Source of the DNA: a virus
DNA: 64,000 nt
IMG/VR virus record: IMGVR_UViG_3300046373_000069
Span: 1-64,000 of that record
Direction: 5' to 3' (one strand)
Part shown: positions 1-64,000 of the stretch, one piece after another
Layout of the letters: each line of letters begins with the position of its first letter
Position numbering within the stretch: position 1 is the stretch's first letter
Translations under genes and position numbers: made by a program
The notes under the pieces: generated by a model
Seen by the model: only the letters and a program-made list of their open reading frames with translations
The model's database searches: none
Told to the model about the DNA's origin: nothing

Positions 1-215
1 AATTTGAACGACTCTCCCTCTTCTTCAATATCGTGCAAGCCCAGCTGAAATACAAGCTATAAAAATATATTCTTTGCCGCATCTTTCTGTGCGTGCTCGG
101 GTTGTGTTCCTGTAATGTTGCTGTATACTTTGGGAAGTCACACATCGGACAATGTGTCAAACTCTATTTCAAAATATTACAGGGAGCTCCCCTGTGAACA
201 CCACATGGGGGTTGT

Positions 216-488
216 ATGCCACTTAGCAAGCGCATCAATGCAGATTACGTTCCGCCTAACCTATCCAACATGGAGGAGGTCACTTATTGCCTGAACTGTG
301 TTGACCAGACATCGGGCAAAATCGGCTCCTTCGTCTTTGATGAAGCACTCTATGAGAGCACTGGCGCGCACTTCGCCATCACTGAGGTGTTCCTCACTAT
401 AGACGGACTACTAGACTACTTGCGGGGAGAAGGCTTCATAGAGCACCCTCGTGATGTCATGCTGACGGTAAGACGAGCTAAGAAGTGA
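216..488 (+). CDS. hypothetical phage protein
   Basis: 90-aa ORF, purine-rich RBS upstream, same strand as neighbours. Confidence 0.6.
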   Translation: MPLSKRINADYVPPNLSNMEEVTYCLNCVDQTSGKIGSFVFDEALYESTGAHFAITEVFLTIDGLLDYLRGEGFIEHPRDVMLTVRRAKK

Positions 489-537
489 TGTGTTTGTTCT
501 TCGACAAAAGGGATGCAAAATAAATTACACGAAACGC

Positions 538-567
538 TTGACAGGGTACGGATAAGCCTAGTACTAT
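538..567 (+). promoter_or_regulatory. sigma70-type promoter
   Basis: TTGACA-18bp-TACTAT with upstream A-tract, ahead of the AGGAG RBS of ORF 651. Confidence 0.7.
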
Positions 568-650
568 CACTACATCGACTCAGCAAGCACAACGCTAAGA
601 CGAACAAACTAACCAGTTATTTTTGACACACAAACTTACAGGAGCTACAA

Positions 651-1217
651 ATGAACAAGCCAGCAAACTACGCAGTTGCCACCGCACACAAGAACGCCGA
701 GCAGAAGAAGCCGGTCAGCCTCGACCACAACAAGCGTGCGGAAGATAAAGCAGCCGATAAGGCCATGCCAGAGGCAGCGGAGAAGGCCTTGCAAGTTGCT
801 GCACAAGCCCTACACGATGGCGTGTCTAACGTCTCCAGCATCGACGCAGACATTCCTCGCATCGTCGTACGTCAGGATGTGCGTGGCAAGCAATACGTCT
901 TCTTCGTTGACTCGGAAGATCGGGCAGCAGGCACTATCGAGATGTTTGACGTGTCCACTGGCAAGGCTGAGAAGGAAACTGTGAAGGTGGAATTTTATAA
1001 ACAAGCCACCAAGCCCGTCGAGAATGTCAAGGAGAAGGACAAGGCTGTTGAAGCTGTCATCAAAACTTTTGGTGTGCAACGGGTCATTGTACGTGCCCGA
1101 CTCGTCAAAGAGGGTTCCCTCCAGCAAGACGACGAAGGTAAGTCGAACAATGTTGACGTGGACGCCTTCAAGAAGCGCTTGATTGCGGCAGTGACCAAGG
1201 CTATCATGGAAGCTTGA
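651..1217 (+). CDS. hypothetical protein
   Basis: 188-aa ORF with CAGGAG RBS, own promoter and terminator. Confidence 0.8.
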   Translation: MNKPANYAVATAHKNAEQKKPVSLDHNKRAEDKAADKAMPEAAEKALQVAAQALHDGVSNVSSIDADIPRIVVRQDVRGKQYVFFVDSEDRAAGTIEMFDVSTGKAEKETVKVEFYKQATKPVENVKEKDKAVEAVIKTFGVQRVIVRARLVKEGSLQQDDEGKSNNVDVDAFKKRLIAAVTKAIMEA

Positions 1218-1248
1218 TAGCTTGTCAACTGAAATATTCCGGACCACT

Positions 1249-1288
1249 GGCCCGCCTCCTTAACCAGGAGCGCGGGCTTTTTCTTTTG
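1249..1288 (+). terminator. Rho-independent terminator
   Basis: GCCCGC..GCGGGC stem followed by T-run. Confidence 0.8.
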
Positions 1289-1399
1289 TGCTGTCTCTTT
1301 TTATTCTTAAAATAGCGAAGATAGCGCTTGCGTTCTGTTTAGGCTTGTGAGAAGATGTCTTCATTGGCTGCACAAGCGGCCCTCAACAGGAGAACTTAG

Positions 1400-1918
1400 G
1401 TGAGCAAAAATCATGACGGTTGTGTGCGGAGCTATATTCACACAAGTGCTGCGTGGTATGGTGGTGCAAACGTTCTACGTGACGGGGTTGAAGATGAAGT
1501 AATGATTGGTATGTATGACCCAGATGGAGGCACTACGGGGGAGTTTGCGGTTCGCTGGTACAAGCTCTCAGGTAAGCTAACTCCCAAACTAGAGGCATAC
1601 GACGACGCTTGGAGCGCTTTGCTACAGTTCCAAGACGTACTTGCTATGATGGCTGAATTAGATGGTGAAGACCCATCCCCTGCCGAGTTCTGCCGAATAC
1701 TGGAAGATGCCGGTGTAAAAGATACAACTGAGAGGGAAAGCCCTTACGACAAGCCCAAAACAAGTGTGCAGGATCAACTTGTTGACGCCCTGAATGCCGC
1801 ACGCAGCCAAGTGCGACTGATGGCAAACGGGTTAGGTAAATCAGCGTCTAGTGCAGCAGACGCCTCAGCAACTCTTACTAAGATTGACGCGGCACTAGCC
1901 GCAGCGGAGACAAAATAA
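1400..1918 (+). CDS. hypothetical protein
   Basis: 172-aa ORF, CAGGAG RBS, promoter TTGCGT-17-GAAGAT at 1328-1356. Confidence 0.75.
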   Translation: MSKNHDGCVRSYIHTSAAWYGGANVLRDGVEDEVMIGMYDPDGGTTGEFAVRWYKLSGKLTPKLEAYDDAWSALLQFQDVLAMMAELDGEDPSPAEFCRILEDAGVKDTTERESPYDKPKTSVQDQLVDALNAARSQVRLMANGLGKSASSAADASATLTKIDAALAAAETK

Positions 1919-2301
1919 TGAACACCATGCAGCAAGAATTCGACGCAGTTGTGCAGCACCTCTACCGCCAAGGCCGTCCATCATTCGAAGATGACCACTG
2001 CAAATATCGCACTGAAGACGGCTTGATGTGTGCTGTAGGGTGTCGCATCCCTAATGAAATGTATAAGCCTGAGATGGATAATTCGATTTCAACTGGGCTA
2101 GGCGACCTTCTTCATATGTACGATTTTCCTCAGGAAGTCTTCACCTACCAAGAGATGTTCATTCGTCTTCAAAGCATCCACGACGCTTGGCAACCTTGGG
2201 AAGTGGTTGATTCCTACCACTTCAGCGACCTAGTGCCACAGCTCAAAGCCTGTGCAGAGAGCTTCGGCCTCACGTACAATGCGCCTGATAAGAGTGCTTG
2301 A
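1918..2301 (+). CDS. hypothetical phage protein (CxY..CAVGC motif)
   Basis: translationally coupled ORF; motif recurrent in phage accessory proteins. Confidence 0.7.
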   Translation: MNTMQQEFDAVVQHLYRQGRPSFEDDHCKYRTEDGLMCAVGCRIPNEMYKPEMDNSISTGLGDLLHMYDFPQEVFTYQEMFIRLQSIHDAWQPWEVVDSYHFSDLVPQLKACAESFGLTYNAPDKSA

Positions 2302-2356
2302 CAGTCGCTAACAATCACACTAACATAAACACATCAACAAACATAAGGAGGGTGCT

Positions 2357-2581
2357 GTGAAACTTACTGAAAAGATCATAGACGATATCGCTAATATTGT
2401 TTCCCCGCCGGGCGCGACGATGGCGGCACCGGCTGACCTGAGTGCCCTGAAGAGGTTCAACGAGTGGAGTGGTGAAGGTGGGGGAGTTTACGAGCGTGAG
2501 GATGGAGAATATGTGCTGCTCGCCGACGTGCAAGCCCTTCTCGCCGCCCATCAGCCAGCTACCCAAGCGGAGGGCAAATAA
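2357..2581 (+). CDS. hypothetical protein
   Basis: AAGGAGG RBS, promoter TTGACA-17-TAACAT at 2298-2326. Confidence 0.65.
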   Translation: MKLTEKIIDDIANIVSPPGATMAAPADLSALKRFNEWSGEGGGVYEREDGEYVLLADVQALLAAHQPATQAEGK

Positions 2582-2582
2582 T

Positions 2583-3806
2583 ATGCAGTTCCAATACAGC
2601 AAAGACGGCGTAGTGACTCTGGTTGGCAATGAGAGATCTCTCATTGTGCACGACGTCCCCGCCTCGCAGCAATCCCCGGCGCGTAGCGACAAGGAGGCAG
2701 AGCGCGAACGCATTCAGCGCCTCGCAGAACTGCACTTCTACGCGCCGGGCGCGCCCAGCATGGACGAGCGCCTGTTCCGGTTCGCAAAGGCGTTGCTCGC
2801 ATCCCAGTCCACTCCCGCAGGGGAAGCCCAAGAGCGCCTGCTGCTGGCCGTCGAGCGCCTCCAGAACATCCGCGACACCGCCTATTTCCATTCTGGCGAA
2901 ATTGGCGCCCTGTACTACCGCAAGGCAGAAAATGCGCTGGCCGAAATCGAAAACCGCGACGCCGTAGACCGTCCGGCAGAGCGCGCCCCAAGCGGCGAAA
3001 GCTATTTCGACGAACAGCAAGTCATGGACTGCTGGCGCCTTGCTGCCGGCGACTGGCGCAAGTTCGCCAATGACATCGAACGCCGCGCGCTTCACGCCGC
3101 CCGCCGCGCTACCGCAGGCACTACAGCAGCCCCTACACAATACCCACACCCTGATTGTGATTGGGCGTGCCACTACCACTGTACAGAGGCGGGCGCATAT
3201 TCACCTCGTTGCGCTACAGCAGCCCCGGTCGCATGGCTGCTGCGCGAGGCTGGCGAAACCACGATCACGCAATGCCATGACGCCGCTGAACATGCGCTCC
3301 GAATCGGTGGCGAAGTCGTGCCGTTGTTTCGCGCTACCGCAGGCAATGCCGCACAGGTATTCCGCAGCGACGACGGCCGCGAAATCACGAAGGTCGGCGA
3401 CGAGTACTTCGGCGACAAAGGCGGCAACGGCCTGTTCCGGCGTGTAGCAGGCAATGCCGCACCTGTTGAGATCGGAGCACTCAACCCTGACGTGCTGGTC
3501 CTGCTCCGCATGCGCTCACCGCAAGCCAACGGAAAGAACGTGCATGTTGTGCTTCGGAAACCCCTCCACTGCGAAACTATCGAGGAACAGAATATACACG
3601 ATAAATTTCTGTACGAGGAGCACACCTGCCCGACCAACTGGATGGGTGTCGAAGTGCTGATTGACGGCGAGGATACCGACCCTCATGGCTTGTTTGAGCA
3701 CGTTCAAACCGTAGAAATGCCGGACGAGGAGATCGACTTGGACAATATCACCGTGGAGGAGATTGCCGAATTGTTCAGTGAGTTTAAGGCTACCGCAGGC
3801 AAGTAA
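2583..3806 (+). CDS. GC-rich mosaic protein with repeated ATAG(N/T)AAP linkers
   Basis: ATG at 2583 after GGAGGG; visibly higher GC than flanks; internal DNA repeats. Confidence 0.7.
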   Translation: MQFQYSKDGVVTLVGNERSLIVHDVPASQQSPARSDKEAERERIQRLAELHFYAPGAPSMDERLFRFAKALLASQSTPAGEAQERLLLAVERLQNIRDTAYFHSGEIGALYYRKAENALAEIENRDAVDRPAERAPSGESYFDEQQVMDCWRLAAGDWRKFANDIERRALHAARRATAGTTAAPTQYPHPDCDWACHYHCTEAGAYSPRCATAAPVAWLLREAGETTITQCHDAAEHALRIGGEVVPLFRATAGNAAQVFRSDDGREITKVGDEYFGDKGGNGLFRRVAGNAAPVEIGALNPDVLVLLRMRSPQANGKNVHVVLRKPLHCETIEEQNIHDKFLYEEHTCPTNWMGVEVLIDGEDTDPHGLFEHVQTVEMPDEEIDLDNITVEEIAELFSEFKATAGK

Positions 3807-3910
3807 ACAACACTATTAAAACACTCGACAAACCTCTCTTGTAAACTGTCAGCTTCCATGTAGAATGAGGTTTATTGCCCTGCCCACACATTCTTTAAAG
3901 GAGACTTAAA

Positions 3911-4114
3911 ATGGAAACTGACAAAGTGCTAATCAAAGTGGTTCTGTGGATTGCTATTCTCGTGTTTTGCTACAACCTGATGCCTGCTGAAGATATTGTC
4001 ATCGAAAGTAAATCCGACTACGTAGGCACCACAACGACGGCGAAGGACGCTTTTGGGACTCGGACATGCCGGTTGGTGACGATTGGCGATACTTCGCGGA
4101 TGACGTGCAGCTAA
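3911..4114 (+). CDS. small membrane protein
   Basis: AGGAG RBS, N-terminal hydrophobic helix, promoter at 3839-3866. Confidence 0.65.
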   Translation: METDKVLIKVVLWIAILVFCYNLMPAEDIVIESKSDYVGTTTTAKDAFGTRTCRLVTIGDTSRMTCS

Positions 4115-4224
4115 AACACTTGTAATTAACTTGGAGAAGGTATGAAACCATTTACTGTTGAGTTTACACTGCGCAGCGTTATTATGGCAGATGCCATTGA
4201 AGAGCAGCTTTGAGGGAAAGTGAG

Positions 4225-4554
4225 ATGAACAAACCACTGACAGGCCCCTATTACGGATTGCACGAAGAAATGTCTCCAGACGACTCTCGACAAACTGAAT
4301 GGGCAGAACAACGAGCAACGCGCGGCTTTGACAACACTGAGTTGTGGAACCTCGACATCACTATTGCAAAGTTTATTCTTCCTCGCTTGATAGCTTACAA
4401 AGAAGTAAGCACTCATACGGACGATAAAGGTATTGATAAGATGATTGTTGCTTTCGAGGCAATTGTTAATGGGGACTGCTTCAACAGCATGCCAGAGGAA
4501 GTGGAAGAGGGCTTGAAAGTGTTTCATGAGAACTACTTTAGGTTGTGGCTATGA
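4225..4554 (+). CDS. hypothetical phage protein (RGFD..ELWNLD..IAKFILPRL motif)
   Basis: motif recurrent in lytic phage accessory genes; start moved to ATG 4225. Confidence 0.65.
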   Translation: MNKPLTGPYYGLHEEMSPDDSRQTEWAEQRATRGFDNTELWNLDITIAKFILPRLIAYKEVSTHTDDKGIDKMIVAFEAIVNGDCFNSMPEEVEEGLKVFHENYFRLWL

Positions 4555-4871
4555 CGCCCCTAGACAGCCTCCTCCGAAGCTCCTTCGAGGATTGGGCAGA
4601 ATCACATTGGGCAGAGGGCCTTAATTGTTATTGGGACGAAGACGAACAAGAGTTCTCAGACGGTCATGTGCAGACAACGTGGGAGGGGTACAAAGAAGCC
4701 ACTCGCAAGCTCCTTGAAAGCCTCGTGCTAGGTGTGGAGGCTACAAGAGAGGGCGCTGCTGTGGTGCTGATGGCTAAGGTGAAGGATGTTACGTTGGTGT
4801 TGAAAAGCGAGTATGTGGCTGTAAACAAACCTATCATCGGATGGGCTATTTCCCCTAAAGAGGTTAGATAA
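4551..4871 (+). CDS. hypothetical protein
   Basis: ATGA-coupled to upstream stop. Confidence 0.6.
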   Translation: MTPLDSLLRSSFEDWAESHWAEGLNCYWDEDEQEFSDGHVQTTWEGYKEATRKLLESLVLGVEATREGAAVVLMAKVKDVTLVLKSEYVAVNKPIIGWAISPKEVR

Positions 4872-5086
4872 TGAAAAACACAAAAATTGACGTAGCTATG
4901 CGCAAGGCTTTCCAGCTTGGCGAAGCCTACAGGGTGGCTATGAAAGGGCATGACATCGCCGCCGCAGACATCGCTTGGGCAGACTTTGAAGCCTACATCA
5001 CAACAACTATGCTAGACGAGAATGGCGACACGAACATGATTGACGAGGAGAATGAGCGCAGGAAGCGGTTTGGGAGGATGCGGTGA
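4871..5086 (+). CDS. hypothetical protein
   Basis: coupled ORF, GAGG RBS. Confidence 0.6.
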   Translation: MKNTKIDVAMRKAFQLGEAYRVAMKGHDIAAADIAWADFEAYITTTMLDENGDTNMIDEENERRKRFGRMR

Positions 5087-5318
5087 CAATCCTAGAAATG
5101 ATTGCAGAGTGGCGTAAAGGCTGCTCCAACGCAGGACACATGAATTGCACAAGTGTGGCTACTGCGCAGAAGTATTGATTGACATTATTGAGAGGAAGCT
5201 TAAGAATGAAGTCGAGCATACACGGGCTCAAGGGCGACAACGGTAGGGATGAAGTGATTGGTGTTGCTGTCGTATTCGTCTTTTTAGCAATCGTGGGTCT
5301 ACTCATTTGGGGCTTGGT

Positions 5319-5546
5319 ATGAACACGCTTGATCTAGCACCACTGGAAATTCTTCTCAGTAAGTACAGTCCGCGCACACGTAACAGGATTGACTTTGGCA
5401 GCATGGGCCACAACGCTTTCTACCACAACGTTGACAGCAAAGACAATCCGTTTCCTCTGGATAGCAAAGCAGGGAAATCATGGGATAATGGATGGTGGGC
5501 AGCATGGGAAGGCTGGCAAGATCACTTGAACGAGGACTGGCAATGA
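5319..5546 (+). CDS. Rmf/CrpP-like small protein (tentative)
   Basis: G..AF...NPF......SWDNGW motif. Confidence 0.4.
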   Translation: MNTLDLAPLEILLSKYSPRTRNRIDFGSMGHNAFYHNVDSKDNPFPLDSKAGKSWDNGWWAAWEGWQDHLNEDWQ

Positions 5547-5881
5547 ACGAAACACTAAAGATTGAACAAGCATACTACAGAGCCATCGGTGTCGCTTCGC
5601 TTTACAAGGACTATCCAGAGGACGGCTATGACTGTCTGGTAGACCTACGAGGCAATCAGCTTGAAGGCATTCTCTTCAGCGATGTTCAAGGCTATCGTGT
5701 TATGCGCCGCGAAGAGATTAATGTGGAGTTTTACCCAGACCGTGTATATGCTTGGCACCCTGACGGCACTACAGGCATTCATGTGTATTACACAGATGAG
5801 CAATGGAAGAGTAAGCTGTGGGTGCTGAATTCTGCGATTGTGCAGGCTGCTACGCAGAAGCTTGAGAGGAACATCGTATGA
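5543..5881 (+). CDS. hypothetical protein
   Basis: ATGA-coupled, GAGGA RBS. Confidence 0.6.
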   Translation: MNETLKIEQAYYRAIGVASLYKDYPEDGYDCLVDLRGNQLEGILFSDVQGYRVMRREEINVEFYPDRVYAWHPDGTTGIHVYYTDEQWKSKLWVLNSAIVQAATQKLERNIV

Positions 5882-6089
5882 ACAAAACACAATTAACAAA
5901 GCTGCTGATTCGCTCGGCAGACAATAAAGATATCCAAGTGGTGATGCTTCCACCGGGCTATACAGTTACTGCTGGCTACACTCTGACAGGCTGGGAGGAA
6001 GAGCATGTTGACTTGCTCAACCTTGTGGAGCGGTATTTGACCCGCAAGCAAGAAGCGCACTACAACTACAAATAACTAAGGAGAACTGT

Positions 6090-6476
6090 ATGACACCGTG
6101 GGAAAAGACAGCACAGGCGAATGCCGCCTTGCAGAAAGCTACGCAATACATCGGAAAGATTGGTCGAGTGGAGGCACACTTCACGCCCTACACTTACGGC
6201 AAATTACATAGCCTTGAGATTAACACTCAAATCTGTCATCAAGAGTCACACTCTGCACAAAACTACTGGAAGTGTGTGGAGTTTGATGATGCTCTGGCAG
6301 AGGTTGTGCGGGAACAGTTTGCAGACCTTGCAAAGCTTGCTATCCTAAAGCTTCAGAAGCAGTACAGTGCTGCGCGGCTGGCTGAGAAGGATAGCTTGTT
6401 GGCGCAACTGGCAGAGATTGAGCGCATTGAGAATGACGAGAAGGTTAAGGCTGTTTTGAGTAATCTTGGGAAATGA
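6090..6476 (+). CDS. hypothetical protein
   Basis: TAAGGAG RBS, 128 aa. Confidence 0.7.
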   Translation: MTPWEKTAQANAALQKATQYIGKIGRVEAHFTPYTYGKLHSLEINTQICHQESHSAQNYWKCVEFDDALAEVVREQFADLAKLAILKLQKQYSAARLAEKDSLLAQLAEIERIENDEKVKAVLSNLGK

Positions 6477-7286
6477 CATGAACGAAGAACAACTGAAGCA
6501 AGCCTTGCAAGAGGCTTTCAATTACGGCCAGAGGGTAGGCTGTAGCGATGGCATGGGGCCATTTATAACGGATGCTCGGCAGCTTAAGTGGGACATTCTT
6601 GTGCAGAAGTGGTTGGATGTGCTGCTCAATGATGGGAATTGCGAAGGGTGCGATGGAGGATGCTTTAGCTGCCCTGCTAGGGAAGATGACTACGAATGAC
6701 TGACTTCTACAAAGGGCAAGTGCTTTTAGTCTGCAACCAAGGCACAGCCATAACTCCACAAACTATTAAGGTAACTATACAATGGGTTGCACCAGACCGA
6801 GTACACTACACGGTGGAAGGCGATCCGAAGATGCGAGAAACTTCAATCGAACGATTTACCAACATTGCGAAGATCAAATGAACAAAAACGACAGCATTAC
6901 ACTGAAAATGCTAATCAACCAACGCTGTTATGTACTTGCCGCATATTGGGAGAATAAAGCGGACTACGAAGAGTTAGAACTTGCAGAGACACGGCTGAAC
7001 GCATTCATCGACAGCTTAATTAAGAGTTCTGAATGATACTAATCTATCCACAGCCGCCTCTCGGCATAAAGTACATGCTCGGAAATGAAAGCTGGTTAGA
7101 ACCTGACAAGCGCACTCCGTTGCGCCTACACTGCGAAGAGTGGGGCAACCTAGGGCCTCTGGAGCTTGATAGGGAAATTCCTGTGAATGCTTCCGGGTTT
7201 CGTGTACGATGCACTACGATTGAAGCGCCGGAGGGCGTGACAGGATTTATGGAGAAAGCTGGGAAGTATTACTGGACGAGTGAGAA

Positions 7287-8042
7287 ATGAGCAACACAGT
7301 ATTCTTCGTGCAGAACAACCTAGTCGAACACCTCACCGCCCCCGTTGCAAAGTTTGCCCACATCAATGGCTACGAGATTATCGACAGGTCTTCCACATCC
7401 TCTATGATTGTGGACGATTGCGGAGTTGATTGGAATGCGTATAGCTCAGTGTTTATTTATGGGAGCGTTCAGTTTCTCCGCAAGGCTAAACAATCGAGCC
7501 TGTCTAAATACGTGCAGTATGACGAGAAAGCATTCTCCAACGAGCTTTGGGAGTTTGTCTTCCAGAATGAGCTTCTTAATTGTGGCGGCTCTGTGTGCAA
7601 GGCTTCTGAGATTACGCTGTCATCCCCTATACATATTCGCCCTCTGAACGAGGACAAAGCATTCACTGCAAAGGTGTTCGATAGTGAAAGTTGGCAGGCT
7701 GTGCAATGTGCCCTATCGCCCGATCTGCTGTGCTGGGTTAGCCCTGTCAAGGGCATTGACGCAGAGTGGCGCTGCTGGTTTATTGGCGGGGAATTAGTAG
7801 GGGCTAGTCAGTATCGTGAAGACAACGCTATGAAGGTGGTGAGGGGCGCTCCTGAACATGTTTTAGCATATACTCAGGATATAGCATCTCATTGGCTTCC
7901 TGCGGAGTGTGTTGTAATGGACGTTGCGCTGACACTGGAAGGATTAAAGATTGTAGAGTTTAATCCCATACATTGCTCAGGGTGGTATGCAGCAGACGTG
8001 GAGAATGTGCTTCAAAGGTGGGTTGAATTTGTGGGGAAGTGA
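7287..8042 (+). CDS. ATP-grasp domain protein (DUF4343/R2K-like)
   Basis: IRP..EDKAF, EWRCWF..GELVGASQY, VMDVA, IVEFNP..CSGWY motifs. Confidence 0.8.
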   Translation: MSNTVFFVQNNLVEHLTAPVAKFAHINGYEIIDRSSTSSMIVDDCGVDWNAYSSVFIYGSVQFLRKAKQSSLSKYVQYDEKAFSNELWEFVFQNELLNCGGSVCKASEITLSSPIHIRPLNEDKAFTAKVFDSESWQAVQCALSPDLLCWVSPVKGIDAEWRCWFIGGELVGASQYREDNAMKVVRGAPEHVLAYTQDIASHWLPAECVVMDVALTLEGLKIVEFNPIHCSGWYAADVENVLQRWVEFVGK

Positions 8043-8044
8043 CA

Positions 8045-8094
8045 GCGCCGCAACAGAGCTTCCTTTACGGGGCTTTGTGCGGCGTTTCGTTTTT
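8045..8094 (+). terminator. Rho-independent terminator
   Basis: GCCGCAACAGAGC..GCTTTGTGCGGC stem then T-rich tail. Confidence 0.65.
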
Positions 8095-8352
8095 GTGAGG
8101 GATTGGAAGGGCTATGCAGGAAAGGAACTGGGGGAGAATTTCAAATTTCGCCCTGCTCCCGAAATCCAAACTTGATGGTATGCCACCGAAAAAATTGATA
8201 AGCTGTCTAGGAAGTTTTCCCAGATTTCCCCGCGTACACCCCGCAGCCCACCCCGGAGTTGACAGAAATCAACGAAAGTTGCTGGTGTGAAACTTAAATG
8301 TTACAGGCGCGTCTGGATTATCTTCGCGGACGCCCTCCCGAAGTTCACTTAC

Positions 8353-8382
8353 AGAATACATCCTCTGTGGTGAACACGTCAA
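8353..8382 (-). promoter_or_regulatory. leftward sigma70-type promoter in non-coding region
   Basis: on - strand TTGACG-18-TATTCT with AT-rich UP-like element. Confidence 0.55.
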
Positions 8383-8869
8383 GCGTTATTTAGCAAAATC
8401 CTTAAAAATCTTTTCCGGCCTAGCTGGCGTCGGCTACCTGTGTAGCTGCTAGGCTGGATCAACTTCTAAGGGCGGGCTTTTGAGCCTGTCTAGATCGCGT
8501 CTGGTATGAATCCCTATCCGCTGTCCTGTTCGGTCCTCTCCGGCCTTCCTGGCGCGTTTGCGGGGCACCCTGCGCTGTATTCTGTGCTGTCCTCCCTGTA
8601 GCTGGCTGTTTAGGAGTTCTTTCTATGCCTTGCTAGTTTTCTGTTGCTTGCTTCAGTAGGTACAGAGTAGGGCATATCTCCAGTGCTGGATATGGCGTGC
8701 GCGGCAAGATACATAGAGAGACGATAGGAAGGTTCCTATTCACTGTTACAACTTCGTGCAAAATAATTTGAGAAAGAGCTTGCATATCCATAGGAACCCT
8801 GTAGAATTCAATACATGGACGGAGCGCAAGCGAAGTCAAATCGAAACACAACACACAGAGGAAAACATT

Positions 8870-9061
8870 ATGCGCAAGCTCACAGCAAAGACTAAGTACA
8901 AATATCACGAAGACGGTTATGCAATCATCTACGCATGCCGGAAAGGTACTACTAAGTTTGTTCCTGCCTTCACTTGCCATGAATCGTGCATTCCGCTGAT
9001 TCTGAAGGCTCAAAGTTTTGATCTGGAGAATGTTGTTCTTAAACCATACGTGGAGGCTTAA
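8870..9061 (+). CDS. small early protein
   Basis: GAGGA RBS after promoter 8780. Confidence 0.65.
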   Translation: MRKLTAKTKYKYHEDGYAIIYACRKGTTKFVPAFTCHESCIPLILKAQSFDLENVVLKPYVEA

Positions 9062-9308
9062 TCATGAAACTGCCAATCTATGACAATCGCACTCTTGTCG
9101 GCCATGCCTCCAGCGTGAAAATTACGCCAGCTTTCCGGGCTAAGCACTTTACGCTGTGGGTTCGCTCTCTGTCTAACGCCAGCTTTGAGCTTAAAGAAAA
9201 ATCTGCTATCACTGGAGATGCTAACGATAGCGGGTACATCCTCATCGACAAGCGCGAACAGAACATTGCTCGTGGTTTTGCTTGAACCAAAATTGATTAG
9301 GGGGCATT

Positions 9309-9611
9309 ATGCAAAAGCACACTTTCGACATCGCATTAGATAGCGGCGAATTCTTCCAGCGTTGCACCGATGAAGCTGGCAAGGAATACGAGATTGCCGC
9401 ACCGTTCAAAGCTTATGATGAGCTTGCAAATGGCTTTAAGTGGTCTATGTCAGTGAAGCACAAAGGCCAGCGCAAGTATCACGCTAAGAGCGTAGTTACA
9501 GCAAGCGTATATGGTTTGCTGGATTATGTCCGCGCTGAGTTCGTCGGTGGTGCAAGCGCACAAGTGATGCTTCAGACTACAGACGTTGAGCTTAATTTCT
9601 TTCTTGCTTGA
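9309..9611 (+). CDS. hypothetical early protein
   Basis: 100-aa ORF with G-rich RBS. Confidence 0.65.
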   Translation: MQKHTFDIALDSGEFFQRCTDEAGKEYEIAAPFKAYDELANGFKWSMSVKHKGQRKYHAKSVVTASVYGLLDYVRAEFVGGASAQVMLQTTDVELNFFLA

Positions 9612-9982
9612 GGCAATCATGCTAAACCACATCGACGGATTTTCCATCACCAACACAGGCTCCAGCCCCGACCGCCAAGGGGGCCGCTATCCTGCTGCTG
9701 TGCGGGTGTATCATTGGGGCAAGCTGCTAGCCTGTGTGGAAATCAACACACATCAGCCTCTTAAGTATATCCGCGAAAGGCCGCGTTCACGCCACACACA
9801 GAGCCTTATCGGCCAGCTTAAGGGGCAAGGCGTAGCAGATGAGACTATAGCGGAGCTACTTAGTGCTGCTGTTACAAATTAAATCAAAAGAAAAATAAGA
9901 AAGAGCTTGACTCGCAATAGGAAGTAGGCGATACTGGAATCACTGAGACACACAAACAACCACTTACACACAGGAGCTTATC

Positions 9983-10426
9983 ATGACCACCACCTTCACT
10001 TCTTCCGACGACATCATCAACGTTTCCGACATCACCGACCGCGTAGAAGAACTGCGGGACGAATTGGAAGCGCTGGAGCAGGACGTTACCGAAGCCAACG
10101 AAAGCGGTGCAGCTACTGAGCATGCCGAAGCTATGAAGGCTCTTGCGGACTGGCGCGGCGAGAACGCCGAAGAACTGAAAAACTTGGAAGCCTTGCTCTC
10201 CTCCCTGTGCGGCTACGGTGGCGACCACAAATGGGAGGGCGACTGGTATCCTGCAACGTTGATCCATGAAGATCATTTTGAATACGCTATGAATGAAATG
10301 TTGGAAGACATCGGCGCGATTCCTAAAGACATTCCTGAGTACCTCACCATCACGGTTAATTACGATGCACTGAAGCAAGATTACTCGGAAGTGGGATTTG
10401 ACGGGAACACGTTCTACTATCGTTGA
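9983..10426 (+). CDS. acidic ArdA-like antirestriction protein / DNA mimic (putative)
   Basis: very D/E-rich; C-terminal IPKDIPEYL.ITVNYDAL resembles the ArdA C-terminus; own strong promoter. Confidence 0.55.
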   Translation: MTTTFTSSDDIINVSDITDRVEELRDELEALEQDVTEANESGAATEHAEAMKALADWRGENAEELKNLEALLSSLCGYGGDHKWEGDWYPATLIHEDHFEYAMNEMLEDIGAIPKDIPEYLTITVNYDALKQDYSEVGFDGNTFYYR

Positions 10427-10531
10427 AGTACCGAACACGAGCACAAATAAGAAAAATAAAGCTTGTGTTCTGAATTTTAATGTGCAATACTAGAATCACT
10501 TAAACGAAACAAACTTCTCAGGAGAAACATC

Positions 10532-10780
10532 ATGGCAACCAACAAAACTTTTAACGGGGCGAAAAATTGGAACCACTGGAACGTTTCCCTCTGGATTAAC
10601 AACGATGAGGGCCTGTACCGCATGGCGAAAGATTACATCCGTGAGGCTAAAGACTGTGGAGGCCGTGAAGAGGCTGCAAAGATGATGCTCGACGCGCTGC
10701 AAGAGAGTGGCATCACGCACACTCCAGACGGTGCACCATACAGCGTCACCACAATCCGTGCTGCAATGCGTGGTATGTAA
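10532..10780 (+). CDS. conserved phage early protein (NG.KNW..WNVSLWINNDEGLY family)
   Basis: recognisable phage motif, own promoter and AGGAG RBS. Confidence 0.7.
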   Translation: MATNKTFNGAKNWNHWNVSLWINNDEGLYRMAKDYIREAKDCGGREEAAKMMLDALQESGITHTPDGAPYSVTTIRAAMRGM

Positions 10781-11363
10781 GACTACAGCCCCGCGCAAGC
10801 CTCCGCAAAGAGGTTATGCAGGGAATGAATGGAATGCTTTGGGGAACATAATGAAGAACCTAGAAGAAATGCGTAAAAATGTGGCACTCGCTCGTAGCAA
10901 TGCTTTAGAGGCCTACATCCAATATAAGCGAGGCTTCGCGACTATGGGGGACTACGGCAAAGCTTGGGAGAATTATAAAGAGCTTGACTCAGAATTATTC
11001 ATTGTTGAAGGGCAGGCGGTTTTGAGCCTTCTGTAGCAAACACAAAAATAATAAGAAAGGGCTTGCGGGAAGTGAGGTAGTGTGAGATAGTATGTGTATT
11101 GACGAAGCAAACACAACCCTAACACACGAGGAGACACAAAATGCCCAGCTACTCAGTTTTGAATCTCGACGCACGATTTTCCGTTTCCCAAGAACTTACC
11201 CTCGTGTTCCTTGAGGTTTGGACAGCGCGCTGCGAGGAGACGGTGTTAGGCATGTTTGGTAGTCGCCTTGCTGCTGAGCATGCGTGCTACTGGTCAGCCT
11301 CGCAAGAGTGCTGTCTTGAAGAAGCTTGATTAATCCGTAAACGTATTTATTTTGGAGAATGCT

Positions 11364-11684
11364 ATGAAAGAAAGTGAACGCTTGAGGGCTGCAAGGAAGC
11401 TGATTGAGAAGCCTGAGAATTGGATGCAGGGTGGATACGCTGATAACCCCCATAACGGCCTTGCAAATGCTTGTAGGTTCTGCTCAATTGGTGCTGTGCT
11501 CAGGGTCCGTGGAGAAGAGGTCACTGCCCTAGACTTTAACAGCACTTCTCGTTATCTGCAAAGGGTGCTGGACAACATGAATGAGGGGAGTTGTGTGGCC
11601 GACTTTAACGACAACCACTCGCACTCCCATGTCATGGAGTTATTTGACGCTGCGATTACCATTGCTGAGAGTGAAGAAAGCTAA
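11364..11684 (+). CDS. conserved phage protein (DUF6197-like)
   Basis: W.QG..A, FCSIGA, FND...H..V..LFD motifs. Confidence 0.6.
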   Translation: MKESERLRAARKLIEKPENWMQGGYADNPHNGLANACRFCSIGAVLRVRGEEVTALDFNSTSRYLQRVLDNMNEGSCVADFNDNHSHSHVMELFDAAITIAESEES

Positions 11685-13887
11685 AATGTCAAAAGAATAC
11701 ATTCACAGGACGACCCTTGCAGCAATCCACGCATGGGCCAACAGCGACACTTACGACAGATATGCTTGCTGGATTTCCACCCAGAAAAAAGGTGGGAAGT
11801 GGTGGGCAGCACAAGACACCATCTAGCAAGCCTACTACAAATAAACAACACAAGAATTCCGTTAAGCGCTAAGAAAAGGCTTGACGGTATTCGCACGCCT
11901 GTTGTATAGTTAGTTCATCCGAGCAAATCTGCTCAAAACACTAACGTACAGGAGCACCCTATGCAAGACGCCCTTTCCACTTTCCTCGAAGTTTCCCTTT
12001 ACGTCATCTCCGGTGCCTTCTGCATCTTCGCAGCTACCCACACGCTACCAATGGGCCTCACGGCTTTCTCTGCTGGCTCCCTCCTCACTTGCTTCTCTTG
12101 TGCGGCATGGAGCATTTACAAGCTCCTCGTGCGGGGCGTCTGATGTCATTCTCTCTAGTCAACGAACTCTTCCTATACCTGACATGGGTTTGTGTAGGAT
12201 TTCTTCTGTGCTTACTACTTCAGCGCAACAAAGATAATGACGACGATAGCTAAAATAAGCTTGCACTAGATAGCGAGTGTGCTAAGATGTACTCACTAAC
12301 ACAGCACAAGGAACACCATGCCAGACAGCAAAGACAAGCTCCCGCTCATAGACGATATTGAAAGCGTCCAAAGGGACACAGAGGAAGCGCTGAAGGGGCT
12401 GCGGGTTGTGCTGGCAATCATTGTTGTTTGCTTCATCGGGGCAGTGTGCGGACTTATTTATTTTACTTAGGAGCTTGACATGACATCGTTTGAATTCGGC
12501 GTAGGGACGTATCCAACGTTGGCAATGCGGAGTAGAGCGCACAGGGAGGGCGTCTACGCGGGTAAGCATAGCGGGAAGTATGATAGGGTCCACGAACCAA
12601 GGGCAATTGCTTTCGAATACCCTTTCGGTATGCAAGTGAAGGCCCTCAACAGGAAGCAGCGCAAACAGCTTAAACTGAGCGAAGGAGAAATGTGGTGAAA
12701 TACAATTTCAAGTTTAAGATTGGCGACGTTGTGAAGCACAAGGTGGGAGACGAGTGCATATACATTCAGCAAACCGCATTCAACTCCCACACAGAGCAAG
12801 CACTGTATATAGTGTACACAAACACTGGCTGTGACTACTTCATGGCAGAGTCTTTTGAGAAGTTTTATGAGGTGAAGAAATGAACTACATCCTAATTTTT
12901 GTATTCCTCTGGAGCAGCGGACATCCGGAGTCTACGTCTCAAAGCGTAAAGTTTCACTCTTTGAAGGCGTGCCAAGCGGCTGCTCTGGAAATTCGGAAGC
13001 AGGCTGCAAAAGAAGCCCACAAACTACCAATTCTAGTTTGTGCAGCGGAGCATCTATGACCCTCACCCCAGAGCAAGCTAGTAACCTCCTCAGCGCCCTG
13101 CAAAACCTCTGCATCGCATTTGCAGACATGTGTGATCGCACGGGGTATAATGCTGGGGCGTATTATACGTACAGAGCAGCGCAAAAAGTGATTGAAGAGA
13201 CTTTAGGAGAAACACAATGAATAACTCTAAAATTTCCGCACTGGAAGCTTCCCAGATTATGATTCTTGCCGAAGATTGGGCGAATGCCAAAGCTAAACAC
13301 GCACAAAACCCTAAATCGTATTACTACGAGATAGCGCTACTGGCAGAGCAAGCCCTGCGAGACTTCGTGAACGAGCTTGCTGACGCTAAATAACCCTTGT
13401 AAACCCTCCTCCACAATGTTATTCTGAACACATCAACAGGAGAACAAAATGCTGCCTATATTTATCTGGTTAGTTTGCTTCACCATCGTCTTCTCAATCC
13501 TGCTCGTCTACGTCTGCATGGCTGAAGTGAAGCCTCCGAAGATGCCCGAAGAGATGCGTATGCGTCTACGTGAATGGGGAGAGGCAGAATGAGCGCCAAC
13601 ACTATTGCATACCTTTCCATCTTGGCCCTAGTATTGTTCGTATTTGCGGTGGGGGTAATAGCAAGACGGAATGACAGAATTGCAGAACTAACTGACGAGG
13701 ATCTAGAGCAAGCTATTTTTCGGGAAAGCTTGCAAGGGAACTTGGACAGTGTGTATAGTAGGGAGCGGCAGATGCGGCAGGGGAAGGGTTGTTAACCAAA
13801 ATAGAGCTTGCATTATCTTTGTTATTGTGGCACACTGAATTCGTTGAAACAAAACACAGCCCGATAGGGCAAACACAGGAGAATATC

Positions 13888-14244
13888 ATGTACGACGAAA
13901 TGACAAGCAAAGAACTCTACACCCAGCTGGAAGCCGCTGGCTGGAGCTTTGGCAGCGAGATAGACGAGACAACAGGCATCTCATGGAATGCTTACAGGCG
14001 CTTGATTGGCGGGATTGTGAGTAAAGCCACTGGAGATTCTCCAATACTGGTTATCAAGCCTTATTCCCTAGCATTCCCCGGCAGTGTGCTACGCTCTGTC
14101 AACTTTGAAGTGAGGGGGCAAATTGCTAGCGGGCAATGGGTGGAGTTTAAAGTTTACGGGGTGAGGTTTGAGGAGACGCTCACTAGCGTTGAGCGCTGCA
14201 CGGAAGTGCTGTTGACGGCTTGGAATGCTGTTGCGGGGCTGTGA
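13888..14244 (+). CDS. hypothetical early protein
   Basis: CAGGAG RBS after promoter 13808. Confidence 0.7.
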   Translation: MYDEMTSKELYTQLEAAGWSFGSEIDETTGISWNAYRRLIGGIVSKATGDSPILVIKPYSLAFPGSVLRSVNFEVRGQIASGQWVEFKVYGVRFEETLTSVERCTEVLLTAWNAVAGL

Positions 14245-14792
14245 TGAACAAACGCCAAGCAATGCGCCTAGCCCTAGCTCTTGAGGGAACCTACATCATT
14301 CAATCTGATACAGGTGATGCTGTAACAAACTATCTCTCAGAGAAAGACATAGTACGCTTTCAAGAAGCACAGCGGGAGATAGGGCGGCAATTGCTGCGCA
14401 GGGCTGGCTTTGATAGGCCGCTGTCTGTTGGGGAGTTTATCAAGATTATTAGCGAGGGGCTGTGATGAAGCGTGTAGAATTCTTAGGGCAGTGGTGGGAG
14501 GCTCCAGATTGGGCTAAGTTCATTACACACGATTTAGATTATAGTGGGGCTGTAATTGTGTGGGAGAAACTGCCAGTGTTCGCCAATGCGCATTGGGCAC
14601 ACGATACTAAAGATTGGCTAGACCCCGGCGAGAAAGCTTGCTTAGGGCATGTGATGCCAGAGGCCGAGATTCGGAGGATTGACTGATGAGCAGAAACAAA
14701 CGGGAAGGGCGCTATGCGGGGAAGTGGGAGGGCGTATTGTGAGAGGTTGTGTGATATAATACCGACTAGTGTACAATTAGTGAGAGAGAGTA

Positions 14793-15323
14793 ATGGACGA
14801 CTACATAGAAGAGCAATTAGCCAAGTGTAGAGCAAAGGAGCAATACGCCTCCGAGCTTGACGCAAGAACATTTGGTAGAGAGCATTCCAGCAAGCGCAAT
14901 GTAGAACTCTATGTCTACAAATGCCCCTACTGCACAACATGGCATCTCACAAGTAAGGCCCGAGCAGAATATTGGAATGTCAATGCAGAGTTTGTGGAGC
15001 TTGACGACTACGAAGACATCCTAGGCGACAAACTGTTTTGGCACAGGTTGCAGGACATGCCGTTGGTAGAGGCGCTGGACATTGTTAAAAAGACGCTCCG
15101 AAAGGTGAAACAAACTCTTAGTGCTGTTGGCCCCAAACTACAAAACGATCCAGATGTCAGGAGGTGGATACAGCTAAAGAATCGGCTTGAAGAGGAGCAG
15201 GTTTTTATGCGGTTCTTGTGCGACAACAATGTTTGGCGTAGAGCTGTAAAGATGCTGTACGGTGAAGAGGGGTATGAGAAAGTGAAGCAGATTGTGATAG
15301 CTGAGAGGGAGGGGAGAGGATAG
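14793..15323 (+). CDS. hypothetical protein with Zn-finger-like motif
   Basis: YKCPYC..WHLTS motif. Confidence 0.65.
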   Translation: MDDYIEEQLAKCRAKEQYASELDARTFGREHSSKRNVELYVYKCPYCTTWHLTSKARAEYWNVNAEFVELDDYEDILGDKLFWHRLQDMPLVEALDIVKKTLRKVKQTLSAVGPKLQNDPDVRRWIQLKNRLEEEQVFMRFLCDNNVWRRAVKMLYGEEGYEKVKQIVIAEREGRG

Positions 15324-15544
15324 GAGGAGAGGCCCGCGCAAGGGGCTTATATAGGGCACTGGTGTATTGCCTCACAGTGAGGCATTTACCTGTATCTTGA
15401 TGTCGTTGCACTGTACCCACAAAATAGTCTTACATGCTTACGCATGCGCTAACAACCTTACACACATACACAAGAATGCCTTTATCTATTCGTTCCACTG
15501 CGCAGGCGAAGCCGTAGCAGAGGGACAGAAGGAGATGGCTGTTC

Positions 15545-15725
15545 TTAGACTTAGAGGAAGCTTTCTCTTCTTTATCTCTTTTCTTATCTATTACATCTAT
15601 CTCTTAGTACGGTAGCTCTGAGGCAATTAAATGCCTCTCTCTGAGGCATATCAACGTCACAGTGAGGCGTATCTACTTCAGGCTGAGGCTTTGACAGCTT
15701 ACACAATTGCCTCTCTCTGAGGCAT
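15545..15725. repeat. iteron-like array plus AT-rich tract (putative replication origin)
   Basis: TGAGGC at 15619, 15642, 15663, 15684, 15718; TGCCTC-N5-GAGGCA palindromes; pyrimidine/AT-rich tract 15560-15607. Confidence 0.7.
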
Positions 15726-15734
15726 ATCTAACAC

Positions 15735-15763
15735 TTGACAGACAAGCGTGCTCATGCTATAAT
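15735..15763 (+). promoter_or_regulatory. consensus sigma70 promoter
   Basis: TTGACA-17-TATAAT with extended TG. Confidence 0.85.
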
Positions 15764-15796
15764 TGTCTTTGGTAGCACAATAAAGGAAGTAATTCT

Positions 15797-15991
15797 ATGC
15801 GATTAGACCTTAACTTAGACATCATCCGATGGATCGATGCGAACAAAGGCGACAAGTCAAGACCAGCTTTTATTATATCAAAGCTAAGAGAACTAATGCA
15901 AGACACGAAGCCTAACGGCACAATCCATACGAAGGGACTACATGAAGAAAATATCTCCTATGGAGCTAACCACGCTCCTGAACAGAACTAA
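15797..15991 (+). CDS. ribbon-helix-helix-like DNA-binding protein
   Basis: MRLDL..DIIRWID....SRPAFI...LRE pattern, AAGGA RBS. Confidence 0.55.
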   Translation: MRLDLNLDIIRWIDANKGDKSRPAFIISKLRELMQDTKPNGTIHTKGLHEENISYGANHAPEQN

Positions 15992-16526
15992 GGTTTCTGT
16001 TTCCAAATTGACAGTACACGAACACCGTCTATTGTCTTTCCTGCTGGCGAGAGTGAACAAAGACAGGTTAGCTACTCATGGCTACCTTGCTTGGCCCGGC
16101 ACTGATGAAATCATTGACTACACAGACATATCTAAATCCACTATCGAGCGACTGCGCAAAACGCTAGTTGCTGCTGGATGGGTGCAATACACGCCGGGCC
16201 ATGGTGCAGGTTCCAGCAATCATTACTACATCAACGGACAGCGTATCTATGATGCATATGTGGCATCTGGCAATAAACCACCAGAGGGGACCGTGTACGC
16301 CACAAATGTGCAGGAGAAGCCAAAGAAGCAACACGAGCGCAATAAGTCAGGACTTAAGCAGGGTAAGGTAACGCCCGTTGCGCAAGAAGTCCCCAAGGTG
16401 TCTGTCCAACCAGTGGATGGGGGCTACCCTCGCTGGCATAAGGGTGTATGGGTGACGAGCGCAGAACACGCCCGAAGGGTGGATATTGAAGCGCAACACA
16501 CTCAAGACGAGGATTGTCCCTTTTAG
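15942..16526 (+). CDS. winged-HTH protein, replication-initiator-like N-terminus
   Basis: AWPG.DEI.DYTDISKSTIER.RKTL..AGWV resembles the HTH of phage replisome organisers. Confidence 0.65.
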   Translation: MKKISPMELTTLLNRTKVSVSKLTVHEHRLLSFLLARVNKDRLATHGYLAWPGTDEIIDYTDISKSTIERLRKTLVAAGWVQYTPGHGAGSSNHYYINGQRIYDAYVASGNKPPEGTVYATNVQEKPKKQHERNKSGLKQGKVTPVAQEVPKVSVQPVDGGYPRWHKGVWVTSAEHARRVDIEAQHTQDEDCPF

Positions 16527-16642
16527 GAGCATACAAGCCATCTACGCACCCATTGTCATGGGTGCTCCGCTCCCTCCGAAGCTCTCTAGGGGGCTTTGAC
16601 GAACATGCAGGGAATGATTTACTAACGCAAAGAGGTATTACA

Positions 16643-16888
16643 ATGAAAACTGTTATCATCTATGACCAAGTGTTTGAACAGCCTATTTCTTTCTATGTTG
16701 TGGAGGGTGATGTGTCACACTTAGATGGTGTGTACGGGAACAGTGCAGCTAACACGGAAGCACAAGAGAATGAGCTGTACGCCATCGTATTCAATGAGGA
16801 CTGGTCGCAAAAGCCAGCACTCGACAAGTTCCCTGTTGATGTTGTTGCACAGGGTGCTAAAGTGATTGTGTGCGGGTTTCTGCCTTGA
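16643..16888 (+). CDS. hypothetical protein flanked by 15-bp direct repeats
   Basis: GAGGT RBS; GAACATGCAGGGAAT on both sides. Confidence 0.65.
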   Translation: MKTVIIYDQVFEQPISFYVVEGDVSHLDGVYGNSAANTEAQENELYAIVFNEDWSQKPALDKFPVDVVAQGAKVIVCGFLP

Positions 16889-16944
16889 ACATGCAGGGAA
16901 TTGGAATATAATGTAGTTATGCCGAGAGGCTGGGAGGAATTGTT

Positions 16945-17259
16945 ATGAGCGATACAGCGAAGCGCACTAAAGGGCCTTGGGAAGTGCTAGGCGCAACGAT
17001 TTACGTTAGGGAGAACGATTACAATCGATTCTTTGCTTCTGTAGGTAGCTCAAGAGGTACACCGGACGAGGAGCTGAAAGCCAATGCTAGGCTCATGGCT
17101 AGTGCTCCTGAGTTGTTGGATGCGCTGGAGCTTGCTAAGAAAGGCCTAGAGGCTCACGTAGAATACGCCCGAGGGAAAGAGGATTATGAGCTATTCACAG
17201 CAACGGTGTTTGCCATGCAGACGATTGATGCGGCTATAGCGAAAGCTAAAGGGGAATGA
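16945..17259 (+). CDS. conserved phage protein (TKGPW..ANARL.A.APELL family)
   Basis: widespread phage motif, GGAGG RBS. Confidence 0.7.
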   Translation: MSDTAKRTKGPWEVLGATIYVRENDYNRFFASVGSSRGTPDEELKANARLMASAPELLDALELAKKGLEAHVEYARGKEDYELFTATVFAMQTIDAAIAKAKGE

Positions 17260-17630
17260 GATGCTAGTGCAAATTGACGCAGTTGGAAAGTACGTTATTA
17301 CGTTATCTGAGGCGGAAGCAAAGGCGTTAACATATAGTTTGTCTATGGCAAGCTATTACGAGCCAGTGCTACAGTATAAACAGCAAGCCGACAAGCTGCG
17401 GGATGCTATCTACGTGGCAGAGTCTAAGGGCGCCCCTAAATGAGCACCAAAGCCAAACAGCAGGCTCGACGGGCTGAACTCCAGTTCATCCTAACGGACG
17501 TGTGGAACAGCGAGAGACAAGGGTACAGTTTCTATGTGTGGCTAGATAAGCAAACTCAGGACATTAGCAGGGTTGGCTGGCAGGATGAAGCTAAGGAGCT
17601 AATTGCTCTGTATGAGGAGCTTTGACAGGG

Positions 17631-17657
17631 GCCAGCGCAAGCTGGCTTTCTCTTTTG
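17631..17657 (+). terminator. Rho-independent terminator
   Basis: GCCAGC-GCAA-GCTGGC + T-rich tail. Confidence 0.75.
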
Positions 17658-17744
17658 TGTACAACAATTTTAAGAAATCGCTTGTGCTAGCTGAGATAGT
17701 GTGAGACACTAGATTCATTGAAGCACACAACAAGGAGCCCTACC

Positions 17745-17906
17745 ATGTACACCACCTACGAAGACGCAGCAGAAGCCACTATTAGCCGCCAGCAAGCCAT
17801 CCGTGAAGTGAAGAAGCATCACAGCAACGTAGAGGAATTCTTCGCAGAGGTAGGCGAGAAGGCAGAGTATAGCGGCAAGGAAGTGTTGGATTGGCTGGGG
17901 TATTGA
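17745..17906 (+). CDS. small early protein
   Basis: AAGGAG RBS, promoter 17682-17710. Confidence 0.65.
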   Translation: MYTTYEDAAEATISRQQAIREVKKHHSNVEEFFAEVGEKAEYSGKEVLDWLGY

Positions 17907-18550
17907 TATGTACATACTGACAAACATAAGCGGCAAGAAGATTGTTGCGGGCAATCCTGGAAAATGCCACACTGCACTACTTGAGAAGTTAATACTCAAC
18001 GAAAACTGTATGTTGTGGGTTATTATTGGTGACAGAGCAATACGACATTCGTATGTGTATGCTGGTGGGCTGCATCGACTCTTTCCAGGAGCCTAACATG
18101 TACAACATTATTTTCCTCGACGCAGACAACAAAGAAATGCTCTTGACAGTGGATGTTTTGAGCATTGCTCAGACGGTGCATGACACCATTGCTGAGGCAG
18201 GGTATGTTATGATTACGGAACGGCCACATTGAGGAGGATGGTTATGTTATGCTGGCATAAGTGGGGAATGTGGAGTGCCCCTAAAACTGTAGACATCGTG
18301 ATTAGCGGATGTGTTTCCCCTTATCGCGAGGTTTTCACAGGGCAGGAACGGACCTGCACTAAGTGCGGGAGACTTCAGTACAGACAGGTGGAGTGGAAAT
18401 GACAGCACATGAGCTTGCAAGATTGCTTTTGAGTGGGCCTGATTATACAGTGGTGGTGTACAATTATGAAACAAGACAGACACGTGTTGTCGAGAGTGTA
18501 CAAATAGTCGGTGAGCGTACAGACATCAATATCGAATGAGGGGATATGAC

Positions 18551-18808
18551 ATGAACAAAGAAACTGATAGCCGTTACCCATACACCTATGCTGCTGACTA
18601 CCTCCGAATGTTTGGAGGGTATAACTCGGGAGGTGTTGCACTAAGCCGATCTGATGCAAGCCAAATCCGTAGAGCACTCGCAGAAGCACTCGGAATGGAT
18701 GATGCAGAGCTTGCAAAGAAGCTTGCAGATCATTACCTAGCAGACGAGGAAGGACTTCTAGCCACCTCAACTCTTAACCTGTTGAGCCACTTCCAGAGCC
18801 TATCATGA
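18551..18808 (+). CDS. hypothetical protein
   Basis: GAGGGG RBS, coupled to next ORF. Confidence 0.6.
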   Translation: MNKETDSRYPYTYAADYLRMFGGYNSGGVALSRSDASQIRRALAEALGMDDAELAKKLADHYLADEEGLLATSTLNLLSHFQSLS

Positions 18809-18995
18809 ACTACAACGAGCTAAAGAGTGCTGTAGAGCAAGCTAGGCAAGCGGCTGTTGAGGCTAGGGCAGCGTATCAGCTAGCACCAACTAGAGAAGGC
18901 CTTAATACAGCACATACTAAGTGGTTTACGTATGAGTCGCTGGATAGTGACCTGCTGAGGATGGATGTGGACATTTGGTTGGAGGGGGTGTTGTG

Positions 18996-19430
18996 ATGAG
19001 GGATACACGGATTCAAGATCAAGCCTATATGCTGGCTGCGAGGCATCACAAGGGCCAACTATACGGGACAGAGCCATACACTGAACATCTGGCGGATGTC
19101 GTTCAAAGCCTTTGGATGAAGCACGGGGACAGTATCAACCCTGTGCTAGTCGCTACGGCATGGCTGCATGATGTGCTGGAGGATACTGAGTGTACTTGGG
19201 AGGAAATTGTAGCTGCGTGTGGAGATGAAGTAGCACGGGCAGTTGTGTGTCTGACAAAGCACCCCCAGCAAGCTAAAGAATGGTATATCGCAAGGATTAA
19301 AGCCTGCCCAATTGCCCTAGAGGTGAAGATTCATGACAGTTTATGCAACCTCCGTGCTAGTGTCATGAGCGGGGAGAGGGGGAGGGTACGGAAGTATTCG
19401 CAGCAGTTGATGCTGTTGGTAGAGGGGTGA
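18996..19430 (+). CDS. HD-domain hydrolase, RelA/SpoT-Mesh1 (small alarmone hydrolase) type
   Basis: H.GQ..G.EPY..H, LHDVLEDT, VK..D...N motifs. Confidence 0.8.
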   Translation: MRDTRIQDQAYMLAARHHKGQLYGTEPYTEHLADVVQSLWMKHGDSINPVLVATAWLHDVLEDTECTWEEIVAACGDEVARAVVCLTKHPQQAKEWYIARIKACPIALEVKIHDSLCNLRASVMSGERGRVRKYSQQLMLLVEG

Positions 19431-19465
19431 GAGGGATGCCCGTAAGGGGTTAGATAGCAGCACAC

Positions 19466-19493
19466 AAAAGCCCGCTCTAGGCGGGCTTTTCTT
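19466..19493. terminator. Rho-independent terminator (bidirectional type)
   Basis: AAAAGCCCGC-TCTAG-GCGGGCTTTT. Confidence 0.85.
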
Positions 19494-19667
19494 CGTCACT
19501 ATGCGTACCCCTAGGCAGCAGCTACAAGGCCCGTAGAGAGCCTATACAGGGCTGCTAGAGGGCATGCTGTACATCGTGCTATGTGTGGCCCCCCCTTCGG
19601 GGTGAGGGTGGCTGTGCAGCTACATGTAGGCAATGTGTTCTACCATGTGCTATGGGGCAGCTACTAC

Positions 19668-19714
19668 CCACTATATGTAGTGTTACTATGTGGCACGCCT
19701 ACTAGATGTAGGGC
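19668..19714. promoter_or_regulatory. tandem NrdR-box-like sites
   Basis: CCACTATATGTAGTGT (19668) and CTACTAGATGTAGGGC (19699), 31-bp offset. Confidence 0.65.
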
Positions 19715-19716
19715 AA

Positions 19717-19750
19717 TGTTAGTGAGTACTAACGTTAGCGGTTACTAACA
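19717..19750. promoter_or_regulatory. two adjacent SlmA-binding-site (SBS)-like palindromes
   Basis: GTGAGTACTAAC (11/12 to GTGAGTACTCAC) with GTTA flank, then GTTAGCGGTTACTAAC. Confidence 0.55.
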
Positions 19751-19834
19751 TAGGGTTAAGCAAACAATCACGCCTTCTTCTTCGCATACGAAGTAGTTTC
19801 CTTTACAACAACACCCCTCCCAGACACCTCGAAA

Positions 19835-19891
19835 TGTTGCTAACAAGCATTGCGTTGCAGCAGGGCAACATCTAGTTGCTACGAAGCAACA
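19835..19891. repeat. three GTTGC-N6-GCA(AC) palindromic operators
   Basis: TGTTGC-TAACAA-GCATTG, GTTGC-AGCAGG-GCAACA, GTTGC-TACGAA-GCAACA. Confidence 0.65.
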
Positions 19892-20395
19892 TCAGAGGGC
19901 ACATTTTCGCCTTGACTTCCTAGTGCGTGCTGGGCGGTGGGTGATAGGGTGCCCGATGGGGCGTAGCTGGCATGGATGGACAGGGAGATGGAGACGCTTA
20001 ATCCTTTAGAATCAATGACATGCACCTACTCAGGCAGGCTCGACATTCACGCATCGCATACCTGAAAATGGACCCTTAGGGAACCAAAAGGGGATGGATT
20101 AGAGGCTCCAGAAGGCGTCGAAAGGGCGTGCTGGTAGGTGCACAAGGGACGCCCTCTGATCGTCGCTCCTACGTCATATTTGACCCGCTCTAGTGCTATG
20201 GGCGACCCCGTATGGGCCATGTTTAACCACGTTTGTAAGCCTGTAACATTCTCAAAAGTGCCTATTTGACCCATCTTTTCGTCCACTTTTAGCCTTGTTT
20301 GAGATACTTTTTCATATGATTTCGCACAGCAAAACTACGAAGTGGGCTATCCAAAAATAATTTTTAGAAAATTTCAAGTTTCCTGAAAAGGGCCA

Positions 20396-20424
20396 TTGAC
20401 AGATGCGTTTATAGCCGCTACAAT
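20396..20424 (+). promoter_or_regulatory. sigma70 promoter of recombinase gene
   Basis: TTGACA-17-TACAAT. Confidence 0.8.
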
Positions 20425-20469
20425 GACTGCATCAACTAGCAACTTTGCACACACAAACAGGAGCTTGAA

Positions 20470-21114
20470 ATGACTACTACATATTTTTATACGAGGGTGT
20501 CCCTTGAAGAGCAGACGACAGAGAACCAGAAGCTTGCTGCTAAGGCCGCTGGCCTGACGATTGACGAGTGCTTCACTGACCACGGTGTGTCAGGTGGAGT
20601 GAAGGCTATGGAGCGTCCTGAGTTCGCCCGCATGGCTGCTCTTGTGAAAGCCGGTGACATCCTCGCAGTGAATAGCGTTGATCGCATCGGACGAGACACT
20701 GTGGACGTTCTCTCTACTGTGGAAATGTTCCAAGCTAAGGGTGTCAAGGTGTGTGTTCTCGCCTATGGCAATCTTGATCTTACTAGCGATATGGGTAAGA
20801 TGATATTGACAATCGCAGCAGGCTTCGCAGCCCTAGAGAGGTCGAATCTCCGCACTCGCACAAAGCAAGGCATGGCGCGTACTAAAGCGCAAGGCACGAA
20901 GCTTGGCAGGCCACTCAAGATTACTCCAGACACGCTAGCAGATATTTTGAAGGACAGGGATGCAGGTGTACCGCTGGAAGGGTTGTCTCAAAAATATAAA
21001 ATCCCCCGCAATACCATCCACAAAAATGTTGCTAAGTGGGCTGGTAAAGTGGAGGACTATCGTGTAGAGTACAAAGCTCGTGAAGTGCAGTATGCAGCGT
21101 CTAAACTCAACTAA
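20470..21114 (+). CDS. small serine recombinase (resolvase/invertase family)
   Basis: YTRVS catalytic motif, D.G.SG, RP.F, GD.L.V..VDRIGR, ER...R.RT..G, GRP + C-terminal HTH. Confidence 0.95.
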   Translation: MTTTYFYTRVSLEEQTTENQKLAAKAAGLTIDECFTDHGVSGGVKAMERPEFARMAALVKAGDILAVNSVDRIGRDTVDVLSTVEMFQAKGVKVCVLAYGNLDLTSDMGKMILTIAAGFAALERSNLRTRTKQGMARTKAQGTKLGRPLKITPDTLADILKDRDAGVPLEGLSQKYKIPRNTIHKNVAKWAGKVEDYRVEYKAREVQYAASKLN

Positions 21115-21300
21115 GGAGAAATCATGGAAGTCAATCTAGACATTGAAGAAATTGAAAGGCGTATTTCATTACTGTCGTACCCACACCAAGTTGCTGTAAG
21201 AAATATGGGGAAGCATATTGAGCTTGCAACTGACAGCAAGATAGAGCCGCTTAGTGAACTTGCTGTGTCAATGGTGTTGTACAAGTTGTTGAGGAAATAG

Positions 21301-21326
21301 AAGAAAGCCCGCAAGCGGGCTTTCTT
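21301..21326. terminator. bidirectional terminator between convergent blocks
   Basis: AAGAAAGCCCGC-AA-GCGGGCTTTCTT. Confidence 0.85.
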
Positions 21327-21328
21327 AT

Positions 21329-21586
21329 TCATCCTCGTTGAGCACTCAAAAACTCCAGCCACTCCCCAGCACTCGCCCCACCACCCCTCCAAGCCTGAGC
21401 CTGCTCGGACAGAGGCTCGAAAGCCTCCCAGTACACTTGAGCTTGAGCACGCTCTTCCCGCATCGCGTCGAAGCCTTCCATGAGTTCCTCGAAGATGTCT
21501 CTCTCCACAATAGGCGTCGTAAGAATATGCACAGGCCCATAAGGCTCGCCCTCAGCCGTGTGGCCTTCTACATAGAACTCAGGCAT
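21329..21586 (-). CDS. hypothetical protein
   Basis: last ORF of the - strand block, ends at terminator. Confidence 0.55.
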   Translation of the reverse strand: MPEFYVEGHTAEGEPYGPVHILTTPIVERDIFEELMEGFDAMREERAQAQVYWEAFEPLSEQAQAWRGGGASAGEWLEFLSAQRG

Positions 21587-22045
21587 TCCCCAACCCCGCT
21601 AAGATTCCGCAAAGTTCTCCACACCCTTTGCAGTTCCATTCAATATTCCACCCCTGCACTACTCGATCAGTGCCACATTTGCACTTGGTACTAAAGCTAG
21701 GGGGCGTGTTCTTCACGGGCTGGCTGTCATGGAAATCGAGAGCCATTACGACAGTAGGTTCCTTCGGAGGTTCAGTCATCCCTAGCCACTGTACGTGCCC
21801 ACCCCAATCGCCCTTGAAGGAAATAGATGAGCCATTCTCCATATGGATTGTGTGCACTTTAGGATCACTCATCCTGATCCTCCATTGGGCAGCTACGCCC
21901 ACTGCAAGCAGGCTCATTGTCCTTAAGCTGAGGGCACTGTTTGTGTGCACACTCTCCATCTCGATTCGCTGCACAATACATCAGTACCCTTTCATTCTTG
22001 TATAACTTCCAAGCAGCCTCCGCAGCAGCCCGCTCCGCATCACTT

Positions 22046-22594
22046 TTAGACAGCTTCATAATCCTCCCCCGTACACATCTTCCAAACTTCCTCCATAGTG
22101 TGCTCCCTATCCTTGCCATCCTCGTGGCGCATGAGAAATCCCTTCGGCAGCGTCATCACTGTTGGGATGCCAAGCTTCCAGCCTGCGTAGCCTCCTGCTA
22201 GGTCTGTACCTGTTTGGCCCCCTGAGATGATTTTCTTGATGGGGTAGTAAGCGTGCACGATTTGGAGGATATTGTACACACGTCTGTTCAATCGATCCTG
22301 CTCGTACCCATGTTTAGACCCCGTATAAATTCCGTTACCTGCTACATTGACAGTGAGCGCCGCTGTATCGCGCATACGAAAGTAGAGCCGCCTAGCGCTA
22401 TCAACCCATCTCTCTTCAATTGGTAACTCAAGAAAATGCTCCTCCCCACGCTTCGTAGCAGCTTTCTTCGTCAGCTTCTCTCCAGCCGTTGTGTAGTCTA
22501 CGGCAATGGCAATTGTCAGATCAGCCTCTGTAGCATTCGCCCATGTGCGAGGGGCGTAGCTGGAGGAGGTGTGTTCACGGATTAGAAGTGTCAT
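22046..22594 (-). CDS. SLOG-superfamily protein (putative MoCo-carrier/YpsA-like)
   Basis: KIISGGQTGTD.AG, RT..N...AD.T, VNVAGN motifs. Confidence 0.75.
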   Translation of the reverse strand: MTLLIREHTSSSYAPRTWANATEADLTIAIAVDYTTAGEKLTKKAATKRGEEHFLELPIEERWVDSARRLYFRMRDTAALTVNVAGNGIYTGSKHGYEQDRLNRRVYNILQIVHAYYPIKKIISGGQTGTDLAGGYAGWKLGIPTVMTLPKGFLMRHEDGKDREHTMEEVWKMCTGEDYEAV

Positions 22595-23220
22595 TGGTGC
22601 CCTTTCTTAACAGACGTATCATTCCTCTCAAGATTCCTCTCCACCATCTCCCAATCGTAGTCGAACAGATAGTTGTGAGCATTCCCGAGTAAGTTGTATT
22701 TGTTCTTCGAGACAGACACTTTAGCAAATGTGCGAAGACCCGGATGTATGACCTTAGCAACCCTGTGAACAATTGTGTTATCTACGCCAATCAACGAGCC
22801 ATTGGGGTACGTCTTGATATTCCCCACTCCGGCCTGTGCTTCCATTTCCCGCATAGATTGTGTGTGGTCGTCACTCAACACAAACTCTTGGTTGACACAA
22901 AATTCTGTAGGGTTGCTGTCGCTCCACAGGTAGTTCTTGTCTTCTGTGCCAAACCCATCAATGTGCCAACCTGAACGATTGTAGTTGCTGTCCGGGCTGA
23001 CGAACATTCGCTTCGCACTAAGGTAGATATACGAATAGAAATCAGCTCCGCTCCGCATGACAGCATTTATCAGAGGCCGGAAGCATTCCAGATTATGAGG
23101 CAACCGAACGTCTTCACGCGGCATAGCAACGGGCATGTCCTGCACGAACATCATCTCTTCACAGTCAATGTCAAAGTTGCCCAGAATATCAGGCTCCCTG
23201 CTGTAGATAGTACGCTTCAT
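22591..23220 (-). CDS. 2OG-Fe(II) oxygenase-like protein
   Basis: R.GWHIDG (HxD), distal HR, RTF; start at ATG 23220. Confidence 0.65.
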   Translation of the reverse strand: MKRTIYSREPDILGNFDIDCEEMMFVQDMPVAMPREDVRLPHNLECFRPLINAVMRSGADFYSYIYLSAKRMFVSPDSNYNRSGWHIDGFGTEDKNYLWSDSNPTEFCVNQEFVLSDDHTQSMREMEAQAGVGNIKTYPNGSLIGVDNTIVHRVAKVIHPGLRTFAKVSVSKNKYNLLGNAHNYLFDYDWEMVERNLERNDTSVKKGHQ

Positions 23221-23850
23221 ATCACCCCCTCCACCCAGCAAACACCTTAACAGCATCCCTAGCACTAAGCCCCATATCGTAATACTCCCACCAATATTCC
23301 TTATTCAAGTCGTGATAGGTTTGCAGCCAATCCTCGACAGGGAGGCTCGTGATGATGTAGTAGTAGAGTTGGCTGAGCCAAGATTCGTAGTGTGTTGTGT
23401 ATGTTTTCATTATTGTGGCCCATATATATCAACCATGAATTTATTGAAAGTTTCCAATCGCTCAGCCACCACAGCAGCAGCCTCTTCTATTTCGCCTTGA
23501 CCGTGTGGTGAGCAGTAGTCGAATTGCATAAGTGCCCTCTCGTGTGCACGGCAGGCATCGCCATAAAAGCTGAGCAGAATATTCAGTAACTCATCCATCA
23601 CAACATCCCCTTGCATACAATAACCTCCCCAGTAAACACAGCAATAAAATTAGTAAGCTCCCAAGCAGACAGGTGCGCAGGCACTTGATGACGGCTCCCT
23701 AGCAGATGGCGCAGCTTCTCAAACAACACTTGCTCTTCGCTCTTCACAGGCTTGCCAAGCGTTGCCGATTCGTTTTTCATAACGTTCTCTCTAAGATAAG
23801 AAAAAAGCCACACAACCCTGTTAGGAGTCCATGTGGCTATATTACTGCGT

Positions 23851-24582
23851 TTACTTTGTTGTGTCTACTGTTTTCTTTACGCGCTTGGCCCTAGCAGGCT
23901 TCTTATCTTCCTTAACAGCTTCCTGCTCAGCCGCTTCTCGTGCAGCAATCTCTGCTTCAATGGCTGCAATGATGGCTTCCTCATCGTCCTCTTGCTGGCC
24001 TTCGCGATCTGCTGCGAGCAACTCAGAGCGCTTCTCATAACGCTCTACAAACTCATCCTTCGACATGTAGAAGTCAGTGCCAGTAAGCATGCGTTCGATT
24101 TCCTCGGTGCTGAAGAAGTGCTTATACATATCACGCAGAAGACGCTTGCTAGACTTTAGAGTATGCTCCACATGCTTCTCCACGTTCCAGCCGCTACCTC
24201 CACTGCCGAACGAGACATTGTGGCACATGATGGTGCTGTACTCGTTCATAGAGATGCTGTCCGCACGCATCAACAGGAACGTGCCAGCAGAGGCCACGTC
24301 AGAACAAGCGTTGACGTGCACGTGCGCGTGAGTGTCCTGCATAGCACCAAGCAGAGGCAGTACTGCGTGTAGTGCACCACCACATGTAGTCAGGTTCAAT
24401 TGGAAGCTGTCATACTCTGTGGCATGCTCCATAGCGTTGACGATGTAGGCAAACTGGCGAGGGTGTACGAACGTCTCGTCAATGTCTACGCGGTATTCGA
24501 TACCAGCAGGCTTTGCGGTTAGCATAAAAGGCTCGATGCTGCTTGCACAGTCGTCGTAGGAGTTAGTTGGTTTGGTGTTCAT
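23851..24582 (-). CDS. ClpP-like protease subunit
   Basis: LTTCGG, VASAGTFL (Ser), IMCH (His), D.YMS motifs. Confidence 0.8.
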   Translation of the reverse strand: MNTKPTNSYDDCASSIEPFMLTAKPAGIEYRVDIDETFVHPRQFAYIVNAMEHATEYDSFQLNLTTCGGALHAVLPLLGAMQDTHAHVHVNACSDVASAGTFLLMRADSISMNEYSTIMCHNVSFGSGGSGWNVEKHVEHTLKSSKRLLRDMYKHFFSTEEIERMLTGTDFYMSKDEFVERYEKRSELLAADREGQQEDDEEAIIAAIEAEIAAREAAEQEAVKEDKKPARAKRVKKTVDTTK

Positions 24583-25351
24583 TGGAAGCCTTTACTTTAC
24601 GTGGGTGTCCGTGCTCAGGTTTGTAGCCTGCACCAGCGGCATTCATTTCGTTAATCATCTGTTGTCGATACTCAACAGCCATACGCTTGGCTTCTTCTGT
24701 TCCGTACTTTAAAGCCGAGAAAGACTTCTCACGACGTTTTCCTGTTTTACTGTCCGCCCAATAGGCTGCGAAGCTAACAAGCCCGTTGCGGTGTTTCTTG
24801 GAAACGCCTGTTACACCTGATGTGTTGTTCTCCTGCATGCCACGATTTCGTGCCTGTTCAGTCCAAACTTCCCACTTACAGTTGATGGGAGAATAGTCCT
24901 CGTCGTTATTTTGTCGTCCCACAGTCCAGAGATGGTTGCCTTCCGGTGCTCTGCCCATGTCGCCCAAGAACGTTTCGTAACTGTCGCGCCACTCATCACA
25001 GACTTCAATGCCCCTCTCTCCGTAGTATGAGTAAGTCTCTTTAGAGTCGTTGTAGCAGCGCGCCTTCATGGCTTTCCAAGCTTGGTGCTCCTTGCTACCG
25101 CTGTCCCCATGAGTCGTGTTACGATCAACGCAAACCTTGACAGCAGACTCTTTCTGAGCACAACCGCAAGACTGGACACTACCACTAACAAGCCCTGCGA
25201 GGCGTGCCGAGTACACGGTGCCACAAGAGCATCGTACCGTCGCTACACGCACGTTCACCCCATTAACACTCAGACTAGGCAGTTCCTCAACTACCGTCAG
25301 CCGCCCGAATACCTTTCCTGTGTGATCTTCTCGTTTATAGATTCGAGGCAT
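24563..25351 (-). CDS. HNH-AP2 homing endonuclease
   Basis: FGRLTV, CSCG, SCGC, MKARCY, YG.RGI.VC.EW, NTSGVTGV, FS..KYG. Confidence 0.85.
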   Translation of the reverse strand: MPRIYKREDHTGKVFGRLTVVEELPSLSVNGVNVRVATVRCSCGTVYSARLAGLVSGSVQSCGCAQKESAVKVCVDRNTTHGDSGSKEHQAWKAMKARCYNDSKETYSYYGERGIEVCDEWRDSYETFLGDMGRAPEGNHLWTVGRQNNDEDYSPINCKWEVWTEQARNRGMQENNTSGVTGVSKKHRNGLVSFAAYWADSKTGKRREKSFSALKYGTEEAKRMAVEYRQQMINEMNAAGAGYKPEHGHPRKVKASNEHQTN

Positions 25352-25358
25352 AACACTC

Positions 25359-26123
25359 CTACTGGTAGTAATACATTTTCACAAATGCCCGCGTCAGGCC
25401 ATCACGCACGCAATCTTCAGGAGTAAACTGAACTACACCAATCATATCTTCCAAGGCGTCCAAGTCTTCGTCGGACATCCCCTTCGGTGCGTTATCAATT
25501 GTGCTATCAATAAGGGCGATAGTGGAGACAAGGCCGCTGCCGCCACGGAGGTCATTCTGCTTGTGGTCGCCCGTAAAGATGAATGTACAGTTGCGGCCAA
25601 GGCGCGTAAGCACCATTTCAAGGTCGCTATCAGTGAAGTTCTGAGCTTCTTCGATAAGCACGATAGCATCCTCAAAGGAGCGCCCACGAAGATACTCACC
25701 AGACTTAAGCTCGACATCACCCGCAGCGAGAGCATGCTCAAGAGCGCCCTTGCCCATAAACTTCTCAAGGTGGATAAGTGTTTGTGCAAAGTATGGGGAC
25801 AGCTTCTCAAACTCCGTACCGGGTAGAAGGCCAACAGACTTACCAGTGGCTACAGCAGGGCGCACAAGGTAAATCTTATCAATCACCTTAGCCTTGTACT
25901 GGGTCGCAGCCCACCAAGCAGCGAGCATACTCTTGCCAGTCCCTGCTGAGCCTTGCATGAAGAGAATCTTCACACCTTTACGCAGCAGAGACACGGCAAG
26001 CTTCTGGTTCTCTGTAGCAGGGACAAACTTGGGCACCTTCTCGGGGGCAGTGGCTTCGCTGATGATAAATTTCTCTTTCACAGGAGGCTTCTCACCACGC
26101 ACAATCTTCTCTTTACGGCGCAT
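25359..26123 (-). CDS. phoH: PhoH-family ATPase
   Basis: GSAGTGKS, RPAV, G.LPG, YLRGRSF, EEAQN, TRLG, GD..Q.D. Confidence 0.95.
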   Translation of the reverse strand: MRRKEKIVRGEKPPVKEKFIISEATAPEKVPKFVPATENQKLAVSLLRKGVKILFMQGSAGTGKSMLAAWWAATQYKAKVIDKIYLVRPAVATGKSVGLLPGTEFEKLSPYFAQTLIHLEKFMGKGALEHALAAGDVELKSGEYLRGRSFEDAIVLIEEAQNFTDSDLEMVLTRLGRNCTFIFTGDHKQNDLRGGSGLVSTIALIDSTIDNAPKGMSDEDLDALEDMIGVVQFTPEDCVRDGLTRAFVKMYYYQ

Positions 26124-26132
26124 ATTGTTCCT

Positions 26133-26429
26133 TTATTCTTCGACAGGTGCTTTGGCAGGCTCGGATTCTTTTTTAGTTTTCGGCTTAGGACCACGGGTAT
26201 GTTTGTGCTGCGGCTTAGCTTCTACTGGTGCTACGGGTTGCTGCACAGGCACCACCTCCGCGACTTCAGGCTCCGAAGCACGTTCACGTTCAAACGTCAC
26301 AGTGTACTCACCAGCACTGTAGTCAGGGCCGCTCTTAATGGAGTAGCCATCTTTGGTGCGCTGCTGGATCTCAGCCGTCAAAGACTCTAGAGTGGCGGTA
26401 GAGAACTCTTGGGTTTGCTTATTGCTCAT
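26133..26429 (-). CDS. hypothetical protein
   Basis: ATG 26429 with AGGA RBS. Confidence 0.6.
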   Translation of the reverse strand: MSNKQTQEFSTATLESLTAEIQQRTKDGYSIKSGPDYSAGEYTVTFERERASEPEVAEVVPVQQPVAPVEAKPQHKHTRGPKPKTKKESEPAKAPVEE

Positions 26430-26536
26430 AAGGGGATTCCTGTGGTTGGTAATAGGATGGCACGAAGTAGATGCTGAAATGCATATCTTCCGCTGCCTCT
26501 TTGCTTCTATTTCAAGTACGAATTTGTCGAGGTCGC

Positions 26537-26758
26537 TCATGCCTTGCCTCCGGGGATGGCGATGAGTAGTGTAGGGACGAAAATTTTGTCGTCGTTCTCA
26601 GGCACTTCGATAAACAAGTTTTCCATCACGGTGTCACGGAATAGCTGGACATCTTCTTCGGTGACGCCCTCTGGGTCGATACCGATCTTAGCGGATACCT
26701 TACGAAGCGAACCGTTACAGTCCTTGTTGTAGCCTGACAGAATTGCTGTGTGTGACAT
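26537..26758 (-). CDS. hypothetical protein
   Basis: TAAGGA RBS, first gene after leftward promoters. Confidence 0.6.
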   Translation of the reverse strand: MSHTAILSGYNKDCNGSLRKVSAKIGIDPEGVTEEDVQLFRDTVMENLFIEVPENDDKIFVPTLLIAIPGGKA

Positions 26759-26789
26759 TGCGAGTCCTTACGATTGTTGTGGAGAACTC

Positions 26790-26979
26790 ATTGTGCCCGA
26801 ACGAAATGTTGCTGTCAAGAAGAATCTTGGAAGGATGTTGCTAGGGGTGTTGTAAGGAAGATAAGACTGAGGTTGTGTAGCGAAACTTCTAGAATTATTA
26901 TTGCACGAGGTAGCTCATCTGTCAAGGGGGTTGCTGCAAATAAATTTTGCTTGACAAAACACATAGGTCATGGTAAGAT
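26790..26979. promoter_or_regulatory. divergent sigma70 promoter region
   Basis: leftward TTGACA at 26818 and 26925 (17-bp spacers to CACAAT, AATAAT); rightward TTGACA-17-TAAGAT at 26951-26979. Confidence 0.75.
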
Positions 26980-27007
26980 AGCAGTTATTAGAGACATAGG
27001 AGAGATT

Positions 27008-27331
27008 GTGGGAGTCCATTTAAAGGAAAAACCACTGTCCTTCCGGCGCAAGAACAAGCACGAACTTAACCAACTCCTCAAAGACCTTAAGGACGAGGGT
27101 GCTAAGGCGTTGGCGAGGATGGTGGCACTAGCAGAGAGTTCTAAGGATGAAAAGATCAAGCTCAACACTGATAAGGCTATTGTTGAGATGCTGATCGAGG
27201 TTGCAGACATCATCAATAAGGATGATACTACGCGGACGCTGGGTGAGTTTAAGTATAACAAGGATGGCCCGAGGGAGTTGGAAGAGGATGATACGCCTCA
27301 GATCGACTTCAACGAGATTCAGGATGTTTAG
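27008..27331 (+). CDS. hypothetical protein, possible terminase small subunit
   Basis: GTG start with AGGAG RBS; helical and charged; first gene of the block leading to terL (position only). Confidence 0.45.
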   Translation: MGVHLKEKPLSFRRKNKHELNQLLKDLKDEGAKALARMVALAESSKDEKIKLNTDKAIVEMLIEVADIINKDDTTRTLGEFKYNKDGPRELEEDDTPQIDFNEIQDV

Positions 27332-27340
27332 TAGAGACAA

Positions 27341-27415
27341 GCTGATATAGCCGAACGGTAAGGCAACGCCCTTGTAAGGCGGAGATTCTGGGTTCAACTC
27401 CTAGTATCAGCACCA
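27341..27415 (+). tRNA. tRNA-Thr(TGT)
   Basis: GCTGATA/TATCAGC acceptor, CGCC-CTTGTAA-GGCG anticodon arm, GGTTCAACTCC T-arm, encoded CCA. Confidence 0.93.
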
Positions 27416-27419
27416 AGTT

Positions 27420-27850
27420 TTGCAGTTGAGCGAAACGCTAGTAAGTGGTGATGCGGGTGGCAGACGCCATCGTTAAATTTCGGAGCGCATTTTAAAAAGG
27501 TTGTGTCCGGCCCACTGCAAATTCAACAACGCGAGAGGTACGCCCATAAAGAGTTCTCTAGGCTTAAGTAACTACGAGGAACTAATATAGAGTTGGAAAT
27601 GCTCTATCTCGCTCCAAACATGGCAATACGGCGGCAACCAGAGCGTCCCTATTCGCCATACCTTCTCTGAGTATCGCTACCAGAGGAACCACCAAATCCA
27701 GCTTGCACTGGTCGTTCGCTTGGCGTCACAGGCTGCTCGCGGGTAAGCCGCCCCTATTTTAAGAATTTCCTGTTCGGGGAATTTGTGGAGAGGGGGGTGA
27801 ACATTGCACCCTCACCGTGCGTTTGCAGGCAAGGGTGGCTGCGCACACCA
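27420..27850 (+). ncRNA. cluster of structured, partly tRNA-like non-coding elements
   Basis: ORF-free; closing stems TTGCAGT/ACTGCAA and GCGAGA/TCTCGC-T-CCA; further hairpins ending in CCA. Confidence 0.5.
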
Positions 27851-27851
27851 A

Positions 27852-28580
27852 TTACAGGCCGTGGTTTTCCGAATAACCCGCGCCTAGTTTCTCATTAACC
27901 ATATCCAACATCGCCTCTCGCCATTCGCAAGCAAGGCGGAACGCCTCGTCGTTTCCAAACTTGTTGATCGAGAAAGACTTGTTCATCTCTTCAAGCGTGA
28001 CTGGGTGAGAAACCCTAGCCATCCAGCAAGGATGCTTTGACGTGCGGTTAATTAGATTGACGCCCGTAACACCTGAAGTGTTGTTTTTGTACTTCCGTTG
28101 GTTTCTGGCTTGTGTGGCTTTCGTAGCCCACCGGACGTTAGACGGCTCGTAGTTCCCGTCATTTTTCTCGCGGTCTAGTGTGGCTTCTGGAAACGGACGT
28201 TCTCCAACGTCATTTAAGAACTGCTCAAAAGACGATGCCCATTCGTCGCACATCGTGATACCCCTGCCTCCATACCTAGGATATGCGGGGGATTTCTCGT
28301 TGAAGCAGCGTTTCTTAATGTCGTTGTAGACACCATAAAGTTCATGGTTAGACAGGCCGTGTGTTGTGTTACATGTTTTACCAACGGTACTTGCTACCTC
28401 TTTTTGCAAGCACCCGCAAGACTTCGTATTACCTGCCATTAGTGTGCTGCCTACAACCACCGCGCTGCGTCCACAGGAACACTCACATACCCATGTGTAG
28501 TTGTTTCCTCGCTTTTCTCCACGTTCAAGTACCGTCAATCTTCCAAAAGTCTGACCGACCAATTGCAAAGGGCTCCCCAT
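27852..28580 (-). CDS. HNH-AP2 homing endonuclease
   Basis: same motif set as 24563-25351, TLDR..ND.NYEP.N.RW; own leftward promoter about 28610-28640. Confidence 0.88.
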   Translation of the reverse strand: MGSPLQLVGQTFGRLTVLERGEKRGNNYTWVCECSCGRSAVVVGSTLMAGNTKSCGCLQKEVASTVGKTCNTTHGLSNHELYGVYNDIKKRCFNEKSPAYPRYGGRGITMCDEWASSFEQFLNDVGERPFPEATLDREKNDGNYEPSNVRWATKATQARNQRKYKNNTSGVTGVNLINRTSKHPCWMARVSHPVTLEEMNKSFSINKFGNDEAFRLACEWREAMLDMVNEKLGAGYSENHGL

Positions 28581-28657
28581 ATTCACTCCTCATTTATGTT
28601 TACTTATATAAGTATATCATAACAGGTGCCGTTTGTCAAGGGCTAAGAAAGATAATA

Positions 28658-30172
28658 ATGAAAAAAGATAAGAAAACCTATGGCCCTTGCTCCGAGAAGC
28701 AGCGCCTTGTATTGCAAGACACCACCACAGATGTCATTCTCATGGGAGGTGGCGCTGGCGGGGGCAAGTCCCGAATCTGCTTGACAAAGAACTTAGACGG
28801 AATACGCGATAAGAGCTTCCGATGTGTAATTTTAAGGCGCTACGAGCCTGAACTCAAGCGTCCGGGCGGGCTGATCGATGAGTCGAAGCAAGTCTATCCA
28901 GACTTCACAAAGATTCCCTACAAGACTCAAGCAAAGGTGTGGCAATTCCCGTCAGGTGCAGAAATTTCGTTTAGTGCTATTTCCTGCGACGACGATTTGG
29001 GTTCGTGGCAGGGAAGTCAGCTAACTCGAATTATGGTGGACGAGTGCGCCGATAAATGGACGGAGAAACAGGTTCTTTTCTTGCAATCTCGCCTCCGCAC
29101 AGCGGGTTCCAAGATTCACCCCCAGCTTATTTTGACTTGCAACCCAGACATCAACTCATTCCTCAAAGGGTGGGTAGATTTCTGTTTGGACCCAGATACA
29201 GGCGTGCCAATGCCGGGGACTGAGAATCGCATTCGCTGGTTTTGTGTGGAAGATAACAAAGCTCAGTGGGCAGACAGTCCTGAAGAGTGCTATGAGTTGT
29301 ACGGCCGGCCCAAAGACCTGATTTACGCTCACGGCATGACCGAAGAGCAGATGAACTCTCTAACCGCCGATGAGCGCCTGCGACTGTTCATGCCAAAGAG
29401 TTTCAGGTTCTTTTGCACAAACGTATTTGACAACCCCTACCTTCTTCCTCCAAAGAATAACAGCTACTTGGCGAGTTTGTTGGCACAACCGTATGTTAAC
29501 CAGTTGAAGTTTTTGCACGGTTCATGGACAGCCCGTGAAAGTGGTTCTATGTTCTTTAACCGTGAGTGGACGCCTATTGTTGAAATACCACCTCCCATAG
29601 CTACTCGTTGCCGCGCATGGGACTTCGCCTCTGAGGAAAAGACGAAGACAAACAATCCCGACTGGACTGCTGGCGTCCGAATGAGTCGTGACAAGTTTGG
29701 TATCTACTATGTCGAGGACGTTGTTAGGATTCAGGCCACAACAGACAAAGTGCTCAAAACCGTGGCGCAGACAGCACATGAGGACGGGGCGGCAGACTGT
29801 AGTGTTGTGATCCCTCTCGACCCCGGTGCAGCAGGAAAGTCCGCGGCTTTCTTCTACCGTACCACACTAGCCGAGAATGGCATCCCTTCAAAAATGGCAC
29901 CGACTACAGCGGGCAAAGGTAAGCTTACTCGCTTCCTTCCTTTCTGCTCAATGGCAGAAGCAGGGGCTGTCAGAGTTGTGCGTGGTGACTGGAACGACGC
30001 TTTCTTTAAAGAACTAGAATCGTTCTCTGGCGATCTTAAGTTGCAGAAAACACAAAAGGATGACCAAGTTGATGCTTGCGCTGATGCTTTCACTTCATTG
30101 GCTAAACAGGTAACAATCCCAACATTCTCATTGCCTACGTTCTCAGCCCCGTCACCCGTACCTACAATTTGA
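28658..30172 (+). CDS. terL: terminase large subunit
   Basis: Walker A GGGAGGGKS, Walker B MVDE, LTCNP, nuclease AWDFA and DDQVDA; start moved to ATG 28658. Confidence 0.95.
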   Translation: MKKDKKTYGPCSEKQRLVLQDTTTDVILMGGGAGGGKSRICLTKNLDGIRDKSFRCVILRRYEPELKRPGGLIDESKQVYPDFTKIPYKTQAKVWQFPSGAEISFSAISCDDDLGSWQGSQLTRIMVDECADKWTEKQVLFLQSRLRTAGSKIHPQLILTCNPDINSFLKGWVDFCLDPDTGVPMPGTENRIRWFCVEDNKAQWADSPEECYELYGRPKDLIYAHGMTEEQMNSLTADERLRLFMPKSFRFFCTNVFDNPYLLPPKNNSYLASLLAQPYVNQLKFLHGSWTARESGSMFFNREWTPIVEIPPPIATRCRAWDFASEEKTKTNNPDWTAGVRMSRDKFGIYYVEDVVRIQATTDKVLKTVAQTAHEDGAADCSVVIPLDPGAAGKSAAFFYRTTLAENGIPSKMAPTTAGKGKLTRFLPFCSMAEAGAVRVVRGDWNDAFFKELESFSGDLKLQKTQKDDQVDACADAFTSLAKQVTIPTFSLPTFSAPSPVPTI

Positions 30173-30193
30173 AGTTCCTGGCAGAAATAGTTG

Positions 30194-30222
30194 TTGACAA
30201 ACAACCCTCCGTATGCTATAAT
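30194..30222 (+). promoter_or_regulatory. consensus sigma70 promoter for head genes
   Basis: TTGACA-17-TATAAT with extended TG. Confidence 0.85.
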
Positions 30223-30249
30223 GCTCACATTAACTAAGGAATCAACCTA

Positions 30250-31746
30250 ATGGCTGAAGACTCCAAGACGCCAGAAGGCGCAACCTCCGCTGACGCAGGC
30301 GTTACAATCCCCCGTTTGAAGCTCGGTGAAACTGGCTTCTCTGCGCTTAAAACGCGCAACGGGCAGATTATGGAAGAGGCCAACATCCAGTTCCAGATGC
30401 CTTATCTTGCAAAAGTTATTGCGGATATGTCGTACTCCCCAGCGGTTTCGATCGGTCTTGGCGCTATTAACACCCTTATCAGCCGATCCCAAGTTGCTGT
30501 TGAGCCTGTCACGGGCGAAACCGAAGTCGATAAAGTGCGTCGAGAGTATCTGCTTTCCGTACTGCACGACATGGAGAATTCCTTCCAGAGTACGCTCCAA
30601 AACATCGCCACCTCTAAAGAGTGGGGTCATCAGGTTAGTGAGATTGTACTAGGCCGTCGTCTTTGGAGCAAGGGTTCCAAGCACAATGATGGCCTTATCC
30701 GTATCACGAAGCTTGCACATCGTCCACAAGCTACGCTAGTCAAGTGGAACTACGACGACACAGGCCGCAACCTAGTAAGCGTCAGCCAGAGCATCGCCAA
30801 CGTTGAAAACTCGTACCGCTTTGCCAAGCAAACTGACGAGAATGGTCTGATCGTTATTCCTCGGGAGAAGTTCCTCTTGTTCCGCTCGGATGCAACGTCC
30901 GACAACCCACATGGGGTTTCATGCCTTCGCGCATGTTACCTCGCTTGGAAGCAGTTGACTCTGCTAGAAGAGCACATGTTGCGGGGTGTTGCTAAAGACA
31001 CGTCAGGTATTCCGTTCGCACAACTGCCCGTGAAGTTCTTAGACGCAGCAGCCACGCCAGAAGACAAGGCTGTTTATACCGCGACGAAGACCATCCTTGA
31101 CAATATCTCTGATGGTACTGCCAAGAGCATTGTGTTCCCTATGATGAAGGACGACCAAGGCAACGATATGTTTTCCTTGGACCTGCTGGAACAGAAGGGT
31201 GGAAAAGCCTATGACCTTCCCGGCATCATCAGCCAGCTTCAGGCAAATATTTTATCAGTGCTCAGCGCGAACGCAATCACAATGGGTGCCGACAAGAGCG
31301 GTTCTATGTCGCTTCAGGACTCAGACACCAACATGCTAGCGCTCCGCGTAAGCTTCTTGTTGTCGCAGATTGCTGATACGTTGAACCAGTCGTTAGTTCC
31401 TTTGCTTTGGAAAATGAACGGGTGGGCCACAGATCGTCTCCCGAAGGTAAAGTTCAAGGACATTTCATCCGTCTCGTTGGAAGAGTTTAGCAAGGCAGTA
31501 CAACGCTTGTCTTCAACAAACTGCATGGAAATGACTCGCGCAAATATGAACAAGATTAACGAAGTTATGGGTTTTGAGATCAGGCCAGATGATGAGCCGA
31601 TCAACCCCGACTTGTTCCCCGGCGTCATGGCAGCGATGTCTTCGATGTCTGGCGAGGGTCTTAAGAGTCCGGTTGGTGAGGGCACTCGAAAAGATGCCTT
31701 CGGTAACAAGGACGCTTCCACTCAGAACAACGACAACAAAGGATAA
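30250..31746 (+). CDS. portal protein
   Basis: 498 aa after terL; IPREKFLLFR, NP.G.S.L..CY..WK motifs. Confidence 0.88.
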   Translation: MAEDSKTPEGATSADAGVTIPRLKLGETGFSALKTRNGQIMEEANIQFQMPYLAKVIADMSYSPAVSIGLGAINTLISRSQVAVEPVTGETEVDKVRREYLLSVLHDMENSFQSTLQNIATSKEWGHQVSEIVLGRRLWSKGSKHNDGLIRITKLAHRPQATLVKWNYDDTGRNLVSVSQSIANVENSYRFAKQTDENGLIVIPREKFLLFRSDATSDNPHGVSCLRACYLAWKQLTLLEEHMLRGVAKDTSGIPFAQLPVKFLDAAATPEDKAVYTATKTILDNISDGTAKSIVFPMMKDDQGNDMFSLDLLEQKGGKAYDLPGIISQLQANILSVLSANAITMGADKSGSMSLQDSDTNMLALRVSFLLSQIADTLNQSLVPLLWKMNGWATDRLPKVKFKDISSVSLEEFSKAVQRLSSTNCMEMTRANMNKINEVMGFEIRPDDEPINPDLFPGVMAAMSSMSGEGLKSPVGEGTRKDAFGNKDASTQNNDNKG

Positions 31747-31749
31747 CAC

Positions 31750-32646
31750 TTGGCTTTTGTATATTGGGTACACCTCCCTGAGCAATCGGACTTTACTTCA
31801 CAAGGCTATGTAGGCGTAACTGCCAGCACTGTAAATCACCGCTTTGCTGCTCACTGTAAGCTGTCGCGCAAGGGTTCTGAAACACACTTTCACCGTGCCC
31901 TTCGTAAGTACGGTATTGAATCTTTTGTTGTAGATACGTTGGTTGAGGGGAGTGTGGAGTATTGCTTCATGGTTGAGAACCAGTTGCGCCCATCCCCGAA
32001 CCTTGGTCTTAACATGGCGATTGGTGGCACTATCTCTCCTATGATTGGGCGAGGCCATAGTGAGGCGACGAAGGGCAAGATATCTGAGAAGTCAAAGCTT
32101 CATAGGCACTCCGACGAAGCCAAAGCTAAAATTGGCGATAAACACCGGGGTAAAAAGGTCTCTGACGCTACCAAGGCACTTCTTTCCAAGTGCAGGCTAG
32201 GTGTTCCAATCACTGACGAGCACAAGGCAAATATCTCTAAGGCACAGATGGGCCGCCGAAATTCTCCAGAGGCCATCGCAAAAACCGCAGCAGGTCTCCG
32301 TGGAAAGCCAAAAACAGAGGCTCACAAGCAGGCTATGTCCGCCGCAAGAAAAGGTGTACCACTAAGCGAAGAGCACTGCAAACGCTTGTCTGAGCGTGCT
32401 ATTGAAGCTGGGCCGTGGAACAACCCGAAGGCAAATAAAGAAGTTTGGCAGAACGCAAAAGACCTCTTCTACTTGTCGCAGATGTACTGTGTCCCGTACA
32501 TCGAAAGACTTACAGGATTTACCAAGTCAAACCTGACAAGTATTTCACGTAAATTTGAGGACGGCTGGGTTCCGGAAGAGGACTCAAAATACCTCGCGTG
32601 GCTCGAAGAATACAACAAACAAAAGGAGTGTCCTAATGGCACATGA
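31750..32646 (+). CDS. GIY-YIG homing endonuclease with NUMOD3 repeats
   Basis: VYW..YVG..R..H..ALRKYG; repeated H(S/T)EE.K.KIS units. Confidence 0.85.
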   Translation: MAFVYWVHLPEQSDFTSQGYVGVTASTVNHRFAAHCKLSRKGSETHFHRALRKYGIESFVVDTLVEGSVEYCFMVENQLRPSPNLGLNMAIGGTISPMIGRGHSEATKGKISEKSKLHRHSDEAKAKIGDKHRGKKVSDATKALLSKCRLGVPITDEHKANISKAQMGRRNSPEAIAKTAAGLRGKPKTEAHKQAMSAARKGVPLSEEHCKRLSERAIEAGPWNNPKANKEVWQNAKDLFYLSQMYCVPYIERLTGFTKSNLTSISRKFEDGWVPEEDSKYLAWLEEYNKQKECPNGT

Positions 32647-33484
32647 ACTACAGCGCCTAGCGGCCTCTGCATGGGGTGTCCCCCACCTCATCACTCAAGA
32701 GGCATTGTCCCCCATACTCGAATATCTGTCAAGCCGTAACAACGGTGTTTCGCCAGTTTTCGCAGTTGTACAAGACTCCAAGCATGCCCCTAAGAAGGCC
32801 GAAAAGATTGGTGGCGTGGGTGAGATTTTGATTGATGGTGCCTTAACCGCGAAACCGATTAAAGCCGAATGCTCTCCAGAGGGCGTCAGTTATGCCAGCA
32901 TCCTTAGCGAAGCTCGTGATCTTATCAAGATGGGTGTTGACACTATTGTGCTCACCCACTCTTCACCGGGCGGCGAGGCAATGCACGCATTTTCCTGTGC
33001 AGCAACTCTACGGGCGATGTGTGACGAAGCTGGAGTTGAGCTTATTTCATACGTAGACACTTACAGCGCAAGTGCCAGCTACCTTATTGCTTGTGTTGCG
33101 GATATGGTTGTTATGCACCCTGAAGCTAAAGTCGGCTCCATTGGGTGTGTGTGTGCAGTAGCTGATTCAAGCAAAGCTCTCGACATGGCAGGCGTGAAAA
33201 TCCATTACATTGCCAGCACTCCCGGCAAGACCCCATTCAAAAACGATGGAAGTTTTTCCGACAAGTTCCTCGAAGATATGCAGGCAGATGTTACCCGCTT
33301 AGGTAATAACTTCGCCGCGCACGTTCAAACACATACAGGTATCTCCCTTAAGGAAATCGCTGACATGGACGCTAAGATGTTCCATGCAGATGAAGCCCTG
33401 CAAAATGGCCTAGCCAACGCAGTTATGGATCATACCGAATTTGCCAATTGGTTGGCTGACAAAAAGGGAAAGAAAAATGCTTAA
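32636..33484 (+). CDS. prohead protease, S49 family
   Basis: SPGGE, SASASY, VGSIG, A.EAL..GLA motifs. Confidence 0.9.
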   Translation: MAHELQRLAASAWGVPHLITQEALSPILEYLSSRNNGVSPVFAVVQDSKHAPKKAEKIGGVGEILIDGALTAKPIKAECSPEGVSYASILSEARDLIKMGVDTIVLTHSSPGGEAMHAFSCAATLRAMCDEAGVELISYVDTYSASASYLIACVADMVVMHPEAKVGSIGCVCAVADSSKALDMAGVKIHYIASTPGKTPFKNDGSFSDKFLEDMQADVTRLGNNFAAHVQTHTGISLKEIADMDAKMFHADEALQNGLANAVMDHTEFANWLADKKGKKNA

Positions 33485-34010
33485 AGAATATCTGAAAAAG
33501 GTTTTTAACACAGCTCCGGCTGATAACAATGAGGAAGTCACGCAAATGACTGAACAACTAGAGCAGACCATCCCGGCTGCTGATAACACGGCAGTAGCGG
33601 AGATGGTGGCTAAACTGGCTTCCCAAACCGAACAACTCGCAACCCTACAAGCAGAACTGGCATCGCTTGCGACCAAATACGCAGCAGCAGAAGCAGCCCT
33701 CGCAGCCTCCGCAGAAGCGCAATCCATGCTTGTCGCCCAAGCAGCCGCTACCAAGATGGAAGCTCGCACAGCCTCGCTGTCGGCAATCTTGGGCGATGTT
33801 AAAGGTGTTGAGACGGCCACCCTGCTGTCGTCGCTGGACGATGCTGCCTTTGAAGCTGTGCGCGCAAGCTATGCGGCTAATTTTGAAGCAGAGGCAAAGT
33901 CGGAGAAATTCACCGAGATTGGCGTCAGCGCTGAAGCTGTTGCCCCTGTCGAAAAAGACGCAGCAGCCCGCCTCGCCGAGAGCTTTGCCAAGCAATTCGC
34001 ACAGAAGTAA
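33477..34010 (+). CDS. scaffolding protein (putative)
   Basis: Ala/Glu-rich coiled coil between protease and decoration genes. Confidence 0.7.
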   Translation: MLKEYLKKVFNTAPADNNEEVTQMTEQLEQTIPAADNTAVAEMVAKLASQTEQLATLQAELASLATKYAAAEAALAASAEAQSMLVAQAAATKMEARTASLSAILGDVKGVETATLLSSLDDAAFEAVRASYAANFEAEAKSEKFTEIGVSAEAVAPVEKDAAARLAESFAKQFAQK

Positions 34011-34011
34011 C

Positions 34012-34794
34012 ATGCACAGTAAAAGCTGTGTTTATTGGATTAGAGCGCCGCACCATACAGACATCTTCACTGAAGGTTATGTTGGTGTGAGTGTTAAGGG
34101 CGCTACTAAGCGGTTCCGGGAACATAAGTGTGCTGCTAAAAGTGGTAGCGATCTCCCTGTCCACAACGCCATCAGGAAATACGGTAACGAAATCGTTATT
34201 GAGACTGTCCTGAACGGTGATCCAGAATACTGCTACCTGATGGAGGCCAAACTTAGGCCACACCCTCGTACTGGTTATAACGTATCCGCAGGCGGCGAGT
34301 CTACTAACCTTGGAAGTAAACATACCGTCGAAGCTAAGGCCAAGATGAGCGCTAAGTCTAAGGGCCGCTTCTGCTCTGAGGCCACTAGGAAGCTAATGTC
34401 TGAGCGAAGCAAAGGCAGACGACACACCGAAGAGACTAAAGAGGTGATGCGCCAGAAAGCTAAGGCTCGCGGTATGCCTGCCGAGGTCATCGCCAAAGCA
34501 CGAGAGGTTGTGAAAAACATTCTTCCTTGGGATAGGTCGTCGGCAGATAAAAATATTTGGCTTGCCGCCGAGGAGATTTTCAAGTGCATGACAGACAATC
34601 CAGAGATGGGTACAAGATTGATGAGTCCCTTAGTAGGCTTCAGTTACAGTCAGCTTAGGGTTATTCATAAAAAGATTAAGGCAGGCTGGAATCCTTTAGA
34701 GGATACAGAATGGCTTATTTTCAGCGGTAAGCTTTCACCAGATGCTTCTGGGGATAAGTCGCTTCAAAACGGCAATTCGCCAAATCAATATTAA
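34012..34794 (+). CDS. GIY-YIG homing endonuclease with NUMOD3 repeats
   Basis: paralog of 31750 (VYWI, GYVGV, AIRKYG, EYCYL.E..LRP.P, GW.P.ED). Confidence 0.85.
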   Translation: MHSKSCVYWIRAPHHTDIFTEGYVGVSVKGATKRFREHKCAAKSGSDLPVHNAIRKYGNEIVIETVLNGDPEYCYLMEAKLRPHPRTGYNVSAGGESTNLGSKHTVEAKAKMSAKSKGRFCSEATRKLMSERSKGRRHTEETKEVMRQKAKARGMPAEVIAKAREVVKNILPWDRSSADKNIWLAAEEIFKCMTDNPEMGTRLMSPLVGFSYSQLRVIHKKIKAGWNPLEDTEWLIFSGKLSPDASGDKSLQNGNSPNQY

Positions 34795-34811
34795 TATTTA
34801 AAGGAAATAGT

Positions 34812-35228
34812 ATGCCTATCGTAGCTACTGAAAGTATGCATTACTCGAACTTGGTCAAACGTGAGAACGGAGCTGAGTGGGGTCAATGCAAGAAAGTCGT
34901 CACCGTCAATGGTCCAGCCGCCACCCTGCCAATCGGCACCGTGCTCGGCAAAGTTACCGCCACTGGTAAATATCAAGTTGTCGAAGCCACCGCTGTCGAT
35001 GGCTCGCAAGTTGCTGCCGCAGTCGTCGTCGGCAATGCCTTTGGTCAGGCATCCACAACTGTCATGGCTGCTAACACTGACACTAAGTTCCTCGTCCTGT
35101 ATCGCGGTACTTGCGCTGTTTCGGATGCAGCTCTGTCGTTTGGTGCTTCGGTTGATACTCTCGCTGAAAAGCAAGCCGCATACGACCAACTCGCGGCAGT
35201 CGGTATCGACGTTCTGACCACCATCTAA
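34812..35228 (+). CDS. head decoration protein
   Basis: GTVLGKVTATGKY..DGSQ.A.AV motif, directly before capsid gene. Confidence 0.85.
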   Translation: MPIVATESMHYSNLVKRENGAEWGQCKKVVTVNGPAATLPIGTVLGKVTATGKYQVVEATAVDGSQVAAAVVVGNAFGQASTTVMAANTDTKFLVLYRGTCAVSDAALSFGASVDTLAEKQAAYDQLAAVGIDVLTTI

Positions 35229-35243
35229 TTCAAGGAAATAATA

Positions 35244-36278
35244 ATGCTTATCCGCAGCCCAATCAATAGCTTCGACACCGTTGACCTGACATCGGCAGTT
35301 CGTAATCTCCCTATTCAATACGGTACGTTCAACCAGCTGGGCATCTTCTCTGAAGAAGGCGTTGCTGGCGACACCGTGATGTTTGAAGAAACCACCCAAG
35401 ACGGCGCTCTGATTGTTGACCGTGTTCGTGGTGAAAAGAATCTGGTTAGTAAGGATGGTAGCCGCAAGCTGCATACCTTCCCGATTCCCCACTTCCCACT
35501 GGACGACCATATCTCGCCTAAAGACCTCGTTGCTAAGTCGGCCTACGACAACTTCAACGAAGTGGAACAACTGGATGCAGTGCGTCAGCGTAAACTGATC
35601 CGTATCCGTCAGAACCACGATTGGACGCTGAACAAAGCCCGCGCTCAAGCTCTGTTCTCGGGCACTGCTTACGCCCCAAGCGGCACTGTCAGCCAAGACT
35701 GGAACATTGAATTCGGTGTTACCCGTGTTGCTGTTGATTTGCTTCTGGGCAGCTCGACCAACGAAGTGCTGGCTCGTATCGAAGACATCATCGTTGCTGT
35801 GCAAAATGGTATGGGTGGCAATGGTGTGTTCACGGGTATTGTCATCCCTTGCGACACAGGTCTCTTCAATAAGCTGATCATTCACCCGTCGGTGAAAGCT
35901 GCGTATGCCTACGCCTCTCAGATGAACAGCGGCGTTGACCCAATGCGTGGCCGTCTGGCTCCGGGTGGCTCGCCGCTGCAACTGGGTCGTGAGTTCTACT
36001 TCGGTGGTGTCACCTTCCGCGAAGTGCGCGATAACTACAACGGTACGAAGATTGTCACCGCTAACGAAGGTGTTGCTGTGCCAACTGGCTCGGACATGTT
36101 CCGCACCTACTTTGCTCCAGCAGAGCGTTTTGGTCTGGTGAACACGAACGGCGAAAAAATGTACGCGTTTGAAACTGCTGCTCAGAACGGCACCAAGATC
36201 GACATCGAGACCGAGAGCAACTTCATCAACGCCCTGCTGCGCCCACAGTCGGTTGTTCGCGTGTTCAGCTCGAACTAA
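35244..36278 (+). CDS. major capsid protein (lambda E-like, HK97 fold)
   Basis: 344 aa, DLT.A...P, PHFP.DD, TYFAPA, ESN...L.RP; strong codon bias. Confidence 0.93.
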   Translation: MLIRSPINSFDTVDLTSAVRNLPIQYGTFNQLGIFSEEGVAGDTVMFEETTQDGALIVDRVRGEKNLVSKDGSRKLHTFPIPHFPLDDHISPKDLVAKSAYDNFNEVEQLDAVRQRKLIRIRQNHDWTLNKARAQALFSGTAYAPSGTVSQDWNIEFGVTRVAVDLLLGSSTNEVLARIEDIIVAVQNGMGGNGVFTGIVIPCDTGLFNKLIIHPSVKAAYAYASQMNSGVDPMRGRLAPGGSPLQLGREFYFGGVTFREVRDNYNGTKIVTANEGVAVPTGSDMFRTYFAPAERFGLVNTNGEKMYAFETAAQNGTKIDIETESNFINALLRPQSVVRVFSSN

Positions 36279-36327
36279 TAAGTTTAAGACTCCTCTAGAG
36301 CAATCTAGCCAGTCTCTTTAACTCTGC

Positions 36328-36365
36328 AACCTCCTTCCATCTAGTTTGGTGGGAGGTTGTTTTAT
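36328..36365 (+). terminator. Rho-independent terminator after capsid gene
   Basis: CAACCTCC..GGAGGTTG + T-run. Confidence 0.75.
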
Positions 36366-36404
36366 TAAGGGGATTTCACAGGTATTAACCAACAAGGACA
36401 ACAA

Positions 36405-37367
36405 ATGGCAACCACAATAGCAAGCGTATGGGGTTTGAACGAGAAGGGCGAGATTGTAGCTACACCGGGCACTGGCAGCAATAACGTTGTAGGTTATGTT
36501 AATCAGGATGGTGTTCCGCTTGACGAGAGTGGGAAGCTTGTTGTAGCGGGTCTTGGAGGGGTATCGAAGTACGTCCCGCACATCTCCCAGTATGAACGTG
36601 CCCTAGTTTTCCCACAAATCCGGCAAGCGAATGCAGTTAAAGGTTTTAGCCGGAATATCAATGATGCGCAATATGTGGGTGCAATTACTGACGCAGAAGT
36701 TTATGACACTGAGATTGGGGCGTTATCCGTTGGTCAGGCTACCAGTAAAGCTCTAGCCTTCCCGTGGGGTAAGATGCTGTGGGACTTGGCAGCAGGCGAA
36801 TCCCTACTGGTGCAAGCGCGCGTGAAAACTGTTGCAGCCACTACTAGCAGTAATGTCTTGTTTGGAAACTCGGACGCCACTTACGAAGGTTTCGGCTTGG
36901 TGCTTTACGGCCCAACGCACGCAACGCAAGCTGGGCGATTGCTGTTCAACTTCAAGGCGAACGGAACCGCAGCGCAGGCTATCCAGTCACAGCCAGTCGT
37001 AGTCTCGGGTGCGACCGTTGCGGGTCAAGTCCTGCCAACCGACACCTACCTGAATATCACACTCCACATCGACGGAGCCACGCGCAAGCTTGATGTGTGG
37101 ACAAACTGCCAATCTAGTATCAACGCTGGGCAGGCACTGAATGCCGGAGGCACGATCCCGTCAACGAAACATAATTTTGGACTTGGATACATCCCAACCG
37201 ACGATGGGTTTACAGCAACTACAGCTAAAGCTGCTAGGTTCCAAGCTTTCCGAATGGCAGTGCTCCCGGCTGGCTTGAAATTCATCAATCCCGGTTTGCT
37301 TGACTGGCAATTTAACGTCAATCCGTACCGCCTCTTTAACGATACAGACTATGTGGGAGCCGTGTAA
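36405..37367 (+). CDS. beta-rich protein, possible LamG/concanavalin-like virion accessory
   Basis: Gly/Thr/Ala-rich strand pattern; LFGN..GFGL, ITL.IDG..LDVW. Confidence 0.45.
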   Translation: MATTIASVWGLNEKGEIVATPGTGSNNVVGYVNQDGVPLDESGKLVVAGLGGVSKYVPHISQYERALVFPQIRQANAVKGFSRNINDAQYVGAITDAEVYDTEIGALSVGQATSKALAFPWGKMLWDLAAGESLLVQARVKTVAATTSSNVLFGNSDATYEGFGLVLYGPTHATQAGRLLFNFKANGTAAQAIQSQPVVVSGATVAGQVLPTDTYLNITLHIDGATRKLDVWTNCQSSINAGQALNAGGTIPSTKHNFGLGYIPTDDGFTATTAKAARFQAFRMAVLPAGLKFINPGLLDWQFNVNPYRLFNDTDYVGAV

Positions 37368-38158
37368 TGGCACAGCGTAAAATTGCACTTGTAATTGGAT
37401 ATGGACAATCTAACGAGCGAGGTACTGGTGTAGCCCCTCGCCGCACTGCTGGCAGCGCCATCACTAACACTGACACCGCAAATAACGTGCGCCACACGTC
37501 TGTCTTTGGGCAAGCTAACGTTAGCCTTACCACCACTGCGCCTTATGTAGAGCCGTGCTCGATGTTTCAAAAACTCTCAGAGCATATTGCTCTTGAAACG
37601 GGCTGGTGCGTCGAAGTCGTCAACACGGCCAAGGGCGGAACTGCCGCCACAGACTCTTGGTGTGGGTGGGATACTGCCAATGGAAGAATTAAATCGCAAG
37701 GTGATGCTGGGTATGACCCTAGCGGGTATATTGCAGGATTTGTGAATGCTGTCAGTGCAGCAGTTGTACAGGGTTACGAGGTTTGGACTATCACAGCGGG
37801 CCATCAACAAGATATTGTGAACCTCAACCGGACGGCTGCACAAGTTATCCCGGCATCTGTACACATCCAACAAAGAGCACTGGCAGCAGGAGCCTCTAAG
37901 GTTATCGTGGGTAAAACTCCAAGGTGGATCGGTAGCCCGAAAGCTTCTGAGTGGGACGCAGGCGGTCTTATACACCAAATCGCAGACGGGGTAATCGCCA
38001 GTATTCCCGGAGCTATTGCAGGGGCCGATTTGTCCGGTAATGTAGACACCCAGCTCTGTGCAAATGATGACTTCCCTTATGTCCACCTAAACCATGCGGG
38101 CGTGTGTTGGGCTGCTGAAAAGTGGCTGAACGCCATCAAGGCCGCAAAACTGATCTAA
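37367..38158 (+). CDS. SGNH/SASA-type carbohydrate esterase
   Basis: GQSN block I, N.AKGG block II, late VH catalytic motif. Confidence 0.7.
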   Translation: MAQRKIALVIGYGQSNERGTGVAPRRTAGSAITNTDTANNVRHTSVFGQANVSLTTTAPYVEPCSMFQKLSEHIALETGWCVEVVNTAKGGTAATDSWCGWDTANGRIKSQGDAGYDPSGYIAGFVNAVSAAVVQGYEVWTITAGHQQDIVNLNRTAAQVIPASVHIQQRALAAGASKVIVGKTPRWIGSPKASEWDAGGLIHQIADGVIASIPGAIAGADLSGNVDTQLCANDDFPYVHLNHAGVCWAAEKWLNAIKAAKLI

Positions 38159-38159
38159 C

Positions 38160-38495
38160 AAAGCTGGCAGTATCTATATCTTAAAAGCGGAGTCGTGCGT
38201 TAAGGTAGGCATTACAAACAAAGAGTGTGAAAAGAGGGCCGCTGCGATAAGCAAGTCAGCAGAAGAAGCTTTTGAAGTGGTTGAGTCAGTCACGTTCCGA
38301 GACGGCAGTATTCCCAGTAACGTTGAGCGTCAGATGCTAGCATATCTGCGGACTCGTTATAAGAACCCTTTAAAAGTATTTGACGGGTACACGGAGTGCT
38401 TTGAGGGGCTGACTGTTGATACTGCCCTTTCTCTTCTCTACGCAACATTAAAAGACATTAAAGGAAGCCATGACAATCATCGACCCGTCCACTAA
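38160..38495 (+). pseudogene. 5'-truncated endonuclease remnant (T5orf172/GIY-YIG-like C-terminus)
   Basis: frame lacking a start upstream of the motifs: KAGSIYILK..VKVGITNK..FDGYTECF, matching the C-terminus of ORF 47893. Confidence 0.75.
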
Positions 38496-38916
38496 CCTTG
38501 GACGCCTCCGCCTAAAACTAGCTGACTGGGGAGACCTCGTGATCCTACCGGACAGTGTGTATGACCAAGTTATTACTGACACAGGCGGTAACTTGAACAA
38601 GGCCACTGCTATCCTCGGTAGCTACATCCTGGGAATCCTGTCACAGCGTACTCATCGTAAGCTGGCCCAACTCGAATCGTGGTCGAATGAGCAATTTGCA
38701 CAGTACCTCATTTACTTGGACAGGATTATCAAAGACCCTGCTTATTCGGATATCGCACCGATTCCGTACTCCGCAACTGGGGAGACTAGCCCTCTTATAC
38801 AATTCCAAGAGACTTGGCGGCGGAATCATTATAGTGGCACAGAAACACAGCAGAGCAACTCCACAGCCTCCTACAGCCCAAATGACGGCTCTAAGTATGG
38901 CCCGTTTGGAGGTTGA
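38470..38916 (+). CDS. head-tail adaptor (putative)
   Basis: IDPST..GRLRL.L.D motif, position after capsid. Confidence 0.7.
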   Translation: MTIIDPSTNLGRLRLKLADWGDLVILPDSVYDQVITDTGGNLNKATAILGSYILGILSQRTHRKLAQLESWSNEQFAQYLIYLDRIIKDPAYSDIAPIPYSATGETSPLIQFQETWRRNHYSGTETQQSNSTASYSPNDGSKYGPFGG

Positions 38917-39314
38917 CGATGAATGAGTTCCATAGCGTTGTCTCGGAGTTCATGAGAGAAATGGGATTCGATTGCACCTTCATCAAGCAATCTCCAGGCA
39001 TCCCTAATGACGATGACGGGACAGTGACACCGCAAGAGGAAATAGTCCCTATCCGCGCTATCAAGATGGATGTGTTTGGGAATATGGCAGGCTCTCGCAC
39101 AAAGATGAGCACTCTTATTCAAGAAGCTGATCAAGTGTTGTATGTGCAGCCTAACGAGGCTCTTACACAAATGAGCGAGAGTGTCGGAGAAGCATTCGAT
39201 CCTGCAAGCGACCGCGTAGAAATTAAAGGGGTTAGCTGGAAAGTGTTGGCCTTGAAAGAATATGATCCGAGCGCGTCAAATTGCGTTCTGTACGAACTGT
39301 ATATTAAAAGGTAA
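38913..39314 (+). CDS. head closure/completion protein (putative)
   Basis: 133 aa, D.V.I.G.SW.V..LKEY.P..LYELY pattern, synteny. Confidence 0.7.
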   Translation: MTMNEFHSVVSEFMREMGFDCTFIKQSPGIPNDDDGTVTPQEEIVPIRAIKMDVFGNMAGSRTKMSTLIQEADQVLYVQPNEALTQMSESVGEAFDPASDRVEIKGVSWKVLALKEYDPSASNCVLYELYIKR

Positions 39315-39317
39315 GCT

Positions 39318-42300
39318 ATGGCGACGTATAACGTACTAAGTACTGCACCAGTACCGGTTGGCAGTAGCATCACCACTATTCGACTGAAGAGTACCTCTGC
39401 TCAAGTCCAGACCAACGTACCATTCACGTTTGGTCAACCATTTGCTCGTGGCCAGTTCCCGAAGTCCAACGCCGCTGTTGAACTGCGCACCAACAACGGG
39501 GAAATCATTCCTTGTCAGCTGGATGTCAAGGCCACCTTCAAGGATGGCTCGATCAAGCACGCCATCATTTCGGGTATCATTCCATCCCTGCCTGCTGACA
39601 AGGATACGTTCTACAACATTGTCCGCTCTAATTACGTTATTTCCGGTTTGGCACCAGTACCTTCAGACTTCTCAGAGTTCAATACGGTCTTGACCCTGAC
39701 CAATCATGGTACGGATCTAGCAGGACCATTAGAAGGTACTACCTACACCGCCGATGCAGCTAAGATCATGGCTTCAGGGAAGTATGACATTCACCTGTCT
39801 GGTCCTATTGTCAGTGAATGGCTCATGCGTGCGCCTTTGGTGGATGCTCAGGGAAATATCCATCCTGAGCTACATGCACGCTACAATATTCGTATGTATA
39901 AGGGCATCAACAAGGCTAAGATTGACTGTATCGTGGAGAATGGCTGGGTCAAACCATCTAAAAATCCTGTCAACAATGCTTTCGATCTTGGTAGCGTCAA
40001 TACACACATCTATGACTACAACATCAAAGTAGGCAGCGTAACGGTTGATAAGCGAGCTGAAAAGGGTTATCTACGTGCTCGTCTTACTGGTGCTCCGAAT
40101 ACCTATAATGGTACTAGCACTGGTGTGCCAAACAACTCGACTGTTTACACCGCAGTGATCACGATTGATGGAGTAGCTAAGCCTATTTCTGTGACTGGTT
40201 CCGCAATCCAGAATTACGGTCAATTGTACGCAGTCATCACCAGTCAACTTGGTGGATTGGGTGTTTGTATTCAGGATGAAACCAATCTAGGTCTTCGTAT
40301 TGTGTCCAATACGACTGGCAGGAATTCCTCAGTTTCGGTAGATTACGGTACCTTATTCCCAGCGCTTGGACACCCGCAGGCGTATCGCCCTATTCGTGGT
40401 GACGAACACATTCATTATGTTGCACAGCGCTGGAAGAAAACCTTCTGGTGGAATGGTGAGCCTATGCTTTTCATCGGCCATGATAAGAACTATCTGGTTG
40501 ATTCTCTAGCAGTGCCTCCATATATGCGTTCCCTGACGGGTAGCCCTGATGTAAACGCCTATAATAAAAACATGATAGCCACCAATGGCGGTATTGGTCG
40601 TAACGGCATCATGAAGAAGAACATGTTTGATTTCGGCTATGCCAATTCTATTGGTATTTTTCCTGAATGGGTTGGAGCCTTCGTCATCAGTCAAGATCCA
40701 GATTCTAAATCGGCCATGCTGGGTATGGCCGATTTGCAGGGTTCATGGCAAGTTCATTCCCGAGAAATCGATACTGATCAATGTCTGAGCTTTACCAAGT
40801 GGCCTATGGTAACGACTTCCCCAAATATTGGGGATAGTAAGAACTACACTACTGGTTTGACGGAGAAGATCCCATTTCTGTCAACGAGTCAGCCTTGGAT
40901 TCCCAATTGCGAGAATCTGGCGGATATCTCTCACCATCCAGATTCTGGCTATGTACCTTATCTGGTAACTGGCGACCACTTTTACATGGAAAATATGTTG
41001 TCGTATTTTATTACGACTTGCGTATGGCAGAACCCACACTACACATGGCGTAATGGGAATCAGGTGTTATTCAGGACAGAACAGGTACGTGCGCAGGCAT
41101 GGATGTTCCGTTCCCTAAACCATAACAGGTATCTTCTACCGGATAACCATCCTCATCGCCCTGAGCTTGAATATATCGCAGCCAGTAATGTTGAGTGGTA
41201 TAACACCAACTATGTTGCAGAGTCTGGCCCCGGTCATAGCAAATTTGGTGTTTGGGGTACGCCAGAAACAGGCATGGTTAGTGGACAAGTTAAATCTGCT
41301 TTTAGTTTGTTCATGGAAGTGTTTGCGATTCAATCCATGGGTCGTGCAGTAGAGCTGGGCTTTGAAGAGTTCTTGCCACTCTTTGGATACAAATCCAAGA
41401 TTATCAAGGGTTTGCTGACATCAGGGCCAGACTATTGCTGGCAAATGGCAACCACTTACAGAATTCAAATCAAACCCTCCAGTAATGAGCCTGAATTCGA
41501 TAATTGGAATCAGGTTTATTTGGCAACTGTTGACCCTAAAATTTCTTCTAAGGTATGCGGCTCAGTTGAAATGGGTATTGCCATTGGTGAAGGGCAGAAT
41601 AATATGGTTGGTTATCCACTGGATGTGGGTGGATATCCTGCCAATATGCAGCCAGCTGTGGCATACTGCGATACATTTGACATGCCTGGTGGCAAAGATG
41701 CATGGCTTGTATTTGATTCGAGGGTTAAAAAAGCCAATTACAACTTGGGTCCGCAATTTGGCATCGAACCGCGTACTTTCATCGCATCAACGGTTACACC
41801 CGTACCTGCGGACCCCACTGTACCCCCAACTATAGGCAAAAAATCAATGTCTCTTGCAGATCGCGTAAAAGATAGCACCACCACAACGGGCACAGGTGCA
41901 TTAACACTACTGGGTACCTCGGAAACGAACTTCCGCCCATTCCTCACACCACCTGTGAAGATTGGAGATATTGTCCCTGTCTCTATTATTCACCGCACCC
42001 TCCCCGAATGGGAAAACGGGGAATACACTCTGACATCGGCTTTGCAGCTGACCCCCCTCAGGGTGACATCCAGCTCCAATAATAATCAGAAAGTCAGCTT
42101 CAGCGCAGGCGTCAAGGATGTCGCATTGACTCTTACAGCCGATTATCTGTCAAAGCTGGCAGGCGTTAACAACACTGTTGCCAATACGTTCGGGGATACA
42201 ACAACTACGAAGCTTATGCTAGATGTCAACGGAGTTCCAACTAGTATTTCGTTGAATGATGCATCTGACACATTTGCTGACCTTCCAACTTTACCGTTGC

Positions 42301-43466
42301 CTGCCGTTGGCACCGACCAAGTGTGGACATACCGTGGTGGTGTGGACTATCGAACGACACTTAATGCCATTGCAGCGGCTGTTGCCGCCATTAATGGTGT
42401 AACACCACAAGATACATTGGCCCCTACACTTTCTAGCGCGAAAGTCTCAGGCATAAATGCAGCCAGTGCAACGGGTACAGTTATCACTGACGAAGCTAAC
42501 GGCACAATGTATTGCTTGGCGTTGACAACAAATACGACTACAGCAGCTGCGGTGAAAGCAAGTTCGTTCACCCAAGCGGTTACGTCCACAGGTACTAAGA
42601 CATTCAATGTCACGAGCCTGACAGCTTCTACACAATACTACTTGCATTTTGTACACGTAGACGCTATTGGCAATACTTCGGCTATCATGACATCTGACAG
42701 CTTCACAACACTGGCAACTGCTGACACAACGGCCCCAACGCTGAGTTCGCCTACAGCCACACAGACAGGTCCAACGACTGCATCTGGCACTGTTTCCACA
42801 ACAGAGTCTAACGGTACGCTCTACCGGATGATTAGCGTAAACGCCACTGAAACTGCGGCAGCTGTGAAGGCAGCTAACCTTACATCCACCGTATCCGCTG
42901 TGGGTACGCAGAGTGTCACATTCACTGGCTTGACCGCCAACACGCAGTATTATGCCCACTATGTCCACCATGATGCTGCGGGTAATGATTCTGTTGTGGC
43001 GAACAGCGCAGCGTTTACGACGGCTGCTGCCGCTGAAGTACTGTATGACATTTCGGCATATAACGCATCCTCGACTCCTCTGGCAACGTTGGATGGCAGC
43101 AAGGTAGTACCGTCCCATATCTACGGGGGTAAAAACGGCTACGCAGCCGGCCCGACAAATTCTAGCTATTGGAATATTAAGCTTCGTGGCACTAACACGA
43201 ACGCCAGCGGGGCTGTCATGGGTTGGAGCTTCTCGGCAACGACCCCGCCGCAAGTGTGGGATGGTACGGGCACCAACCCCAACCTCAATAACGTCAATCC
43301 CGACAACTATGCGGTACCTATCGGCTTCAACGGTACGGCCTTCTTCAACGCATCGGATCTCTGGATTGCGCCGGGCTTTACTGGTAAGGCTTATCTGTGG
43401 GTTCGTGGCCAAGATGGTGCTTGGTATAATCCTAACCCAAGTGGCATGACTATTACGGGGGTCTGA
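39318..43466 (+). CDS. large multidomain virion-type protein: exo-rhamnogalacturonan-lyase (PcRGLX/YetA)-like region, phage tail motif and two FN3-like repeats
   Basis: VPFTFGQPF..G..PCQ.D....DGS.K.A N-terminus; SHHP..YVPYL.TGD..Y.E; QVR.QAW; LADRVK.STTTTGTG; two DT.APTLSS repeats. Confidence 0.6.
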   Translation: MATYNVLSTAPVPVGSSITTIRLKSTSAQVQTNVPFTFGQPFARGQFPKSNAAVELRTNNGEIIPCQLDVKATFKDGSIKHAIISGIIPSLPADKDTFYNIVRSNYVISGLAPVPSDFSEFNTVLTLTNHGTDLAGPLEGTTYTADAAKIMASGKYDIHLSGPIVSEWLMRAPLVDAQGNIHPELHARYNIRMYKGINKAKIDCIVENGWVKPSKNPVNNAFDLGSVNTHIYDYNIKVGSVTVDKRAEKGYLRARLTGAPNTYNGTSTGVPNNSTVYTAVITIDGVAKPISVTGSAIQNYGQLYAVITSQLGGLGVCIQDETNLGLRIVSNTTGRNSSVSVDYGTLFPALGHPQAYRPIRGDEHIHYVAQRWKKTFWWNGEPMLFIGHDKNYLVDSLAVPPYMRSLTGSPDVNAYNKNMIATNGGIGRNGIMKKNMFDFGYANSIGIFPEWVGAFVISQDPDSKSAMLGMADLQGSWQVHSREIDTDQCLSFTKWPMVTTSPNIGDSKNYTTGLTEKIPFLSTSQPWIPNCENLADISHHPDSGYVPYLVTGDHFYMENMLSYFITTCVWQNPHYTWRNGNQVLFRTEQVRAQAWMFRSLNHNRYLLPDNHPHRPELEYIAASNVEWYNTNYVAESGPGHSKFGVWGTPETGMVSGQVKSAFSLFMEVFAIQSMGRAVELGFEEFLPLFGYKSKIIKGLLTSGPDYCWQMATTYRIQIKPSSNEPEFDNWNQVYLATVDPKISSKVCGSVEMGIAIGEGQNNMVGYPLDVGGYPANMQPAVAYCDTFDMPGGKDAWLVFDSRVKKANYNLGPQFGIEPRTFIASTVTPVPADPTVPPTIGKKSMSLADRVKDSTTTTGTGALTLLGTSETNFRPFLTPPVKIGDIVPVSIIHRTLPEWENGEYTLTSALQLTPLRVTSSSNNNQKVSFSAGVKDVALTLTADYLSKLAGVNNTVANTFGDTTTTKLMLDVNGVPTSISLNDASDTFADLPTLPLPAVGTDQVWTYRGGVDYRTTLNAIAAAVAAINGVTPQDTLAPTLSSAKVSGINAASATGTVITDEANGTMYCLALTTNTTTAAAVKASSFTQAVTSTGTKTFNVTSLTASTQYYLHFVHVDAIGNTSAIMTSDSFTTLATADTTAPTLSSPTATQTGPTTASGTVSTTESNGTLYRMISVNATETAAAVKAANLTSTVSAVGTQSVTFTGLTANTQYYAHYVHHDAAGNDSVVANSAAFTTAAAAEVLYDISAYNASSTPLATLDGSKVVPSHIYGGKNGYAAGPTNSSYWNIKLRGTNTNASGAVMGWSFSATTPPQVWDGTGTNPNLNNVNPDNYAVPIGFNGTAFFNASDLWIAPGFTGKAYLWVRGQDGAWYNPNPSGMTITGV

Positions 43467-45034
43467 TGAAGTTTCTAACGTCAGGCGCGGGGAAGTTAAT
43501 ATTCAGGAATGGTAAATTTGTGAGCCTTGCGCAAGGCTCACAACCTGTTGAGCCTACGCCACCCCCACCGTCAACAGGAATGACGACACTGACGCTTGTA
43601 GACATTGATAAAGATCAGCGGCTGTATCAACGCGATACAGCCGGTTTTTATGATGTTACAGTGGCTGGTACGAGCGACGCTACAAATGCTGTTCAGGCTC
43701 GTGCTATTGATTCCTACACTGGGGCAGTGGTGGTTGATTGGACAACCGTTGCCGTGCCATCAGGAGGCTCTTATTCAGGTAAGTTGCGCTGCCCTGCAAG
43801 GATTCGCCCATGTAAGCTAGAAGTCCGAGATGCTGTCAACACGTCGTCAGTTAAGACAGGGGCTAATCGCTTCTATGTTGGCGCCCATTGGATTCTCTGG
43901 GGGCAATCGAATGCTGTCAACTGGCCGGGGGGAGTTTACAAATATCCTCTCGGCGGGCAGGGTTCGTTGACCTACTACGCGGGCTACAAGTTCGTCCGGG
44001 CTGGCTACATTCTAGACACCTACGAGTCGAATAAGCTGCACAGCAGCTACTCAACTGTCAACAGCTTCCCTGCTGGCTCAGCTACAGTGCAAGACGGAGC
44101 TGTTAAAGCAGATGGTATCGTCTATATGCTCAATATCTTATCTGAAGCGCTGAATTGTGCAGTATGTATTACTACTAGCGCAACAGGTGGTCAAGGTATC
44201 GGCTTCTGGGCGCCGGGGCAAACAGGCTGGACGAATCTGACAACTGCTGTGATGGAAATCGGTGGAGATGCAGAAGGCGCAATACTGTATCAAGGTGAAG
44301 CTGATGCATCGTTCTCAGGAACAACAACAGAGAATTACATGTCGGCACTTGCATCCCGGCAATCACAGTTCCATTCTCTTACCGGGCGTACGGCGTCAAC
44401 CTTTAAGTTTGGTGTAGTCTCATTGGGTGCTGTCAATGCCAATGGCGGTTATGTCGCCTCTATTGATAAGGTGAGGGCTGCTGAAATTCAGTTTGCTAAC
44501 AACACACCGGGTGCGTTCCTGCTTGCGGCTAACCATGACTCGAAGACTAGTGATGGTGTTCACGTTGTCGGTATATCGTTCTCTCACCTTGGCGCGGCTG
44601 GGGGTAAAACACTAGCTTATCAATATGGAGTAGGTGTATCAGGTGCAGGCCCTCGCGTTGTTAGCGCAACTCGCACTGGTGCCGAAATTACTCTCACCGT
44701 ACAGCATGCTGGGGGTACAAACTTGCTAGATGGTGCGGGAGGCTCTGGAACGGCGCTTACAGGTTTCCGAGTGAGAGACGCCGGCACTGCTGCGGTTATC
44801 AGTGCAACGGCGATCACAGGACCAATAACAATTAAGCTCACATTATCGGCAGTGCCTTCGGGGACTGTAACGGTGGATTACGGCATGATTCCAGCGCCGC
44901 ATTCACCTGACCAAAGTAGCACAACAGTTGACCCTGTGTGGGCATCTGCCGTGTACGACAATGTTGTGCTAGTTAATCAGGACCGTGGATGCATTCTGCA
45001 ACCATTTGCCGCAATCAATGTAACAGGAGGCTAA
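43466..45034 (+). CDS. SASA/CE6-type carbohydrate O-acetylesterase
   Basis: GQSN, YQGEAD, DGVH catalytic motifs. Confidence 0.82.
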   Translation: MKFLTSGAGKLIFRNGKFVSLAQGSQPVEPTPPPPSTGMTTLTLVDIDKDQRLYQRDTAGFYDVTVAGTSDATNAVQARAIDSYTGAVVVDWTTVAVPSGGSYSGKLRCPARIRPCKLEVRDAVNTSSVKTGANRFYVGAHWILWGQSNAVNWPGGVYKYPLGGQGSLTYYAGYKFVRAGYILDTYESNKLHSSYSTVNSFPAGSATVQDGAVKADGIVYMLNILSEALNCAVCITTSATGGQGIGFWAPGQTGWTNLTTAVMEIGGDAEGAILYQGEADASFSGTTTENYMSALASRQSQFHSLTGRTASTFKFGVVSLGAVNANGGYVASIDKVRAAEIQFANNTPGAFLLAANHDSKTSDGVHVVGISFSHLGAAGGKTLAYQYGVGVSGAGPRVVSATRTGAEITLTVQHAGGTNLLDGAGGSGTALTGFRVRDAGTAAVISATAITGPITIKLTLSAVPSGTVTVDYGMIPAPHSPDQSSTTVDPVWASAVYDNVVLVNQDRGCILQPFAAINVTGG

Positions 45035-45035
45035 T

Positions 45036-46049
45036 ATGCTCGGGTATGGAACCATTGGACAAGGTTCAGTAGGGGCCTCTGTGCTATCTACAGCACCAGC
45101 CATCCAGAACGACAGTGAAGCCCCTGTTATTCCGGGCGCACTCGTAGTTTCTGCGGTAAGCTCAGCCGGGTTCACTGTGGAGTGGCAGGGTGCATCGGAT
45201 AATATTGGAGTAACTGGCTACGAAATTAGTGTTGATGTCGGCACAGTAGCTTATCTCGACTACGGTATGGTTTTGGCCGTGAACTTTGGAAACCTGCTAC
45301 CCGGCACATCCTACACTGTAAGGGTGAGGGCGTATGATGCAGCTAAGAACAAGTCTACGCCTCTCACAACACAGGTAACTACGTCTGCACCTGTCGATAT
45401 TGCCAAGCCTGTGTGGAGTGCAGGAAGCGTTGTTAGTGTCACCTCTCTTACATCGTCAGCGCTAACGGCAGCTTGGCCTGCGGCGGTAGATAATGTAGGT
45501 GTTGTTTCCTACGAGGTAAGTGTAGATACAGGTACACCGAACTATGCCCCTGTGGTTGGGGGGCGGCTGAAGACATTCTCTGGGCTTCTGAGCGGCACCA
45601 CGTACAACGTCCGTGTACGGGCTGTAGATGCGACTGGCAATACGTCTCCACCACTAACAGCTGCTGTTGTAACTAGCGGAGTTGCACCTGTGGGGGATGC
45701 TATTGCTGGCGTTTCAAAGGTGGCTACAGCCCCAGTAGTCGTGCAAATGTCTCCGCTTTCTGCATCACCAGTGGGTATATCCTATAGGCAGGGGTCTGGT
45801 CAGGAACTTGTCCTATTCAATAATAGTGACACTTCTGTTGTGACAAACCTGCAGGGCAGCAGCGCTGGGCGTGTTACGACGAAGGGCTTGGCAGGAGTCA
45901 CAATTGATTTGTCAGGAGGTTTGCCTATCAATGTACCTGCTCGGCAGTTTGTTACTCTGAAACTAGACAATGCGAGCGCCTATTTGGCTGGCAACGTTAC
46001 GCTTACGGCAAATACTAGCGGCACAGTGTTTGCAGGGGTCTTGCAATAG
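45036..46049 (+). CDS. FN3-repeat virion protein
   Basis: two W..A.DN.GV..YE..L..GT.Y.VRVRA.DA..N.S domains. Confidence 0.85.
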   Translation: MLGYGTIGQGSVGASVLSTAPAIQNDSEAPVIPGALVVSAVSSAGFTVEWQGASDNIGVTGYEISVDVGTVAYLDYGMVLAVNFGNLLPGTSYTVRVRAYDAAKNKSTPLTTQVTTSAPVDIAKPVWSAGSVVSVTSLTSSALTAAWPAAVDNVGVVSYEVSVDTGTPNYAPVVGGRLKTFSGLLSGTTYNVRVRAVDATGNTSPPLTAAVVTSGVAPVGDAIAGVSKVATAPVVVQMSPLSASPVGISYRQGSGQELVLFNNSDTSVVTNLQGSSAGRVTTKGLAGVTIDLSGGLPINVPARQFVTLKLDNASAYLAGNVTLTANTSGTVFAGVLQ

Positions 46050-46082
46050 CACTCGTAACGTGCTCTTAAGCATTGTTTCTTC

Positions 46083-46111
46083 TTGACAAAACACGCCCCT
46101 TGTGCTATAAT
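46083..46111 (+). promoter_or_regulatory. consensus sigma70 promoter for tail genes
   Basis: TTGACA-17-TATAAT with extended TG. Confidence 0.85.
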
Positions 46112-46131
46112 CTTACTAATCGAGGAAACAC

Positions 46132-46578
46132 ATGACAAGCTTTGTTTTGGATATTAAGGCGTTTGAAGAGCAGGCTCTGTTGATGGCTAATAAGAGTGTC
46201 TGCAACGCCTTTGAAGAGATTGCTACAGGCGCTGTCGTAGAGTCCCCTGACCCTCCGGGTATTGGGGGATTTTCCAAAGGTCTGCTGAAGAATAGTTGGT
46301 ATCCAGAAGTAGGCGGTATTGACAACACAGTGGGTACAGTTGCTAACCCAACAGGTGCTGACAGCCTCTCTCGCATCAAGGCTGTTACAAGCATCTTCCC
46401 CTTCTACGGTAAAGACAACTTCGTCACGCTTACGAATTCTGTTGAGCACGCTTATAGGAGCGAGTTCATCGGATGGCCTGCGGGCGAAGGTGCGAACGGT
46501 TTCGTATGGAGTGGTCGCGTCGGACCCTACGCTATGGTGCAAACCGCCATCACTAACTACAGGGCCAAACACATATGA
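46132..46578 (+). CDS. neck/tail completion protein (HK97 gp10-like)
   Basis: V.SP..G.L.NSW, TNS..HA...EF.G motifs. Confidence 0.7.
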   Translation: MTSFVLDIKAFEEQALLMANKSVCNAFEEIATGAVVESPDPPGIGGFSKGLLKNSWYPEVGGIDNTVGTVANPTGADSLSRIKAVTSIFPFYGKDNFVTLTNSVEHAYRSEFIGWPAGEGANGFVWSGRVGPYAMVQTAITNYRAKHI

Positions 46579-46976
46579 GCATAGTTGTCGTACGCAGCAC
46601 AATCACAAAAGCTCTCGTAGAGTGGGCCAATGCAAAGGCGCTCCCCGTAGCACGAGAGCGCCAACCTTTCACGAAGCCTGCTAACAACGGCACATTCATC
46701 GAACTTAACATCATCCCAGCCAAGACAATCTTAGCATCCATTGACGGAGAACGCAAGCGTTATGTTGGCGATGTCATTATCAATATTTGGTGTAAGGATG
46801 GGCAAGGTACTGGCACGGCTGAGAAGCTTGCTGAAGAGCTTGCTGAGTTGTTCTCTGTAGTGCCTAAGAAGCAGATGCCTGTGAGTGTTGAGGAAGTGCC
46901 TAGTATTCGTAGGCCACTTGCAGACGCGGGTTATCTTATTTTGCCCGTTACATTTTCATATAGGCTCGAAGCGTAA
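46575..46976 (+). CDS. tail terminator protein (putative)
   Basis: 133 aa, synteny, F.KP..F, G.GT..AE..A, PV.F.Y. Confidence 0.7.
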   Translation: MSIVVVRSTITKALVEWANAKALPVARERQPFTKPANNGTFIELNIIPAKTILASIDGERKRYVGDVIINIWCKDGQGTGTAEKLAEELAELFSVVPKKQMPVSVEEVPSIRRPLADAGYLILPVTFSYRLEA

Positions 46977-47347
46977 TGGCTAAAGTACCTGTCTCATCTA
47001 AGAACGCCACTACGGCAGTTCTGCTCAATTCGATTTACCTATCAACTTCTGGTGACACCCTCACTTACCTACCCAACACCGGGCAAGAACTCTGGATGTT
47101 TAACACCAGCGGTAATGCTGTTACGGTGAACATTGATGGAGCAGCCGGGACGGTTGTAACCATTCCAGGCACAGCCGGGACTACTTTGAATGTTGCTCCC
47201 GGTCTCCCTATTAACATCCCTGCCTACTCTTTCGCTTATCTAAGTCTAGATAAGGCGGAGAGGTTCCTTCAGGGGGTTGTGGCAATCACAGCTTCCACAG
47301 GGGCAGTCATTCGAGCAGTAACCGTATCTCCACTCTCATTCTCTTAG
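46976..47347 (+). CDS. small structural protein, paralog of the C-terminal domain of 45036-46049
   Basis: GQEL..FN, GLPIN.PA..F..L.LD.A..L.G.V shared. Confidence 0.7.
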   Translation: MAKVPVSSKNATTAVLLNSIYLSTSGDTLTYLPNTGQELWMFNTSGNAVTVNIDGAAGTVVTIPGTAGTTLNVAPGLPINIPAYSFAYLSLDKAERFLQGVVAITASTGAVIRAVTVSPLSFS

Positions 47348-47360
47348 AAAGAAATATCAA

Positions 47361-47816
47361 ATGGCCGTTATCACATTTAGCTCCGCTGGCACCAAAGTTT
47401 CGCTTTCGTCCGGCAAACCGACTGGTGCTCCTTCCGCCACCACCCTTTCCGCCCTGACGTACACCGAAATCGGCGGTGTGTCCGAAGTCGGAATGCTGGG
47501 TCCAGAATCGTCGGTTATCGTATTCAACCCTTTGAGCGATAATATTAGCTATAAACAAAAGGGTCAAAAGAACGCTGGTGCACTGGATTGCAAGGGTGCC
47601 CTTAACAATGAAGACGCAGGCCAAATTCTGCTGCAAGCTGCTGAGGCTTCGCCTGAAGAGTACGCACTGAAGATTGAACTGACTAACGGTTCGACATTGT
47701 ACTGCATGATTTTGGTCACAAGTTTCAAGACGAATATCGGTAACTCGGGCCAGATTACGATGTTTGAATCGAAGCTCGAAATCAGCGGTAATGTCTTTAC
47801 TCAAGCTGCTGCTTAA
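47361..47816 (+). CDS. major tail tube protein
   Basis: SSAGT, YTEIG.V, K.KG..NAG, DAGQ..L..A motifs; siphovirus type. Confidence 0.85.
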   Translation: MAVITFSSAGTKVSLSSGKPTGAPSATTLSALTYTEIGGVSEVGMLGPESSVIVFNPLSDNISYKQKGQKNAGALDCKGALNNEDAGQILLQAAEASPEEYALKIELTNGSTLYCMILVTSFKTNIGNSGQITMFESKLEISGNVFTQAAA

Positions 47817-47892
47817 GAGTTAGCTAGTTTTGCACGCGGGCGTTGCTGGCATTTTCACCAGCCGCCCATCCGTGCCTTTAATAGGGTGCGAG

Positions 47893-48846
47893 ATGCCGAA
47901 GCAAAAAACTCAAGAAGAATGGTTAAATAGCATACCCAAAGAACACAAGGATAAGTTTGATTACAGCAAGGCTGTCTATACTAAGTCTCAAAACAAAGTT
48001 CTACTAACGTGTAAGAAATGCAGTACAGAATTTATGCAGCGGGCTGATATGAACACAAGAGGCGTTGGCTGTAAGGTCTGTCAACATAGGGCGCTACACG
48101 CCAGTCTTGTCCATACAAAGGAGATGTTCATTGAACGTAGCCAAGAAGAGTTTGGCGATAAGTACGGTTACGAGCTTGTTAAGTATGTGGATAAATACAC
48201 GAAAGTCGATATCATCTGTAGGAAGGAAGGGCACGGTATTTTCCAAGTCACGCCTGCCAATCTGAAGAAGGGACGACACTCGTGCCCCAAGTGTGCTGGG
48301 GAAGCAATTTCAAAAGCCCACCGTAAAACGCAAGAAGATTTCGTTGAAGAGTGTCGAGCACTGTGCGCAGAAGGCATCACGTTTGAGCACGTAAAGTACT
48401 CAGGAGATAAAACTAATGTGATGTTCAACTGCGCCACACACGGCATTTTTGATATGCTACCCGGTAACTTCCTTAAGGGGTGCCGCTGCCCATCATGTGC
48501 AAGCTACGGGTACAGAAAGGCGCTCCCCGGTAGATTCTACATTTTATCGGATGGCTACACCACAAAGGTCGGTGTCACCAATAAGGAACCTGAATATAGG
48601 GCTAAATCGGTGGCTAAGACGGGTGGTCCAATTATGGACATCATGGTGAACATGTTCTTTGCAGATGGCGCAATGCCCTTGAAGATTGAAACTGCTTGCC
48701 TTCGCTACTTAAAGACAAAATACAAATCCCCAAGTAGCACATTCGACGGTGCTACTGAGTGCTTCCTAGGTGTGGATATCCCAGACCTTCTAAATTTTAT
48801 CTCACCAATCGCATCAACCGCAGAGCTGGAACAATCCGGCCTTTAA
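47893..48846 (+). CDS. homing endonuclease-like (DUF723-type Zn repeats + T5orf172-like domain)
   Basis: three Y..V.Y..V.I.C..HG.F..P..CP.C units; FYIL..KVG.TN, FDG.TECF. Confidence 0.8.
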   Translation: MPKQKTQEEWLNSIPKEHKDKFDYSKAVYTKSQNKVLLTCKKCSTEFMQRADMNTRGVGCKVCQHRALHASLVHTKEMFIERSQEEFGDKYGYELVKYVDKYTKVDIICRKEGHGIFQVTPANLKKGRHSCPKCAGEAISKAHRKTQEDFVEECRALCAEGITFEHVKYSGDKTNVMFNCATHGIFDMLPGNFLKGCRCPSCASYGYRKALPGRFYILSDGYTTKVGVTNKEPEYRAKSVAKTGGPIMDIMVNMFFADGAMPLKIETACLRYLKTKYKSPSSTFDGATECFLGVDIPDLLNFISPIASTAELEQSGL

Positions 48847-48867
48847 CTACTACCAAAGGATCAAAAC

Positions 48868-49284
48868 ATGTCGTTCAATATTCTCGCTACTAACCTGCAA
48901 CTGCAAGACACCACTACCCTCCATCTGCGCAACCCTGCCACCGACGAGCCACTGTACGCTGACGAAGCAGAGACGAAGCCACTGGAACTGGTTCTGTACG
49001 GTAAAGCTAGTAAGGTTCATCGTTCGTGGCTTACTCAAGCTATGCGGCGCGCTGAGCTTGAGCAGAAGTCCAAAAAGAAAGCAAAGACTGCTGAGGAACT
49101 GCTTGCAGAGAACGCTAAGTTCTTCGCTACGATGACTAAAGAGATTCGTAACTTTGACCTCGACGGTCGTGCTCTGGACAATAAGGAGGCTTTTGAAGCG
49201 CTATTTTCGGATACCCGCTTGCTGTGGATTGGAGAACAAGTTGCCGAAGCTCTGGGGGATGTTGAAGGTTTTTTGGCGAAATAA
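48868..49284 (+). CDS. tail assembly chaperone (G-like)
   Basis: between tube and tape measure genes; slippery T-TTT-TTG at 49269. Confidence 0.85.
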   Translation: MSFNILATNLQLQDTTTLHLRNPATDEPLYADEAETKPLELVLYGKASKVHRSWLTQAMRRAELEQKSKKKAKTAEELLAENAKFFATMTKEIRNFDLDGRALDNKEAFEALFSDTRLLWIGEQVAEALGDVEGFLAK

Positions 49285-49856
49285 GTGAAAACGTTATTCT
49301 CTACGTGAAGCATGTGGCGTGGTTAAATGTAACGCCAGATAAACATGACAAGTCACGTAGAGACTCACGTATTGAGGGAAGCCCGGAGACGGAGCTTCCC
49401 TTTCTCACTCAGTACGAACAAACTCTTGTCTCCTACTGGATCGAAGCAGGCCAAGTAACCTCTTTAGGCACTGGCCTTGCCCCACTAACTTGGGCGGAAA
49501 TCCAAGCGTGGGCTAAACAGTTTTACACAGAACAATATGTAGAGTGGGTCGAGCCTCCACGCCCCTTACGCGCAGATGGGCAACCGGACGAGCGTTTCCG
49601 AGCAAGGCCCATCCCCCTCCTAGCAACCCAGTGCGTCCTCACTGACTGGGAGCTACAAATGATTAAAAGAATGTCTCAAGAATATGTAGCCGAGTATTCA
49701 CAGAATGACCCAAGCAGGCCATGTCCGAAGGAAGTCATCCTTGATGATATCACAGAAGACGACAAACTAGCTAATGCGAATGCTTTTGAATCCGCGTTCA
49801 AGTCGCTATTTGGTGCCGATAAAGTTCCTGCTGTTGAAGCAGTTAATAACATTTAA
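49269..49856 (+). CDS. tail assembly chaperone -1 frameshift extension (GT-like)
   Basis: -1 frame open from slippery site through ORF 49305-49856; PLTW.EI.AW motif. Confidence 0.75.
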   Translation, partial: FFGEISENVILYVKHVAWLNVTPDKHDKSRRDSRIEGSPETELPFLTQYEQTLVSYWIEAGQVTSLGTGLAPLTWAEIQAWAKQFYTEQYVEWVEPPRPLRADGQPDERFRARPIPLLATQCVLTDWELQMIKRMSQEYVAEYSQNDPSRPCPKEVILDDITEDDKLANANAFESAFKSLFGADKVPAVEAVNNI

Positions 49857-49866
49857 GGAAAACTAA

Positions 49867-52800
49867 TTGGCTATGAATATCACATCACTCACCGTATCCG
49901 TCCGCAGCGAAGGCATTAAGGAAACCTCTCAGGCTCTGGGAGGTTTGTCCACGTCCGCAGCCAACGCTGCCAAGCGTATCGACGCCTTCATCGAAGCTAC
50001 TAACCGCCTGAAAGCTGCCAGCATGGGCGCTGCCACAGCAGTAGCACAGCATGCGCAGCAATCCATACAAGCGATGAACGCCGTCAGCAACGCCCTCGGG
50101 GCTGGCAACGTTGCGAGCGAATCCGCTGTCAGTTCTGGCAGAAAGCTCTCTCAGACGCTCATCGAACAGCGCCGCCAGTATGAAATGTACAACGTCTCTG
50201 CTAGGGAATACGCTCGCGCTCAAGGTGAGGCTAACCGCGTCAACCGTGAGATGGATAACGCCAAGCGTAACAGCGTATTGGTGCAGCAAAAGCGCGACTT
50301 AGACATGCTGAGCATCAGTGCAAAGCAGTATGCCGCAACTCAAGCAGAGGCAATTAAGCTCAACAGGGAGTATGACAAGGCCTCTGTCAGTCAGAAGCTT
50401 ATCCAGCAGAAGAGGGACACTGACGCGCTTACATCATCTTCTAGGCAATACGCTTCGGTACAAGCAGAAGCACTGCGAATGAATAGGGATTTCGACAAAT
50501 CTCTTGCTTCGCAAAGGCTGTTGCAGCAGCGCCGAGATATGCAGAGTTACAGTGACGCCGCCCGCGAGTACGCCCGTGCACACGCTGAAGCAATCCGCAT
50601 GAATCAGCAGTTTGACCGCGCGCTCCAACAAAGTAACGGCTCTATGCGCGAAGCTCATGGCTTTGCACGCGGTCTTGCTGGCTCGATGGGTGCGCTGTGG
50701 GTGACTTACGGCGCATTCCTCGGTATGAGTTTGGGTGTGGCACTTGGCGTAGGAATGAAGGAAGCTATCTCTGGATTCACACAAGTTGAATACCAAATGA
50801 CGTTCCTGAAGGCGCTTACCGAAGACACTACCACATCTGTGAAGTCTCTATCTCATCAGATGCATGAGGTTTCAGGTGTTCTTGGTATTTCTCCAGAGGC
50901 TGCTGCCAAGGGTTTGCGTGCACTCGGACAAGCTGGCCTTGATACACGGGACGCTCTCGCTACCCTGCCTGTCGCTTTCAAACTGGCTACTGTGGGCGAA
51001 CTGGCACTTGACTCTGCCGCACTTGCAATGACGGGTGTGATGAATGCATACGGCCTGAAAGTCCGTGACCTTGAGCACATTGGCGATATGATGTCTAAGG
51101 CTGGTGCTATGTCTGCTGCCTCTGTGGACAGTATGAGTGTGTCGATGAAGTACTCAGCAGGTACAGCAGAGCAGTATGGCGTCTCGCTTGAGAAGTTGGG
51201 CACCATTCTTACACTGCTTGGTAAGCGCGGTATTACAGGGTCGTCCGCAGGTGTCGCAGCCAATAACCTGATTGCTGAAATCTATTCTCCATCCAGCGAC
51301 AAGGCTATTCGTGCAATGGCGGCATTGGGCGTGAAAGCATACGCCGACGGTGTACGTAAAGAATTTGATGTCGTCACAGCAGAAATGAAATCCGCACTTG
51401 CCAAGTTTGATGGTGAGTCGCAAGGTAAACTGCTTGAGGACATGTTTGGTAAGAAAGGCGGCAAGGGCTTCTACGCTGTAGCTAAAGCTGGGCAAGAAGA
51501 ATTCCTCGCTATCGAGAAAGAACTTGTAGGTGCCACAGGCTTCACTGCCGAAGTTTACAAGAAAAGTTTGCAGACAATTGAAGGTCAGATGAACTTGACC
51601 AAATCTGCTATTCAAAACACCTTCGCCCAAATCGGTGAAGAATCGGCAGCTCCTATCAAAACCCTCCTCAGTACTGTCCGCGAGATTGCTAGCTCGGGGG
51701 GTGTTAAGGATGCACTTGTTGGGCTGTCTCAATCTATCAAGACTTTCCTCACCACTGTGGTCCCTGCTGCTACAGCTGTGGGTGGTTTGTGGTTGGCAAT
51801 GCGTGTAGGCCCTCCGGTGATTGCAGGCGTCACAGCAGCATTAGGCGCCCTGAGTGTAGGTAGTCTCACAACGGGCTTCGTAGCGGCTCGTACTGCTGTA
51901 ATGGGCTTCTTTGCAGCCATTCAAGCAGGCAACGTCGCAATGCTCGCTGCAAACCCAATCTTTGTCGGTATTGTCGGTGTTGTTACGCTGTTGGCTGGTG
52001 CATATCTTCTGCTCAAGCGGAATAAAGAGTCTGTCATGGACATGCACTCTCAAGAGATGAAGAACTCTGAAGACACTATCAAGAGTTTGACAGAGGAAAA
52101 CGCTCTTCTGGACCGCAAGATTAGCTTGCAGCGTCGAGGTATTTCTGGCGATGGCGAAGCTGCGGAACTGCGCAAGATGGCAAACCAAGACGCCCTCACG
52201 CTGATGAAGGAAGAAGCTGCTGCGAATCAGAAGCGTATTGACGCCTTGAGTAAGCAGGGGCCGGGGCGTTCGGAAGGCAGTGACTCTGCCCGAATGACTG
52301 AGATTGATCGTCTGACAAACGCTAACAAAGCCTTGAACAAGGCGATGGAAGATAAGGGTAAGCTTTTCGCCAAAGAGGCAGAGCTTGACCAGAAGCGTCT
52401 TGAGCGTCTGAAAATCTACCGTGAAGAGCAAAAGCTGCTGCGCGCTGGTGAGGAGTACGCAGAGCAAGGTCAAGAAACTCCTGTGGTTGGTGGCCAGAAG
52501 TACGGCGGCAAAGATGCTCAGGAGGCTGCCAAAGCTGCCAAAGAGGCATTTGCAACTGTGATGGAAGCAACTGACGCGCGGATCATGGAGGCTCGCCGTG
52601 CAATGACTTCTTTTGAAGAGGAGCAGAATAAGCTCTTCAAGGCTGGCGAAATTGGCAAGCTTCAGATGATTGAACGGGTAGGCAACGAGCAAGTTAAGCA
52701 GTATGGGAAGATTCAGCAGGCTATCTCCGAGAAACTGAGCGCCGCTCAGCGTAAGGGGGACACTTCCGAAGTGGCACGCTACCTAGGTGACCAGAAGCAA

Positions 52801-55767
52801 GCCCAAGCTGATTTTGAAGCAGCCAAGCGTACCAACTCCGCAGCCACTGAACAAGCCATCACGAACTACCAAGAAACCAACTCCCGCCTACGCGCAGCAC
52901 AACTTGAGAAAGAGGGCAAGTACCAAGCGGCAGCGGCAGAGCGTTTCTCGACCGAGCATTCCGCAGCGTACAAACAAGCTGAGGCCGATGCAACGCATTA
53001 TGCAGAAGTCGCTAAGAAGGCTCTTGCAGGAGGTGACGAGAAGGGTGCCAAAGCTGCTACAGAGAAGGCCAAAGGGGCTTCCGCAGTATTCAAGCAGCTC
53101 GGGGAAACACAGAAAGCTGCAATGGCTGATGGCTTCGACAAAGAGGCTATGGAAAGTTTCATGGCGGGTGTAACGAACCTGAAAGACAGTTTCAAGAGTA
53201 TCCAAACTGCTTACGAAGGCCAAGGCTTGGCTGCTATGTGGGAAGCTGCGTCTGCTGCCTCCGCGACATACCAGTCTAAAATTGATGAGCTGAAGCAGAA
53301 GATGGTGGGTGTTACCGACCCTAAGCAAATCGCAGCGATGAATGCTGAACTCACTAACGCAGCAGAAGCTCAACGTAAATCGTGGGTGGGTGTTGGTGAG
53401 ACAATCGGCAAGTCTCTCGAAAGTGCATTTGGCCGTGGTGGCAAGTCGATGGGAGAGTTGTTTGAAATCTCGGCTAGGTATGATCGACTTGAGAATAAAA
53501 CAGGCACAGCCCGTGTTAAGGCATATGCCGACGCAGCAGGTGCAGCTAAGGGGTTCTTCAAAGAAGGTACAACAGGTTACAAAGTGTTGGAAGGTGCTGA
53601 AAAGGCATTCCGCTTGATCGAACTTGCTGGTATGGCGAAGTCCTTGGCAGCTACTGTCGCTACAGCAGGTGCGAAAGCACTGGCTTGGGTACCAGCAGTG
53701 TTTGCGTCGTTTATGGGGTCGATGGGGCCTTACGGCGCTGTTGCCGCTGCTGCTGCACTGGCTGCTGTGGGTATCTCAGCAATGGGGGGCGGCTCTGCTC
53801 CAACGTCCGCAGAGCAACGCCAGAAGACGCAAGGTACTGGAAGCGTCCTCGGAGCCTCTGATGCTAAATCTGAGTCTATTGCTAAGAGTATTGAGCATCT
53901 GGAAAAGAATTCCGGCTTGGGCCTCTACCACAGCAGCGAAATGGTGAAGTCTCTGAAGTCCATCCAAGCCAATATCGGCAGCTTGGCTAGCATGGTGGTG
54001 CAAACCACGGGGATTAACAGCAACATGCCCGCTGACGCTGACGGCAGCATGGCTAAACTTGGCTCGGCTATCGGCTCACCCCTAAAAGCGATCCCCGGTG
54101 GCGAGTGGTTAGGGAAGCAGTATGCCAAGCTCACCAATGCTATCTTCGGAGGTAAAACTTCAGCACTTGACACTGGCTTCACAATGAAAGCCACAACTGT
54201 TGCACAAGCAGCCGCTGGAAATGTCAATGCTGGTCAGTACACCGACATGAAGAAGGATGGTGGCTTGTTTAGCAAGGACAAGTATTACACCGATATGAAA
54301 TCCTTGGGCGCTGAAGCCAACGCGCAGTTTGGCAAGATTATCGGCTCATTCGCAACAGTACTGAAAGACGCTAACAAGGAACTAGGTATCAACTCTGAAT
54401 TGTTTGCATCTGAGCTTGCCAACTTCAATATCGACATCGGCAAAATCAGCTTCAAAGATATGTCTGGTGAGGAAATCGAGAAAGAGCTTCAAGCAGTGTT
54501 CTCGAAGCTTGGTGACGATATGGCTAAGTGGGCGTTTGCTGGCCTCACACCTTTCCAGAAAGTTGGTGAAGGGATGTTGGAAACAATCTCGCGTGTCACT
54601 AATAACCTGATCCAAGTGAAGGATGTGTTTGCTGCTCTTGACAAGCAATTCTCATTGACGGGTGTGGCAGCAGTAACTGTAAGTGAGGGCTTGATTGAAT
54701 TGGCTGGTGGTATTGAGAATCTGACAGAAGGTACGAAATTCTACGTCGACAACTTTTTGACGCAAGCTGAACGTATGGCTCCAATTACGAAGTCAGTGGC
54801 TCAGCGTCTCGCAGAACTCAACATCATCGACATCAAGACAATCGAACAGTATAAGCAGAAGATTCAAACTTTGAATTTGATGAATGCAGCAGATCGTGAG
54901 TTGTACGTGAACATGATCGATTTGGCCCCTGCCTTTAAGGAAGCTGCTGATTATGCCCAAGACTTAATCGACGGCACTGTAGACCTGACGGATGCTCAAC
55001 AAAAAGCTCTCGACAAGGTGAAGGATGCGCGTTCTGCTTTGCAGGAAGCGTACGACACTGAGAAGAGCAGCCTACAAGGTGTTATTGATAAGACTAAATC
55101 GTTCATCCAAACTCTAGCTTCCTACAAAGATAGTCTGAAGCTTGGCAGCGATAGCCCTCTTACTAACATGCAGAAGTATGACGAAGCTAAGTTCCAGATG
55201 CAGAGTATTGCTGAAAAAGCTCTCGCTGGTGATCAAGCTGCGAAGGATAAGTTTACTAGCATGGCAAGCAGCTTCTTGGCAGCTTCCAAGGTTGTGAACG
55301 CGTCTGGTAACGCATACACGAGTGATTTCAACTATGTGCAGAACATGATTGATAAACTCACTGCTGGCGCACAAGCTGAAATCTCCACCGCTGAGACTTC
55401 CTTGGAGGCGTTGAACAGGCAAGTGGCAGGGCTGCTAGAAATTAATAAGAGCGTTCTCACTGTGGCTCAGGCAATCGTTAATCTGCAAACAGCAATTACG
55501 GCAGGTAGCGGTGCTGGGTTGTCGAACACGCAGATGGGGCTTGCACCTACTCCGACGATTGGCTTCTACGCGCCTGAAGGCAAGGTAAACAATGATGAGT
55601 TTATTGCAGCTATCAATCGTAACACAGAGGCTGTAAATGCGCAGCGTGAAGAGCAGAAGGCGCAAGTTGGTGCTCAAGTGGCTGCTGACATTGAAGGCAC
55701 TGATCGTATCGTTGAGACGCTCACTTCAAAAACATCAGTCAGCAATCCACAAATTAAATTAGCTTAA
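49867..55767 (+). CDS. tape measure protein
   Basis: 1966 aa, Ala-rich helical, TP901-type core, follows chaperones. Confidence 0.93.
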   Translation: MAMNITSLTVSVRSEGIKETSQALGGLSTSAANAAKRIDAFIEATNRLKAASMGAATAVAQHAQQSIQAMNAVSNALGAGNVASESAVSSGRKLSQTLIEQRRQYEMYNVSAREYARAQGEANRVNREMDNAKRNSVLVQQKRDLDMLSISAKQYAATQAEAIKLNREYDKASVSQKLIQQKRDTDALTSSSRQYASVQAEALRMNRDFDKSLASQRLLQQRRDMQSYSDAAREYARAHAEAIRMNQQFDRALQQSNGSMREAHGFARGLAGSMGALWVTYGAFLGMSLGVALGVGMKEAISGFTQVEYQMTFLKALTEDTTTSVKSLSHQMHEVSGVLGISPEAAAKGLRALGQAGLDTRDALATLPVAFKLATVGELALDSAALAMTGVMNAYGLKVRDLEHIGDMMSKAGAMSAASVDSMSVSMKYSAGTAEQYGVSLEKLGTILTLLGKRGITGSSAGVAANNLIAEIYSPSSDKAIRAMAALGVKAYADGVRKEFDVVTAEMKSALAKFDGESQGKLLEDMFGKKGGKGFYAVAKAGQEEFLAIEKELVGATGFTAEVYKKSLQTIEGQMNLTKSAIQNTFAQIGEESAAPIKTLLSTVREIASSGGVKDALVGLSQSIKTFLTTVVPAATAVGGLWLAMRVGPPVIAGVTAALGALSVGSLTTGFVAARTAVMGFFAAIQAGNVAMLAANPIFVGIVGVVTLLAGAYLLLKRNKESVMDMHSQEMKNSEDTIKSLTEENALLDRKISLQRRGISGDGEAAELRKMANQDALTLMKEEAAANQKRIDALSKQGPGRSEGSDSARMTEIDRLTNANKALNKAMEDKGKLFAKEAELDQKRLERLKIYREEQKLLRAGEEYAEQGQETPVVGGQKYGGKDAQEAAKAAKEAFATVMEATDARIMEARRAMTSFEEEQNKLFKAGEIGKLQMIERVGNEQVKQYGKIQQAISEKLSAAQRKGDTSEVARYLGDQKQAQADFEAAKRTNSAATEQAITNYQETNSRLRAAQLEKEGKYQAAAAERFSTEHSAAYKQAEADATHYAEVAKKALAGGDEKGAKAATEKAKGASAVFKQLGETQKAAMADGFDKEAMESFMAGVTNLKDSFKSIQTAYEGQGLAAMWEAASAASATYQSKIDELKQKMVGVTDPKQIAAMNAELTNAAEAQRKSWVGVGETIGKSLESAFGRGGKSMGELFEISARYDRLENKTGTARVKAYADAAGAAKGFFKEGTTGYKVLEGAEKAFRLIELAGMAKSLAATVATAGAKALAWVPAVFASFMGSMGPYGAVAAAAALAAVGISAMGGGSAPTSAEQRQKTQGTGSVLGASDAKSESIAKSIEHLEKNSGLGLYHSSEMVKSLKSIQANIGSLASMVVQTTGINSNMPADADGSMAKLGSAIGSPLKAIPGGEWLGKQYAKLTNAIFGGKTSALDTGFTMKATTVAQAAAGNVNAGQYTDMKKDGGLFSKDKYYTDMKSLGAEANAQFGKIIGSFATVLKDANKELGINSELFASELANFNIDIGKISFKDMSGEEIEKELQAVFSKLGDDMAKWAFAGLTPFQKVGEGMLETISRVTNNLIQVKDVFAALDKQFSLTGVAAVTVSEGLIELAGGIENLTEGTKFYVDNFLTQAERMAPITKSVAQRLAELNIIDIKTIEQYKQKIQTLNLMNAADRELYVNMIDLAPAFKEAADYAQDLIDGTVDLTDAQQKALDKVKDARSALQEAYDTEKSSLQGVIDKTKSFIQTLASYKDSLKLGSDSPLTNMQKYDEAKFQMQSIAEKALAGDQAAKDKFTSMASSFLAASKVVNASGNAYTSDFNYVQNMIDKLTAGAQAEISTAETSLEALNRQVAGLLEINKSVLTVAQAIVNLQTAITAGSGAGLSNTQMGLAPTPTIGFYAPEGKVNNDEFIAAINRNTEAVNAQREEQKAQVGAQVAADIEGTDRIVETLTSKTSVSNPQIKLA

Positions 55768-55778
55768 AAGGAAACCTC

Positions 55779-57269
55779 ATGGCAGTGACAAGCACGCAGT
55801 TGAAGGATTGGCTTAGGAAGACTAGCAGCGCACGCCGCTGCGTGCTTGTTGAGGTTGGTGTGTTGACAGGTGGCTCGGAAATCACGCGCTATCTGTCCAA
55901 TAAGGGCTACACCACCAAAAGTGGTGAGGCTCCTGCTAACACGCAGTACAAGCCATGTGTTTCTGGTGGTGTGACATTCACAGAGTCGTTGTCGCTAGAC
56001 GGCTCTGTGACTATCTCCACAGGCGCTATTGAGTTTGATAACACAGATGGTAAGCTGGACAGCTGGCTTATCGATGTGTGGAAGAATCGCAGTGTGAAAG
56101 TTTTTATCGGGGATGAGTTGTGGCCCCGTAGCGATTTCTATCAGATTTTCGATGGGGTTACGGACAAGCTTGATTGTACTTCCAGAGACATTGTTAGTCT
56201 TGTCGTCAGCGACAAACTCCAGCGTCTGAACACCACAGTGAGTGATGTGAAGCTGGGTGGCAGCAGTGCTAATGCAGACAAGCTAATTCCTTGGTTGTAT
56301 GGTGAGCAGTTCAACGTCACACCATTACTGGTTGATCTTGCTTACAACGAGTATCAAGTTAGCGGTGGGCCAATCAGTGAGATTGAAGAGGTGAGGGACA
56401 ATGGCGTTCCAGTGGGATTTGTTCCACTTCTCTCACAAGGGAGGTTCAGGATCACTCAAGCCCCACAAGGCACAATCACTTGTGATGTTATGGGGGATGC
56501 GCCAAACGGAGTTTACGTTGACGATGTTGTTAATATCATCAAGCGCCTTGTTAAAAGCTTCGGCAATGCTCAGCAGCGTTTCACAGACAGCGATCTGGAC
56601 TTGGTATCTTTGAACGCTTTCGCTGCTGCGAACACACAACCTGTGGGCTTGTACTTGACAGACAAAGCTAACGTGCTGGAGTGCTGCAATAAGCTCGCTG
56701 CCAGTATTGGCGCAAGGTGCGTAATGTCTCGTACCGGGTTGCTCTCGTTAATCAAGCTAGACCTGCCGCAAACCACCTCCGGTACGCTCGTCACGGCGGA
56801 CGATATTTATGAGCGCAGCCTTTATGTTAGTCAAATGCCTGACGTTATGGCTGCTGCTCAGGTTGGCTACTGTAGGAACAACACAATTCAGAATGCCCTA
56901 CAGACTGGCCTCCCACAAGACCAAATTGCTATGTATGCCCAAGAGCAGGAGTGGCTTACATCTACAAAGAAATCGGATGCTGTGGCTACCGATTATAAGT
57001 TGTTCACCAATCCTGACATGATTGAAACCCAGCTTATGACCCCCGAGGGTGCTGACAGTGAGGCAACGAGGCTCAAAACTTTGTGGGGTGTGCAGCGCAG
57101 GGTGGTGGTATATGACGGCATGCCTTGGCTCATGTTGGAGAGTTTAGGCAACCCCCAAACAGTGAAGCATCCCACACGCTTTCAACTCGCAGCGGGTGTC
57201 CGAGGCCAGATTGTCCGCATCACATCAGATTGGCTTAAAGCCAAAATTCAAATAGGAGTGCTCCTTTAA
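55779..57269 (+). CDS. tail tip/baseplate hub-type protein
   Basis: follows TMP; N.DG.LD, P.LYG..NVTP.LVD, VRDNG motifs. Confidence 0.65.
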   Translation: MAVTSTQLKDWLRKTSSARRCVLVEVGVLTGGSEITRYLSNKGYTTKSGEAPANTQYKPCVSGGVTFTESLSLDGSVTISTGAIEFDNTDGKLDSWLIDVWKNRSVKVFIGDELWPRSDFYQIFDGVTDKLDCTSRDIVSLVVSDKLQRLNTTVSDVKLGGSSANADKLIPWLYGEQFNVTPLLVDLAYNEYQVSGGPISEIEEVRDNGVPVGFVPLLSQGRFRITQAPQGTITCDVMGDAPNGVYVDDVVNIIKRLVKSFGNAQQRFTDSDLDLVSLNAFAAANTQPVGLYLTDKANVLECCNKLAASIGARCVMSRTGLLSLIKLDLPQTTSGTLVTADDIYERSLYVSQMPDVMAAAQVGYCRNNTIQNALQTGLPQDQIAMYAQEQEWLTSTKKSDAVATDYKLFTNPDMIETQLMTPEGADSEATRLKTLWGVQRRVVVYDGMPWLMLESLGNPQTVKHPTRFQLAAGVRGQIVRITSDWLKAKIQIGVLL

Positions 57270-59176
57270 TGCCGATGAAGAACCCGCGCAGTGTGGCTTT
57301 AAGAAATGCTAATCCGCGCCTACTGACTTCTCCTAACGCAGATGTGCTGCTGAGCGCAAGCACTCCAATCTTTCACGTTAATAACTCCGGCATTCCCTCG
57401 ACAAATACCATCACACTCAACGCTAGTTTGATTGCGATGGAAGGCACTGTGACGTTCACTTGTGAAGGTGGTACGCTCAGCAACATCGTGGGTAACACTT
57501 GCGCGCTGAATTATGAAACGCTCACTGGTGACAATGCCAAGGTTATTGCAACGATTACATATCGGAACAAGACGTACACTGATACAGTAGAAATCTCTAA
57601 AGTGTATGACGGGCAGAATGGCGTTGTTGGCATGAACAACGCTGTGGTGTATGCCTACCAACGCTCTGCCACGCAGCCAACAGGCACCCCGGGGGCTGTT
57701 ACGTACAGCTTCACTGCTAGGGCTATTACGAATGCCTCGCTATCTAGTGGGTGGCAGAAAATACTCCCAAGTGGTACAGGTACGTTGTGGATTACTGCAG
57801 CTACAGCTGCCTCGTCTGGCAGCAGCGATGATATCGCAGCAAATGAGTGGAGTGGTTCAGTTATACTGGCACAGGACGGTACACAGGGGACGAATGGTAT
57901 TAACAGTGCGGCAGTGACTATTTACCAGCGCACAGCCACCACAACGGCCCCTGCCCTCCCAAGTGCAGCTACTACATACACGTTTAATCCTCCGGGCCTT
58001 ACAGGGCTTACTAACGGCTGGACGACAACACTACCGAATGCCTCTGCTGGTAAATACTTGTGGGCGTCCACAGCCACTGCTGCAAACACTGCTGCTACGG
58101 ATAGTATTCCCGCTAGTGAATGGGCAGCGGCCCAGATGCTTGTGCAAGATGGCGCAGCAGGCACTCGGGGTAATGTCCAAGTAGCTCGGGCTATTCCGGG
58201 CAGCGTGTGGAGTGACTCTGAAGCTGCTCTAGCTATCTCTGGCGCGGGTTATGGCACTCCGCAGAACCGGGATATTGTAACTCTGTACAACAACTCTGCA
58301 AACTACTCTCAACAGAAATATTATGACGGCGCAGCTTGGCAAGCGTTGGCAGCATATTTTCCGGGTGGTGTGATTGTAGATGGTACAATGGATGCTACCG
58401 CGCTGAAGGCTAAAACTATCACAGGCGATAAGATTGCAGCTAGGGCGATTACGGCTACAAGTATCAATGTCTCAGGGAATAGCGACAACATTATTCCTGA
58501 CCCCCGATTTAAAGACTTAGTTTGGTGGGGGCGTGTAGGCAGCGCAGTCGGGCAATTCGCTGAAAATGGTCAAGTGACAGGGTGGAAAGGTGGTGCCTCA
58601 CTCTACTTGAGCCAAAACTCGGGCGAACTTATTAGTTATAGCCAGTATTTCGACTTGATTCCCGGCGCCACATACTTGATCGAAGTACAAGTCGGCCTGA
58701 GTAGTGATTTCAACGGGCGGGCGTCTGTGTACCTAACTATCCCCGGCGACCGGGACTACGCGATGGTTGACCGCAGTGCAGGGCAGGTGTGGTCAGATAA
58801 CTTGCCAGTACAACTCAATGCATCCTCTCCAAAAGGGATTATCACCTACTCGACCACGTACACCATCCCTACCAGTGGTACGCTATCGAAGGCGCGCATT
58901 CAAATTAGGAACAGTCACACTGTCGGGATTATTGAAGTCGGTAGCGCTAGCATCACGCGAGTTTCCGATAGTGTTTTGATTAAAGATGGCGCAGTTACAG
59001 CAAATAAAATTAGTGTAGTTTCTCTGTCTGCTATTAATGTAGATGTGGGATTTCTTACTAGCAGAGCCGGAGGCCCCGGTGCTGGATACGGAGCAGGTAC
59101 GGAAATTCAGAAGGATCAGATTCGCATCTACGACGAAGCTGGGAACTTGAGACTACTCGACGGGAGGTTAAACTAA
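57269..59176 (+). CDS. tail fibre/tip protein with carbohydrate-binding-like domain
   Basis: repeated YQR.AT.P units, IT.DKIAA.AITA, NII.DP.F domain, IRIYD..GNLR end. Confidence 0.7.
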   Translation: MPMKNPRSVALRNANPRLLTSPNADVLLSASTPIFHVNNSGIPSTNTITLNASLIAMEGTVTFTCEGGTLSNIVGNTCALNYETLTGDNAKVIATITYRNKTYTDTVEISKVYDGQNGVVGMNNAVVYAYQRSATQPTGTPGAVTYSFTARAITNASLSSGWQKILPSGTGTLWITAATAASSGSSDDIAANEWSGSVILAQDGTQGTNGINSAAVTIYQRTATTTAPALPSAATTYTFNPPGLTGLTNGWTTTLPNASAGKYLWASTATAANTAATDSIPASEWAAAQMLVQDGAAGTRGNVQVARAIPGSVWSDSEAALAISGAGYGTPQNRDIVTLYNNSANYSQQKYYDGAAWQALAAYFPGGVIVDGTMDATALKAKTITGDKIAARAITATSINVSGNSDNIIPDPRFKDLVWWGRVGSAVGQFAENGQVTGWKGGASLYLSQNSGELISYSQYFDLIPGATYLIEVQVGLSSDFNGRASVYLTIPGDRDYAMVDRSAGQVWSDNLPVQLNASSPKGIITYSTTYTIPTSGTLSKARIQIRNSHTVGIIEVGSASITRVSDSVLIKDGAVTANKISVVSLSAINVDVGFLTSRAGGPGAGYGAGTEIQKDQIRIYDEAGNLRLLDGRLN

Positions 59177-59472
59177 TGGCCCAGTACGGCGGAGCAACAT
59201 ACCGCAACAACAAAGTAGTGCTAGACCCAGCGGGAGGGGGTGGCATCTTTGTAGCTCGTGTGACATTCAACGACCAATACACTAGGTACACATACACCGA
59301 TCTTGACACTATGACTTTGTTCGGGTTCGACCTTACAGGCGGATATCACAACGTGGTGTATGGGAGGGACGGTAGCGGTTTTCCCTATGTAGAGGCAATG
59401 GGGTTCACCCCTGCACCGGACACCCCTAGTGGCCTAGACTACACAACCACAGTTGCGGTGTTTGCGAGATGA
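59176..59472 (+). CDS. small tail-tip accessory protein
   Basis: coupled to fibre gene. Confidence 0.55.
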   Translation: MAQYGGATYRNNKVVLDPAGGGGIFVARVTFNDQYTRYTYTDLDTMTLFGFDLTGGYHNVVYGRDGSGFPYVEAMGFTPAPDTPSGLDYTTTVAVFAR

Positions 59473-60218
59473 GCGAATATGGAAAACGCATAATCTCTGC
59501 GAATGGCGCTAGGCAGGTAGACAATAAGCGCATGGTGCCGCAGCTAATCTCGGTAGATAATCTCGCGGGGTGGTCTTACGCTGATACGCCCGTGCAAGAT
59601 GGTTGGGTGTACCGCATCTATCAACCCCCCGCAGCTTGGGTAGCCTACTCCCGTCCGTGTATAACCTTCACAAGCCTGCCTAGCACTTCGAGAGAGGTTT
59701 ATATCTCGGGCATCGAACTTGTCTATCAGGCCGGGGTTTCTGTGGACCACCCTGTTCTTTATACGTTTGCATTAGACTACGTAACATACAGCAGTGCTAA
59801 CTACGGCAGGCGGGCATGGAATGCAAGTGGTGCCCTCATATATGACAGCGGGAACCCTCACCTCAATATCCATCAGATATTCTCTGGAATGAGTCCAGAC
59901 GTATCGTGGACCGATCACGAGGCTGGCCTAACTCTCAACAGTTACCCGTCACCTCTTGGAAGCCTCCCGCTTTCTCCGGCAATTTACGGGGATAGTTACC
60001 AAGTTACGGATCACTGGGGAGATAAGACAGGCCGTGGCAGTGCCACGGGCAAGCTGTTTTATCGCTTCACAGGTGGCAACACCCTCCAGAGCATTCTCTG
60101 CCAAACTAAATATGTCTTTGACACCACAATCACTTCCGCCAACCCATACTTAGCTGTCAATAAGGGGCCAGCAACAAATATGAGCTTGATGGTTATCGAC
60201 AGATATATATACGACTAA
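59469..60218 (+). CDS. tail-tip accessory protein
   Basis: YG..I and YG...WN..G.LIYDS motifs typical of fibre-adjacent proteins. Confidence 0.6.
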   Translation: MSEYGKRIISANGARQVDNKRMVPQLISVDNLAGWSYADTPVQDGWVYRIYQPPAAWVAYSRPCITFTSLPSTSREVYISGIELVYQAGVSVDHPVLYTFALDYVTYSSANYGRRAWNASGALIYDSGNPHLNIHQIFSGMSPDVSWTDHEAGLTLNSYPSPLGSLPLSPAIYGDSYQVTDHWGDKTGRGSATGKLFYRFTGGNTLQSILCQTKYVFDTTITSANPYLAVNKGPATNMSLMVIDRYIYD

Positions 60219-60230
60219 GGAATACACAAT

Positions 60231-60914
60231 ATGCCAATGCTAATTGACATCAAAACACCTAACAACCTGCAACTGGCCTACCATCGGATTCTGTCGGTTA
60301 ACATTGACTTTGATTTTGGGTTCGGAACCATTGTTGTGTGTTCTTACGCAAGTGAGGACGCCTTTTTGCAGTATAGCGACCCTTCCGGGTTTTCAAGCAA
60401 GCCTCCAAGTGCGTTTACGTGGTCGAATATCCGCATACCTGTGAGTGAGTTTCTAAGTGGAGAGGACAGTTTGTCCGACCATCTGGAATTACTCCTAGTA
60501 GCGGATACAGGCAGTCCTTTTTTTGGAGGGCAGCTTCTTGCAGATAATAGCGGCACACTACAAGCTCTGCGGGAGCGGAAGTGGACAGAGATTAAGGCAG
60601 CACGCAGGGCAGCAGAGCGAGGCAATTTCATTTTTGAGGGTGGCCTATACTACGCGGACAAAGAGCAGATTACAGGTTCCGCAACCGCTGCGTTTATGTC
60701 TAAATCGCTCGGACTCCCTTACAATGAAACGTGGACTCTTGTTGACAACACTACGCGAGACTTGAACGCAGATCAGGTGATCGCGCTAGGACTGGCGTTG
60801 CGTGCATTCGTGTCAGGTGTGTACGCAAGGGGGCGCTCTCTCCGAACAAAAATCTCGGAGGCTGAGATTATTGACGAAGTAGCTGCAATAAACTGGGAGA
60901 CACCAATTGGCTAG
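60231..60914 (+). CDS. DUF4376-like tail fibre assembly protein
   Basis: KW.EIK.AR, WTL.DN....L.A.Q..ALG, V.AI.W. Confidence 0.7.
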   Translation: MPMLIDIKTPNNLQLAYHRILSVNIDFDFGFGTIVVCSYASEDAFLQYSDPSGFSSKPPSAFTWSNIRIPVSEFLSGEDSLSDHLELLLVADTGSPFFGGQLLADNSGTLQALRERKWTEIKAARRAAERGNFIFEGGLYYADKEQITGSATAAFMSKSLGLPYNETWTLVDNTTRDLNADQVIALGLALRAFVSGVYARGRSLRTKISEAEIIDEVAAINWETPIG

Positions 60915-61737
60915 CACATTAAATATCGTATACAACAATGCTGCTGATAGGTGTAGCCTCACGGCAGGCTCCGAGGCAACGCCGAGGAGCAATCTCCTCA
61001 CAGACAGCAAGAGCGATGTGTGGCGCGCCGCTGCTGGTACTCTCAGCACAACACTGACAGCCACTTGGAGCAGCCTTGAGCCAGTGTCTTGTGTAGCGCT
61101 CCCATTCTGTAATTTCTCCCAAACAGCAACCATGCGTGTGAGGCTCTACAGCGACGCAGCGGGCACGCTGCTAGTGTTGGACACAGGGACACTACCATGC
61201 GCTCAGGGCGTGCCTATGAGCATTTATGGCATGTCTGCGGCACAAGCTGCTAGTGCATACGCTTATGGTGGCGGGACAGTTGCTAGGCTGTTCTTCACGA
61301 AGGTGAGTGTCCAGAAGGTAGTGATTGACATCACCGACACGGCAAACTTGCAGGGGTATCTCGAAGCAGCCTTCTTGGTCATTGGAGACAGTTTCTCGAC
61401 TAAGTACAACGTCGATTACGGCCTAGAACTTACGATGGAAGATAGCTCAAAAAATTCACGCACAGATGCTGGTAATCTTGTGAGTGATGTAGGGTTCCGC
61501 TACAAAGTAGTGAAGGCGGATCTTAGTGTTATGTCTCCAAATGAGAGGGCTGCTTGGTGGAGGCTTGTTGCTTACGTTGGTACAAGTGGTCGAGTGTTCT
61601 TTAGCGTAGAGACAGGTAATACGGACAAGCAAACTGAGCTGGACTATACAGTGTATGGGAAGTTTAGCAAGGTAAGCACGGTGGCAGCTAAGAATTATCT
61701 TATTTACAGTGCACCCCTAGAGATCGAAGGAATCTGA
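60907..61737 (+). CDS. tail protein
   Basis: N.AD, NL.TD.KS.VWR, N.S..A..RVRLY, ID.TD..N..GY.E, N..YG, D.S...RT..G. Confidence 0.65.
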   Translation: MASTLNIVYNNAADRCSLTAGSEATPRSNLLTDSKSDVWRAAAGTLSTTLTATWSSLEPVSCVALPFCNFSQTATMRVRLYSDAAGTLLVLDTGTLPCAQGVPMSIYGMSAAQAASAYAYGGGTVARLFFTKVSVQKVVIDITDTANLQGYLEAAFLVIGDSFSTKYNVDYGLELTMEDSSKNSRTDAGNLVSDVGFRYKVVKADLSVMSPNERAAWWRLVAYVGTSGRVFFSVETGNTDKQTELDYTVYGKFSKVSTVAAKNYLIYSAPLEIEGI

Positions 61738-61739
61738 GA

Positions 61740-62237
61740 ATGGACTATAAGACGCACAGGCCGAACATCAAGTCTGGTGACTTGCTTGCGTGGAGTAATA
61801 AAAAGTGGAACTCGTGGCATAACATTAAGATTCAGCTTGTCCGCATCTTCCTGCAAACCGAGTATTCGCACGTAGGTACAGCCCTCGTGATGGGCGGTAG
61901 AGTGTGGGTGTTGGAGGCTGTGGAGCCTAGGTCTAGGATTTACCCTCTGTCGAAGCTTGGGAACTTCTTCCATATCCCTCTCCCTGCCGATTGGACACCA
62001 GAAGTAGAGGAGAAGGCACTTTCCTATATTGGTGAAGAGTATAAGCAGCTTAATGCTATTAAAGCTTTCTTCGTACCGCTGGAGAAAGAGGACGTTTCAG
62101 AATGTGCAGCTTTAGCTATCGCTATTGCTGAAAAATGCGGGCTTAATTTAGGAGTCCGTGCAACGCCAGATGAAGTTGTGGAACAAGCACAGCGTTATGG
62201 TGGCCCAATGTATTACATTGAACAAGAGGCACGCTGA
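61740..62237 (+). CDS. permuted papain-like (NlpC/P60, C92-type) amidase
   Basis: SGDLL, YSHVG, EA, IG..Y, later EC (His before Cys). Confidence 0.75.
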   Translation: MDYKTHRPNIKSGDLLAWSNKKWNSWHNIKIQLVRIFLQTEYSHVGTALVMGGRVWVLEAVEPRSRIYPLSKLGNFFHIPLPADWTPEVEEKALSYIGEEYKQLNAIKAFFVPLEKEDVSECAALAIAIAEKCGLNLGVRATPDEVVEQAQRYGGPMYYIEQEAR

Positions 62238-62929
62238 TGTGCACTCGTGAATGTGAGTATTGCGGGGAGATTAAACCAATCGTAGGCAACTTCACCAAAC
62301 TAGGTAAAACTTGTTTTGCGTGCAAGAAGGTTAAAGCCAAGATTTACCGGGAGGCCACTAAGGAGCAAGCTAAACAGTATAGGGAAGCTAACAAGGATAA
62401 ACTAAAGGCTAACGCTGCTAGGTTATACCTTGAGCGCAAAGAGCGTGATCCTGAGAAGCTTCGTCAAACTGCCAGAGACTACTACGCCCGGCACAAGGAC
62501 AAAATTTCTACCACAGCGAAGGCTCGGAAGTATCGTTGGGACCCTGTTAAGCGCGCAGAACATAAGGAGAGGAATAGCGCAAAAATCAAGGAGCGGGATA
62601 AGCAGTGGCGACAGGGTAACAAACCTCATCTTGCTGCTAAAGCTGCCGCGCGCAGGGCAAAGCAGAAACAAGCGACACCCTCTTGGGCGGACCTTGATGT
62701 TATAGAAACCTTCTACGAGTCTGCGCATAACTTAGGTATGTTACTCGGTGAGTGGTACCACGTAGACCATATTGTACCACTAACTTCTGACATTGTATGT
62801 GGATTACACACGCAAGCTAATCTCCAAGTTTTGCTTGGTACAGAAAATCTTTCAAAACTTAATCGCTGGTGGCCTGATATGCCAGACCCTATTTACGAAA
62901 ATAAAGGAATGACATGGACGCCCAATTAG
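62237..62929 (+). CDS. HNH homing endonuclease
   Basis: TP.WAD, HVDHIVPL, VCGLH..NLQ, EN.SK.N. Confidence 0.9.
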   Translation: MCTRECEYCGEIKPIVGNFTKLGKTCFACKKVKAKIYREATKEQAKQYREANKDKLKANAARLYLERKERDPEKLRQTARDYYARHKDKISTTAKARKYRWDPVKRAEHKERNSAKIKERDKQWRQGNKPHLAAKAAARRAKQKQATPSWADLDVIETFYESAHNLGMLLGEWYHVDHIVPLTSDIVCGLHTQANLQVLLGTENLSKLNRWWPDMPDPIYENKGMTWTPN

Positions 62930-63165
62930 TAATCAATATAGCGATAGGCCTAGTAGGTTTTCTAGGTGCGTGGGTCTTGAAAAGTATTACAGACACACTG
63001 CAAGAGATGAAAGAATCGGATCACGCCCTTCGTAACAAGGTGCAAGCAATCGAACTGCTTGTGGTTGGTGGCTACGTGAAACGCTCAGACTTCGAGAAGC
63101 TAGGTGAGGACATCTCCAAGCGCTTCGATAAGTTTGAAGAGCGAATTTTGGCGCATCGGCCATAA
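62914..63165 (+). CDS. small membrane protein (holin/antiholin-like)
   Basis: N-terminal TM + coiled coil, precedes endolysin. Confidence 0.55.
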   Translation: MDAQLVINIAIGLVGFLGAWVLKSITDTLQEMKESDHALRNKVQAIELLVVGGYVKRSDFEKLGEDISKRFDKFEERILAHRP

Positions 63166-63228
63166 CATAAACAGTAAAGAGGCCCCACTAAGAGGCCTGT
63201 TCAATTACATTCTACTAAGGAAACGAAT

Positions 63229-63648
63229 ATGGAAATCAACAGCCGTGACATCAATGATTTGACGCCAGAGATGGCTAAGCTCTGCAAGGAGTTTGTAGCA
63301 CGCTGCAAGGCAGCGGGTATTGACGTTATTATCACGTCCACGTTTAGGGACAACTCTTCTCAAGCGGCCCTTTATGCACAAGGCCGTACAACGGCTGGAA
63401 AGAAAGTGACGAATGCTCCCGCTGGAAGCAGCTACCACAACTACCGCATAGCGTTCGACTTCTGCCCTATCGTCAATGGCAAGGCGCAGTGGAACGACAT
63501 TAACCTGTTTAAGAAGTGTGGTGCGATTGCTAAAGCGCTAGGACTAGAGTACGGCGGGGACTGGACAAGCTTTAAAGACTACCCACACGTTCAAGAGCGC
63601 GGGCACACTATCGCAGAACTCAAGAAGCAATTTCCTAATGGGCGCTGA
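63229..63648 (+). CDS. endolysin, M15 family (L-Ala-D-Glu peptidase-like)
   Basis: R...Q..LYAQGRT, VTNA, S.HNY..AFD, GGDW..F.D.PH. Confidence 0.93.
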   Translation: MEINSRDINDLTPEMAKLCKEFVARCKAAGIDVIITSTFRDNSSQAALYAQGRTTAGKKVTNAPAGSSYHNYRIAFDFCPIVNGKAQWNDINLFKKCGAIAKALGLEYGGDWTSFKDYPHVQERGHTIAELKKQFPNGR

Positions 63649-63649
63649 T

Positions 63650-63880
63650 ATGACCAAATACCTAATTCCCGAATGGCGCAGCGCTTGGAAATTTGTTAGC
63701 GTCCAACTAGCAGCACTCCTCACACTTCTGCTCAGCCTTGAGCCTGTCGTCCCACAAATAACAGCGTACCTGCCACCTCACTATGCAGCCTACTTGAGCG
63801 CTGCTATCCTCGTTGCCCGTATTGTGCAGCAGGCGGTGACAGCTTCTAAAGAGGCTCATGATGTACCCAAAGATTCTTGA
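63650..63880 (+). CDS. holin (putative)
   Basis: LIPEWR.AWK..SVQ, two TM segments, ARIV.Q. Confidence 0.7.
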   Translation: MTKYLIPEWRSAWKFVSVQLAALLTLLLSLEPVVPQITAYLPPHYAAYLSAAILVARIVQQAVTASKEAHDVPKDS

Positions 63881-64000
63881 AACTATCATCGCTATCGGCC
63901 TAATCGTCGGGGCTTGGTTCTACGCAGGCCACCGGGCAGTTGAGCAGTACAAAACTGAGCAACTAATCGAGCAGGCTTTTGCTACGAAGGCTCAGCAGGA
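63858..64000 (+). CDS. i-spanin (Rz-like), truncated by window end
   Basis: MMYPKILETIIAIGLIVGAWFYAG single TM then helical region, after holin. Confidence 0.55.
   Translation, partial: MMYPKILETIIAIGLIVGAWFYAGHRAVEQYKTEQLIEQAFATKAQQ

Follow-up and report, generated by a model that had tools for sequence, protein, structure and literature searches.

The genome of this uncultured phage contains an ORF-free gap that is densely packed with short palindromes, and we suggest, at a probability of about 0.5, that this gap is a genome-end, packaging and entry control region which would also dock host proteins. The window that was analysed is the first 64 kb of the 93,609-bp IMG/VR virus record IMGVR_UViG_3300046373_000069. 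Within it, the gap runs from the end of an HD-phosphohydrolase gene (18975-19430) up to a serine recombinase gene, and a hairpin terminator near its left edge closes a long block of small rightward early genes (Table 1). The sequence-only reading of this DNA had described a palindrome-packed array after a strong terminator with no credible gene in the stretch, and examination of the gap bears out this description. The longest ORFs within the gap encode 79, 55, and 48 amino acids, and none of them matches a PHROG family. A decayed gene was rejected as the content of the gap, since its small ORFs lack PHROG matches, and the largest ORF-free stretch was rejected as a criterion because it is confounded by random ORFs of 50 or more amino acids. 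Promoter-like sites inside the gap do not exceed 9/12, and the next sigma-70-like promoter after the site array is that of the serine recombinase gene.

The palindromes were assessed by scanning the whole 93.6-kb genome for perfect inverted repeats with arms of at least 5 nt and spacers of 0-8 nt. The genome-wide maximum of coverage was a 470-bp segment starting at 19451, and the interval singled out by the sequence-only reading was placed at the 99th percentile. Ten perfect inverted repeats fall within 270 bp, while about 1.8 would be expected from the genome-wide density. In addition, three motif families are found here and are absent elsewhere in the 93.6-kb genome: CTAnATGTAG at 19620, 19671, and 19702, GTTAG-N6-CTAAC at 19718 and 19734, and GTTGC-N6-GCAAC at 19854 and 19875. 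The palindrome TTCGCATACGAA, which had been pointed out at 19781, is present as well. Because the density peaks at this locus and the motif families are confined to it, the initial description is correct and the cluster, the densest of short palindromes in the genome, is beyond chance.

Table 1. Features of the gap and its right flank (positions refer to the 64-kb window)
Feature	Position	Strand	Remarks
ORF-free gap	19431..20469		homologous gaps at the same junction in G001, G002, G009; positionally equivalent gaps in G003, G006-G008
Hairpin terminator	19466..19490	+	10-bp GC-rich stem flanked by A-run and T-run; counterpart in G001
NrdR-like box 0 (core CTACATGTAG)	19617..19632		6/6 key positions; starts 51 bp before box 1
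NrdR-like box 1 (core CTATATGTAG)	19668..19683		14/16 to consensus; 6/6 key positions
NrdR-like box 2 (core CTAGATGTAG)	19699..19714		6/6 key positions; linker to box 1 of 15 bp
Tandem GTTAG-N6-CTAAC operator-type palindromes	19718..19749		16-bp period; arms identical in G009, spacers differ
Conserved block ATCACGCC, TTCTTCTT and palindrome CTTCGCATACGAAG	19766..19793		block common to G001, G002, G009
GTTGC-N6-GCAAC sites	19836..19890		one degenerate (19836) and two perfect, the perfect ones 21 bp apart
Conserved CAGAGGGCA..TTGAC block	19891..19916		G009 alignment
IHF-like AATCAATGACATG	20010..20022		identical 12-mer in G001; G009 counterpart is a perfect IHF core, WATCAANNNNTTR
AT-rich tract	20240..20395		holds A5/T5-type element
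Sigma-70-like promoter of serine recombinase gene	20396..20424	+	11/12 match
Serine recombinase gene (resolvase/invertase type)	20470..21114	+	moron-like island adjoining the gap

Neither the gap (blastn) nor the structural block (megablast) had a DNA match in public phage records. When the recombinase and the HD protein were used as probes, no close relatives were found, and the HD-protein profile retrieved 80 loci, none of which has the matching gene order. The TerL probe, on the other hand, retrieved 19 IMG/VR loci at 68-89% identity, including complete 86-94-kb genomes, and seven uncultured relatives with 70-81% identical TerL were compared (G001, G002, G003, G006, G007, G008, and G009). 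At the same junction, all seven have 0.7-1.3 kb of ORF-free DNA, whereas conservation does not extend to the early genes that flank it. Across this junction, small early genes in rightward orientation are followed by the terminator, the gap, a leftward block of genes, a tRNA, and TerL. In G001 and G002, the small rightward genes and the terminator are followed by the gap, a serine recombinase gene, and a cpYpsA-like gene, and the gaps align in blocks comprising the terminator, ATCRCGYC-TTCTTCTT with the adjoining 16-bp dyad, GCAACAT..CAGAGGGCA, and AATCAATGACAT. In the other five relatives, an ORF-poor gap of 0.7-1.2 kb lies where the rightward small genes meet the leftward block, and the block order in G009 is the same as in this phage. 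Elements related to the A5/T5-type element are found in the gap of every relative (AAAATTT, 8/8).

In each of the seven relatives, perfect DnaA boxes form a tight cluster at a single place in the genome, which is the gap. The cluster comprises two boxes in G009, three each in G003, G006, G007, and G008, four in G001, and nine in G002, six of which follow a 12-bp period. Boxes paired 3 bp apart, which corresponds to a 12-bp spacing, are found in G001, G002, and G006-G008. Where in the gap the boxes lie and which way they point differ from relative to relative, and the orientation of the module in G001 and G002 is opposite to that in G006-G009. Unlike these genomes, this phage has no DnaA box in its gap even when one mismatch is allowed, and its whole genome contains a single perfect box. 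The perfect first box of G009 falls within the 19891-19916 block, where the alignment shows a 5-bp gap in this phage.

The comparison with G009 also bears on what kind of element the palindromes are. The sequence around the tandem GTTAG motif is 68% identical between the two phages, the GTTAG and CTAAC arms being identical and the spacers different. This pattern of conserved arms and changed spacers points to probable protein sites rather than hairpins. The tandem pattern was also detected in seven other viral contigs, always in intergenic DNA, and in four of six contexts in these unrelated contigs it adjoins a terminase operon. A further 45 contigs with the pattern are bacterial, mostly from Actinomycetota and Lachnospiraceae, and here it follows the -10 element and precedes the start codon of TetR-family, ArsR-family, DUF3793, and glyoxalase genes. 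Because of this bacterial placement, the tandem GTTAG motif is, as judged from its sequence context, an operator-type arrangement. The same palindromes had been taken as SlmA-site-like, and this label fails. The 12-bp SlmA palindrome GTGAGTACTCAC is matched at 11/12 positions by one copy at 19722-19733, while the G009 homologue of these positions keeps the outer arms alone and matches the SlmA core at 8/12. The SlmA reading was removed because it depends on spacer bases, which differ in G009, and it is further undercut by the occurrence of the tandem motif in phages and bacteria of phyla without SlmA. When we profiled proteins for a possible binder, those common to this phage and G009 and absent from G001, G006, and G008 were a tail protein, a short ORF that is probably spurious, and two small helical proteins without any sign of DNA binding.

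To which known region the gap corresponds is suggested by TerL and by gene order. TerL of this phage groups with those of the PAK_P1-like, KPP10-like, Felixounavirus, rV5-like, Barba, and ICP1 phages, T5 being absent from the lists, and its closest cultured relatives are the Pseudomonas PAK_P1-like phages at about 40% identity. The members of this clade with data have short terminal repeats. Experimental mapping of the ends of PaP1 showed a terminal redundancy of 1190 bp, which makes up the final 1190 bp of its record (PMC3652863); the terminal repeat of PseuGes_254 is 628 bp. In the PaP1 map, about 16 kb of small rightward genes is followed by a terminator at 90101 and then by ORF-poor DNA, which is the most palindrome-dense part of the stretch examined and runs into the repeat. 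The repeat holds a moron-like gene with its own promoter, and beyond the genome end comes a leftward block with a ClpP gene, tRNAs, and TerL. This phage shows small rightward genes, the terminator, the gap, the recombinase island, a leftward ClpP-like block, tRNA-Thr, and TerL, and its gap, with the rightward small genes on one side and the leftward block before tRNA and TerL on the other, matches the terminal-repeat region of PAK_P1-like phages in position. In PAK_P3, the early genes are likewise followed by a gap, 0.9 kb long, in which one 10-mer occurs seven times alongside paired palindromes, and according to the authors of the PAK_P3 study this gap is the predicted genome terminus and the sole untranscribed place (PMC4933390). 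Both phages share with this one the gene-order position on both sides, the succession of a terminator and ORF-poor DNA whose palindrome density is the highest in the region examined, and a moron-like gene, in or next to the region, that has its own promoter. They differ from it in TerL, at about 40% identity, and in their DNA, which shows no similarity. The motif families differ as well, as PaP1 has AGC-N3-4-GCT palindromes and PAK_P3 has ATTGTGTAAC repeats. The stretches of PaP1 and PAK_P3 that we read contain no perfect DnaA box.

Several lines of evidence lead us to favor an end region. First, the gene order on both sides matches that of PaP1, whose mapped terminal redundancy fills the equivalent interval. 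Second, PAK_P3 has its repeat-packed, untranscribed predicted terminus after the early genes. Third, the members of the TerL clade with data carry short terminal repeats. Fourth, the gap is kept in seven relatives despite the lack of conservation in the flanking early genes. Fifth, the tandem GTTAG motif adjoins a terminase operon in most of its unrelated viral contexts. Sixth, mobile genes (resolvase, AP2, and HNH genes) gather at the flanks of the gap, as they do at the terminal repeats of PaP1 and T5. Finally, conserved arms with changed spacers indicate probable protein sites, and the Rfam, folding-energy, and promoter results give no support for an RNA. For this phage, we infer both that its ends lie in the gap and which proteins would bind there and how they would act. 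The gap would be a non-transcribed interval that holds or borders a short direct terminal repeat in the concatemeric replicating DNA, and it would be the place where terminase, together with accessory proteins, recognises and cleaves the DNA. Docking at the palindromes and repeats would then be the task of dimeric DNA-binding proteins, which may mark the end for packaging and may also act on the incoming or replicating end by anchoring, protection, and possibly initiation. The relatives would use host DnaA for part of this end-marking role, and in this phage the DnaA boxes would have been replaced by other sites, including a pair that resembles the host NrdR operator. Alternatively, the ends may lie in other non-coding stretches of this phage, at about 8.2-8.8 kb and 27.4-27.85 kb.

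A resemblance to the untranslated injection-stop region of T5 had also been proposed, and it is real, with the homologous gaps of the seven relatives carrying clusters of DnaA boxes, often as 3-bp pairs. The T5 iss, or Repeat Region 3, is untranslated and rich in palindromes and repeats, and contains a series of DnaA boxes paired 3 bp apart (bioRxiv 10.1101/866236). Like the gap described here, it is an untranslated stretch of about 1-1.2 kb located after the first-expressed small genes, it contains palindromes with direct and inverted repeats, it is conserved while the neighbouring ORFs are not, and a homing-endonuclease gene is inserted nearby. The spacing of its box pairs is the same 12 bp as in G001, G002, and G006-G008. 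It differs from the gap in this phage, which has no DnaA box and no sequence in common with it, and the TerL proteins differ too, that of this phage belonging to the PAK_P1-like/Felixounavirus clade and not to that of T5. T5 has a long terminal repeat, at whose inner end the iss stops the entry of DNA, a two-step injection, and the A1/A2 genes, and the likeness to it here is one of sequence architecture alone. Nevertheless, the gap is closer in its features to the T5 untranslated repeat region than to a decoy of a novel type.

Regions of this kind, devoid of genes and crowded with sites at or close to the genome end, are already known from T5 and can also be seen in PaP1 and PAK_P3. What is new is that such a region is shared by a whole group of uncultured myophages of 86-94 kb, that seven members have put their only cluster of host DnaA boxes in it with the T5-type 3-bp pair spacing, and that this phage has swapped these boxes for other operator-type sites, including a textbook-shaped NrdR-like pair. 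This natural swap offers a direct comparison for the roles that host proteins may play at phage DNA ends, such as anchoring, entry pausing, replication start, and titration. It is also a warning to annotators that such gaps are functional DNA, neither junk nor missed genes.

Here, we need to weigh a replication origin of the iteron/DnaA-box type, which we regard as unlikely and yet as a serious contender. In such an origin, initiators (host DnaA in the relatives and a dimeric protein in this phage) would bind the phased sites, the DNA would bend at the IHF-like site, and the AT-rich tract would open for the DnaB-like helicase, which is encoded by the phage together with a family A DNA polymerase. 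Known origins of this type include the lambda O iterons inside the O gene, P1 oriR, and pSC101-type plasmid origins. With these, this phage shares 16-bp dyads phased 21 bp apart, together with an IHF-like site and an AT-rich tract, and the relatives share DnaA boxes; the same GTTGC array lies within O-like genes of other viral contigs. An end region and an origin are equally good explanations of the DnaA boxes, phased dyads, IHF-like block, and AT-rich tract, and the two could both be true; the authors of the PaP1 study placed a GC-skew origin at the genome end.

The GTTGC sites are of particular relevance to this possibility. Three such sites had been proposed, of which the two at 19854 and 19875 have perfect arms; the third, 18 bp upstream of them, is degenerate. 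The spacers differ among the sites. Among the relatives, G009 has one perfect copy and G001 has two copies with 9 of 10 arm bases. When the phased pair (21 bp apart) was used as a search pattern, 12 viral contigs were retrieved, and in several of them the 21-bp arrays are located in or beside replication-initiator or primase genes, as is the case for a Phage_rep_O gene (L006), a site beside DnaB (L002), winged-helix proteins (L005 and L008), and a primase (L003). In L012, the array is flanked by DnaA boxes and AT-rich DNA, and in one other viral contig it lies just upstream of the small terminase gene. The IHF-like AATCAATGACATG proposed at 20010 is likewise present and kept in G001, but it is a partial match, with 2/3 at the TTR end of the IHF core. 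Several observations nevertheless weigh against an origin in this phage. Its gap lacks the DnaA boxes, the perfect GTTGC sites are just two and have unlike spacers, in contrast to true iterons, and no initiator gene is adjacent, the neighbours being the HD hydrolase and the serine recombinase. The nearest winged-helix gene (15942-16526), which has its own repeats, is 3 kb from the gap. In the relatives, the AT-rich tract is 300-550 bp away from the DnaA boxes, and the variable position and orientation of the boxes also argue against an origin.

We then examined the two NrdR-box-like 16-mers that had been claimed by the sequence-only reading. NrdR sites are characterized by C4, A6, A8, T9, T11, and G13, an AT-rich middle, and a linker of 15-16 bp (2026 mutational study, PMC13584703), and we required two 16-bp boxes with at least 63% A+T from C4 to G13. 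The A+T content between these positions is 88% in the box at 19668 and 75% in that at 19699, and with its six conserved positions and its 15-bp linker this candidate pair agrees with every published sequence criterion of an NrdR operator (PMC13584703). A third full box, beyond the two that had been claimed, was found at 19617. Five of the 21 full-core boxes of the genome lie in this 1 kb, where 0.25 would be expected, and the pair at 19668 and 19699 is the sole full phased pair in the genome; any such pair was found in just 4 of 300 shuffled genomes. At the equivalent place, G002 has two boxes with 5/6 key positions and a 30-bp period, while the whole genomes of G001, G006, G008, and G009 contain no full pair. 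Unlike a known NrdR operator, the pair in this phage is outside any ribonucleotide reductase operon promoter. No gene or promoter lies within 700 bp of it, and the phage's own nrdA and nrdB genes, located 47 kb away at 66-69 kb, carry no NrdR boxes. Since the three CTAnATGTAG cores share nine fixed bases and are thereby more alike than NrdR recognition requires, a protein other than NrdR may read them.

These boxes are the main reason for considering a decoy, in which the rising number of phage copies would draw host repressors away from their own promoters; the NrdR-like pair in this phage and the DnaA boxes in the relatives would release the host ribonucleotide reductase genes or alter host initiation. 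We consider this improbable. The specific form in which the gap would act as a sponge, drawing off host repressors that restrict dNTP supply and the initiation of replication by a canonical tandem NrdR operator without a gene to regulate here and by DnaA boxes in the relatives, is in our judgement slightly less probable still, and if true it would mean a protein-free manipulation of the host via DNA copy number. In addition to the completeness, uniqueness, and local enrichment of the NrdR-like boxes and the partial pair in G002, a decoy is favored by the lack of any gene placed where the pair could serve as its operator. DnaA boxes are host-protein sites by definition. Furthermore, a search of five phage records found no TetR-family gene, though the tandem GTTAG motif precedes TetR- and ArsR-family genes in bacteria. 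The datA and DARS loci of E. coli, which are not origins and in which clusters of DnaA boxes with an IHF site titrate or recycle DnaA, are comparable with the gaps of the relatives, where non-coding DNA likewise combines clustered DnaA boxes with an IHF-like site, but the boxes are absent in this phage. A decoy is also weakened by the excessive likeness of the three cores, by the four relatives without a full pair, and by the phage nrdAB genes without boxes. Moreover, a 14/16 match to the NrdR consensus also occurs by chance within a coding gene at 12800, and the large number of regulator motifs to choose among weakens the statistics. The gene order shared with PaP1, or a replication origin, is a better explanation for the location of the gap than a decoy.

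Two further alternatives are unlikely. The gap might be a res or inversion site at which the adjacent serine recombinase resolves multimers or flips a segment, and to this we assign a very low probability. A resolvase/invertase gene does abut the gap in this phage, G001, G002, and, on the opposite strand, G009, and the DnaA-box module has opposite orientations in the two groups of relatives. However, the palindromes measure 16 bp, whereas dimer sites of serine recombinases are usually 24-34 bp, and they are located 580-850 bp upstream of the recombinase gene and not at its promoter. The kind of site does not track the kind of recombinase either, since G001, whose recombinase is 46% identical, has no pair and G009, whose recombinase is beyond BLAST detection, has it. 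G006-G008 keep the gap with no recombinase gene alongside, and the equal block order in this phage and G009 shows no inversion. A 20-nt perfect inverted repeat between the recombinase and PhoH genes was considered as an inversion site and rejected because it is not conserved in G001 and G002. The least probable explanation is that the palindromes are the stems of one or several non-coding RNAs: it is possible to draw short hairpins, and abundant small RNAs come from other intergenic regions of PAK_P3 (PMC4933390), but the gap has no Rfam match with E below 0.1, its folding-energy z-scores (-0.39 and -0.81) show no excess, it follows a strong terminator and contains no promoter, its arms keep their sequence without covariation, and the equivalent gap of PAK_P3 is untranscribed. 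The initial view of the array, namely DNA that acts in cis by binding proteins and neither a gene nor a structured RNA, is consequently supported at the level of sequence comparison.

Returning to the end region that we favor, we also considered whether the ends of the contigs point to the physical ends of the genome, and this was rejected. The assemblies are circular, the 'terminal repeat' of the record is only a 127-bp assembler overlap, the 'terminal repeats' of the IMG/VR records of the relatives are all overlaps of the same 127 bp, and the contig ends of G009 split nrdB. As a separate observation, the contig of another related record, G005, stops about 700 bp into its own gap, which is a weak hint as to where the physical ends are.

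Two of the site families of the gap upstream of the serine recombinase gene were also observed elsewhere. In bacterial contigs from Actinomycetota, Lachnospiraceae and other groups (L149-L193), tandem GTTAG-N6-CTAAC pairs lie between a -10 element and the start codon, and the downstream genes encode TetR-family, ArsR-family, DUF3793 and glyoxalase proteins. In unrelated phages (viral contigs L141-L148) such pairs are intergenic. Tandem GTTAG-N6-CTAAC is a widespread operator-type motif. Arrays of GTTGC-N6-GCAAC with a 21-bp period and up to 8 copies were seen within or adjoining O-like winged-helix replication genes (contig stretches L002, L005, L006, L008, L011 and L012), and the L012 array has DnaA boxes and AT-rich DNA on its flanks. 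These arrays resemble lambda-style iterons belonging to a specificity group not described before.

Repeats were also found in the gaps of other phages. The untranscribed 'terminus' gap of the distant Pseudomonas phage PAK_P3 (62818-63738, L140) contains ATTGTGTAAC-like words in five direct and two inverted copies, together with pairs of identical palindromes; neither feature appears to be described in the PAK_P3 paper (PMC4933390). In the relative G002, a tandem array of DnaA boxes (Table) is followed within 220 bp by one single-mismatch box and three more perfect boxes, a density that is unusual for a phage. The 42-kb contig of another relative, G005, breaks off about 700 bp inside its own gap (end of L135; G005 41493-42181), which follows a resolvase-like gene and its terminator. 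A repeat or an altered read depth at this point may account for the break.

Coordinates of repeats and small ORFs in this phage and its relative G002
Feature	Location	Remark
Winged-helix protein, 194 aa	ORF 15942-16526	Weak matches: HTH_36, IclR, MarR
24-nt repeat containing a palindrome, 2 copies	window 15629-15652 and 15705-15728	Upstream of ORF 15942-16526
Perfect inverted repeat, 20 nt	window 20518-20537 and 25996-26015	Recombinase gene and PhoH gene, opposite strands
DnaA boxes, 6 perfect	L125 11264-11340 (G002)	Strict 12-bp tandem array
Two paralogous ORFs, about 73 aa	G000 (whole record) 81465-81686 and 88816-89040	Replication block, outside the window

Within the window, the winged-helix ORF and its upstream 24-nt repeats may constitute either a small replicon-like module or a separate regulator that has operators of its own. 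The single tRNA-Thr gene is immediately followed by the longest interval in which no ORF reaches 50 aa (27416-27851), a candidate second place for RNA genes or a genome end.

The TerL ORF (28361-30172) is similar to all relatives only from about residue 96, and therefore its true start is probably near 28646, as judged from these alignments. Since the TerL match in G006, G007, G008 and G009 is split or has a start offset of about 330 bp (in L111, for example, 10001-10108 and 10343-11761), an intron or intein-like insert is suggested.

Both ~73-aa paralogues match one single locus in G009, and nothing in G001, G006 or G008 matches either of them. Perfect 20-nt inverted repeats are expected by chance at about 0.002 per 64 kb, and conservation of the recombinase/PhoH repeat was absent in the two relatives compared (G001 and G002). 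In frame, each copy encodes TENQKLA: the first lies close to the recombinase gene's 5' end, and the second is inside the PhoH gene, which runs on the opposite strand.

Follow-up and report, generated by a model that had tools for sequence, protein, structure and literature searches.

Organization of the non-coding gap

The window analyzed here comprises the initial 64,000 nucleotides of a virus genome of 93,609 bp from IMG/VR (record IMGVR_UViG_3300046373_000069, here G000). The large terminase of this virus is 40% identical to the terminases of Pseudomonas PAK_P1-like myoviruses. A direct repeat of 127 bp is found at the two ends of the record (window positions 1-127 and G000 positions 93483-93609). 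Since 127 bp is a common overlap size for assembler k-mers, the record is probably a circular assembly, and the apparent terminal repeat is probably the k-mer overlap of a circular path that was opened at an arbitrary start point.

A run of small plus-strand genes ends with an HD-domain phosphohydrolase gene (18975-19430, plus strand; phrog_990, E = 3e-41; PF13328), which is the last gene upstream of a non-coding gap of about 1 kb (19431-20469). The early plus-strand block is closed by a two-way terminator hairpin (19466-19490), a perfect 10-bp inverted repeat AAAAGCCCGC/GCGGGCTTTT accompanied by runs of A and of T. At the far end of the gap, a promoter of the form TTGACA-17-TACAAT (20396-20424, plus strand; 11/12 in the promoter scan) serves a small serine recombinase gene (20470-21114, plus strand; PF00239, E = 2e-35), beyond which a block of minus-strand genes begins. 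The coding strand thus switches a little downstream of the gap, and the cumulative GC skew reaches its maximum in the 18-20 kb bin, at the gap itself. Besides the hairpin, the gap holds the boxes that are the subject of this analysis, several palindromes and a short conserved island.

Three related contigs (L005, L008 and L009) were found by using a cpYpsA-like gene (22046-22594) as an anchor; searches with the recombinase or the HD protein returned no close relatives. All three have the terminator, a long gap and the recombinase in the same order as the window, with the recombinase homologue at the same position. No reading frame is conserved among these gaps. A tblastx comparison of the window's gap with those of the relatives gives no consistent frame, and L005 and L008 are equally similar to each other in all frames; a coding explanation for the gap was rejected. 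The Rfam scan places no family in the gap, and the only match of the Rfam and tRNA scans is a tRNA-Thr at 27.3 kb. A megablast search of cultured phages with the 18.5-21.5 kb interval yields no match. The window (20340-20400) and L009 (1890-1935) also have in common AT-rich elements, CCAAAAATAATTTTTAGAAAATTT and CCTGAAAAGG, upstream of the recombinase promoter (24 nt, 92% identity, E = 2e-5), and these are candidate recombinase sites.

A tandem pair of NrdR-type boxes

An NrdR site is composed of two partially palindromic 16-bp boxes separated by a linker of 15-16 bp, with highly conserved positions C4, A6, A8, T9, T11 and G13 in each box (PMC13584703). The initial annotation had recognized such tandem boxes in the gap, together with a weaker third copy, and its positions and offsets of 31 and 51 bp are borne out. 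Box 1, CCACTATATGTAGTGT (19668-19683), agrees with the 16-bp consensus at 14/16 positions, and box 2, CTACTAGATGTAGGGC (19699-19714), at 10/16. They start 31 bp apart, so that the linker TACTATGTGGCACGC (19684-19698) has 15 bp and falls within the predominant spacer length; its sequence is not kept in the relatives. The third box, CAGCTACATGTAGGCA (19617-19632), begins 51 bp upstream of box 1, from which it is separated by a 35-bp linker, and it has poor flanks (8/16). No test of a spacing like this one was found in the NrdR literature that we searched. Each of the three boxes has the full set of six conserved positions, with a C-G distance of 8 bp.

Box 1 is identical at 14 of 16 positions to box 1 of the Escherichia coli nrdAB operon, CCCCTATATATAGTGT. 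The E. coli nrdAB boxes are bound by NrdR experimentally, with box 1 verified by MST (PMC13584703). The core of box 2, ACTAGATGTAG, is identical to that of the second box (box B) in L008. The pair therefore has the two 16-bp boxes, the six key positions and the 15-bp linker of published NrdR sites, and the description of the boxes as NrdR-type with canonical phasing stands. The remaining published feature, a location in the promoter region of an RNR operon, is absent. The sigma-70 scan, which covers the overlapping promoter that the initial annotation had asked about, finds none at or beside the boxes in the window, and no gene starts directly downstream of them.

Boxes with the strict core number 21 in this genome, as expected by chance (Markov shuffles give 20.9), but five of the 21 cluster between 19617 and 19878. 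A strict pair with a spacing of 30-33 bp arises in only 1.3% of 300 shuffled genomes. On a relaxed scale the pair scores 23/28 and is the sole pair with a score of at least 20 in the 93.6 kb, while the best score among 60 shuffles is 21. Two further strict-core boxes in the cluster, CCTCGAAATGTTGCTA at 19827 and GGGCAACATCTAGTTG at 19863 (together 19827-19878), overlap GTTGC-N6-GCAAC palindromes. The latter has CAACATCTAGT in common with the synthetic consensus box of PMC13584703. The linker between these two is 20 bp, a length at which NrdR does not bind well (PMC12051234). At 12800-12815, within a small open reading frame (12692-12883), there is also a box with two mismatches to the consensus, GCACTGTATATAGTGT, which is probably due to chance because position 6 is a G and no second box accompanies it. 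When the pair was searched by blastn against cultured phages and E. coli genomes, E. coli gave no match, and among the phages one lone identical box turned up, by chance, in Enterococcus phage Aramis.

Two abutting GTTAGT-N4-ACTAAC palindromes (19718-19749) start 3 bp after the pair and are the only two copies in the 93.6-kb genome. The SlmA site is 12 bp long; the half-sites here are 4 bp apart, and we rejected an SlmA reading on this basis. Farther to the right lies an island, TTAAGC..ATCnCGCCnTTCTTCTT (19756-19783), that is conserved in alignments of all four related gaps and contains no conserved ORF. A conserved small RNA or ORF to the right of the boxes was also considered and discarded, since only this short island is conserved and the gaps have no common frame. 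No DnaA box TTATCCACA occurs in the window's gap with one mismatch or fewer, and a DnaA-box cluster is accordingly missing there.

The phage encodes a class I RNR outside the window, with nrdA (66319-68181) and nrdB (ending at 69043) both on the minus strand and spanning 66.3-69.0 kb, about 47 kb from the boxes. The observation that no nrd gene lies nearby is correct for the window, and the suggested check of the remaining sequence for an RNR has a positive outcome. The phage genome has no NrdD, no ATP-cone anywhere, and neither NrdR nor an NrdR zinc ribbon; NrdR boxes are likewise absent near nrdBA. Without an ATP-cone, the phage enzyme would escape dATP feedback. Because nrdAB has no boxes of its own and is far from the pair, the boxes are orphans in a phage that is self-sufficient for RNR.

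Similar pairs in relatives and in other phages

Two of the three relatives, both diverged from the window, keep a pair. When the window's gap is compared with that of L008, the box pair is the sole significant DNA similarity (43 nt, 79% identity, E = 9e-5). The L008 pair consists of ACACTATATGTAGTGC and CCACTAGATGTAGTAG and the L005 pair of ACACTACAGGTAGTGG and ACACTGTATGTAGTAG, each with a 14-bp linker and a score of 25/28. Linkers of this length are within the 14-17 bp range bound by the four NrdRs tested in PMC12051234, which also bind spacers of 24-27 bp. The first box of L005 has 12 contiguous bases in common with box 2 of E. coli nrdAB, including its unusual AG center.

In both of these relatives, a perfect DnaA box TGTGGATAA lies 14 bp after the pair and begins an array (L005:8520-8700, minus strand; L008:4215-4365). 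The L005 gap has nine perfect DnaA boxes, six of them in tandem with an 11-bp period and three more besides, and the L008 gap has about seven. L009 has four (2330-2420) and no pair in the portion of the gap that lies on its contig. The DnaA-box array of the relatives could be an origin or an array that titrates DnaA.

The three phages with a pair served to define a core pattern (ACTANANGTAG, N19-22, ACTNNATGTAG), which in a scan of IMG/VR matches 106 contigs, or 92 distinct sequences. Part of these raw matches must be background, since a control with the reversed pattern still yields 43 contigs, and some are Ser/Thr-rich coding repeats. When a fit is defined as agreement with the NrdR logo (A1 C2, T14 G15 K16) at six or more of the ten positions left free by the pattern, 56 of 92 distinct pairs fit versus one of 30 distinct control sequences. 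Among the matches listed in a wider scan, the most frequent linker of well-flanked pairs is 16 bp. The loci that bear the pairs range from 28 to 65% GC, which argues for a near-universal host factor as the binder.

Fifty of the box-bearing records were examined for gene content. A class I or II RNR is encoded in three of them, and an NrdR zinc ribbon in none. If a protein binds these pairs as NrdR does, it would be a host protein, because NrdR, its zinc ribbon and the ATP-cone are missing from the phage and also from the 50 records. A serine recombinase (PF00239) is present in two of the 50 and in none of the seven complete ones. About 33 of the 50 have a recognizable TerL, and among the 19 contigs shorter than 10 kb the number is 15. 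Many pairs are located at terS, TerL or portal genes, although the TerL-linked contigs perhaps represent ten independent lineages, many of them coming from few families. One group, the L027-type phages, has no cultured relatives (best TerL match 27-40%).

The placement of the pair differs among these families. In the HK97-like families, the packaging operon has its first ATG 4-8 nt after the end of box 2. We rejected the idea that contig ends are physical genome ends in these families, since the distance from the end to the pair varies and longer contigs read through. In another family the pair is flanked by TerL and portal and its linker includes TTGAC, and in several families a TTGAC(A/T) -35 box is contained within the linker. 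As far as the sequences can tell, a pair at a -35 box or at the start of the packaging operon is a case of classical cis repression. In five T7-like contigs (L066, L064, L085, L088 and L100) the pair is instead inside the terminal repeat, where there is no promoter. This is a direct repeat of 190-222 bp, with the pair just upstream of a conserved TCTCTGTGTCCCTATCTGT. In L066 (1-450), a tandem array comes after the pair, with about 11 copies of a 21-bp unit, GGAACCACTGAGTATCATTRA.

Other elements accompany the pair in some lineages. In 10 other viral loci, too, GTTAGT-N4-ACTAAC is found no more than 300 bp from an NrdR-type pair; such neighbors are seen in at least three other phage lineages (L027, L043, L052, L063, L096, L099 and L120), where a CCCCTCCCCC run is often present as well. 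Two contigs (L080 and L094) have a perfect chromosomal-type parS, TGTTCCACGTGAAACA, and two DnaA boxes about 190 bp from the pair, upstream of TerL, so that a further site for a host DNA-binding protein occurs in this kind of region. An unrelated AT-rich provirus (G004, L020; 14944-16003) has a pair whose boxes are 14 bp apart, with a small serine recombinase about 600 bp farther downstream.

Proposed function of the pair and comparison with known systems

We consider it probable that NrdR binds the pair. NrdR does not bind a single box, heterologous NrdRs bind one another's boxes, and the protein is present in 77% of bacterial genomes (PMC13584703). Given the conservation of the pair and its occurrence in phages whose hosts differ greatly, the most likely binder is a near-universal host protein. 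A binder other than NrdR, such as the small terminase of the phage, a replication initiator or another host factor, would require the resemblance to NrdR boxes to be convergent. Packaging proteins act at terS, TerL and portal genes and in T7-like terminal repeats, and similar pairs do cluster there, an association that could point to a packaging-related binder instead. The GTTAGT-N4-ACTAAC palindromes, which have no known binder, also accompany the pair in several lineages. However, the pairs span unrelated terminase families (PF03354 and PF03237) and portal families in addition to the wide range of GC content, so a single phage-specific binder is unlikely. The fit of the flanks, the six key positions and the 16-bp spacing mode among the matches listed to the NrdR logo goes beyond that of a mere palindrome, and the cross-binding of heterologous NrdRs leads one to expect a universal motif. 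We give a different binder perhaps one chance in several. The gap is full of unrelated palindromes, and boxes do turn up by chance, as in the ORF at 12800 and in phage Aramis. Yet coincidence is a very improbable source of a pair that is so rare in shuffled genomes, that is the only gap segment to align significantly with L008, and that L005 has at the same place. Equally slight is the chance that the three palindromes are res-type subsites of the adjacent recombinase. The res site of Tn3/gamma-delta has a three-subsite layout, which the 51- and 31-bp spacings resemble, a resolvase/invertase gene lies downstream in the window and in all three relatives, and the provirus G004 has a small recombinase near its pair. 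Against this, the boxes are 756 bp upstream of the recombinase gene, which has a separate promoter, L009 has the recombinase and no pair, and the two rarely occur together among the 50 records. We rejected the res reading because the palindromes are not at the recombinase promoter and the co-occurrence is lacking.

If NrdR does bind, its role could be exerted in trans or in cis. The initial annotation had proposed the former: amplifying phage DNA would soak up host NrdR, derepress the host nrd operons and raise dNTP levels without any phage protein. Several observations are in keeping with such a decoy. No gene or promoter is evident beside the window's pair, the phage nrdAB genes have no boxes, and T7-like phages hold the pair in a terminal repeat without a promoter. 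The other box-bearing records mostly have no class I or II RNR (47 of 50) and would hence depend on the host enzyme, and the DnaA-box arrays at the same place in the relatives could likewise titrate a host protein. As originally stated, though, the proposal is not supported. This phage makes its own class I RNR, which weakens the decoy idea here. There is only one well-spaced pair per genome, and in all three carriers it abuts a neighboring element, the DnaA-box array in L005 and L008, an arrangement that a decoy has no need of. In other phages it either overlaps a -35 box or reaches into the ribosome-binding region before the first packaging gene, where it stops a few bases short of the start codon. 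A purely trans-acting decoy thus seems unlikely. Titration would nevertheless follow from binding, and its importance may be greater in the many carriers without an RNR of their own (47 of 50 records).

The explanation that we favor, though it falls a little short of an even chance, is that the pair is an NrdR-type operator used in cis as a sensor of dATP and ATP that acts on a local transaction. A cis role is preferred because the pair abuts the next element in all three carriers and because it has classical operator placement in other phages. A host NrdR tetramer loaded with dATP and ATP would bind both boxes across the 15-bp linker and kink the DNA, as NrdR is known to do sharply (PMC12051234). 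The site would be kept in a gene-free control region that is probably origin-like or a genome junction, and through it the phage would sense the dATP/ATP state of its host in cis. NrdR would occupy the site while dATP is available and leave it when the pool falls, and its departure would switch a local DNA transaction, which might be transcription across the gap, origin firing or the processing of concatemers. Which of these is affected, and in which direction, we can only infer, as we do NrdR binding and its effect. On this view, the amplified phage DNA would titrate NrdR as a by-product. Several facts count against a cis operator in this phage: there is no sigma-70-like promoter or gene start at the boxes, the flanks of box 2 are weak (10/16), L009 has no pair in the part of the gap on its contig, and the 14-bp linker of the relatives is suboptimal for E. 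coli NrdR, whose KD is 169 nM at this length versus 82-91 nM (PMC12051234).

A broader proposal, which we advance more tentatively, is that orphan NrdR operators constitute a device common among phages that has gone undescribed until now. By way of the dATP/ATP sensor of the host, they may time late expression, packaging or replication to the dNTP pool, and they would also derepress host RNR by mass action on NrdR when phage DNA is amplified. The device would be found in phages of many host phyla that mostly lack an RNR, with the pair at the packaging operon, in a terminal repeat or in an origin-like region. The window's pair would then be one instance, as part of a platform on which host DNA-binding proteins have their sites.

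If host NrdR binds these pairs, then phages have a direct read-out of the dATP/ATP pool, a resource that limits their replication. This would be a previously unrecognized class of dependency on host factors, with examples in dozens of uncultured phages, and the NrdR regulon would extend past the nrd genes. The literature that we searched treats NrdR as an RNR-specific repressor, does not include it among the host factors used by phages and makes no link between NrdR boxes and phage DNA. One review mentions an nrdR transposon mutant among phage-resistant E. coli, which is a lead rather than support. The pair is a ready test substrate for groups that have purified NrdRs and MST assays.

The pair most closely resembles the bacterial nrd operators, such as those of E. 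coli nrdAB, nrdHIEF and nrdDG and of Streptomyces coelicolor nrdAB and nrdRJ. It has the same 16-bp boxes, six conserved positions and 15-bp linker, and its boxes are nearly identical to those of E. coli nrdAB. Unlike these operators, it does not precede an nrd gene and is located in a gene-free gap without a recognizable promoter, where its neighbors are DnaA-box arrays (in the relatives) or GTTAGT-N4-ACTAAC palindromes (in the window).

Phages are known to use the sites of host transcription factors for local control, with LexA, DnaA, NtcA and PhoB as examples. The pair is similar in being a predicted site for a host regulator on phage DNA, and in other phages it lies across a -35 box or the beginning of the packaging operon. 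It differs in that the signal sensed would be the dATP/ATP pool. The datA locus of E. coli, which titrates DnaA, is a further parallel. There too the binding sites have no regulated gene, and an effect of the pair would scale with copy number as it does for a titration locus; the relatives have four to nine perfect DnaA boxes at this very place. Unlike datA, each phage genome has a single well-spaced NrdR-type pair, and an effect in trans is hypothetical in the phage. Finally, IHF is a host bending protein that serves as an architectural factor at lambda cosB and at oriC. NrdR also kinks DNA, and the pairs have DnaA-box arrays or terminase genes as neighbors or are contained in T7-like terminal repeats. 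This likeness is purely an analogy, in which NrdR would hypothetically aid the assembly of origin or terminase complexes.

Follow-up and report, generated by a model that had tools for sequence, protein, structure and literature searches.

A conserved tandem palindrome in an uncultured phage genome resembles the operators of SlmA-like TetR regulators

What binds a pair of abutting palindromes in a gene-free spacer of an uncultured phage, and could the binder be SlmA of the host? The element lies in an IMG/VR virus record that is complete (93,609 bp, direct terminal repeats), and the window analysed here is the first 64 kb of that record (64,000 nucleotides). The phage, referred to as G000, has a GC content of 49% and is myovirus-like. 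The initial annotation described the element as back-to-back SlmA-binding sites (SBS), by which replicating phage genomes would spread activated SlmA through the cell and inhibit septation, with another TetR-family binder as the fallback. The large terminase (TerL) of G000 is only ~40% identical to those of isolates, namely Pakpunavirus and Felix-O1-like phages, and the isolate hosts of these TerL relatives are all proteobacterial, mostly gamma. A tail protein of 635 aa (window 57269-59176) contains about 100 residues that are ~40% identical to tail-fibre/tail-tip proteins of Vibrio phages (14 of 15 matches). This Vibrio-phage-like segment and the proteobacterial TerL relatives are the only host hints found, and such sequence resemblances point only weakly to a host. 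Megablast and blastn against isolate phages gave no match for the site region, nor for the site-bearing contigs L003 and L005.

The spacer and its surroundings contain the following features (window coordinates):

18975-19430, rightward, HD phosphohydrolase gene, the last gene of the rightward early block
19431-20469, no strand, gene-free spacer of about 1 kb that holds the tandem site; none of its small ORFs has a family match
19466-19490, + strand, intrinsic-terminator hairpin with T run, which closes the rightward early gene block
19716-19751, no strand, extended imperfect inverted repeat ATGTTAG...CTAACAT around both units (18-nt arms, 78% complementary, no gap)
19718-19733, no strand, unit 1, 16-bp palindrome GTTAGT-GAGT-ACTAAC (GTTAGTGAGTACTAAC), which contains the 11/12 match to the SBS core
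19734-19749, no strand, unit 2, 16-bp palindrome GTTAGC-GGTT-ACTAAC (GTTAGCGGTTACTAAC), which abuts unit 1
20396-20424, + strand, near-consensus sigma-70 promoter TTGACA-17-TACAAT of the recombinase gene, not adjoining the tandem site
20470-21114, + strand, small serine recombinase gene of resolvase/invertase type, 720-750 bp downstream of the tandem site

The rightward early block upstream of the terminator consists of small genes. No sigma-70 promoter adjoins the tandem site in the window, so a classic operator role is not evident. Rfam searches of 19000-21000 returned only sub-threshold chance matches, and repeats of the spacer recur elsewhere in the window only as chance-level 12-13-mers. 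The spacer 19431-20469 is homologous to spacers of the related contig G004 and of contigs L056/L070, L065 and L066. Palindromes of the form GTTGC-N6-GCAAC, often extended to ATGTTGC...GCAACAT, were also observed at 19854-19869 and 19875-19890; they recur in the homologous spacers of G004 (L119 14825) and L066 (2172), and may be either a second protein site or RNA hairpins.

The span first assigned to the element, 19717-19750, was correct to within one base, and the imperfect inverted repeat described there is present, covering 36 bases (19716-19751). The element is better described, however, as two abutting 16-bp palindromes with arms of 5-6 bp and a centre of 4-6 bp. The pattern GTTAG-N6-CTAAC was observed twice in the window against 0.04 expected, a number that none of 100 shuffled sequences reached, and the whole 93,609-bp genome contains no copies beyond these two. 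The 12-mer at 19722-19733 (GTGAGTACTAAC) agrees with the SBS core (GTGAGTACTCAC) at 11 of 12 positions, as had been reported, and unit 2 agrees with the same core at 8 of 12 (hand count). With one mismatch allowed, the 12-mer core had one match in the window versus 0.15 expected, and 13 of 100 shuffles had at least one; with two mismatches allowed, 2 matches were observed versus 2.57 expected. The 11/12 resemblance to the SBS core, taken alone, is not significant.

Conservation of the element was evaluated in G004, an IMG/VR contig (L077) of 90.7 kb with 40% GC and 100% completeness. Its TerL is 70% and its PhoH 48% identical to those of G000, and many structural and replication genes are common to both; by these sequence measures G004 is a true relative of the phage. 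The syntenic spot in G004 has GTTAGTGTTCACTAAC then GTTAGTAGGTACTAAC, and the elements there follow the order terminator, tandem site, CGC..TTCTT box, GTTGC-N6-GCAAC palindrome and serine recombinase. The G004 terminator, the counterpart of the window terminator at 19466-19490, lies 60 bp before the tandem site. The two spacers otherwise align poorly, and no other stretch of identical columns is as long as those at the terminator and the tandem site. The arms of the tandem site are 100% identical between G000 and G004, and the central four bases differ, which is the pattern expected of a protein-binding site; an RNA structure, or a palindrome arisen by chance, would not be expected to show it. 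The two phages have almost no early proteins in common, yet the arms of the site are identical. The site is patchy in the family, being present in 2 of about 36 related, PhoH-anchored contigs (besides this phage, G004 only). Judged by sequence comparison, the tandem element is a real, conserved, operator-type site. The serine recombinase was seen in opposite orientations relative to the conserved spacer elements in the window (20470-21114) and in G004 (47286-47948), which hints at an inversion or an independent insertion.

The fit of the element to SBS was analysed in detail, and the likeness extends further than the 11/12 core match. In SBS half-sites the bases critical for SlmA are G1, T2, A4 and G5, position 6 is a pyrimidine, and changes are tolerated at positions 3 (purines) and 6 (Tonthat 2011, PMC3020112). 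All four half-sites of the window carry G1, T2, A4, G5 and Y6. Position 3 is T in the window half-sites, outside the tested purines; the natural SBS17 has GTTAGT. The half-site centres are 10 bp apart, matching the DNA-competent TetR-type dimer, in which the recognition helices are 34 Å (~10 bp) apart, so one dimer fits per 16-bp unit. The 20-bp SBS layout with four overlapping half-sites was not found at the site, where the units abut. The best 20-mer of the window agrees with that layout at 13 of 20 positions, its fourth half-site reading ACGTTA, and by a binomial estimate chance alone would yield 13/20 matches many times in each genome. Two bona fide sites, SBS17 and SBS12, score 8/12 to the 12-bp core and 15/20 to the 20-bp layout. 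The sequences of the published SBS consensus, SBS17 and SBS12 were taken from PMC4423959, and geometrically all three may be read as two 16-bp GT-n-AG-Y-R-NN-Y-R-CT-n-AC units offset by 4 bp, a reading consistent with dimer-of-dimers binding by SlmA. The pattern GTNAG-N6-CTNAC was also tried as a genome-wide SBS descriptor and was rejected, with 57 copies in E. coli K-12 versus 63 in the control, and 2 versus 0 in SSU5. The pattern is enriched neither in E. coli K-12 nor in SSU5, and chromosomal SBS therefore do not look like perfect units.

For the background on SlmA, Cho 2011 and Tonthat 2013 included, the sources used were PMC4423959, PMC4726725, PMC4117426 and PMC3573117. SlmA keeps its DNA specificity across E. 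coli, Klebsiella and V. cholerae, and a cell contains ~300-400 SlmA molecules. The background cited in the initial annotation is correct: when a multicopy plasmid carries SBS, SlmA is delocalised and Z rings are blocked, although in E. coli this took ~4-fold extra SlmA. Among the papers searched, none links SlmA with phage genomes.

The exact tandem pattern, with 20 specified bases, was found in 8 other IMG/VR contigs from about 6 lineages. The phage occurrences are intergenic clusters of 2-6 units each. The ATGTTAG/CTAACAT flanks seen in the window are also present in the unrelated phage contigs L009 and L010, and in L003/L008 a terminator lies 6 bp ahead of the site. The site-bearing contig G001 is 98% complete and has 3 sites. 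The TerL of L010, whose flanks are most like those of the window, is nearest to Roseobacter and Paracoccus phages, so L010 looks alphaproteobacterial by its sequence. In L005, an unrelated phage contig of 59% GC, six units are packed into 240 bp (2727-2962) between divergent genes; besides four units that stand singly or abut, the cluster has an overlapping 20-mer, GTTAGTGAGTGCTCACTTAC, which agrees with the Cho consensus SBS at 18 of 20 positions (hand count). The ORFs flanking the six-site cluster of L005 include no HTH gene, and no neighbouring gene is common to the site-bearing phage contigs. As a separate observation, the cluster lies 1.2-1.5 kb upstream of the large-terminase start in four small-genome lineages, often directly after a terminator (L003 4377, L004 8075, L005 2727-2962 and L010 1227). 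G000 and G004 are unlike these small-genome lineages, with the site 8.6-11.6 kb from the large-terminase gene.

The same layout was then searched for in bacteria, using 185,579 species representatives. The tandem pattern was present at 45 genome loci, compared with about 0.5 expected (our own estimate from 596 Gb), and it is always placed behind the -10 of a promoter and ahead of the start codon of the gene that follows. No gammaproteobacterial genome among these species representatives has the tandem layout, and the motif was also found in phyla without SlmA. Three gene contexts cover 40 of the 45 bacterial loci (L011-L055):

10 loci, a TetR gene followed by a FAD oxidoreductase gene
14 loci, ArsR-SRPBCC operons of Actinomycetota and other phyla, where the pattern overlaps a leaderless start (MAN...)
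16 loci, Lachnospiraceae, with DUF3793-flavodoxin operons at some and a gene whose start resembles Mfd at the others

No TetR gene was found near the ArsR-family or Lachnospiraceae DUF3793-flavodoxin operons fronted by the identical tandem pattern, so that the family of the binding protein cannot be told from the arms by themselves.

The TetR group gives more specific information. Its loci belong to Actinomycetota and Geothermincolia MAGs (L014, L018, L020, L032, L035, L038/39, L045, L046 and L053). Compared with E. coli SlmA, the ten TetR proteins show 29-46% identity, and in the HTH 16 of 21 residues agree. When they were searched against curated families, SlmA (NF007015) was the best or a top-four match, with scores below the cut-off, indicating that these proteins are SlmA-like regulators and not SlmA orthologues. 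Judged by their position, the tandem operators of these genes are probably autoregulatory; we know of no paper describing them. Sites of the TetR group obey the rule GTTAGYR-NN-YRCTAAC (Y in position 6, R in position 7), which includes all the SlmA-critical bases at the spacing of a dimer; the ArsR and Lachnospiraceae groups deviate from it at positions 6 and 7. In the phage units position 6 is T (0.79) or C (0.21) and position 7 is G (0.61) or A (0.39), never C or T. Under group-specific matrices 13 of 14 phage units, including both window units, scored best as TetR-group sites, an assignment that rests on positions 6 and 7 and on modest samples of 14-36 units per group. The window units fit two abutting 16-bp palindromes of the form GTTAGYR-NN-YRCTAAC. 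These results give good support to the fallback binder of the initial annotation, another TetR-family protein, in that the tandem site is the cis operator of SlmA-like TetR genes.

A cognate gene was looked for on the phage side. No TetR gene in cis with the operator over its promoter was found in the 93.6-kb genome, and searches with TetR_N, HTH_20 and SlmA models returned nothing in G000, G001 and G004. None of the site-bearing phages examined encodes a TetR, ArsR-type or SlmA protein, which makes a host protein the likeliest binder. No protein family common to all site-bearing phages was detectable by BLAST. The identical arms of G000 and G004, despite their difference in GC and perhaps different hosts, favour a well-conserved host protein, as SlmA is. 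On balance, we lean towards reading the phage element as an operator pair of the TetR/SlmA class without a cognate phage gene. The 32-bp element would be a docking pair for two dimers of a TetR-family HTH protein with an SlmA-like DNA-reading head. Each unit would offer the half-sites GTTAGY and RCTAAC to one dimer, and, with the units abutting, the pair of dimers would sit on approximately opposite sides of the helix. Most likely the binder would come from the host: SlmA itself in an SlmA-bearing gammaproteobacterium, an SlmA-like regulator of the TetR family in any other host. The site follows directly on the early-block terminator, in gene-free control DNA, and the simplest role of a protein bound there would be that of an operator or roadblock coupling this region to a host factor. 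Both the identity of the binder and the effect of binding at the phage site are what we infer from sequence.

The homologous spacers of other phages carry sites of a different kind. In the sister group L056/L070 (one record), L065 and L066, the recombinase is 38-47% identical to that of the window, and the spacer elements that flank this position are conserved on both sides. The window has its tandem site 720-750 bp upstream of the recombinase; at the matching position, 750-1000 bp upstream of theirs, these sister phages have 4-10 exact DnaA boxes (TGTGGATAA), arranged in arrays at L070 9521-9699 (seven 12-bp tandem repeats), L065 4218-4354 and L066 2332-2407. Such arrays might serve as an origin that depends on DnaA, or as a sink for the protein. 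G004 has the tandem site together with two exact DnaA boxes (~6833 and 6887), 140-190 bp from the site, with an AT-rich tract beyond. No DnaA box (TTATCCACA) was found in window 19300-20600, even at one mismatch, and no IHF consensus was found in the window spacer. The arrangement suggests that this spacer position is used for host DNA-binding proteins. Palindromes resembling NrdR boxes were also observed, at window 19668-19683 (CCACTATATGTAGTGT, 14/16 to the consensus) and, weaker, 31 bp on at 19699-19714. The pair is kept in sequence and spacing in the sister phages (L065 ~4380-4430 and L056 ~8715-8770); it lies directly upstream of the variable module, and no nrd gene is nearby.

Several other explanations of the tandem site were weighed. 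In the main rival, which we regard as possible, though unlikely, the site serves as operator for a DNA-binding protein of the phage itself that has gone unrecognised, for instance an early repressor or a wHTH protein resembling an initiator. Operators in phages typically consist of two palindromes within an intergenic control region, the site is lineage-restricted as an accessory regulator with its operator would be, and the genome has many small early ORFs without annotation as well as a weak wHTH protein encoded at 15942-16526. Small, fast-evolving phage DNA-binding proteins could escape Pfam and BLAST screens. However, these arms were seen in 7 or more phage lineages that are otherwise unrelated and have no BLAST-detectable protein in common, the arms of G000 and G004 are identical although their early proteins are almost wholly different, and the small proteins common to these two phages show no DNA-binding domain. 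The wHTH protein of 15942-16526 was rejected as the common binder: five other contigs were examined, four with the site (G001, G004, G005 and G007) and one, G009, a relative, and none encodes a homologue. A less probable reading, which we consider doubtful, is the one first proposed, that host SlmA binds the sites and that replicating genomes spread SBS-activated SlmA, blocking FtsZ-ring assembly as a protein-free division inhibitor. The bases and spacing of the half-sites fit SlmA, unit 1 matches the core at 11/12, and the L005 cluster includes an overlapping consensus SBS at 18/20. SlmA specificity is conserved across species, so G000 and G004, whose hosts may differ, could keep identical arms, and both the Vibrio-phage-like tail segment and TerL relatives that infect Proteobacteria, mostly gamma, are compatible with such a host. 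SlmA moved to plasmid-borne SBS inhibits Z rings, and ~300-400 SlmA molecules per cell could be captured by a few hundred phage genome copies. On the other side, the 12-mer match alone has p ~0.13, the fourth half-site of the 20-bp layout is missing (13/20), position 3 is T, and the plasmid effect needed ~4-fold over-expression of SlmA. Each genome offers two sites and no array, with units that abut instead of overlapping, and most family members are without the site. The TerL affinity of L010 to Roseobacter and Paracoccus phages and the lack of the tandem layout in gammaproteobacterial genomes also indicate that the motif class is not tied to SlmA-bearing hosts.

The DnaA boxes of the sister phages, 4-10 of which match the consensus at this very position, bear on a third reading, in which the tandem site is part of a phage replication origin or initiator-loading region. 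The proximity of the G004 site to two exact DnaA boxes and an AT-rich tract, and the GC-rich box followed by a CTTCTTCTT run that is conserved beside the site, agree with this; but the window spacer has no DnaA box at up to one mismatch, TetR-type proteins are not known initiators, and most family members lack the site and yet must replicate, making an origin quite improbable. Still less probable is that the adjacent small serine recombinase uses the element as a res- or hix-like site, for crossover or in an accessory role. The recombinase flanks the same spacer in G000, G004, L056, L065 and L066, and is flipped in G004. Nevertheless, L056, L065 and L066 have the recombinase and no tandem site, whereas no serine recombinase was found in G001 or in four further site-bearing contigs, indicating that the recombinase is probably not the binder. 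All 45 bacterial loci are promoter-proximal and intergenic, and the operons beside 40 of them encode no recombinase. A res/hix/gix-type site was rejected on the lack of co-occurrence with the recombinase and on the single locus in the genome, which offers no second inverted or direct copy as recombination partner. Finally, a chance palindrome without function has a negligible probability. The match to the SBS core alone is within chance, but the tandem palindromes, expected 0.04 times, are syntenic in G004 and recur at 8 viral and 45 bacterial loci against fewer than one expected; this conservation effectively refutes chance.

With an operator pair of the TetR/SlmA class as the preferred reading, the spacer has further potential meaning. 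If a host TetR-type protein, SlmA especially, loads here, the takeover by a lytic phage could be encoded partly by DNA sites instead of proteins. Such a takeover would become directly testable through the module swap, in which two phages carry SlmA-type sites and their sisters DnaA arrays. A broader and rather speculative view, to which we give a low probability, treats the spacer as an exchangeable platform that presents protein-free decoys to regulators of the host cell cycle. The platform would comprise the SlmA-type sites of G000 and G004, the DnaA-box arrays of the sister phages and the NrdR-like boxes beside both, and replication would redistribute or soak up a division inhibitor, a replication initiator and an RNR repressor without any phage protein. 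If the site is an ordinary operator of an unrecognised phage protein, it would be of local interest only. The analysis also connects the operator GTTAGYR-NN-YRCTAAC, present twice, with the SlmA-like TetR regulators of Actinomycetota, a link that bears on the DNA specificity of SlmA versus ordinary TetR repressors.

The phage element was compared with known systems. With the operators of the SlmA-like TetR genes it shares the abutting GTTAGYR-NN-YRCTAAC, present twice, and identical preferences at positions 6 and 7; those operators overlap the promoter of the cognate TetR gene, whereas the phage lacks a TetR gene, and no promoter could be recognised at its site. With the DnaA-box arrays, as phage and plasmid sites for host factors, it shares a homologous position, but the window has no DnaA box and a different protein would read it. 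With the chromosomal SBS of E. coli, Klebsiella and V. cholerae it shares the half-site GT-n-AG-Y with the four critical bases, the 10-bp spacing, a purine at position 7, room for two dimers per element and, in unit 1, the 11/12 match to the core. The dimer sites abut in the phage at an offset of 16 bp, in contrast to the overlapping sites of chromosomal SBS with an offset of 4 bp, and the phage differs further in having T at position 3 and only two sites per genome, on phage DNA. QacR dimers overlap on a 28-bp repeat, the sequence of which is unrelated to the phage site. Binding of the QacR-IR1 type, with two TetR-family dimers on one extended operator, is named as a comparison in PMC3573117, and in the phage, too, two dimers would occupy one compound palindromic element.
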